A DNA stretch of 20,927 nucleotides. It comes from a virus. The DNA is taken from UHGV virus genome UHGV-0268707. The stretch is one strand, 5' to 3'. The translations under genes were made by a program, and so were the position numbers. Positions within the stretch are counted from its first letter, which is position 1; the number at the start of each line of letters is the position of its first letter. The notes under the pieces were generated by a model, which searched no databases, had not been told where the DNA came from, and worked only from the letters and a program-made list of their open reading frames with translations. Below, piece after piece: positions 1 to 20,927 of the stretch.

Positions 1-669
1 TACAACGAAGTTGCCCGTAAAAACGCAAAATCAACCCTGTCATCGGGTATTGGTCTGTATATGACGGGGGCAGATGGTGAAGGCGGGGCTGAGGTGTATT
101 CAGCCGCAACCACGCGTGATCAGGCCAGAATCGTGTTTGAAGACGCCAAAAATATGGTCAGAAAAGCCCGGTCGACACTCGGGCGGTTGTTTGACTTCAA
201 CAAGCTGGCGATTTACCAGGAGCAGAGCGCATCAAAATTTGAACCGCTTTCCTCGGATGCAAACAACCTGGACGGTCTGAACATCCACTGCGCCATTATT
301 GATGAGCTGCATGCACATAAAACCCGTGACGTGTGGGACGTTCTGGAAACGGCAACCGGTGCCCGTCTGCAGTCCCTTTTATTTGGTATCACCACGGCAG
401 GGTTTAACAAGGAAGGGATTTGTTACGAGCAGCGTGATTACGCCATCAAGGTATTGCGTGGCTATAACAGCGACGTGGAGGGCGCTGTAAAAGACGACTC
501 TTACTTTGCGATCATTTACACCCTCGATGAGGGAGATGATCCGTTTGATGAAACGGTCTGGCAGAAAGCGAATCCTGGCCTGGGCATCTGTAAACGCTGG
601 GATGATCTGCGTCGTCTGGCGAAAAAAGCGAAGGAGCAGGTCTCTGCGCGGGTGAATTTTTTTACCAAG
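1..669 (+). pseudogene. terL: Prophage terminase large subunit, N-terminal portion (5' partial at window edge; reading frame interrupted by insertion of the element at about 662-669)
   Basis: Frame 1 is open from base 1. Its translation (YNEVARKNAKST...TTRDQARIVFEDAKNM...LFGITTAG...WQKANPGL...ARVNFFTK) aligns colinearly with the intact terminase at 13978..15639 (FIEVPRKNAKST...AVSRDQARIVFDDARQM...LFAITTSG...WIKANPNI...WVEMLTK). Similarity stops at codons FFTK (661..669); downstream the frame runs into AT-rich non-homologous sequence. Confidence 0.8.
659..669. repeat. Putative attL core (tTtTTACCAAg)
   Basis: Sequence TTTTTACCAAG at the exact point where terminase homology ends; it matches ttCTTACCAAa at the right junction, with 7 bp identical (TTACCAA). 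Confidence 0.45.
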
Positions 670-797
670 AAAGTAACATCACGCCGTAACAACAGTGCGA
701 TCTGTCCTGATTTTTTTAGTAACCAAATGAAAGAAAAAGATTTTTTCTTGTTCGTCGTTTTTGTTTTTTCTGGAAGGTTCTGGCTGTTTTCATCATT

Positions 798-821
798 TGT
801 GTATTGCACTGTGTATTGCAA
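798..821. repeat. Tandem 12-bp repeats TGTGTATTGCAC/TGTGTATTGCAA, candidate integrase arm-type or RDF binding sites (left end)
   Basis: Two adjacent copies directly upstream of the int start codon. The same motif recurs at 16061..16084 just inside the right end. Confidence 0.45.
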
Positions 822-839
822 AAACGGGTTATAAATCAC

Positions 840-2063
840 ATGGCGCTAAACAAACTGAGCGATAAAAAACTTCGTTCCCTGCTTGGGCGCAGGAGTGAGA
901 GGCAGGAAACCATCGCTGATGGTAACGGGCTTTCGGTACGGGTCAGTAAATACGGATGTGTTAGTTTTGTTTTCTTTTACAGACTGGCGGGAAGGGGGAC
1001 CGCGCCCATCTGGCTGACACTTGGAAAATATCCTGATCTGAGTCTCAAATCAGCGAGAGAGATGCGCGATCAGTGTCGAACCTGGCTTGCGGAGGGCAGA
1101 GATCCACGGATTCAGATAAAAATTGAACGGGAAGCCACCTTGCAACCTGTTACCGTTCGTGAGGCACTTGAATACTGGCTTGATAATTATGCAATGGATA
1201 AGCGTAGGGGAGCAGAACATATCAGGCAGTGCTTTGGTAAACATATTTATCCGGTGATTGGTCATGTACCACTTAGTGATTGCTCTATATCTATGTGGAT
1301 CAAGTGTTTTGACAAAATAAAAAAAGTAGCACCTGTACAGGCCGGAGCTTTGTTGCGTATATCAAAACAGGCGCTTAAATTTTGTAGGGTAAGAAAATAC
1401 GCGATTAGTCATGAAATTGATGATCTTGAGGTCTGTGATGTGGGAAAAAAGTCTGCGCGAAGAAGCAGGGTTTTAACAGATGATGAAATCAGAGATTTAT
1501 GGCGAAGTATTAATACTGATTATGACAATCACGAATTATCATATGAAAACCGAATTATTTTACGTTTCCTGGTAGTTTTTGGTTGCCGACTGTCAGAAGT
1601 ATTACTGTCGTCCTGGGGAGAGTGGGATTTTGATAAGAAATTATGGCGCGTTCCCGCTGAACATAGCAAAAATGGCAGGGAAATAATCAGACCGATTCCT
1701 GATGGCATGTTTAACTGGTTAGTTACGTTAAAAAAAATAACAGGTAACAAAGAAAATGTGATTGGGTTTGATATGCGTCAGTGTACGGCAAGCGTAACTA
1801 TCGGTAAGACATGGAAAAGGATGAAACACTCGGAGAAATGGACGGCGCATGATATGCGAAGAGTGTTTGCCACAAAACTAAGTGATCATGGTTTTGAACA
1901 TAATGTGGTTGAACAGTTGCTTGGGCACACATTAGGCGGTGTTGCCGGGGTTTATAACAGAAGCCAGTATATGGACAGAAAAAAAGAAGCTATGAACTGG
2001 TGGTACGACTACCTGAATAAGCTAATTAGTGGTGACGGTAATGATTCAAATAGTTACGCGTGA
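840..2063 (+). CDS. int: Tyrosine-type site-specific integrase (P4-like, N-terminal arm-binding domain)
   Basis: Translation starts MALNKLSDKKLRSL...GNGLSVRVSKYG (typical P4-family arm-binding N-terminus). C-terminal catalytic signatures: R in FGCRLSEVL, HDMRRVFATKL (H-x-x-R), and LLGHTLGGVAGVYNRSQY (catalytic Tyr). The ORF-track start at 804 overlaps the arm repeats, so the ATG at 840 is preferred. Confidence 0.9.
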   Translation: MALNKLSDKKLRSLLGRRSERQETIADGNGLSVRVSKYGCVSFVFFYRLAGRGTAPIWLTLGKYPDLSLKSAREMRDQCRTWLAEGRDPRIQIKIEREATLQPVTVREALEYWLDNYAMDKRRGAEHIRQCFGKHIYPVIGHVPLSDCSISMWIKCFDKIKKVAPVQAGALLRISKQALKFCRVRKYAISHEIDDLEVCDVGKKSARRSRVLTDDEIRDLWRSINTDYDNHELSYENRIILRFLVVFGCRLSEVLLSSWGEWDFDKKLWRVPAEHSKNGREIIRPIPDGMFNWLVTLKKITGNKENVIGFDMRQCTASVTIGKTWKRMKHSEKWTAHDMRRVFATKLSDHGFEHNVVEQLLGHTLGGVAGVYNRSQYMDRKKEAMNWWYDYLNKLISGDGNDSNSYA

Positions 2064-2262
2064 AGAACTTGAAAATGATAAAACAATCGACAGGATGATT
2101 AAGGAAGATGAATGTGCATGGTTAACTGCTCTTGGCAGGAGACACAGATCGTTACTTGAAAAGGAAGGAAAATTTCCACGAAAAATATGTATTGGCCCAC
2201 AAACAAAAGTCTGGCGCTTATCTGAGGTGCTGGAATGGGTAAAGGGTGAATGGAAAACCTGA
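2041..2262 (+). CDS. AlpA-family (excisionase-like) HTH regulator
   Basis: Small ORF overlapping the int 3' end; motif ECAWLTALGRRHRSLLEKEGKFPRKICIGPQTKVWRLSEVLEWV fits the AlpA/Xis HTH pattern (HTH followed by FP...W...EV..W). Start codon uncertain (GTG 2029 or ATG 2041). Confidence 0.55.
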   Translation: MIQIVTREELENDKTIDRMIKEDECAWLTALGRRHRSLLEKEGKFPRKICIGPQTKVWRLSEVLEWVKGEWKT

Positions 2263-2285
2263 GCTAAAGTAAATGAGATATAATC

Positions 2286-2311
2286 AACCCGTCTTTTGGC
2301 GGGTTTTTTTA
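2286..2311 (+). terminator. Candidate rho-independent terminator
   Basis: AACCCG-tcttttgg-CGGGTT followed by TTTTT. Confidence 0.35.
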
Positions 2312-2325
2312 TAGGTGATATTTTT

Positions 2326-2604
2326 ATGCAAAAATTTATTTATCCTACACCCGAAGAACGCATTCAGATTCTGAAAGAGCATGGCGAACCGTATGATCGC
2401 CGTATACGCGAACATGAGTGTGCCAATCGTACCGGGCTTTCAAGAAGCAGACGTTGGGTACTTGAACAGGAGGGAGCATTTCCTGCTCGTGCTCATTTAG
2501 GGAAAGTGTCTGTTTCCTGGTTGCTCTCTGATGTGCTCTGGTGGGTTATGCATCCGCCAGGAGTAAAGGAAGTAAACAGCCCATACAAAAACGCCAATAA
2601 GTAA
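2326..2604 (+). CDS. AlpA-family HTH transcriptional regulator
   Basis: ANRTGLSRSRRWVLEQEGAFPARAHLGKVSVSWLLSDVLWWV matches the AlpA family signature. ATG at 2326 is preferred over the upstream TTG. Confidence 0.6.
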   Translation: MQKFIYPTPEERIQILKEHGEPYDRRIREHECANRTGLSRSRRWVLEQEGAFPARAHLGKVSVSWLLSDVLWWVMHPPGVKEVNSPYKNANK

Positions 2605-2613
2605 TTACCGACA

Positions 2614-2643
2614 ACCCCGCACCACGCAATGCGGGGTTTTTTG
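2614..2643 (+). terminator. Rho-independent terminator
   Basis: CCCCGCA-ccacgcaa-TGCGGGG stem-loop followed by TTTTTT, directly after the stop at 2604. Confidence 0.6.
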
Positions 2644-2661
2644 TATGTGAGGTAGAAAGCG

Positions 2662-3243
2662 ATGAATAAAAATATTGCCGTGACGGGCAAGGGTGACGCA
2701 CGTCATGTGAAAAAATTCTGTGATATTCGTGATCTGGTCGTTCTGCGCTTTGATGGTGTGAACGTTCGCGTGGTGTATCTGAACGGCGATCCGTGGTTTG
2801 TTGCAAAGGATGTTTGTGCGGCGCTTGAATTATCCAATTCACGCATGGCGTTGCAAGCTCTGGATGATGATGAAAGTAATACCGTAACTTTAACTTACGG
2901 TATTCGCGGAAATCCAAATCATAGCGTCGTTTCTGAATCTGGTTTTTACAAGCTGATTGCCAGAAGTCGCAAAGCTGCTACTCCTAGCACGTTCGCCCAT
3001 CGTTTCAGTAACTGGGTATTCAGAAATGTGATACCGGGTATCAGAAAAACGGGGGCTTATGGTATCCCGTGGGGCGCATTACAGGATTTTTCCCGCCGCA
3101 AAGAGCAATACCAGATAAGTGCCAGCGAGAAGGGGAGGGAGCTACAGGCATGTAAGCGCAAAAAGCGTGAGCTGGAGGAAGAAGAAAAAAGGCTGATACG
3201 TGAATACCAGCCTGAGTTTTACTTTGGTGAGCGTATTCAGTAA
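2662..3243 (+). CDS. Bro-N domain protein (antirepressor-like)
   Basis: N-terminal roughly 130 aa carry Bro-N hallmarks: LRFDGVNVRVVYLNGDPWFVAKDVCAALELSN...LDDDE...SESGFYKLIARSRKAATPSTFAHRFSNWVFRNVIPGIRKTGAY. C-terminus is charged and coiled. Confidence 0.8.
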   Translation: MNKNIAVTGKGDARHVKKFCDIRDLVVLRFDGVNVRVVYLNGDPWFVAKDVCAALELSNSRMALQALDDDESNTVTLTYGIRGNPNHSVVSESGFYKLIARSRKAATPSTFAHRFSNWVFRNVIPGIRKTGAYGIPWGALQDFSRRKEQYQISASEKGRELQACKRKKRELEEEEKRLIREYQPEFYFGERIQ

Positions 3244-3523
3244 CCACACGCGGTGTTGATTATACGGTACATCGTGTTGACCGGGAAGCTACCCACCAGC
3301 AAGGCAAAATCTTCTGCTAAAAAATGACATATGGCCAGTCGTCCGGAAAGCATGAAATTTTACAAAAATGGAAAATGAAGATTTTTATTGTGCTGGTGGG
3401 TAAAAACAAAAAGCGCCCCGTTGCCGGAGCGCCCTTGCGAACAATTAACCTACTGCGCAAAAAATGAATCTGTGCGGGGGGATTATATCAACCGTGGTCG
3501 AAATGACCATAGTTGCAGGATAA

Positions 3524-3556
3524 CAGGCAAAACAAAGGCCACCCGCTACGGTGGCC
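3524..3556 (-). terminator. Candidate rho-independent terminator for the leftward regulator transcripts
   Basis: GGCCACC-cgctac-GGTGGCC hairpin (3537..3556); on the minus strand it is followed by TTTGTTTTGCC. Confidence 0.35.
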
Positions 3557-3659
3557 CCTCGACACAAGCTACACGTTATCCCCAACGCATGAGCATAACC
3601 AACAATGCCACATTTACGGCTGGTGGGCAATGTGATCAGTGTGCTGGCTTGCTGGTGGG

Positions 3660-3857
3660 CTATTCCTGCTCTTTAGCATCGCCATGCTGCGATGTTTTCC
3701 AGGTATGCGATCCCATTTTTGTGCGCTTGTACTCTTTAAGGAACCTCTCAAGGACAAACGCACATGGCGCGAATCTTTCCTGTTCATGTTCGCTTACCGC
3801 GTTTTTGCGTTGTTTTTTCCTAGATGAAGATAATTTCTTTAATGATTTGTCAGTCAT
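3660..3857 (-). CDS. Small basic hypothetical protein (possible paralog of the adjacent regulator)
   Basis: 65-aa lysine-rich ORF whose last four codons (KEQE-stop) and about 12 nt of DNA are shared with the gene at 3915..4094. Weak RBS; function unknown. Confidence 0.35.
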   Translation of the reverse strand: MTDKSLKKLSSSRKKQRKNAVSEHEQERFAPCAFVLERFLKEYKRTKMGSHTWKTSQHGDAKEQE

Positions 3858-3914
3858 CGTAGATACCTGTAACCCAGTTCACCGCAGTTCACCGCACCAC
3901 GGCGCTGGTGACGG

Positions 3915-4094
3915 TTACTCCTGCTCTTTGGCCTTCCGGCGCTGGCGGCGTTTGATCTCACCTTCAAGCGCCGAAACGATAAATTGCCCAGTGCTTTCGC
4001 CTTCTTCCTTTAAATTTTCTACAGCGTCAGCTATTGCATGGGGTACTCGTGCCTCAAGTTTTTTGGATTTTCCATTAACTGCTTTCGTTGCCAT
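3915..4094 (-). CDS. Small ribbon-helix-helix-like DNA-binding protein, candidate repressor of the element
   Basis: 59 aa, MATKAVNGKSKKLEARVPHAIADAVENLKEEGESTGQFIVSALEGEI, consistent with a beta-strand plus two helices (RHH/Arc-like). AAGGA RBS 8 nt upstream of the ATG at 4094; reads away from the operator-containing promoter region. Confidence 0.5.
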   Translation of the reverse strand: MATKAVNGKSKKLEARVPHAIADAVENLKEEGESTGQFIVSALEGEIKRRQRRKAKEQE

Positions 4095-4115
4095 ATCTGA
4101 TTTCCTTGTTATTAG

Positions 4116-4195
4116 GTGGCTGACAGTATACACACAAGAAAATAGAAAAACACTATTGACGTGGCTGACACCTGTTACTAGTATAGTGGCTGACA
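4116..4195. repeat. Three direct copies of GTGGCTGACA (operator-like)
   Basis: Copies at 4116..4125, 4161..4170 and 4186..4195; the second and third extend to GTGGCTGACACCT and bracket the -35/-10 of the rightward promoter. Confidence 0.5.
4156..4184 (+). promoter_or_regulatory. Sigma70-like rightward promoter (TTGACG, 17 nt spacer, TAGTAT) overlapped by operator repeats
   Basis: TTGACG at 4156..4161 and TAGTAT at 4179..4184 with a 17-nt spacer; sits upstream of the small-ORF/primase operon. Confidence 0.45.
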
Positions 4196-4293
4196 CCTTT
4201 ATTGAGGTAATCGATGAAAAGACAAAGCCCGCAGGTGCTACCAACACCAACGGGCTTCTAACCACCAACGATAGCGAAAGTATCGAGGTAGCT

Positions 4294-4497
4294 ATGTTAA
4301 ATCATACCACACACCCGCAAGGGCGGGACTCGCACAACCTGAATAAATACATCTGGCGTTTTATCGCTCTGAGCACGGCACAACCGCGCGTGATTACCAT
4401 TGAGGCCACCAGCGAACAGGAAGCCCGCCAGCAATCCCCGGCTGGCTGCGTGATGATATTCGCCGCCCGTATTCTCCAGGAGGTGCGCCATGATTAA
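4294..4497 (+). CDS. Hypothetical protein (first gene of rightward operon)
   Basis: GAGGT RBS 5-9 nt upstream of ATG 4294; stop overlaps the next start. The 369-aa ORF-track call 3388..4497 in the same frame is rejected. Confidence 0.45.
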   Translation: MLNHTTHPQGRDSHNLNKYIWRFIALSTAQPRVITIEATSEQEARQQSPAGCVMIFAARILQEVRHD

Positions 4498-4705
4498 CCT
4501 GTCACTTACCGACCTTAACCGCATTCAGTTTCGTGAGAAATTCACCGGGCAGTTGCTGGTCAATGTGGATAAAGGTCGCGTGGTGTGTAATTACCACCTG
4601 CCAGATGAAGCCATTGTCGCAACAAGGGAATCATTACAGGAACTCGCAGAACGTGCCGGAATGATTAACGCGAATATTCAGGGGGGGGTGAGACATGTGC
4701 AATAA
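4490..4705 (+). CDS. Hypothetical protein
   Basis: AGGAGG RBS upstream of ATG 4490; start overlaps the preceding stop and its stop overlaps the next start. Confidence 0.55.
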   Translation: MINLSLTDLNRIQFREKFTGQLLVNVDKGRVVCNYHLPDEAIVATRESLQELAERAGMINANIQGGVRHVQ

Positions 4706-4940
4706 CATCCGTCCGGACGCAGCTGCCGAAGCTATCAGAACGCTGATGCACGCGCTGATTGATATTTCATGCACGGTAGCAACCGCAGAAAAACACATTA
4801 CCAGAGAGACGGAATATACAGGGGCGATAATCCCGCATTCGCTGGCTTACGCACAGCTTACCGCTGATATGGCGCTGAATGAGGCTAAAGCCATCCTGAT
4901 TGCTGATTGTGAAAATGGCGGGGGCGATTATGCGAAATAA
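4695..4940 (+). CDS. Hypothetical protein
   Basis: ATG 4695 preceded by a G-rich RBS; overlaps neighbours on both sides. Confidence 0.5.
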   Translation: MCNNIRPDAAAEAIRTLMHALIDISCTVATAEKHITRETEYTGAIIPHSLAYAQLTADMALNEAKAILIADCENGGGDYAK

Positions 4941-5148
4941 ACATGATATTGAAGACCTGGCATTTGAAGCCCTGCACTCTGCGAAAAAAATCAGGGAAGT
5001 CGTCAATATGTGGATGAACAGCCTTAGCACCGATAAATCCGATAGCAGAGAAGAAATTCTTATTTCTTTGTTGTTAGACCTGGCAAATACACAGGTTTCT
5101 CTGACATCTGATATTGAGCTCGCCGCTAAAAAGCTGCCTCTGGAGTAA
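4927..5148 (+). CDS. Hypothetical protein
   Basis: ORF in the operon; start ambiguous (TTG 4900, ATG 4912 or ATG 4927). Confidence 0.45.
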   Translation: MMRNKHDIEDLAFEALHSAKKIREVVNMWMNSLSTDKSDSREEILISLLLDLANTQVSLTSDIELAAKKLPLE

Positions 5149-5154
5149 AAAAAC

Positions 5155-5469
5155 ATGAAAAAGAAAAATTCTGGCTTTACTGCCAGCGGCCTTCCTCGGC
5201 CTGAAATCCGCCCCGGCGATATTTTCCGGGATAAATACGGCAGCACGATAACGATTAAAACCGTCGATGATTTTCGTGTGACCTATATCCGCGAAGGTTA
5301 TGCGCATCCCTGCGTGTCGTCGCATATGCGCTTTGAAAGGGAATTCACCCTGGTAAGCAAAGCACCACCAGCGGACTTAAGCGACATCGACAGAATCATG
5401 CGCGTTACAGGTATGGAACGCATTAAGGCAGTACGTGAAATTATTCGTGAACGGGGAAAGGCAAAATGA
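5155..5469 (+). CDS. Hypothetical protein
   Basis: 104-aa ORF; its stop overlaps the primase start (ATGA). Confidence 0.55.
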   Translation: MKKKNSGFTASGLPRPEIRPGDIFRDKYGSTITIKTVDDFRVTYIREGYAHPCVSSHMRFEREFTLVSKAPPADLSDIDRIMRVTGMERIKAVREIIRERGKAK

Positions 5470-7586
5470 AACTGGCGCCGAACGTAAAACTGTTACCGAA
5501 AGATAAAGGCGAGGATGCAGTGATTTTTGCGGGGGATGACGCATACAGCCACGCAGAGCATTACATGCAGGGCGGAGAAGCCAGAAAGCGCGGCGACAAA
5601 ATACCACCTGTTTATCTCGGACGGCGTGACCTGGGTAATCTGGAAAACCTGCGTATTGTGGATGATGGTCGGTCACGCGCCATCGTCAGACGTGCCGGAA
5701 AACTGGATGACAAACTGGCGCTACAGATTGAAACCCTGCTGGCAGTGGCTGGTGTTAAGGAAGCCTGTTTTTGTGACGAGAACGGCGATTTACTGGAGGA
5801 CTGGACACCACAGCTTGCCCGACTGAAAGACGAATACGAGCGCGGGGAAAGTCTGGTGTTGCCCTTAAAGAAAAAAATCACAGAAAGCCAGGGCGATGAT
5901 GAATTAAAGCCCCGCGTTGAAAGCCGCGCCGATGGTGTTTTCTGGGTAACGCCAAAAGTGGACAAGCAGTCAGGCGAAATTATCCGGCCTGAGACGTGGT
6001 TATGTTCTCCGCTTGAACTACTGGGAACGGGGACGATCGGTAAAGAGCATTACCGCGTGATGCGCTGGAAAAAGCCAGCAAACCATGAAGTCATCACAAT
6101 GGCGATCCCATGTGGTGGCATTGGCGACCGTGACGGCTGGCGGTTGCTGAAAGACCACGGCCTGAACGTGACAACCAACGGCAAATACAGGGCTATCCTG
6201 GCTGACTGGATGCAGTTAAGCGGAAACCATGAGGAATGGCAGTTAAGCACAACAACGGGCTGGCATTTTGGCGCGTACATCATGCCGGACGGTTCGGTCA
6301 TTGGTGATTGCGAAAAGCCAGTCCTGTTTACCGGAAAAACGGCTGCTGTTAATGGTTATTCCGTGGCAGGAACGGCGGAGGGCTGGCGCGATACCGTTGC
6401 GCGGCTGGCTGGTGGTAATCCGTCCATGATGCTGGGTGTGGCGGTATCGTTATCTGCACCATTAATCGGGCTGGTGGGCGCTGACGGCTTCGGGGTACAT
6501 CTTTTCGAACAGTCATCGGCAGGTAAGACCACAACGCAGAACATCGCATCAAGTTTATGGGGAGAGCCGGACGCGCAGCGGCTGACCTGGTACGGCACAG
6601 CGTTAGGTATCGCCAACGAAGCAGAGGCACACAATGACGGGCTTTTACCCCTGGATGAAATAGGCCAGGCCGGAAACGCGCGGGAGGTGTCCACGTCAGC
6701 CTATACGCTGTTTAACGGTTCCGGGAAATTACAGGGGGCAAAGGACGGCGGCAACAGGGAGATAAAACACTGGCGAACGGTGGCAATCAGTACCGGAGAA
6801 ATGGACGTTGAAACATTCCTCAAAACGGAGGGGATAAAAGTCAAGGCGGGGCAGCTTGTCCGTCTGCTTAACGTGCCGATGGAAAAAGCCACGCAGTTTC
6901 ACGAATACAGCACCGGAAAGGCACACGCAGACGCGTTAAAGGATGCCTGGACAGAAAATCACGGGGCGGCGGGGCGTGAGTGGGTTAAATGGCTGGCAGA
7001 CCACCAGCAGGAGGCAAAGGATACGGTAAGGGCATGCCGTGAGCGGTGGCGCAACCTGATACCGGAGAGCTACGGCGAACAGGTTCACCGTGTGGGGGAA
7101 CGATTTGCCATGCTTGAGGCGGCGTTAGTGTTGTCCGGTCATATTACTGGCTGGGATGAGCAGGAATGCCGCGATGCCATACAGCATAATTTTAATGCCT
7201 GGGTGAAGGAGTTCGGCACGGGTAACAGGGAATTTAAACAGATGGTTGAACAGGCAGAAGCTTTTTTAGCGTCGTTCGGATTCAGCAGATACCTTCCGTG
7301 GCCCAATACCGACGAGCGTGATTTACCGATTAAAGAACTTGCCGGATACAGAAAGGGGAGTATCAGAAACGAAGATGACGAGTTCCGTTTTTACACGTTC
7401 CCGCATGTATTTGAGGGTGAGATAGCACAGGGATTTAATCCGTCTCACTTTGCCCGCGCGTTGAGTGCTGCCGGAATGCTGGAAGCGGGTAACGATCGCC
7501 GTTACAAGAAAAAGGCGCTCGGCAAAATTGGGGGGAAGCAGCATGTTTTTTACGTGCTGATGTTCCAGCCTGAGGCAGAAGATTAA
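5466..7586 (+). CDS. Replication initiation primase/helicase-like protein (DUF927-type P-loop NTPase)
   Basis: 706 aa. Central region TTTGWHFGAYIMPDGSVIG...GVHLFEQSSAGKTTTQNIASSLWGEP carries a Walker A-like GKT motif, and GLLPLDEIGQ a Walker B-like hhhhDE. Matches remembered DUF927 primase-helicase proteins of P4-like/PICI elements. Followed immediately by iterons. Confidence 0.75.
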   Translation: MKLAPNVKLLPKDKGEDAVIFAGDDAYSHAEHYMQGGEARKRGDKIPPVYLGRRDLGNLENLRIVDDGRSRAIVRRAGKLDDKLALQIETLLAVAGVKEACFCDENGDLLEDWTPQLARLKDEYERGESLVLPLKKKITESQGDDELKPRVESRADGVFWVTPKVDKQSGEIIRPETWLCSPLELLGTGTIGKEHYRVMRWKKPANHEVITMAIPCGGIGDRDGWRLLKDHGLNVTTNGKYRAILADWMQLSGNHEEWQLSTTTGWHFGAYIMPDGSVIGDCEKPVLFTGKTAAVNGYSVAGTAEGWRDTVARLAGGNPSMMLGVAVSLSAPLIGLVGADGFGVHLFEQSSAGKTTTQNIASSLWGEPDAQRLTWYGTALGIANEAEAHNDGLLPLDEIGQAGNAREVSTSAYTLFNGSGKLQGAKDGGNREIKHWRTVAISTGEMDVETFLKTEGIKVKAGQLVRLLNVPMEKATQFHEYSTGKAHADALKDAWTENHGAAGREWVKWLADHQQEAKDTVRACRERWRNLIPESYGEQVHRVGERFAMLEAALVLSGHITGWDEQECRDAIQHNFNAWVKEFGTGNREFKQMVEQAEAFLASFGFSRYLPWPNTDERDLPIKELAGYRKGSIRNEDDEFRFYTFPHVFEGEIAQGFNPSHFARALSAAGMLEAGNDRRYKKKALGKIGGKQHVFYVLMFQPEAED

Positions 7587-7607
7587 CCCCCTGTGTGAGG
7601 TGAAAAG

Positions 7608-7732
7608 TTGCGGGTTATGCGGGTTATCCTGTGTATAAGTGCATTAACTGTATGAATAAAAAGGAAATCAATAACCCGCACGTAACCCGCAAAACGGCAG
7701 TTATAACCCGCAAAAGTGCGATTATAACCCGC
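7608..7732. repeat. Iteron cluster 1 (putative origin): 2 inverted and 4 direct copies of TAACCCGCA flanking an AT-rich stretch
   Basis: GCGGGTTAT x2 at 7610..7627, AT-rich 7630..7670, then (A/G)TAACCCGCA at 7671, 7682, 7703 and 7723 (spacings 11, 21, 20 bp), immediately downstream of the primase gene. Confidence 0.6.
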
Positions 7733-7796
7733 AGAATTTCACAGTAAGGGTTTAAACAAGCGTAACTATCAACGTTAAAACCGGAGAGCAGAAAGC

Positions 7797-15720: not shown

Positions 15721-15874
15721 GCGGGTTATTTGAGTGGTGTTTGCGGGTTATTTTGAATGTCTTGCGGGTTACATTCTGGCTGATATTTAGATACGTTGTT
15801 TTTTAACGTATTGATATTAAAGAGTAAAAAATACTTAGCACGCGAAGATAACCCGCTAACCCGCATAACCCGCA
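15721..15874. repeat. Iteron cluster 2: 3 inverted copies (GCGGGTTAT/C), an AT-rich spacer and 3 tandem direct copies of TAACCCGC(A), followed by a (TA)6 tract
   Basis: GCGGGTTAT at 15721 and 15743, GCGGGTTAC at 15764 (spacing 21-22 bp); AT-rich 15781..15840; ATAACCCGC-TAACCCGC-ATAACCCGC at 15848..15873; TATATATATATA at about 15884..15895. Same motif as cluster 1. Confidence 0.6.
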
Positions 15875-16049
15875 CTGTTTTGTATATATATATACGAAAA
15901 ATTGCATTCAGGGGGGGATCGAAATTTCTACTGCCTCTTATCTCTTTGAGTGCTCACCTCGTCAGATTGTTACACACAAGAAATAAAAAATGCTTCGCGA
16001 TGGTAGGTCGAATCACTGTATCAAAAAACGGTGTGTATCAGCATTAAAA

Positions 16050-16084
16050 CAATACAGATACGTGTATTGCGCTGTGTATTGCTC
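16050..16084. repeat. TGTATTG-containing repeats near the right end (one inverted copy plus two tandem 12-mers CGTGTATTGCGC/TGTGTATTGCTC)
   Basis: Near-identical to the tandem repeats at 798..821; the palindrome CAATACA-gatacg-TGTATTG lies at 16050..16069. Confidence 0.45.
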
Positions 16085-16153
16085 GATGATTTATAAAGAC
16101 TGTTTTTTCATGTTAAATGATTGATATACAGGTGATTTTAAAAAACTTGAAAT

Positions 16154-16894
16154 ATTCTTACCAAACACATGAATGTGTGGGTAACAGCAGAGTCTGCCTG
16201 GATGGACATGATTAAGTGGGAGAAATGCGAATATATTGCCCCACGACATGAGCTGAAAACGTATCCCATGTGGGTCGGCGTCGACCTTGCTCATAAGATT
16301 GATATCTGTGCGGCGGCAAAACTCTGGCGAACCGATAACGGACATGTTCATGCTGATTTTAAATTCTGGCTCCCGGAAGGACGGCTGGAGCGGTGCTCGC
16401 GGCAGCAGGCAGAACTTTACCGGAAATGGGCGGAGATGGATAAGCTCATCCTGACGGATGGTGATGTTATCGATCATGCTCAGATAAAAAGTGACTTACT
16501 GGAATGGATTGGTGGTGAAAACCTCAGGGAACTGGGATTTGACCCGTGGAGTGCAATGCAGTTCAGTCTGGCGCTGGCTGAAGAAGGTATACCGCTGGTG
16601 GAAGTTCCGCAGACGGTCCGCAATCTGTCAGAGGCCATGAAGGAAACGGAATCACTGGTCTATGCCGGACGTTTCCATCACAGTAATCACCCGGTCATGA
16701 ACTGGATGATGTCTAACGTTACGGTAAAACCGGACAAAAACGACAATATCTTCCCGAATAAATCCACGCCTGAAGCCAAAATCGACGGCCCTGTTGCGAT
16801 GTTTACAGCAATGAGCCGGATGCTGGTCAATGGCGGTGAACCGGAGCCGGATCTGTCTGAACACCTGATCAGTGTTGGTATCCGCTCGCTTTAA
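16154..16894 (+). pseudogene. terL: Prophage terminase large subunit, C-terminal portion (continuation of the gene interrupted at 669)
   Basis: Translation from 16154 (ILTKHMNVWVTAESAW...GVDLAHKIDICAAAKLW...NIFPNKSTPEAKIDGPVAMFTAM) aligns with the C-terminal half of the intact terL at 13978..15639 (MLTKRFNIWCQGATPW...GLDLSSTSDISSVCYAF...NIKPNKKKSSNKIDPSVAALMAF). The join with 1..669 is in frame (VNFFTK then HMNVW). Confidence 0.8.
16155..16165. repeat. Putative attR core (ttCTTACCAAa)
   Basis: TTCTTACCAAA at the point where terminase homology resumes; shares TTACCAA with the left junction. Confidence 0.45.
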
Positions 16895-16905
16895 CCGAGG
16901 TCATT

Positions 16906-17088
16906 ATGTTTCTGATAATTCTCACGCCACTGGTGGGCGTGCTGGGGGCGCTTTTGCTGTCGTATGGCGCATGGCTGATTTATCCCCCGGCAGGTTTTGT
17001 TGTTGCCGGGGTGCTGTGCCTGTGCTGGTCGTGGCTGGTTGCGCGTTATCTCGATCGCGGTCACTGGGGTACCTCCGGAGGTGAGTAA
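16906..17088 (+). CDS. Small membrane protein (two predicted transmembrane segments)
   Basis: 60-aa hydrophobic ORF with GAGGT RBS, between terL and portal. Confidence 0.45.
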
Positions 17089-18329
17089 TGTTTTTCCAGG
17101 GGCTTTTTCAACGTAAAAATAATCCCCCCGTCACAACGCCCGGGATGCTTGCGGAAGAACTTGGGTTGTCATATGACACCTATACCGGAAAGCGGATCAG
17201 CAGTAAGCGGGCCATGCGGCTGACGGCAGTGTATTCCTGCGTCAGGGTGCTGGCAGAGTCTGTTGGTATGCTGCCCTGCAGCCTCTACAAAATCACCGGC
17301 ACCCTGAAAACACGGGCGGTGGATGAACGACTGCATAAGCTGATTTCGGCAAAACCCAATGGCTACATGACGCCGCAGGAATTCTGGGAACTGGTCATTG
17401 TCTGCCTGTGTCTGCAGGGTAATTTTTACGCCTACAAGGTAAAGGCACTGGGGGAAGTGGTGGAGCTTCTCCCGATAGATCCGGGCTGTGTGGAACCGAA
17501 GCTGAACAGCCAGTGGCAGCCGGTTTATCAGGTGACGTTTCCGGATGGTTCCGTGGATGTGTTGACCCAGGATGAAATCTGGCATGTGCGCACCCTGACG
17601 CTGAACGGACTGGTCGGGCTGAATCCCATTGCGTATGCGCGTGAGGCCATTTCACTGGCAGCGGCAACCGAGGAGCACGGCGCCAGGCTGTTTGGTAACG
17701 GCGCTGTGACATCCGGTGTGTTGCGTACGGATCAACAACTTTCTGATCAGGCTTATGCGCGTATCAAAAAGGACTTTGAGGAACGGCATGTCGGGCTGGG
17801 AAATTCTCATCGTCCGATGATTCTGGAAATGGGGCTGGACTGGAAGCCGGTGGCACTGAATGCCGAGGACAGCCAGTTCCTGGAAACCCGCAAGTTTCAG
17901 CTGGAAGAAATCTGTCGTCTTTTCCGCGTGCCACTGCATATGGTGCAGAACACTGACCGCGCCACCTTCAACAATATTGAAGAGCTGGGGCTTGGTTTCA
18001 TTAACTATTCCCTTGTGCCGTATCTGACCCGTATTGAGCAGCGGATCAATACAGGGCTGGTCAGGGAGAGCAAGCAGGGGAAGTTTTACGCCAAATTTAA
18101 TGCCGGAGCATTGTTGCGTGGCGACATGAAATCCCGCTTTGAAGCGTATGCCACGGGGATCAACTGGGGGATTTATTCCCCTAATGACTGCCGTGATCTG
18201 GAGGATATGAATCCCCGACCAGGCGGTGATGTGTATCTGACACCGATGAACATGACCACCAGTCCCTCTGCTGGCGATGACAACGGTAAGAAAAAGGAGA
18301 GTGGAGATGCAGACAAAACAGCGTCTTGA
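17088..18329 (+). CDS. Portal protein, HK97 family (helper prophage)
   Basis: 413-aa ORF with GGAGGTGAG RBS, directly downstream of terL and upstream of protease and capsid genes; colinear distant similarity to the satellite portal. Confidence 0.85.
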   Translation: MFFQGLFQRKNNPPVTTPGMLAEELGLSYDTYTGKRISSKRAMRLTAVYSCVRVLAESVGMLPCSLYKITGTLKTRAVDERLHKLISAKPNGYMTPQEFWELVIVCLCLQGNFYAYKVKALGEVVELLPIDPGCVEPKLNSQWQPVYQVTFPDGSVDVLTQDEIWHVRTLTLNGLVGLNPIAYAREAISLAAATEEHGARLFGNGAVTSGVLRTDQQLSDQAYARIKKDFEERHVGLGNSHRPMILEMGLDWKPVALNAEDSQFLETRKFQLEEICRLFRVPLHMVQNTDRATFNNIEELGLGFINYSLVPYLTRIEQRINTGLVRESKQGKFYAKFNAGALLRGDMKSRFEAYATGINWGIYSPNDCRDLEDMNPRPGGDVYLTPMNMTTSPSAGDDNGKKKESGDADKTAS

Positions 18330-18957
18330 TATACCGCTGAACCTGAAATCCGTCAGTGATTCCGGGGAATTTGAAGGTTACGGTTCTGTTTTTGGTGTTA
18401 AGGACAGCCACGATGATGTGGTGGTCCCCGGAGCCTTTACCACAACACTCCAGAAATGGAGCGAAAAAAAGGCGCTGCCTGCGTTGCTCTGGCAGCACCG
18501 TATGGATGAGCCTATCGGTGTGTACACCGAAATGAAAGAAGATGATGTCGGGCTTTATGTCAGGGGGCGATTACTCGTTGATGATGATCCCCTGGCAAAA
18601 CGTGCACATGCCCATATGAAGGCCGGTTCTTTAACCGGCCTTTCTATTGGCTACATCCTGAAAGACTGGGAGTACGACCGGGAAAAAGGGGTATTCCTGC
18701 TGAAAGAGATCGACCTGTGGGAGGTCAGTCTGGTGACGTTTCCTTCCAATGATGAAGCACGCATCAGCGATGTGAAAAATGCGCTGGCGCGTGGGGAGAT
18801 CCCTGATCAGAAAATTATTGAGCGAGTCCTGCGCGATGTTGGACTCTCGCGAACCCAGGCCAAAGCATTCATGGCCGGGGGATATGGCGCTTTATCCCTG
18901 CGTGATGCTGAGGATGTGGATGCCGCACTGAATGCACTGAAAAATCTTAAATTTTAA
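18307..18957 (+). CDS. Prohead maturation protease, HK97 family (peptidase S78)
   Basis: AAGGAG RBS upstream of ATG 18307. EFEGYGSVFGVKDSHDDVVVPGAFTTTL...LLWQHRMDEPIGV...GLSIGY fits the S78 pattern. Confidence 0.85.
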   Translation: MQTKQRLDIPLNLKSVSDSGEFEGYGSVFGVKDSHDDVVVPGAFTTTLQKWSEKKALPALLWQHRMDEPIGVYTEMKEDDVGLYVRGRLLVDDDPLAKRAHAHMKAGSLTGLSIGYILKDWEYDREKGVFLLKEIDLWEVSLVTFPSNDEARISDVKNALARGEIPDQKIIERVLRDVGLSRTQAKAFMAGGYGALSLRDAEDVDAALNALKNLKF

Positions 18958-18971
18958 CCAGGAGAAAAATA

Positions 18972-20195
18972 ATGGCTGATGTTAAAGATGTGGAACAGGT
19001 CGCGCAGGAGTTGCAGCGGAAGTTTGACGATTTTAAGGAAAAAAACGACAAACGTATCGACGCGATCGAGCAGGAAAAGGGAAAACTTGCCGGAGAAGTG
19101 GAAACCCTCAACGAAAAACTGACTGAACTGGAAAATCTGAAAAGCGATCTTGAAGCTGAACTGGCTGAAGTCAAGCGTCCGGCAGGCGGCACGCAAAATA
19201 AAGTTGCCAGTGAACACAAAGAAGCGTTTATCGGATTTATGCGCAAGGGGCGTGAAGACGGTCTGCGTGAGCTTGAGCGTAAGGCGCTGCAGGTGGGCAA
19301 TGATGAAGATGGTGGTTATGCCATTCCGGAAGAACTGGATCGCACCATTCTTACGCTGCTGAAAGATGAGGTGGTGATGCGCCAGGAAGCCACTGTGATC
19401 ACCCTCGGTGGCTCGGATTATAAAAAACTGGTGAATCTGGGCGGCACAACGTCCGGATGGGTGGGGGAAACGGATGCACGTCCGGAAACCGCCACCTCAA
19501 AACTGGGGCTGATTGAACCCTTTATGGGGGAAATCTACGGCAACCCGCAGGCCACCCAGAAAATGCTCGATGACGCTTTCTTCAATGTGGAAGACTGGAT
19601 CAACAGTGAGCTGGCGCTGGAATTTGCCGAACAGGAAGAAATTGCCTTTACCAGTGGCGACGGCAGCAAAAAACCAAAAGGTTTTCTGGCTTACGAGTCC
19701 ACCGATGAAGATGACAAGACCCGTGCGTTTGGCAAACTTCAGCACATTGCTTCCGGTGCGGCTTCCGGCGTGACTGCCGATGCGATCATTAAACTGATTT
19801 ACACCCTGCGCAAGGCGCACCGCAGCGGCGCGAAGTTTATGATGAACAACAGCAGCCTGTTTGCCATTCGTCTGCTGAAGGATAACGACGGAAATTATCT
19901 GTGGCGTCCGGGTATTGAGCTGGGTCAGCCTTCTTCTCTGGCAGGGTATGGCATCGTTGAAAATGAGCAGATGCCGGATATTGCCGCCGATGCAAAAGCC
20001 ATTGCGTTTGGTAACTTCAAACGCGGCTATACCATTGTTGATCGTATCGGCACCCGCATCCTGCGCGATCCTTACACCAACAAACCGTTTGTGGGCTTTT
20101 ATACCACCAAGCGAACCGGCGGTATGCTGGTGGATTCTCAGGCGATTAAGCTGATGAAAATTGGGGCCGCAACCCGCCAGAAAGCCGCTGCGTAA
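18972..20195 (+). CDS. Major capsid protein, HK97 family (helper prophage)
   Basis: N-terminal coiled-coil delta region, GDGSKKPKGFLAYES and GNFKRGYTIVDRIGTRILRDPYT motifs; strong RBS. Confidence 0.9.
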   Translation: MADVKDVEQVAQELQRKFDDFKEKNDKRIDAIEQEKGKLAGEVETLNEKLTELENLKSDLEAELAEVKRPAGGTQNKVASEHKEAFIGFMRKGREDGLRELERKALQVGNDEDGGYAIPEELDRTILTLLKDEVVMRQEATVITLGGSDYKKLVNLGGTTSGWVGETDARPETATSKLGLIEPFMGEIYGNPQATQKMLDDAFFNVEDWINSELALEFAEQEEIAFTSGDGSKKPKGFLAYESTDEDDKTRAFGKLQHIASGAASGVTADAIIKLIYTLRKAHRSGAKFMMNNSSLFAIRLLKDNDGNYLWRPGIELGQPSSLAGYGIVENEQMPDIAADAKAIAFGNFKRGYTIVDRIGTRILRDPYTNKPFVGFYTTKRTGGMLVDSQAIKLMKIGAATRQKAAA

Positions 20196-20239
20196 TGCGG
20201 TTTTTTATGCCCGCACAGTGTTGCGGGCAGGAGTTTCTG

Positions 20240-20557
20240 ATGGCAGCAATAGTGGAAAAACTCAGGGCGCAGTGCCGTATTGATACAGATGATGCAACTG
20301 ATGATGAGTTACTGATGCTGTATTTCCGGGCTGCCTGCCGCAAGGCAGAAAATTTTATCAACCGTAAGCTTTATGAGGAGACGGTGCCGGAGGGGGATCC
20401 AGAAGGGGTGCTTATAGCTGATGATGTTTTGCTGGCGCTTATGTTGCTGGTCGGGCACTGGTACGAAAACCGGGAAAATTCCTCAGATGTCAGCAAGGCA
20501 CCAATCCCGTTTGGCTTTTCTTCTCTGCTGGAGCCTTATCGTTTTATTCCTTTGTAG
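20240..20557 (+). CDS. Head-tail connector protein (gp6-like)
   Basis: About 105 aa immediately after the capsid gene; pattern LRAQCRIDTDDATDDELLMLYFRAACRKAENFI...VLLALMLLVGHWYENRE typical of gp6-like connectors. GGCAGGAG RBS upstream of ATG 20240. Confidence 0.7.
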   Translation: MAAIVEKLRAQCRIDTDDATDDELLMLYFRAACRKAENFINRKLYEETVPEGDPEGVLIADDVLLALMLLVGHWYENRENSSDVSKAPIPFGFSSLLEPYRFIPL

Positions 20558-20565
20558 GAGGAAGC

Positions 20566-20904
20566 ATGCAGGCGGGCAGATTACGTGATCGCGTAATTAT
20601 TCTGAATGTCACCACCGCCCGCTCTCCGTCAGGGCATCCGGTGGAGACGGTGACGGAGGGAGCTACCGTATGGGCAGAAGTTAAGGGTATCAGCGGGAGG
20701 GAGATAATCTCAGGCGGAGCAGAAACCGCTCAGGCTACGGTCAGAGTCTGGATGAGATTCCGGCGCGATGTGACAGCGACTTCACGTCTGAAAGTGCTGA
20801 CCGGTGCATTTAAAGGGGCCATTCTGGGTATAGAAGGTCCACCAATACCGGATGCACGCGCTACCCGGCTTGAAATACTCTGCAGCCTGAAGGGGAATGT
20901 GTGA
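20566..20904 (+). CDS. Head closure / head-tail adaptor protein
   Basis: 112 aa with AGGAGG RBS; VWAEVKGISGREIISGGAETAQATVRVWMRFRRDVTATSRL fits the phage head-closure (head-tail joining) family pattern and position. Confidence 0.65.
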   Translation: MQAGRLRDRVIILNVTTARSPSGHPVETVTEGATVWAEVKGISGREIISGGAETAQATVRVWMRFRRDVTATSRLKVLTGAFKGAILGIEGPPIPDARATRLEILCSLKGNV

Positions 20905-20927
20905 TGGATTTCAGTCTTGATTTTTCA
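20904..20927 (+). CDS. Start of next morphogenesis gene (3' truncated by window end)
   Basis: ATG overlapping the preceding stop (TGATG); only 8 codons (MDFSLDFS) are visible. Confidence 0.25.

What the first reader, a model, noticed from the sequence alone, without database searches (positions are those of the whole stretch)
3660..4293. Compact control region: divergent promoters, three GTGGCTGACA operator copies and two small leftward regulators sharing the same C-terminal KEQE codons
Seen directly: three copies of GTGGCTGACA (4116, 4161, 4186) bracket a near-consensus rightward promoter (TTGACG, 17 nt, TAGTAT). A 59-aa RHH-like protein is transcribed leftward from just beside them, followed by a second small basic ORF; both end in KEQE-stop with about 12 nt of shared DNA (TCCTGCTCTTT), suggesting duplication. 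A tandem CAGTTCACCG x2 sits between them (3875..3894). This looks like the element's lysogeny-type switch, and it is unlike the larger master repressors I know from Gram-positive islands. An antitoxin-like role for the RHH protein paired with the second ORF cannot be excluded.
Basis: partly seen in the sequence, partly recalled or inferred. Interest (0 to 1): 0.5.

Follow-up and report, generated by a model that had tools for sequence, protein, structure and literature searches.

The report
Satellite repressor switch plus antisense RNA
This stretch looks like the on/off control region of a phage-parasitic island in E. coli: a tiny ribbon-helix-helix repressor with three matching DNA sites on the promoter of the island's replication genes, backed by a previously unnoticed antisense RNA related to SymR. 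That matters because no repressor has been identified for this class of islands.

Summary
GTGGCTGACA occurs exactly three times, and only there. The repeats bracket a TTGACG-17-TAGTAT promoter, and two small leftward ORFs follow.

The window is a capsid-forming PICI satellite embedded in a prophage terL gene. The 59-aa ORF is a YlcI/YnfO-family protein with a ribbon-helix-helix fold.

In 60 related intergenic regions from many Enterobacterales genera, three 11-bp pseudo-palindromes sit at the same offsets. Their central 5 bp covary with the RHH beta-strand residues and not with AlpA. This is strong comparative evidence that the RHH dimer binds them, repressing the rightward icd-like-to-primase operon and its own promoter. 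The prototype EcCICFT073 carries the same module.

It has abundant compensatory changes, G-U pairs only on the antisense strand, and reciprocal homology to SymR.

The second ORF is Escherichia-only and mosaic, and shows no toxin features. Its KEQE end is a 24-26-nt relic of an RHH gene's 3' end. The tandem 10-mer is a private duplication.

Verdict: interpretation partly supported; a new variant of known kinds; no experiments exist.

The parts
3915..4094 (-). 59-aa ribbon-helix-helix protein (YlcI/YnfO family), the candidate repressor. Beta strand is about residues 10-17 (SKKLEARV), helix A is 19-28, the G-E-S-T turn is 32-35, and the long helix B is 35-58 with an invariant EIKRRQR tail.
4116..4126 (.). 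Operator O1 (GTGGCTGACAG). It is the imperfect copy and overlaps the -10/+1 of the inferred leftward promoter, so it is the inferred autoregulation site.
   Evidence: O1 sits at offset 22 from the RHH ATG in nearly all loci. It usually differs from O2/O3 at position 11, and often at another position.
4125..4130 (-). Inferred -10 of the RHH promoter P_L (TATACT on the - strand). There is no recognisable -35.
   Evidence: AGTATA is conserved at this position in 46 of 60 distinct intergenic regions, whatever the operator type. The promoter scan did not flag it.
4156..4184 (+). Rightward promoter P_R: TTGACG, 17 nt, TAGTAT. It drives icd-like and the genes through to the primase.
   Evidence: The -35 TTGAnG is present in 60 of 60 related regions, and a TAnnnT lies at 17-18 nt in 59 of 60.
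4161..4171 (.). Operator O2 (GTGGCTGACAC). It starts at the last base of the -35 and fills the spacer.
4186..4196 (.). Operator O3 (GTGGCTGACAC). It lies just after the -10 and covers the expected start site.
   Evidence: In other specificity types O3 is 22-36 bp from O2 and is sometimes inverted, as expected for a pseudo-palindrome.
4218..4293 (-). SymR-like cis-antisense RNA, about 76 nt, opposite the icd-like 5' UTR and Shine-Dalgarno. It has an outer helix and a hairpin whose loop carries the anti-SD in most relatives (in this allele CCUC lies 5' of that hairpin). The long hairpin (4228-4255) plus a U-run acts as terminator. Ends are inferred by alignment to K-12 SymR.
   Evidence: RNAalifold gives antisense -24.7 versus sense -3.75 kcal/mol. 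97.7% of cells are paired, 16 of 23 pairs carry compensatory changes, and 0 of 500 shuffles match. Rfam SymR scores 26.9 bits here and 27.6-36.1 bits in 5 of 10 relatives at the same spot and strand, all below the gathering score of 61. Model R1, built from the satellites, finds the annotated K-12 symR at 37.7 bits, E 1e-9.
4301..4309 (-). Inferred promoter of the antisense RNA: an extended -10, TGgTATGAT, inside icd-like codons 3-6.
   Evidence: It aligns with model positions 1-6 (UAugCU), which in K-12 align with TAGAAT. That hexamer overlaps the symR -10 that Kawano et al. mutated.
4294..4497 (+). Icd-like gene, the first gene of the P_R operon and the target of the antisense RNA. Its stop overlaps the next ORF (4490-4705).
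   Evidence: NCBIfam NF033153 E 2e-18. It is divergent from the RHH gene in many loci.
3660..3857 (-). 65-aa basic ORF (phrog_21027) downstream of the RHH gene with no terminator between. It is an Escherichia-specific, mosaic accessory gene of unknown role.
   Evidence: phrog_21027 E 9e-48, with no Pfam or NCBIfam hit. Homologues occur only in E. coli and E. albertii, with swapped N- and C-terminal modules. The AF2 model is low-confidence and helical. It is absent from the 75 other loci.
3651..3674 (.). Copy A of a 24-26-nt direct repeat (copy B is 3904-3929). It is a relic of an RHH gene's 3' end fused onto the second ORF, that is, a recombination junction.
   Evidence: In E. coli UTME-3 the RHH gene itself ends with this DNA and the same downstream flank.
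3904..3929 (.). Copy B of the direct repeat: the 3' end of the resident RHH gene plus 11 nt downstream.
3875..3894 (.). Tandem CAGTTCACCG x2, a private 10-bp duplication that is not a conserved element.
   Evidence: Single copy in KFu019 and different sequence in CFT073. 0 of 80 loci carry it.
3534..3559 (-). Intrinsic-terminator-like hairpin that probably ends the leftward RHH-ORF2 transcript. A second one lies at 3409-3436.

Best explanation
This is the control region between the integration module (int, alpA, Bro-N) and the replication/early operon (icd-like through DUF4222 to primase) of an E. coli capsid-forming PICI satellite. It appears to have two layers.

(1) A 59-aa ribbon-helix-helix protein of the YlcI/YnfO family binds, as dimers through its beta-ribbon, three 11-bp pseudo-palindromes (GTGGC-T-GACAC). 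O2 fills the spacer of the rightward promoter P_R and O3 covers its start site, so occupancy excludes RNA polymerase and keeps the operon silent. O1 is an imperfect copy over the -10/+1 of the protein's own leftward promoter, which gives negative autoregulation at higher concentration.

(2) A SymR-family antisense RNA of about 76 nt starts just upstream of the icd-like start codon, from a promoter inside that gene. It pairs with the 5' UTR and Shine-Dalgarno of any P_R transcript and blocks translation of the first gene. Because the downstream genes overlap, this probably also has a polar effect on the operon.

Shown here: the fold, the conserved three-site architecture, the covariation between protein and operator, the RNA structure with covariation and strand asymmetry, and the homology to SymR.

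Inferred: actual binding, repression, autoregulation, the transcript ends, polarity, and how induction overrides the switch. The override may be AlpA-driven rightward read-through across the convergent RHH cassette.

The second leftward ORF is an accessory gene of unknown role and is not part of the core mechanism.
For: - Repeats are exact and unique, and the promoter is found by the scan.
- The protein has an RHH fold. Weak Pfam hits of family members include several RHH families.
- In 75 loci from Pectobacterium, Yersinia, Xenorhabdus, Serratia, Proteus, Kosakonia and others, the three sites sit at offsets of about 22, 67 and 89-102 from the RHH ATG.
- With the same beta strand, the central 5 bp of the operator are 97% identical while flanking DNA is only 72% identical. 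With a different beta strand they are 28% identical while flanks are 50%.
- Within a locus, O2 and O3 are 97% identical.
- The partial Mantel correlation of operator with beta strand, controlling for the rest of the protein, is r = 0.32, with 0 of 5000 permutations as high.
- Controlling for AlpA, r = 0.71 (0 of 5000). Operator versus AlpA, controlling for beta strand, is r = 0.003.
- Most sites have 3-5 of 5 palindromic pairs.
- The synteny int-alpA-(bro)-[RHH leftward]-[icd-like..primase rightward] is conserved.
- EcCICFT073 has the same module, with beta strand QALKARV and operator GTGGGCCACAC.
- In one search's table, 189 of 1334 paired cells are G-U (my sum of its G-U/U-G counts); these would be A-C mismatches on the sense strand.
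- The literature states that a global repressor in Gram-negative PICIs is unclear (PMC6092414).
Against: - There is no experimental evidence for binding, transcription starts or repression.
- The leftward promoter has only a conserved -10 and was not flagged by the scan.
- The O2-O3 spacing varies (22-36 bp) and O3 can be inverted, so any cooperative geometry is unclear.
- The RHH protein matches no Pfam RHH model above threshold, and Foldseek found nothing.
- The SymR match is far below Rfam's gathering score (26.9 against 61).
- In EcCICFT073, AlpA overexpression alone triggers replication. The RHH protein is therefore not the sole gatekeeper, or it is easily overridden.
- Gene and adjacent DNA are inherited together, so part of the covariation is linkage. 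The partial tests and the conserved-flank contrast argue against that as the whole cause.
Confidence: 0.72

Rival explanations
1. The module is mainly a local toxin-control or addiction cassette, not the satellite's global switch. Icd-like (a cell-division inhibitor) would be the toxin, the SymR-like RNA its type I antitoxin, and the RHH protein a transcriptional safety catch for that one gene. The replication genes would be driven chiefly by AlpA-dependent transcription.
For: The RNA is homologous to the SymR antitoxin RNA. The first gene is annotated as Icd-like. AlpA overexpression suffices for EcCICFT073 induction and replication. In some relatives the first gene beside the RHH gene is annotated as ash-family rather than icd-like.
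Against: Genes from icd-like to the primase overlap or abut (4490/4497, 4695/4705, 5466/5469), which suggests one operon from P_R. The module always sits at the integration/replication boundary. Toxicity of this Icd-like protein is untested.
Confidence: 0.2
2. The RHH protein is the antitoxin of a type II toxin-antitoxin pair whose toxin is the downstream 65-aa ORF.
Against: The ORF is absent from all 75 loci outside E. coli that carry the RHH-operator module, and from E. coli UTME-3. Its family is confined to Escherichia and has swapped termini. It has no Pfam or NCBIfam hit. The model is helical and low-confidence, not RelE-like. A 57-nt gap separates the genes.
Confidence: 0.04
3. The three repeats are binding sites for another protein of the element (AlpA, or iterons for the primase) and not for the RHH protein.
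For: AlpA is the known activator in these islands, and repeats near replication genes can be iterons.
Against: The operator core does not covary with AlpA once the RHH beta strand is controlled (partial r = 0.003). Elements whose AlpA proteins differ by 2-4% carry unrelated operators, and elements whose AlpA proteins differ by 47% share identical operators when the RHH strand is the same. The sites overlap the promoter elements, and the 5+1+5 symmetry fits an RHH dimer.
Confidence: 0.03
4. The conserved leader structure acts on the sense strand, as a P1 C4 / P4 CI-like immunity RNA processed from the P_R transcript.
For: P1 immI has c4 RNA upstream of icd. The HE-PICI paper reports C4/isrK hits in some PICIs. 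The hairpin loop GCUACC can pair with GGUAGC next to the SD.
Against: There is no C4 or isrK hit here or in 20 relatives. The sense-strand consensus fold is -3.75 kcal/mol against -24.7 for the antisense strand. 189 G-U cells would be A-C mismatches on the sense strand (my sum's table). The SymR homology is on the antisense strand.
Confidence: 0.05

Closest known systems
Phage P22 immI region (Mnt and Arc RHH repressors, Pant/Pmnt divergent promoters, sar antisense RNA)
   Different: There is no detectable sequence homology to Arc or Mnt and no Rfam sar hit. There are three dispersed single-dimer sites rather than one tetramer operator. The controlled operon starts with icd-like and runs into a primase, not an antirepressor. 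The host element is a satellite, not a phage.
SymE-SymR type I toxin-antitoxin locus of E. coli K-12 (Rfam RF01809; Kawano et al. 2007, PMC1891008)
   Same: A 77-nt cis-antisense RNA is made from a promoter embedded in the first codons of the target gene. It has two hairpins, and its last hairpin serves as terminator. In K-12 SymR and in most satellite relatives the first hairpin's loop carries the anti-SD; in this window's allele the anti-SD (CCUC) lies just 5' of it. Homology is reciprocal: the Rfam model hits the satellites, and the satellite model hits annotated symR at E 1e-9.
   Different: Scores are below Rfam's gathering threshold. The target is an Icd-like protein, not the AbrB-fold SymE. 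The sense promoter is guarded by RHH operators instead of LexA boxes. The context is a mobile satellite.
Phage P1 immI (c4 RNA - icd - ant) and satellite P4 immunity (CI RNA at PLE)
   Same: An RNA-based block on translation of the first gene (icd in P1) of an early operon. In P4 that operon leads to the primase. The position in the element corresponds to the P4 PLE region.
   Different: Those RNAs lie on the sense strand and are processed from the operon transcript. There is no C4 or isrK hit here. P4 has no protein repressor, whereas this element has an RHH protein.
Stl/Rpr master repressors of Gram-positive PICIs (SaPIs)
   Same: The gene lies at the boundary between the int side and the replication side, is divergent from the replication operon, and is a candidate keeper of the quiescent state.
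   Different: Stl proteins are much larger helix-turn-helix proteins relieved by phage antirepressor proteins. This is a 59-aa RHH protein. Its relief mechanism is unknown, and AlpA is the known inducer in Gram-negative PICIs.
Plasmid RHH copy-control repressors (CopG of pMV158, omega of pSM19035)
   Different: CopG is co-transcribed with rep, and omega binds contiguous heptads. Here the sites are 22-45 bp apart and the gene is divergent.

Membership tests
Ribbon-helix-helix (MetJ/Arc) DNA-binding superfamily | beta-alpha-alpha fold with an N-terminal strand | tested here: met
Ribbon-helix-helix (MetJ/Arc) DNA-binding superfamily | G-x-S/T/N turn at the N-cap of helix B | tested here: met
   G32-E-S34-T35 is nearly invariant in 26 homologues.
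Ribbon-helix-helix (MetJ/Arc) DNA-binding superfamily | Dimer whose paired beta strands read a (pseudo)symmetric site | tested here: inconclusive
   Dimerisation was not modelled and binding was not measured. Indirect support: the sites are 11-bp 5+1+5 pseudo-palindromes, and their central 5 bp covary with beta-strand residues 11-17.
Ribbon-helix-helix (MetJ/Arc) DNA-binding superfamily | Match to a curated RHH sequence model | tested here: not met
   No Pfam hit for this protein at E <= 1. Among relatives there are only weak hits, to RHH_1 (0.009), CB_ParB_C and PSK_trans_fac. There is no PDB sequence hit.
YlcI/YnfO family (NCBIfam NF041551) | HMM score above the curated cut-off | tested here: met
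   61.9 bits against cut-off 30, E 4e-17, residues 9-50. RefSeq annotates the KFu019, CFT073 and UTME-3 orthologues this way.
Type II toxin-antitoxin system with RHH antitoxin | Conserved adjacent co-oriented toxin gene | tested here: not met
   The downstream ORF is absent from the 75 non-E. coli loci and from UTME-3. It has no toxin family hit and a helical, low-confidence model.
SymR antisense RNA (Rfam RF01809) | Covariance-model score at or above the gathering score (61 bits) | tested here: not met
   26.9 bits in the window and 27.6-36.1 bits in 5 of 10 relatives.
SymR antisense RNA (Rfam RF01809) | Homology shown by reciprocal search, with the same two-hairpin architecture | tested here: met
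   Model R1, built only from satellite loci, hits annotated K-12 symR full length at 37.7 bits, E about 1e-9. The Rfam hits are full length (model positions 1-77) at the same place and strand.
SymR antisense RNA (Rfam RF01809) | [quoted passage not shown] | tested here: met
   The position is 4218-4293(-), opposite the icd-like 5' UTR. A TAnnnT hexamer inside the ORF aligns with TAGAAT in K-12, which overlaps the symR -10 that Kawano et al. mutated. Transcription itself was not tested.
SymR antisense RNA (Rfam RF01809) | Target is SymE (AbrB-fold toxin) | tested here: not met
   The target ORF is Icd-like (NF033153).
P1 C4 / P4 CI / IsrK immunity RNAs | Match to Rfam C4 or isrK on the sense strand of the leader | tested here: not met
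   No hit at gathering or at E <= 10 in the window, nor in 20 related loci.
Gram-negative PICI / capsid-forming, helper-embedded PICI | int + alpA + primase in one direction, own capsid/portal/terminase genes, inserted in a prophage late gene | tested here: met
   ORF map and Pfam hits. The near-identical KFu019 locus has an interrupted prophage terL. This matches the description in PMC10111431.
Stl/Rpr-type PICI master repressor | Large HTH repressor relieved by a helper-phage protein | tested here: not met
   The protein is a 59-aa RHH. Relief by a phage protein cannot be tested here.

The most novel reading that the evidence does not exclude
The YlcI/YnfO-type RHH protein and its three operators would be the long-missing immunity repressor of Gram-negative PICIs and related P4-like satellites. 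It would have diversified into about 20 specificity ('immunity') classes, which exchange between genera independently of AlpA. It would work together with a SymR-family antisense RNA. The chromosomal SymE-SymR toxin-antitoxin locus of E. coli would then be a domesticated copy of this satellite leader cassette, with LexA boxes replacing the RHH operators.
Probability: 0.35. Interest if true: 0.75.

Novelty: new variant of a known kind. Interest (0 to 1): 0.62.

Why it matters
Gram-negative PICIs, including the prototype EcCICFT073 and the capsid-forming islands, are described as lacking an identified repressor; only the activator AlpA is known (PMC6092414). This analysis points to a concrete candidate that is conserved across the family and easy to test: a 59-aa protein, three 11-bp sites and one ~76-nt RNA.

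The many operator/beta-strand classes offer a natural data set for an RHH recognition code. They also predict immunity groups among co-resident satellites.

The link to SymR gives the SymE-SymR system a plausible mobile-element origin. It also extends a narrowly defined Rfam family to many Enterobacterales.

Finally, it shows that small genes missing from older annotations may hold the regulatory core of these islands.

Tried and rejected
- Rfam at gathering thresholds found nothing in the window. No C4, isrK or sar hits appeared even at E <= 10.
- Pfam found nothing for either small ORF.
- A PDB sequence search with the RHH family profile found nothing.
- tblastn of the RHH protein against 50,697 phage records gave no match, so it is not a phage gene in that collection.
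- The second ORF's structure model had pLDDT 63, too poor for a fold search.
- I rejected the toxin-antitoxin reading.
- I rejected AlpA sites or iterons as the identity of the repeats.
- I rejected a sense-strand C4/CI-like RNA.
- I rejected the tandem 10-mer as a regulatory element.
- I rejected gene duplication as the source of the KEQE ends.
- A 15-aa upstream ORF (4214-4261) has a counterpart in CFT073 but no consistent equivalent in other genera, so I make no claim for it.
- Literature searches found no paper on YlcI/YnfO function, on an RHH repressor in PICIs, or on SymR-like RNAs opposite icd-like genes. The library excludes most subscription journals.
Full report
CONTEXT. The window is an E. 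coli phage satellite. It carries an integrase (804-2063), two AlpA-family genes, a Bro-N gene (2662-3243), the region in question, an Icd-like gene (4294-4497) and several small overlapping ORFs. These are followed by DUF4222, a DUF927 primase (5466-7586), SSB, and its own capsid, protease, portal, HNH and terminase genes. The nearest complete genome, E. coli KFu019, is 96% identical. There the element interrupts a prophage terminase large-subunit gene. The window is therefore a capsid-forming, helper-embedded PICI of the kind described by Alqurainy et al. and by Mageeney et al..

THE OBSERVATION. GTGGCTGACA occurs exactly at 4116, 4161 and 4186 and nowhere else in the window. With one mismatch allowed there are 6 matches against 1.2 expected, and 0 of 100 shuffles reach 6. 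The promoter scan reports TTGACG-17-TAGTAT at 4156-4184. The ORFs at 3915-4094(-) and 3660-3857(-) both end in KEQE. The tandem CAGTTCACCG x2 lies at 3875-3894.

THE 59-AA PROTEIN.
- It matches NCBIfam YlcI/YnfO (NF041551) at 61.9 bits against a cut-off of 30, and the function-unknown phrog_949. It has no Pfam hit.
- An AlphaFold model built from 26 homologues has pLDDT 88.7, with an extended N-terminus and helices at 19-28 and 35-58.
- The G-E-S-T turn before helix B is nearly invariant.
- The weak Pfam hits of family members include several RHH families.
- The RHH assignment therefore holds at the level of fold. Helix B is unusually long and ends in an invariant EIKRRQR motif whose role is unknown.

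THE REPEATS ARE ITS OPERATORS (COMPARATIVE EVIDENCE). A scan of one genome per species returned 75 loci from Pectobacterium, Yersinia, Xenorhabdus, Serratia, Proteus, Kosakonia, Enterobacter, Dickeya, Hafnia and others. Nearly all share a three-site layout:
- One site lies about 22 nt upstream of the RHH start codon.
- One starts at the last base of a conserved -35 (TTGAnG).
- One lies 22-36 bp further on, sometimes inverted.

The sites are 11-bp 5+1+5 pseudo-palindromes of the form GTGnn-n-nnCAC, which fits one two-fold-symmetric RHH dimer per site.

Their sequence changes with the beta strand of the protein. Examples are KKLEARV with GTGGCTGACAC, KRFDVRV with GTGTC[CG]GACAC, QTIAARV with GTGTTCAACAC, Q[AS]LK[AS]RV with GTGGGCCACAC, QQLNARF with GTGCGATTCAC, QMTTVRI with GTGTATTTCAC and LQVSVRL with GTGGTGTTCAC. 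There are about 20 classes in all.

Among 58 non-identical loci:
- Pairs with the same beta strand share 97% of the central 5 bp but only 72% of flanking DNA.
- Pairs differing at three or more of seven strand residues share 28% of the central 5 bp, which is chance level, but 50% of the flanks.
- Within a locus, O2 and O3 are 97% identical.
- The partial Mantel correlation of operator with beta strand, controlling for the rest of the protein, is 0.32, and 0 of 5000 permutations reach it.

The operators do not follow AlpA. Controlling for AlpA, the operator-strand correlation is 0.71 (0 of 5000). Controlling for the strand, the operator-AlpA correlation is 0.003. Elements whose AlpA proteins differ by 2-4% carry unrelated operators.

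The promoter elements stay constant across classes:
- The -35 TTGAnG is present in 60 of 60 regions.
- A TAnnnT lies 17-18 nt later in 59 of 60.
- AGTATA (TATACT on the minus strand) sits at the edge of O1 in 46 of 60.

This is the classic pattern of repressor/operator immunity specificities. I take RHH binding to these sites as well supported but not demonstrated.

LIKELY MECHANISM, LAYER 1. O2 occupies the spacer of P_R and O3 its start region, so bound dimers should exclude RNA polymerase, as Arc and CopG do (established knowledge). O1 overlaps the conserved minus-strand TATACT and the expected start of the RHH transcript. It is systematically the poorest copy, with position 11 a G and often one more mismatch. 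That suggests autoregulation at higher repressor levels. P_L itself is only inferred: it has no -35 and the scan did not flag it. P_R most likely drives icd-like through to the primase, because successive genes overlap or abut. The synteny int-alpA-(bro)-[RHH leftward]-[icd-like...DUF4222-primase rightward] is conserved.

LINK TO THE PROTOTYPE. EcCICFT073 in strain CFT073 has the same module. It comprises a YlcI/YnfO gene (WP_000190587), a divergent Icd-like gene, beta strand QALKARV and operators GTGGGCCACAC. These small genes carry late-series RefSeq locus tags. [quoted passage not shown] AlpA overexpression alone induces EcCICFT073 replication. The RHH layer must therefore be overridable, for instance by AlpA-driven rightward transcription reading across the convergent RHH cassette; this is inference. 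I found no paper on YlcI/YnfO function or on an RHH repressor in PICIs.

The leader between O3 and the icd-like start is strongly conserved.
- On 58 sequences, RNAalifold gives -24.7 kcal/mol for the antisense strand and -3.75 for the sense strand.
- For a three-helix structure on the antisense strand, 97.7% of cells pair and 16 of 23 pairs show compensatory changes. All five measures exceed 500 of 500 shuffles, and the slid controls collapse to 33-48% paired.
- Summing the G-U and U-G counts's table gives 189 of 1334 cells. These would be A-C mismatches on the sense strand.
- Rfam's SymR model gives a full-length, sub-threshold match at window 4221-4293(-) of 26.9 bits. It gives 27.6-36.1 bits at the same place and strand in 5 of 10 relatives, against a gathering score of 61.
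- In the reciprocal test, a covariance model built only from the satellite loci finds the annotated symR gene of E. coli K-12 full length at 37.7 bits, E about 1e-9.
- In that alignment, the conserved TAnnnT at model positions 1-6 aligns with TAGAAT in K-12, which overlaps the symR -10 that Kawano et al. mutated. Model position 14 aligns with the annotated symR 5' end.
- By homology, the window RNA runs from about 4293 to about 4218. It would be made from an extended -10 (TGgTATGAT, 4301-4309) inside icd-like codons 3-6. It ends at the 4228-4255 hairpin plus a U-run.
- In most relatives the anti-SD (CUCC) sits in the loop of the first hairpin. In this allele CCUC lies just 5' of that hairpin.
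- It should therefore block translation of icd-like, as SymR does for symE. Polarity on the overlapping downstream genes is a further inference, by analogy with P1 c4-icd-ant.

THE SECOND ORF AND THE SHARED KEQE CODONS.
- The 65-aa ORF belongs to phrog_21027 and has homologues only in E. coli and E. albertii.
- The family is mosaic, with two alternative C-termini and at least two N-termini.
- It is absent from all 75 loci of other species and from E. coli UTME-3. Its model is helical and of low confidence.
- In UTME-3 the RHH gene itself ends with AAAGAGCAGGAATAG followed by the same flank that follows the second ORF in the window.
- The 24-26-nt repeat (3651-3674 and 3904-3929) is therefore a relic of another RHH allele's 3' end at a recombination junction, not a duplication of a regulator. 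CFT073's version of the ORF ends differently.
- No terminator separates the two genes. Terminator-like hairpins follow at 3534-3559 and 3409-3436, so co-transcription is likely. The ORF's function remains unknown.
- The tandem 10-mer is absent from the closest relative.

COMPARISON WITH KNOWN SYSTEMS. Functionally the region most resembles P22 immI: RHH repressors at divergent promoters plus the sar antisense RNA. It also resembles P1 immI and P4 PLE immunity, where RNA controls an operon starting with icd or leading to the primase. It is not a member of those families, since there is no sequence or Rfam match. The RNA is a distant homologue of SymR but fails Rfam's threshold and has a different target. 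The protein is a member of the uncharacterised YlcI/YnfO family and of the RHH superfamily by fold. It occupies the place of Stl/Rpr in Gram-positive PICIs but is unrelated to them.

VERDICT. The core idea, an RHH repressor with three operators forming the element's switch, gains strong comparative support. The 'two regulators', 'duplication' and 'antitoxin' ideas do not. An additional SymR-like antisense layer is present. Nothing has been tested experimentally. The main uncertainty is whether this is the island's global switch or a local safety catch on the icd-like gene.

Noticed in passing
window 61-834 and 16169 onward; L001 5345-6373: The satellite sits inside a prophage terminase large-subunit gene. 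The truncated TerL N-terminal part lies to the left of the integrase, and prophage portal/protease/capsid genes lie to the right of the island. This is the helper-embedded PICI configuration already described (PMC10111431).
   Followed up: partly
L080 (E. coli K-12 NC_000913.3) 3823-3960: The symE 5' UTR and SymR cassette of K-12 is homologous to the satellite leader. LexA-box-like sequence (TACTGatgatatataCAG) sits where the satellites have RHH operators, and SymE's first residues (MTDTHSIAQP) loosely resemble the common Icd-like N-terminus (MADIQSTQTRP). This suggests a mobile-element origin for the symER regulatory cassette.
   Followed up: partly
window 3409-3509, - strand: A promoter-like site (TGGTCA-16-TATAAT with TG, 3509-3482) is followed about 45 nt later by a strong terminator hairpin (3436-3409). 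This could be a small leftward transcript. The stretch is conserved in EcCICFT073 (L078 about 8005-8110).
   Followed up: no
L078 8755-8775; L007, L010, L028, L042 just after O3; window 4193-4208 (degenerate): Many relatives have a perfect palindrome CACCTTGA-N4-5-TCAAGGTG that starts inside O3. It is either a 5'-terminal stem-loop of the P_R transcript or a site for another protein. It is weak in this window.
   Followed up: no
NC_004431.1 1380242-1381052 (L078 8243-9053): In CFT073 the YlcI/YnfO gene, the Icd-like gene and the small downstream gene carry late-series RefSeq locus tags (C_RS30120, C_RS30125, C_RS30800). This suggests they were added after the original annotation, which may be why the module was not examined in the founding PICI study.
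   Followed up: partly
NZ_CP074987.1 around 1898938-1899479 (hit H24): In some E. coli relatives the features under the match are annotated as YlcI/YnfO family, a hypothetical protein and 'ash family protein' (the P4 epsilon-like helper derepressor), with no Icd-like gene listed. The gene layout there was not examined.
   Followed up: no
L022, L025, L026, L047, L050 (about 5450-6125, - strand): The Rfam int-alpA RNA motif (RF02996) is found above threshold between int and alpA in several related loci but not in this window.
   Followed up: no
window 4214-4261; L078 8777-8821: A 15-aa upstream ORF with its own Shine-Dalgarno spans the long hairpin. CFT073 has a 14-aa one ending at the same TAA. 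No consistent equivalent was seen in other genera.
   Followed up: partly
protein alignment A1, residues 46-52: The RHH family has an invariant EIKRRQR motif at the end of an unusually long second helix, beyond the canonical RHH domain. Possible roles are higher-order assembly between distant operators, extra DNA contacts, or a partner-binding site.
   Followed up: no

What the first reader, a model, noticed from the sequence alone, without database searches (positions are those of the whole stretch)
7608..7732. Iteron array immediately downstream of the primase/helicase gene: probable replication origin
Seen directly: two inverted copies of GCGGGTTAT (7610..7627), an AT-rich stretch, then four direct copies of TAACCCGCA with 11, 21 and 20 bp spacing (about one and two helical turns). 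Iterons plus an AT-rich unwinding region right after the initiator gene is the standard origin layout for P4-like and PICI replicons.
Basis: partly seen in the sequence, partly recalled or inferred. Interest (0 to 1): 0.55.

Follow-up and report, generated by a model that had tools for sequence, protein, structure and literature searches.

The report
Half of a split satellite origin
The repeats after the helicase gene are real binding sites for a phage satellite's own replication protein, but they are only half of its replication origin: the other half lies 8 kb away at the far end of the element.

Summary
TAACCCGC occurs 12 times in the window against 0.57 expected. Six copies lie at 7609-7733: two packed inverted copies, a 44-nt spacer of 70% A+T, then four direct copies spaced 11, 21 and 21 (not 20). 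The window is a 15.5-kb capsid-forming PICI-type satellite inserted in a prophage terL gene. The array follows its DUF927 initiator-helicase.

The iterons track the initiator. Four unrelated Rep types carry four different iterons. Within the DUF927 type, a Klebsiella homologue and a natural swap of the last ~100 residues keep the 9 | 11, 21, 21 geometry but change the iteron.

It is incomplete. In the canonical relatives sampled the origin is two adjacent arrays. Here the second array sits at 15720-15874, near attR. It is a mirror image with an IHF-consensus site and a (TA)6 run, and lies beside a phiP27-type cos-like sequence. All 13 sampled elements with only the proximal array carry a distal array with matching iterons. 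Phage P4's ori/crr pair is the closest analogue.

PICIs with unrelated Reps also carry the distal TAACCCGC array, with intact iterons, which is unexplained. No function has been tested experimentally.

The parts
5466..7586 (+). rep: the DUF927 initiator-helicase (706 aa). The iteron-specificity region is inferred to lie in about the last 100 residues.
   Evidence: Pfam DUF927, E=1e-45. PDB 8tch 'Pathogenicity island protein', E=3.7e-15, and 5dgk (Cch helicase), E=0.003. The C-terminal domain (aa 631-701) gives a weak Pfam HTH_56 'Cch HTH' match, E=7e-4, below the curated cutoff. A natural swap of this domain goes with a different iteron.
7609..7627 (-). Array 1, packed iterons: two copies of ATAACCCGCA on the minus strand, 9 nt apart.
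   Evidence: The same packed pair, with the allele's own iteron, is present in every Rep allele examined.
7628..7670 (.). Array 1 A+T-rich spacer (about 70% A+T). It holds a DnaA-box consensus match, TTATACACA, at 7630-7638 on the minus strand.
   Evidence: The DnaA-box match is conserved in L001 and L006 and has one mismatch in L002. DnaA-box matches are not enriched in the window overall, so this may be chance.
7671..7733 (+). Array 1, four direct iterons at 7671, 7682, 7703 and 7724 (spacing 11, 21, 21).
   Evidence: The same 11/21/21 spacing, with TGAACCAAC, GGGACAAG or GGGACRAC iterons, occurs in L111, L114/L118 and L117.
7797..8222 (+). ssb, the first gene after array 1.
   Evidence: Pfam SSB. 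Homology of the ssb module to other elements begins at 7764, and the Rep-plus-array-1 homology block ends at 7734/7735.
15720..15772 (-). Array 2, three spaced iterons at 15720, 15742 and 15763 (spacing 22, 21).
15773..15847 (.). Array 2 A+T-rich spacer (about 70% A+T). It holds an IHF-consensus match at 15804-15816.
   Evidence: The window has only two IHF-consensus matches; the other is at 16114-16126, near attR. The site is conserved in the 22 distinct right-end arrays aligned.
15848..15874 (+). Array 2, three packed iterons (8 and 9 nt apart).
15875..15905 (.). CTGTTTTG(TA)6CGAAAAATTGC (77% A+T), a candidate DNA-unwinding element that always follows array 2.
   Evidence: It follows array 2 wherever array 2 lies, whether adjacent or distal, and in all iteron flavours.
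15935..16000 (+). A phiP27-type cos-like sequence beside array 2.
   Evidence: The equivalent stretch of L005 is 100% identical over 37 nt to the annotated cos region of phage phiP27.
13560..13615 (+). A second cos-like sequence in the HNH-TerS gap, the position cos has in phiP27.
   Evidence: Read directly from the sequence: CCGACCGCCTCCTCAAATTTTTGTGCACGGGAATTTTT against phiP27 GGGACCGCCCGCCCCGTCAAATTTTTACACCCGCGAAATT. It was not aligned formally.
667..673 (.). attL core (TTACCAA), the left end of the 15,492-bp satellite inside a prophage terL gene.
   Evidence: L002 annotates the interrupted terL halves on either side.
16159..16165 (.). attR core (TTACCAA).

Best explanation
The array at 7609-7733 is the Rep-proximal half of the vegetative replication origin of a 15.5-kb capsid-forming PICI-type satellite embedded in a prophage terL gene.

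Proposed mechanism:
1. After induction and excision, the satellite's DUF927 initiator-helicase recognises the TAACCCGC iterons. Specificity maps to roughly its last 100 residues, probably a winged-helix or HTH domain.
2. Rep assembles on the oppositely oriented iteron sets on either side of an A+T-rich spacer and melts the DNA.
3. Rep loads itself as the replicative helicase, as shown for SaPI Rep proteins.

In this Rep family the full origin has two such arrays. In this element the second one (15720-15874, with an IHF-consensus site and a (TA)6 run) is 8.1 kb away on one arc of the circular form and 7.4 kb on the other. It is bound by the same Rep. I infer that the two arrays act together in cis, as phage P4's ori and crr do. 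The distal array is the more likely site of strand opening.

Shown here: the anatomy, the enrichment, the homology of Rep, the change of iterons with Rep type and with its C-terminal end at both arrays, and the complementary distribution of the arrays.

Inferred: binding, melting, the requirement in cis, and which half fires.
For: 1. Position and layout match the published PICI origin (PMC6092414, PMC9371898).

2. Rep is homologous to a solved staphylococcal pathogenicity-island protein and to the MCM-like Cch helicase.

3. Four unrelated Rep alleles carry four different iterons in the same place. The approach validates itself on one of them: the allele whose C-terminus matches the P4 alpha origin-binding domain (PDB 1ka8, E=1e-24) is followed by TGTTCACC. 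P4's own record annotates its type 1 repeats, which are this sequence to my knowledge.

4. Within the DUF927 type:
- A Klebsiella Rep 66% identical overall has the same 9 | 11, 21, 21 geometry in both arrays, with TGAACCAAC. Among the C-terminal 550 residues, the last ~100 are the most diverged.
- An E. coli Rep with a nearly identical sequence just upstream of the swap point, but a swapped last ~100 residues (45% identity), has GGGACAAG in the proximal array and also in a distal array at its right end.

5. The homology block holding the Rep C-terminal two-thirds plus array 1 ends at 7734/7735, right after the last iteron.

6. Distribution:
- All 13 elements with only the proximal array and a visible right end carry a distal array with matching iterons. 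They span four integration sites, three kinds of cargo and two iteron flavours.
- Elements with both arrays adjacent carry no matching distal array.

7. Neither array contains a sigma-70 promoter, a terminator or an Rfam match.
Against: - Nothing here shows binding, melting or replication.
- The AlphaFold model of the C-terminal domain was unusable (pLDDT 42). Its Pfam HTH match is below the curated cutoff, and only 3 of 17 homologues give it.
- By the SaPI rule (at least two iterons on each side of the A+T-rich region, pointing in opposite directions), each array could be a complete origin on its own. The requirement in cis is therefore inferred from distribution only.
- The 13 elements are not phylogenetically independent. 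The GGGACAAG flavour is a single lineage, at the tRNA-Pro site.
- A compact variant (L050, L056, L066) has one hybrid array, so two separate arrays are not strictly required.
- The distal TAACCCGC array also occurs, with intact iterons, in elements whose Rep cannot be expected to bind it (L003, L004, L005, L085, L090, L117). This model does not explain that.
Confidence: 0.7

Rival explanations
1. Array 1 is a complete, self-sufficient origin. The distal array is an independent second origin or a dispensable relic that travels with the neighbouring cos module.
For: - Each array has at least two iterons on each side of an A+T-rich spacer in opposite orientation, which is the minimum stated for SaPI origins.
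- The distal array plus cos behaves as a portable module. It is found in elements with unrelated Rep proteins.
- A single hybrid array suffices in L056-type elements.
Against: - 13 of 13 proximal-only elements keep a distal array with matching iterons, across different cargo, integration sites and two iteron flavours.
- Non-matching distal arrays are seen only where a complete adjacent origin is present (6 of 6).
- Array 1 lacks the IHF-consensus site and the (TA)n run. All canonical, compact and distal versions retain these somewhere in cis.
Confidence: 0.15
2. Array 1 is a copy-number control or Rep-titrating (handcuffing) locus, like incA downstream of repA in plasmid P1. The distal array is then the only true origin.
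For: - Array 1 lies directly downstream of rep, with iterons two helical turns apart (21 nt), as in the control loci of iteron plasmids (own knowledge of P1 and F).
- The IHF-consensus site and the best unwinding candidate are at the distal array.
Against: - Array 1 has the divergent two-set layout around an A+T-rich spacer that is typical of PICI origins, not a unidirectional control array.
- PICIs amplify massively after induction rather than keeping a low copy number (established knowledge of PICI biology).
- In the canonical relatives sampled both arrays form one continuous ~330-bp region after rep.
Confidence: 0.1
3. The repeats are operators for a transcription factor that controls the downstream ssb and late operon, or they are a transcriptional roadblock.
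For: The array lies between rep and ssb in a unidirectional operon. The element encodes AlpA and PerC regulators.
Against: - No promoter-like or terminator-like site lies in 7500-7850.
- The repeat sequence follows the C-terminal end of Rep, not the AlpA, PerC or integrase alleles.
- The same motif recurs in a non-promoter context beside cos.
Confidence: 0.03
4. The repeats are terminase (TerS) recognition sites of a packaging signal.
For: The distal array lies about 60-80 nt from a phiP27-type cos-like sequence. It contains an IHF-consensus site, as lambda cosB does.
Against: - Array 1 is not next to a cos site.
- In the O157 and 1EC213 elements the second array lies after rep, far from any cos.
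- L118 has a matching distal array but no annotated terminase gene.
- Iterons change with Rep while the cos-side flank stays the same.
Confidence: 0.02

Closest known systems
PICI / SaPI replication origins (SaPIbov1, SaPI1, EcCICFT073 pri-rep-ori)
   Same: - The array lies immediately 3' of the initiator gene.
- Short iterons form two oppositely oriented sets around an A+T-rich region.
- Each Rep allele has its own iteron.
- Rep is a self-loading helicase homologous to a solved staphylococcal island protein.
   Different: - In this Rep family the full origin is two such arrays (about 330 bp).
- In this element the second array lies 8 kb away beside a cos-like site. I found no description of that arrangement for PICIs in the papers searched.
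- The specific origin of the capsid-forming PICIs has not been tested, as far as I could find.
Phage P4 ori and crr (cis replication region)
   Same: - One initiator binds two clusters of the same iteron, kilobases apart on a small satellite genome.
- One cluster lies directly 3' of the initiator gene.
- One cluster lies close to attP.
- P4's record annotates crr at 4291-4590, right after the alpha gene, and ori at 9086-9809.
   Different: - The initiator families differ: DUF927 here, alpha primase-helicase in P4.
- The iterons differ: TAACCCGC here, against TGTTCACC in P4 (to my knowledge).
- In P4 the rep-proximal cluster is also the att-proximal one. Here the distal cluster is att-proximal.
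- That P4 needs both regions is experimental knowledge (own knowledge of Flensburg and Calendar 1987 and Ziegelin et al. 1993; not held in the library). Here it is inferred.
Iteron plasmids with a separate control array (P1 incC/incA, F, R6K)
   Same: - Iterons are about two helical turns apart.
- An IHF site lies within the origin.
- A second iteron cluster lies outside the core origin.
   Different: - The initiator is a helicase, not a RepA/pi-type winged-helix dimer.
- The iteron sets are divergent rather than unidirectional.
- The element amplifies on induction rather than keeping a fixed copy number.
Helper-embedded satellites (Tommasini, Mageeney and Williams, bioRxiv 10.1101/2022.07.18.500453)
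   Same: The element carrying the array is a PICI-like satellite integrated in, and co-oriented with, a prophage late gene (the terminase large subunit). That paper lists a site of this kind, A:Terminase_1:245.
   Different: That work places the origin downstream of pri, citing earlier work. The parts of it I read do not describe a distal array.

Membership tests
PICI-type origin (iterons 3' of rep) | Located immediately downstream of the replication initiator gene of a PICI | tested here: met
   The array starts 23 nt after the rep stop codon (7586). The element has int, an AlpA-family gene, BRO-N, DUF4222, rep, ssb and PerC, with all but one of its genes in one direction.
PICI-type origin (iterons 3' of rep) | Two sets of iterons in opposite orientation flanking an A+T-rich region, at least two on each side | tested here: met
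   Two copies on the minus strand, a 44-nt spacer of 70.5% A+T, and four copies on the plus strand.
PICI-type origin (iterons 3' of rep) | The iteron sequence is specific to the cognate Rep allele | tested here: met
   Four unrelated Rep types carry four iterons. Three further DUF927 variants carry TGAACCAAC, GGGACAAG and GGGACRAC in the same geometry.
PICI-type origin (iterons 3' of rep) | Rep is a self-loading helicase with a C-terminal winged-helix or HTH domain that binds the iterons | tested here: inconclusive
   The helicase core is homologous to 8tch and 5dgk. Specificity maps genetically to the last ~100 residues. The fold is not established: AlphaFold gave pLDDT 42, and the Pfam HTH_56 match scores 20.1 bits against a cutoff of 26.2.
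PICI-type origin (iterons 3' of rep) | The fragment supports Rep-dependent autonomous replication | not testable with these tools
   This was done for EcCICFT073, which may carry a different Rep allele, but not for this one.
P4 ori/crr system | Alpha-type primase-helicase whose C-terminal domain (PDB 1ka8) binds TGTTCACC | tested here: not met
   The window's Rep has no 1ka8 match, and TGTTCACC is absent from the window. A sister element, L003, does meet this feature.
P4 ori/crr system | Two separated clusters of the same iteron on one replicon | tested here: met
   Arrays lie at 7609-7733 and 15720-15874. P4's layout was read from its record.
P4 ori/crr system | Both clusters are required in cis for replication | not testable with these tools
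   The only support is distributional: 13 of 13 proximal-only elements have a matching distal array.
DnaA-dependent iteron plasmid origin | Conserved DnaA boxes next to the iterons | tested here: inconclusive
   One perfect TTATNCACA match lies at 7630-7638. Such matches are not enriched in the window (23 against 18 expected), and none is evident by eye in the Klebsiella array, which I did not scan.

The most novel reading that the evidence does not exclude
The distal array plus cos may be a portable cassette: half an origin joined to a packaging site.

It also sits at the right end of PICIs whose own Rep proteins are unrelated (P4 alpha-like, RepA-helicase, another primase family, and a DUF927 variant with a different iteron). 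These elements have complete origins of their own.

There, its six TAACCCGC iterons show 0 variable positions of 48, against 24 of 107 in the rest of the array. The sites therefore look maintained.

The most novel reading is that these elements keep a foreign half-origin so that a DUF927 Rep supplied in trans by another satellite can amplify them. That would be one satellite hitch-hiking on another satellite's replication.
Probability: 0.15. Interest if true: 0.7.

Novelty: new variant of a known kind. Interest (0 to 1): 0.45.

Why it matters

Three results go beyond that:

- **The origin is two-part and can be split.** In this widespread DUF927 Rep family the two halves can lie 2-10 kb apart and still keep matched iterons. 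If both halves are needed in cis, the capsid-forming PICIs and helper-embedded satellites replicate in a P4-like ori/crr manner. Anyone cloning "rep + ori" from such elements, or engineering PICIs as delivery vehicles, would need both pieces.
- **Specificity can be tested directly.** The natural swaps of the C-terminal end give an iteron-specificity code that experiments can address.
- **The orphan arrays raise a new question.** Distal arrays in elements with unrelated Reps suggest satellites may interact through replication, which has not been examined.

Tried and rejected
- **Scan of one genome per species** with TGCGGGTTATGCGGGTTA. It gave 42 hits, all in unrelated taxa and roughly at chance level, and none in enteric bacteria.
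- **Helper-phage origin mimicry.** The distal array is not found in the phage collection, apart from a 2-kb fragment recorded from O157. No E. coli phage there encodes this Rep. The early region of phiP27 has no TAACCCGC cluster. Rejected for the phages available.
- **A stand-alone protein with the Rep C-terminal domain** in the orphan-array elements. No tblastn hit.
- **AlphaFold model of Rep residues 575-706** with a 17-sequence alignment. pLDDT was 42, so no fold search was attempted.
- **Promoter, terminator and Rfam scans** of both arrays. Nothing found.
- **Integrase arm sites as an explanation.** Rejected, because the integrases and att sites differ among elements that share the iteron. 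A different doubled repeat, TGTGTATTGC, lies at both ends of the element.
- **IMG/VR scan with GGGACAAGAGCGGGACAAG**. It returned four contigs of 55-63 kb with a different repeat arrangement. These are not PICI-like and were not pursued.
- **Two more genomes of the GGGACAAG flavour**. They belong to the same tRNA-Pro lineage as L118 and one is degraded, so they are not independent replicates.
- **Supplements of PMC6092414** searched for the iteron sequence. The supplement text does not list this iteron. It may appear only in the figure.

Full report
**What is in the sequence**

The stop codon of a 706-aa ORF (5466-7586) is followed 23 nt later by the array. It has two packed copies of TGCGGGTTAT (7609-7627), a 44-nt spacer of 70.5% A+T, and four direct copies of (A/G)TAACCCGCA at 7671, 7682, 7703 and 7724. 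The spacings are 11, 21 and 21.

The 8-mer TAACCCGC occurs 12 times in the window against 0.57 expected, and no shuffle reaches 12. In 92.7 kb of E. coli chromosomal flanks it occurs 5 times. That gives an expectation of 0.0067 for a 125-nt stretch.

It has three copies on the minus strand spaced 22 and 21, a 77-nt spacer of 70% A+T, and three packed copies on the plus strand. CTGTTTTG(TA)6CGAAAAATTGC follows directly. It is the mirror image of array 1. In both arrays the TTAT/ATAA ends of the iterons face the spacer.

**Context**

- The window opens with the N-terminal part of a terminase large-subunit gene. That reading frame is broken at about 673.
- Next come an integrase, an AlpA-family gene, a BRO-N gene, a DUF4222 gene, the DUF927 protein, ssb and PerC.
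- An HK97-type capsid, protease and portal follow, then a connector, an HNH endonuclease, a P27-family TerS and a TerL (13978-15639).
- After array 2, at about 16159, the interrupted terminase gene resumes. The prophage's own portal, protease and capsid genes follow.
- A 98.6%-identical locus in E. coli EC416 is annotated in the same way, with the two terL halves flagged as incomplete.

The element is therefore a 15,492-bp capsid-forming PICI-type satellite with an att core of TTACCAA. It is embedded in a prophage late gene. This configuration has been described as a helper-embedded satellite, and sites in terminase are listed. The same kind of element in E. coli O157:H7, between roxA and phoQ, looks like the prototype capsid-forming PICI EcCIEDL933. 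I did not confirm that identity.

**What the protein is**

- Pfam finds only DUF927.
- The protein matches PDB 8tch ('Pathogenicity island protein', E=3.7e-15) and the MCM-like SCCmec helicase Cch, 5dgk.
- PHROGs names its family 'DNA primase'. No primase domain was detected, and the N-terminal 170 residues match nothing in Pfam.

I treat it as an initiator-helicase of the kind studied in SaPIs. Those Reps bind iterons through a C-terminal winged helix. They melt the A+T-rich centre without ATP and load themselves as helicases.

**Evidence that the array is the cognate origin**

[quoted passage not shown] The EcCICFT073 pri-rep-ori segment drives plasmid replication.

Across unrelated Rep types, the sequence after rep changes while the layout stays:

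| Rep type | Loci | Iteron after rep |
|---|---|---|
| DUF927 | window, L001, L002, L006 | TAACCCGC |
| 'Primase-like DNA-binding' | L003 | CTGTTCACC |
| RepA-helicase | L004 | AGTGGGGAG |
| Another primase family | L005 | CTGTCTACC |

The L003 case is an internal control. Its C-terminus matches the solved origin-binding domain of P4 alpha (1ka8, E=1e-24), and its iteron contains TGTTCACC. P4's own record annotates its type 1 repeats, which are this sequence to my knowledge.

Within the DUF927 type there are two sharper tests:

- **Klebsiella homologue.** It is 66% identical overall. It keeps the exact geometry (two packed copies 9 apart, then copies at 11, 21, 21), but every copy is TGAACCAAC. 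Among the C-terminal 550 residues, the last ~100 are the most diverged: 45-58% identity against 70-96% in the core.
- **Natural domain swap in E. coli.** This protein is nearly identical just upstream of the swap point, but its last ~100 residues are replaced (45% identity). It is followed by the same geometry built from GGGACAAG.

Iteron specificity therefore maps to the C-terminal end of Rep. The homology block shared with other DUF927 elements runs from inside rep to 7734/7735, one or two bases past the last iteron. The ssb module starts as a separate block at 7764. No promoter, terminator or Rfam family lies in the array.

**Why the array is only half of the origin**

In the O157 element and in strain 1EC213, array 1 is followed directly by a homologue of array 2. 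The two form one ~330-bp region after rep that is roughly palindromic. The order is: packed copies, spacer, spaced copies, then spaced copies, spacer, packed copies, then the (TA)n run. The Klebsiella element and STEC383 show the same double structure with their own iterons.

In the window, a ~430-bp block holding array 2 and a small gene is missing after array 1. Array 2 sits instead after terL, about 290 bp from attR.

Sixty-two IMG/VR loci and several complete genomes were typed by tblastn and motif position. They give this tally:

| Class | Loci | Finding |
|---|---|---|
| Both arrays adjacent after rep | L001, L006 and 13 IMG/VR loci (15 in all) | No matching distal array, where the right end is visible |
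| Proximal array only, right end visible (13 elements) | window, L002, L065, L068, L072, L074, L075, L088, L096, L103, L120, L121, L118 | All 13 carry a matching distal array |

The 13 use at least four integration sites: prophage terL, yifB, yicC and tRNA-Pro. Between the arrays they carry three kinds of cargo: a capsid-forming module, large uncharacterised genes, or almost nothing.

L118 matters most. It is the element with the swapped C-terminal end. Its distal array is also built from GGGACAAG-type copies, yet its flank is the same as in the window: TTTTG(TA)nCGAAAAATTGCATTCAGG followed by the cos-like sequence. The distal array thus follows the C-terminal end of Rep just as the proximal array does.

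A third class (L050, L056, L066) has a single hybrid array. It joins the packed pair of array 1 to an array-2-like spacer and a remnant of the (TA)n tail. Every version therefore keeps an IHF-like spacer and the A+T tail somewhere in cis. In the window both lie at the distal array. The IHF consensus occurs only twice in the window, at 15804-15816 and near attR.

**Mechanism proposed**

Rep binds both arrays through its C-terminal domain. This is inferred from the sequence changes described above, not shown. On the excised circle the arrays are 8,126 and 7,366 bp apart.

The closest known arrangement is phage P4. Its record annotates crr directly 3' of the alpha gene and ori 4.7 kb away, both built from the same type 1 repeats. 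That both are needed in cis is from my own knowledge of the P4 literature, which the library does not hold.

I think the distal array is the more likely site of opening, because it has the IHF-consensus site and the (TA)6 run. The proximal array would then be an auxiliary Rep-loading or enhancer site. That assignment is a guess.

Because each array satisfies the SaPI minimum on its own, two rivals stay open: two independent origins, or one origin plus a control array.

**The unexplained part**

The distal TAACCCGC array also lies at the right end of elements that have a different Rep and a complete origin of their own:

- L003, L085 and L090 (P4 alpha-like Rep)
- L004 (RepA-helicase)
- L005 (another primase family)
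- L117 (a DUF927 variant with GGGACRAC iterons)

In four of these elements (L003, L004, L005, L085) the 48 iteron positions are invariant, while 24 of the 107 other positions in the array vary (Fisher p=7e-5). The sites therefore look maintained. These elements encode no homologue of the DUF927 C-terminal domain. In three of these genomes the search found only one place with this array.

About 60-80 nt beyond the array lies a sequence homologous to the cos region of phage phiP27, with 100% identity over 37 nt in L005. So array 2 and cos travel together as a module. The window also has a second cos-like sequence in the HNH-TerS gap.

Three explanations remain open. The orphan arrays may be kept because modules recombine often. 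They may be used in trans by a Rep from another satellite. They may serve packaging.

The packaging reading fits poorly. L118 has a matching distal array but no terminase gene, and the array lies far from cos in the canonical elements.

**Verdict**

The origin interpretation is right, and the kind of origin is known. What is new is that this Rep family's origin has two parts and that this element carries them 8 kb apart, in a P4-like arrangement. The distal half is also part of a mobile origin-plus-cos module found in unrelated satellites. All functional statements await experiment.

Noticed in passing
window 61-673 and 16159-16894; element 674-16158: The whole 15.5-kb satellite sits inside, and co-oriented with, the terminase large-subunit gene of an HK97-like prophage. 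The att core is TTACCAA. The same integrase (99-100% identity) lies next to a terL fragment in L002, L054, L077, L083, L091 and L104. This 'helper-embedded satellite' configuration is already described (bioRxiv 10.1101/2022.07.18.500453).
   Followed up: partly
window 798-820 and 16062-16085: A doubled repeat, TGTGTATTGC, lies near both ends of the element, just inside attL and attR. These are probably integrase arm-type sites. They may be the 'doubled DNA sequence motif' mentioned for attP regions in the helper-embedded satellite preprint.
   Followed up: no
window 13560-13615 and 15935-16000: The window has two cos-like sequences of the phiP27 type. One is in the HNH-TerS gap, the position cos has in phiP27. 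The other is beside array 2 near attR. EcCICFT073 is also reported to have two cos sites (PMC6092414).
   Followed up: partly
L003 12082-12235; L004 and L005 12022-12175; L117 17487-17640: The TAACCCGC distal array plus cos is present at the right end of PICIs whose Rep is unrelated, or has a different iteron, and which have a complete origin of their own. The iteron positions are invariant (0 of 48) while 24 of 107 other positions vary.
   Followed up: partly
window 5466-5885 (Rep residues 1-140): The N-terminal ~140 residues of Rep are a separate module shared at 39-99% identity by four otherwise unrelated Rep types (DUF927, P4 alpha-like, RepA-helicase, another primase family). It shuffles independently of the rest of the protein and matches no Pfam family. 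The rep gene is always preceded by a DUF4222 gene, usually overlapping it by 4 nt. Identities of DUF4222 and the N-terminal module do not track each other.
   Followed up: partly
window 7630-7638: A perfect DnaA-box consensus match (TTATACACA, minus strand) abuts the packed iterons of array 1. It is conserved in the O157 and 1EC213 elements, and none is evident by eye in the Klebsiella array. It may be chance.
   Followed up: partly
window 8850-9356 (minus strand): This is the only sizeable reverse-oriented ORF in the element (168 aa). It matches no Pfam family, sits between the PerC gene and the capsid gene, and is absent at that position in the annotations of L001 to L003. It is a candidate accessory gene.
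   Followed up: no
L111 (PQ569648.1, 92639-106503): A 106.5-kb record deposited as 'Klebsiella phage P12620-1' carries a capsid-forming PICI-like block at one end: a DUF927 rep, a double iteron array, then three genes placed and sized like the window's capsid, protease and portal genes (all annotated hypothetical). The record may be a chimera or a composite of a phage and a satellite.
   Followed up: no
L122-L125 (IMG/VR contigs of 55-63 kb): GGGACAAG repeats in a different arrangement occur in four large viral contigs. This hints that a related DNA-binding specificity is also used by full-size phages.
   Followed up: no
L050, L056, L066 (for example L056 6001-6200): A compact hybrid origin. 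It joins the packed pair of array 1, an array-2-like IHF spacer, four iterons at exact 21-nt spacing and a degenerate (TA)n tail. No second array is present anywhere on the contig.
   Followed up: partly

What the first reader, a model, noticed from the sequence alone, without database searches (positions are those of the whole stretch)
15721..15895. Second iteron cluster with the same 9-mer near the right end, 8 kb from the first: a crr-like or alternative origin site
Seen directly: three GCGGGTTA(T/C) copies with 21-22 bp phasing, an AT-rich spacer, three tandem TAACCCGC copies and a (TA)6 tract, between terL and attR. The architecture mirrors cluster 1 (inverted copies, AT-rich, direct copies). 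Two separated arrays of one initiator-binding motif recall the ori plus cis-replication-region pair of phage P4 (established for P4; inferred here). In the circular form this array would lie next to attP and int, so it could also couple replication to integration/excision control.
Basis: partly seen in the sequence, partly recalled or inferred. Interest (0 to 1): 0.6.

Follow-up and report, generated by a model that had tools for sequence, protein, structure and literature searches.

The report
Second, displaced replication-origin module beside attP
The repeat cluster is real: it is a second, inverted copy of the replication-origin module of a phage-satellite island, placed 8 kb from the first next to the island's integration site, and it accompanied this replication gene in all 50 E. 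coli genomes sampled that carry it.

Summary
GCGGGTTA occurs 12 times in the window (0.6 expected), in two clusters only.

The window holds a 15.5-kb capsid-forming PICI (669-16154) inserted in a prophage terL gene. Cluster 1 ("module A") follows the island's SaPI-type DUF927 rep gene. Cluster 2 ("module B") lies after the island's terL, 275 nt from the att core. B mirrors A in reverse orientation: tight iterons, an AT-rich spacer, then phased iterons.

B is homologous (80%) to the second half of the EcCIEDL933 origin, where A and B are adjacent. In an even sample of 60 E. coli genomes:
- 28 have A and B adjacent.
- 22 have them split.
- 10 have an orphan B, explained in the two cases examined by a swapped rep module.
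- None has rep+A without B.

Iteron columns in B are almost invariant (1/48 variable, against 46/105 for the other columns). B's spacer is among the easiest-melting DNA in the window.

Islands with unrelated initiators, including a P4 alpha homologue, also have a distal array with matching iterons beside attR.

Best reading: a Rep-bound, cis-acting second origin or crr-like module. Its function has not been tested. It is a new variant of a known kind.

The parts
15721..15771 (+). Module B: three phased iterons GCGGGTTA(T/C) at 15721, 15743 and 15764
   Evidence: Invariant across eight E. coli islands.
15772..15848 (.). Module B: AT-rich spacer (77 nt, 70% A+T), a candidate unwinding element. 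It contains an IHF-consensus-like site, TATCAATACGTTA, at 15804-15816 on the - strand.
   Evidence: The 41-nt stretch starting at 15798 is the second least stable duplex in the window, in the top 0.02%. IHF-like match; the surrounding block is conserved in the cassette alignment.
15849..15873 (-). Module B: three tight tandem iterons (TAACCCGC on the + strand) at 15849, 15857 and 15866
   Evidence: 18-nt perfect inverted match to 7609-7626.
15883..15894 (.). (TA)6 tract immediately after the tight iterons
   Evidence: Present as (TA)5-8 in all module B cassettes, including the adjacent module B of EDL933.
15895..16061 (.). Conserved 'tail' joining module B to the attP arm. It is shared by islands with different att sites. 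Function unknown.
   Evidence: 72-79% identity over about 90-110 nt in L083-L090. Absent from EDL933.
16062..16082 (+). Tandem pair of 12-nt direct repeats (GTGTATTGCGCT GTGTATTGC), taken to be integrase arm-type sites of the P arm
   Evidence: Direct repeat with 799-819. Same format and spacing as the annotated attP arm repeats of P4.
16148..16154 (.). attR core, TTACCAA; the right junction of the island
   Evidence: Alignment with an intact phage terL. Phage homology resumes at about 16151.
7610..7732 (.). Module A (cluster 1). Tight iterons at 7610 and 7619 (+), a DnaA-box consensus TTATACACA at 7630-7638 (-), a 45-nt AT-rich spacer, and phased iterons at 7672, 7683, 7704 and 7725 (-).
5466..7586 (+). 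rep: DUF927 SaPI-type self-loading helicase-initiator. Its C-terminal 106 residues track iteron identity.
   Evidence: Pfam DUF927, E = 1e-45. PDB 8tch 'Pathogenicity island protein', E = 4e-15. C-terminal domain versus iteron comparison.
662..2063 (+). attL core TTACCAA (662-668), P' arm-site pair (799-819) and the P4-family integrase gene (840-2063)
13978..15639 (+). The island's own terL, the last gene before module B

Best explanation
Cluster 2 is 'module B', the second, inverted module of the island's iteron-type replication origin. Each module consists of tight tandem iterons, an easily melted AT-rich spacer, and helically phased iterons pointing the other way. That is the layout on which SaPI/PICI-type Rep hexamers load.

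In the prototype cf-PICI, EcCIEDL933, and in many relatives, the two modules lie back to back just after rep. In this island, and in about a third of sampled E. coli genomes carrying the cassette, module B has been separated from module A by the whole cargo. It sits at the right end, 275 nt from the att core. In the excised 15.5-kb circle this places it directly upstream of attP and int, and roughly opposite module A.

Inferred mechanism: after excision the island's DUF927 Rep binds the six GCGGGTTA iterons of B through its C-terminal domain, as it does at A. Module B then acts in cis in replication. It could be a second Rep loading and melting site, or a distance-independent partner of A in the manner of P4 crr with ori, probably through Rep-Rep looping.

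What is shown: the homology, architecture, constraint and co-occurrence. What is inferred: Rep binding and the replication role.
For: 1. Twelve exact iterons against 0.6 expected, all in the two clusters. The two architectures are colinear in inverted orientation.
2. Module B is 80% identical, spacer and TA tract included, to the part of the EcCIEDL933 origin that lies 55 nt after module A. The rest of the two islands is colinear.
3. An even sample of 60 of 301 E. coli genomes gave 28 adjacent, 22 split, 10 orphan B, and 0 with rep+A but no B. Split layouts were checked directly in islands at hpt, dinD, thiM, clpS, yifB and prophage terL, with different cargo. IMG/VR loci show the same layouts.
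4. Constraint: 1 of 48 iteron columns is variable against 46 of 105 non-iteron columns inside the module, Fisher p = 1e-8.
5. B's spacer is the second least stable 41-nt duplex in the window.
6. Module B alone meets the published SaPI ori description: at least two iterons on each side of an AT-rich centre, in opposite orientation, with one hexamer per side (PMC9371898; PMC6092414).
7. The Rep C-terminal domain diverges with the iteron word.
8. Other iteron words occur at both places in islands with unrelated initiators. Rosenbergiella L003 has an AAA_25 helicase and GTGCGGCA. Proteus L012 has a P4 alpha homologue and GGTGCACA/TGTTCACC. Both distal arrays lie about 0.5 kb from the fis-side end.
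9. In P4, crr ('cis required region for replication' in the record) abuts the attP arm repeats in the same way.
Against: - There are no experimental data on binding or firing.
- About 17% of cassette-bearing E. coli genomes have an orphan B without the cognate rep. Module B can therefore persist, at least briefly, without its Rep.
- A and B are not equivalent. A has a conserved DnaA box in 7 of 8 islands and B has none in 10 of 10. B has an IHF-like site and a TA tract instead. B may therefore not be a stand-alone origin.
- Many relatives in other genera have all their iterons next to rep, so a distal position is not required for this kind of replicon.
- The E. coli sample is clonally biased, with many O157:H7 genomes among the 'adjacent' class.
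- If each module fired only outward, two separated modules would not replicate the whole circle. The simple 'two half-origins' picture therefore needs each module to be bidirectional, or only one to fire.
Confidence: 0.6

Rival explanations
1. Module B is bound by Rep, but its main role concerns the neighbouring attP rather than DNA synthesis. It might block re-integration or stimulate excision while Rep is present, insulate int from read-through out of the late operon, or act as a fork barrier or terminus roughly opposite module A.
For: - Module B sits 165 nt from the P-arm integrase sites and 275 nt from the core.
- Distal arrays in L003 and L012 also sit within about 0.5 kb of the right end.
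- P4 crr abuts the attP arm.
- L003's distal array is a separate, 96.5%-identical inverted copy of its own ori. The same position therefore seems to have been reached independently.
- Module B has an IHF-like site.
- A and B are 52% and 48% of the circle apart.
Against: - In EDL933-type islands and many other genera module B lies next to A and far from attP. Proximity to attP is therefore not needed for the module to be kept.
- Module B keeps a full origin layout with a very unstable spacer, which a simple binding or roadblock site would not need.
- No promoter or terminator signal above chance in 15500-16300.
Confidence: 0.2
2. Module B is a negative copy-number control array. It would titrate Rep or handcuff to module A, as P1 incA and other extra iteron arrays do in plasmids.
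For: Same iterons as the origin, outside the rep-proximal origin, and strictly co-occurring with the cognate rep+A.
Against: - Satellites replicate explosively after induction and gain little from tight copy control.
- Module B has an AT-rich, easily melted centre flanked by opposed iterons, unlike pure control arrays.
- In many islands B is contiguous with A and forms one palindromic origin.
Confidence: 0.1
3. Module B is a functionless remnant. It would be an origin copy displaced by cargo insertion or recombination and carried along with the conserved right-end cassette.
For: - Orphan copies exist beside unrelated rep modules.
- PICI modules are highly mosaic.
- The cassette is a shared linker between variable cargo and variable att/int modules.
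Against: - Iterons are essentially invariant while the surrounding columns vary by 44-68%.
- None of 50 sampled genomes with this rep+A lacks a module B.
- Matching distal arrays occur with three unrelated initiator families.
- Orphans are 94-96% identical to a cognate copy, so they are young.
Confidence: 0.08

Closest known systems
SaPI/PICI replication origin (Rep/Pri-Rep plus iteron ori; Ubeda, Fillol-Salom, Mir-Sanchis and colleagues)
   Same: - A SaPI-type DUF927 Rep (PDB 8tch, E = 4e-15).
- Short iterons in two opposed sets flanking an AT-rich centre. Both module A and module B have this layout.
   Different: The described origins lie immediately downstream of rep as a single unit. Here a second complete module lies 8.1 kb away beside attP. 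In EcCIEDL933 the origin is a double, palindromic unit (A+B). I found neither point described in the searchable literature.
Phage P4 ori plus crr (cis replication region) bound by the alpha protein
   Same: - Two arrays of one initiator's octamer several kb apart (4.7 kb in P4, 8.1 kb here), with iterons in both orientations.
- One array follows the initiator gene.
- One array (crr in P4) lies 117 nt from the tandem 12-nt attP arm repeats, against 165 nt here.
- P4-family integrase and attP layout.
- A Proteus cf-PICI relative carries a true alpha homologue with the same two-array layout.
   Different: - This Rep shows no meaningful similarity to alpha.
- crr is two 120-bp direct repeats.
- In P4 the single crr is both next to the alpha gene and next to attP, and ori is a third location.
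- The requirement in cis is established for P4 and only inferred here.
Plasmid R6K gamma/alpha/beta origins and P1 incA/incC (distant iteron sites that interact by initiator-mediated looping or handcuffing)
   Same: Extra binding sites for the same initiator kilobases from the main iteron array. Such sites are known either to activate distant origins (R6K) or to restrain initiation (P1). This comparison rests on my own knowledge of these plasmids.
   Different: - The initiators are unrelated (pi and RepA are not helicases).
- Those extra sites are single iterons or plain arrays, not a full inverted origin module with its own AT-rich centre.
Helper-embedded PICIs (HE-PICI; Mageeney et al. 2023, PMC10111431)
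   Same: The island is integrated, co-oriented, inside a prophage late gene (terL), with a P4-family integrase. This is the configuration the paper describes.
   Different: This concerns the context only. The paper places the ori downstream of the primase and does not describe a distal iteron module.

Membership tests
SaPI/PICI-type Rep-iteron origin | Repeats identical to the iterons next to the island's rep gene | tested here: met
   Six exact GCGGGTTA in each cluster, none elsewhere in the window.
SaPI/PICI-type Rep-iteron origin | Two sets of iterons in opposite orientation flanking an AT-rich region (PMC6092414, PMC9371898) | tested here: met
   Three iterons on +, a 77-nt 70% A+T spacer, then three on -. 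The spacer is in the top 0.02% least stable duplex windows.
SaPI/PICI-type Rep-iteron origin | Located immediately downstream of rep | tested here: not met
   Cluster 2 starts 8,135 nt after the rep stop (rep ends at 7586). Cluster 1 meets this feature. In EcCIEDL933 the homologous module does lie next to rep.
SaPI/PICI-type Rep-iteron origin | Initiator of the SaPI Rep family with an iteron-reading C-terminal domain | tested here: met
   DUF927, E = 1e-45. PDB 8tch, E = 4e-15. C-terminal domain identity follows the iteron word.
SaPI/PICI-type Rep-iteron origin | Bound and melted by the cognate Rep; supports Rep-dependent replication | not testable with these tools
   Needs EMSA or footprinting and plasmid replication assays.
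P4 ori/crr system | Initiator homologous to the P4 alpha primase-helicase | tested here: not met
   BLASTP of Rep against alpha gives a best E of 0.007 over 54 residues. Rep has DUF927, not Toprim/D5_N/Pox_D5.
P4 ori/crr system | Two separate arrays of the same octamer iteron, kilobases apart | tested here: met
   Window arrays at 7610-7732 and 15721-15873. P4 arrays at 4314-4585 and 9310-9413.
P4 ori/crr system | The second array is required in cis for replication | not testable with these tools
   Indirect support only: none of 50 sampled genomes with this rep+A lacks module B.
P4 ori/crr system | crr structure of two 120-bp direct repeats | tested here: not met
   Module B is a single inverted module.
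Plasmid-type copy-control iteron array (P1 incA-like) | A plain iteron array with no unwinding element that acts negatively | tested here: inconclusive
   Module B does have an AT-rich centre, which argues against this. The effect on copy number cannot be tested here.
cos/pac packaging site | Recognised by the island's own terminase, so specific to a packaging type; lambda-like cosN for classical PICIs | tested here: not met
   The same cassette occurs in cf-PICIs, in classical PICIs and in islands with no packaging genes. No cosN-like sequence lies in it.
Structured RNA gene or transcription signal | Match to an Rfam family, or a promoter or terminator consensus above chance | tested here: not met
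   The only Rfam match is a chance miRNA hit, 21 bits against a gathering score of 119. Promoter-like sites: 2 against 2.2 expected. Terminator-like sites: 0.

The most novel reading that the evidence does not exclude
Phage satellites with unrelated initiators (DUF927 Rep, AAA_25 helicase, P4 alpha) have converged on placing a second initiator-binding origin module directly beside attP. Initiator binding there would physically couple replication to site-specific recombination. For example, it could commit the excised circle to replication and packaging by disabling re-integration, or define replication termination and resolution next to attP. The split origin would then be a general design principle of integrative satellites, not an accident of cargo insertion.
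Probability: 0.15. Interest if true: 0.75.

Novelty: new variant of a known kind. Interest (0 to 1): 0.55.

Why it matters
PICI and cf-PICI origins are treated as one compact unit next to rep. These results suggest three changes to that view.

- For a large E. coli group the origin appears to be bipartite.
- Its second module can work, or is at least always retained, 7-10 kb away beside attP.
- Comparable proximal-plus-distal layouts occur with three unrelated initiator families, including a P4 alpha homologue (P4 itself has crr and ori 4.7 kb apart).

This bears on how minimal replicons of these islands should be cloned. Constructs with rep and module A only may under-perform. It also bears on island annotation: the module marks the right end. 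The conserved A and B modules bracket the variable cargo and may act as recombination joints, which would help explain mosaic evolution. It gives a testable handle on whether replication and excision or integration are coupled in satellites. If module B proves dispensable, the finding reduces to an annotation detail.

Tried and rejected
- **tRNA or tmRNA at the island end:** none found.
- **Structured RNA:** nothing credible in Rfam at a permissive threshold over 15500-16300.
- **Promoter or terminator:** nothing above chance.
- **cos site:** rejected. The cassette is shared by islands with different or no packaging genes, and there is no lambda-type cosN in it.
- **Homology of Rep to P4 alpha:** rejected.
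- **The 21-nt direct repeat (799-819 / 16062-16082) as the att core:** rejected. Alignment with an intact phage terL puts the crossover at TTACCAA (662-668 / 16148-16154). The repeats match P4-style arm-site pairs.
- **Strict co-variation, meaning the same initiator always binds both arrays:** holds in the three lineages with resolved initiators (GCGGGTTA, GTGCGGCA, GGTGCACA). It fails in orphan cases L083 and L092, which are explained by recent replacement of the rep module.
- **Excised or packaged circles in IMG/VR joining B to attP and int:** none captured. The loci are mostly predicted prophages.
- **Pasteurellaceae distal arrays (L079, L080, L068):** left unresolved. The gene next to the L080 'proximal' array is not a replication gene.
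- **Literature searches for a distal or second PICI origin, for the EcCIEDL933 ori, and for details of P4 crr:** nothing relevant found. The ncbifam scan failed on a frame error and was not repeated.

Full report
**Observation.** GCGGGTTA lies on the + strand at 15721, 15743 and 15764 (spacing 22 and 21 nt). A 77-nt spacer of 70% A+T follows, then TAACCCGC at 15849, 15857 and 15866 (spacing 8 and 9 nt), then (TA)6 at 15883-15894. The octamer occurs 12 times in the window against 0.62 expected, with a maximum of 3 in 100 dinucleotide-preserving shuffles. All copies lie in 7610-7732 or 15721-15873. Reverse-complemented, cluster 2 aligns colinearly with cluster 1: tight tandem iterons, AT-rich spacer, then phased ATAACCCGCAAA units. 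This includes an 18-nt perfect inverted match.

**Context.** The window contains a capsid-forming PICI. Its genes are:
- a P4-family integrase (840-2063);
- HTH regulators, a Bro-N protein, an Icd-like protein and a DUF4222 protein;
- a DUF927 Rep (5466-7586), followed by cluster 1;
- SSB and PerC;
- an HK97-type capsid, protease, portal, connector proteins, HNH, TerS and TerL (13978-15639), followed by cluster 2.

The island is inserted in the terL of a lambdoid prophage. ORF 61-834 carries the ATPase domain and the start of the nuclease domain. ORF 16169-16894 carries the rest of the nuclease domain and is followed by the prophage portal, protease and capsid genes. Alignment with an intact phage terL fixes the crossover at TTACCAA (662-668 and 16148-16154). 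The island is therefore 669-16154, or 15,486 bp. The 21-nt direct repeat at 799-819 and 16062-16082 consists of two 12-nt units on either side of the core. It has the format and spacing of the annotated attP arm repeats of P4. Integration of PICIs inside prophage late genes is a described configuration, the HE-PICI (PMC10111431).

**What cluster 2 is.** In EcCIEDL933, the prototype cf-PICI, the sequence after rep contains both modules. Module A comes first (two tight iterons, AT spacer, four phased iterons). About 55 nt further on comes a module B with the inverse layout, ending in (TA)5. Island-to-island BLAST shows that rep with A, and ssb through terL, are colinear between the two islands. 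EDL933 module B (11488-11641), however, maps at 80% identity to window 15739-15892. Cluster 2 is therefore the homologue of the second half of a bipartite, palindromic origin, displaced by about 8 kb.

**The displaced position is common.** Islands with the same Rep and module A have module B at the far right end, 6.8-10.5 kb from A. They are integrated at hpt, dinD, thiM, clpS and yifB. Their cargo varies: cf-PICI head genes, classical PICI genes, or three large hypothetical proteins. Module B is always followed by the same tail of about 110-165 nt and then by att-specific sequence.

I ran a concatenated query (rep 3' end plus A, joined to B) against 5,426 complete E. coli genomes. It found 301 genomes. 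An evenly spaced sample of 60 gave the following counts:

| Layout | Genomes |
|---|---|
| A and B adjacent | 28 |
| A and B at two separate places (split) | 22 |
| B only (orphan) | 10 |
| rep+A without any B | 0 |

Five of the split rows were verified directly. Forty IMG/VR loci show the same layouts. The sample is clonally biased, because most adjacent cases are O157:H7.

**Constraint and physical properties.** Across eight module B cassettes from islands at different att sites, 1 of 48 iteron columns varies. This compares with 46 of 105 non-iteron columns inside the module (Fisher p = 1.2e-8), 27 of 40 in the left flank and 67 of 123 in the tail. B's spacer contains the second least stable 41-nt duplex of the whole window (top 0.02%). 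A's spacer is in the top 0.25%.

A and B are not identical in kind. A carries a DnaA-box consensus, TTATNCACA, 4 nt from the tight iterons in 7 of 8 islands, varying only at N. B has none in 10 of 10 cassettes, but has an IHF-consensus-like site and the TA tract.

**Link to the initiator.** The Rep is SaPI-type (PDB 8tch, E = 4e-15). For that family the C-terminal winged helix reads the iterons. The origin has opposed iterons on both sides of an AT-rich centre, and one hexamer is thought to bind on each side (PMC9371898; PMC6092414). Module B alone fits that description.

C-terminal domain identity follows the iteron word:

| Comparison | Helicase core identity | C-terminal domain identity |
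|---|---|---|
| Same iteron | 94-98% | 89-95% |
| One-base-different iteron (L032) | 71% | 68% |
| Unrelated iteron (L008) | 71% | 44% |

**Other lineages.** Most cf-PICI relatives in other genera have one long palindromic array next to rep, for example ++-----++---. Two lineages have a second, inverted array of their own iteron word about 0.5 kb from the fis-side end of the island:
- Rosenbergiella L003, iteron GTGCGGCA, with an AAA_25 helicase as initiator;
- Proteus L010, L012 and L018, iteron GGTGCACA, including P4's TGTTCACC. The initiator of L012 is 40% identical to P4 alpha over 776 residues.

In L003 the distal array is a 96.5%-identical inverted copy of 142 nt of the proximal origin. 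That points to an origin separate from the E. coli case. The P4 record itself shows the order alpha, crr, 117 nt, arm-repeat pair, core, arm pair, int, with the ori iterons 4.7 kb away. This Rep is nonetheless not detectably related to alpha.

**Orphans.** L083 is a classical PICI at clpS, with a D5_N/DUF5906 primase and GGTAGACA iterons. L092 is the same terL-embedded cf-PICI as the window, but with an AAA_25 helicase and AAAGTGGGG iterons. Both keep a perfect GCGGGTTA module B. Their B copies are 94-96% identical to a cognate B, whereas cognate copies differ from one another by up to 20%. Orphans therefore look like young by-products of rep-module replacement. They also show that B is not removed immediately when its Rep is lost.

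**Interpretation.** The sequence shows four things: the homology of cluster 2 to an origin module, its complete origin-type anatomy, strong constraint on the iterons, and strict co-occurrence with the cognate rep+A. Two things are inferred: that Rep binds B, and that B acts in cis in replication, either as a second loading site or as a distance-independent partner of A (confidence about 0.6).

The alternatives are a Rep-dependent role at attP (0.2), negative copy control (0.1) and a functionless remnant (0.08). None can be excluded without experiments.

I found no description of a distal or double origin module for PICIs in the searchable literature. The library is incomplete, so prior description cannot be ruled out.

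**Verdict.** It is a new variant of a known kind: an iteron origin of a phage satellite, split into two modules.

Noticed in passing
window 61-668 and 16155-16894 (island 669-16154): The cf-PICI is embedded, co-oriented, in the terL gene of a lambdoid prophage, with the crossover at TTACCAA. This is the helper-embedded PICI configuration of Mageeney et al. 2023. The prophage cannot make TerL until the island excises.
   Followed up: yes
window 7630-7638 (- strand): A DnaA-box consensus, TTATNCACA, lies 4 nt from the tight iterons of module A. It is conserved in 7 of 8 islands and varies only at the N position. It is absent from all module B copies. This suggests host DnaA takes part at module A only.
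   Followed up: partly
window 15895-16061: A conserved 'tail' lies between module B and the attP arm sites and is shared by islands with different att sites. It contains short hairpin-like palindromes that seem to change in a compensatory way between islands, such as GGGATCGAAATCCC and CCCATTGCTTATGGG in relatives. Function unknown; it could hold AlpA/Xis, IHF or integrase sites.
   Followed up: partly
L082 (EcCIEDL933) about 19860-20290: The right end of EcCIEDL933 lacks module B and the tail. It has instead four or five copies of a GGCGCGGTAACTnnnTGATAT motif, most of them followed by a small hairpin. Function unknown.
   Followed up: no
L092 7321-8930; L083 3202-5200: Otherwise similar islands carry swapped replication modules, each with its own iteron array: an AAA_25 RepA-type helicase with AAAGTGGGG, and a D5_N/DUF5906 primase with GGTAGACA. 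Modules A and B, conserved on either side of the variable cargo, may act as recombination joints.
   Followed up: partly
window 2293-2309: CTTTTGGCGGGTTTTTT, between int and the next gene, resembles the extended iteron GTTTTTGCGGGTTATTT (82%). It lies in the least stable duplex stretch of the window (start 2304). One-mismatch copies of the iteron are also in excess window-wide: 39 against 15.8 expected, including the 12 exact copies. It could be a Rep operator or chance.
   Followed up: no
L003 3927-4068 versus 11701-11842: In the Rosenbergiella island the distal array is a 96.5%-identical inverted copy of 142 nt of the proximal origin. This implies a recent duplication or ongoing gene conversion between two origin copies 7.8 kb apart.
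   Followed up: partly
L012 1690-4141 and 11960-12060: A Proteus mirabilis cf-PICI relative integrated at fis uses a full-length P4 alpha homologue (40% identity). P4-type TGTTCACC octamers occur in both its arrays. This is a P4-type replicon inside a capsid-forming PICI.
   Followed up: partly
window 7941-8450 (-), 8488-8844 (-), 8850-9356 (-): Three ORFs on the opposite strand, between ssb/perC and the capsid gene, have no Pfam match. They could be accessory or defence cargo of the island.
   Followed up: no
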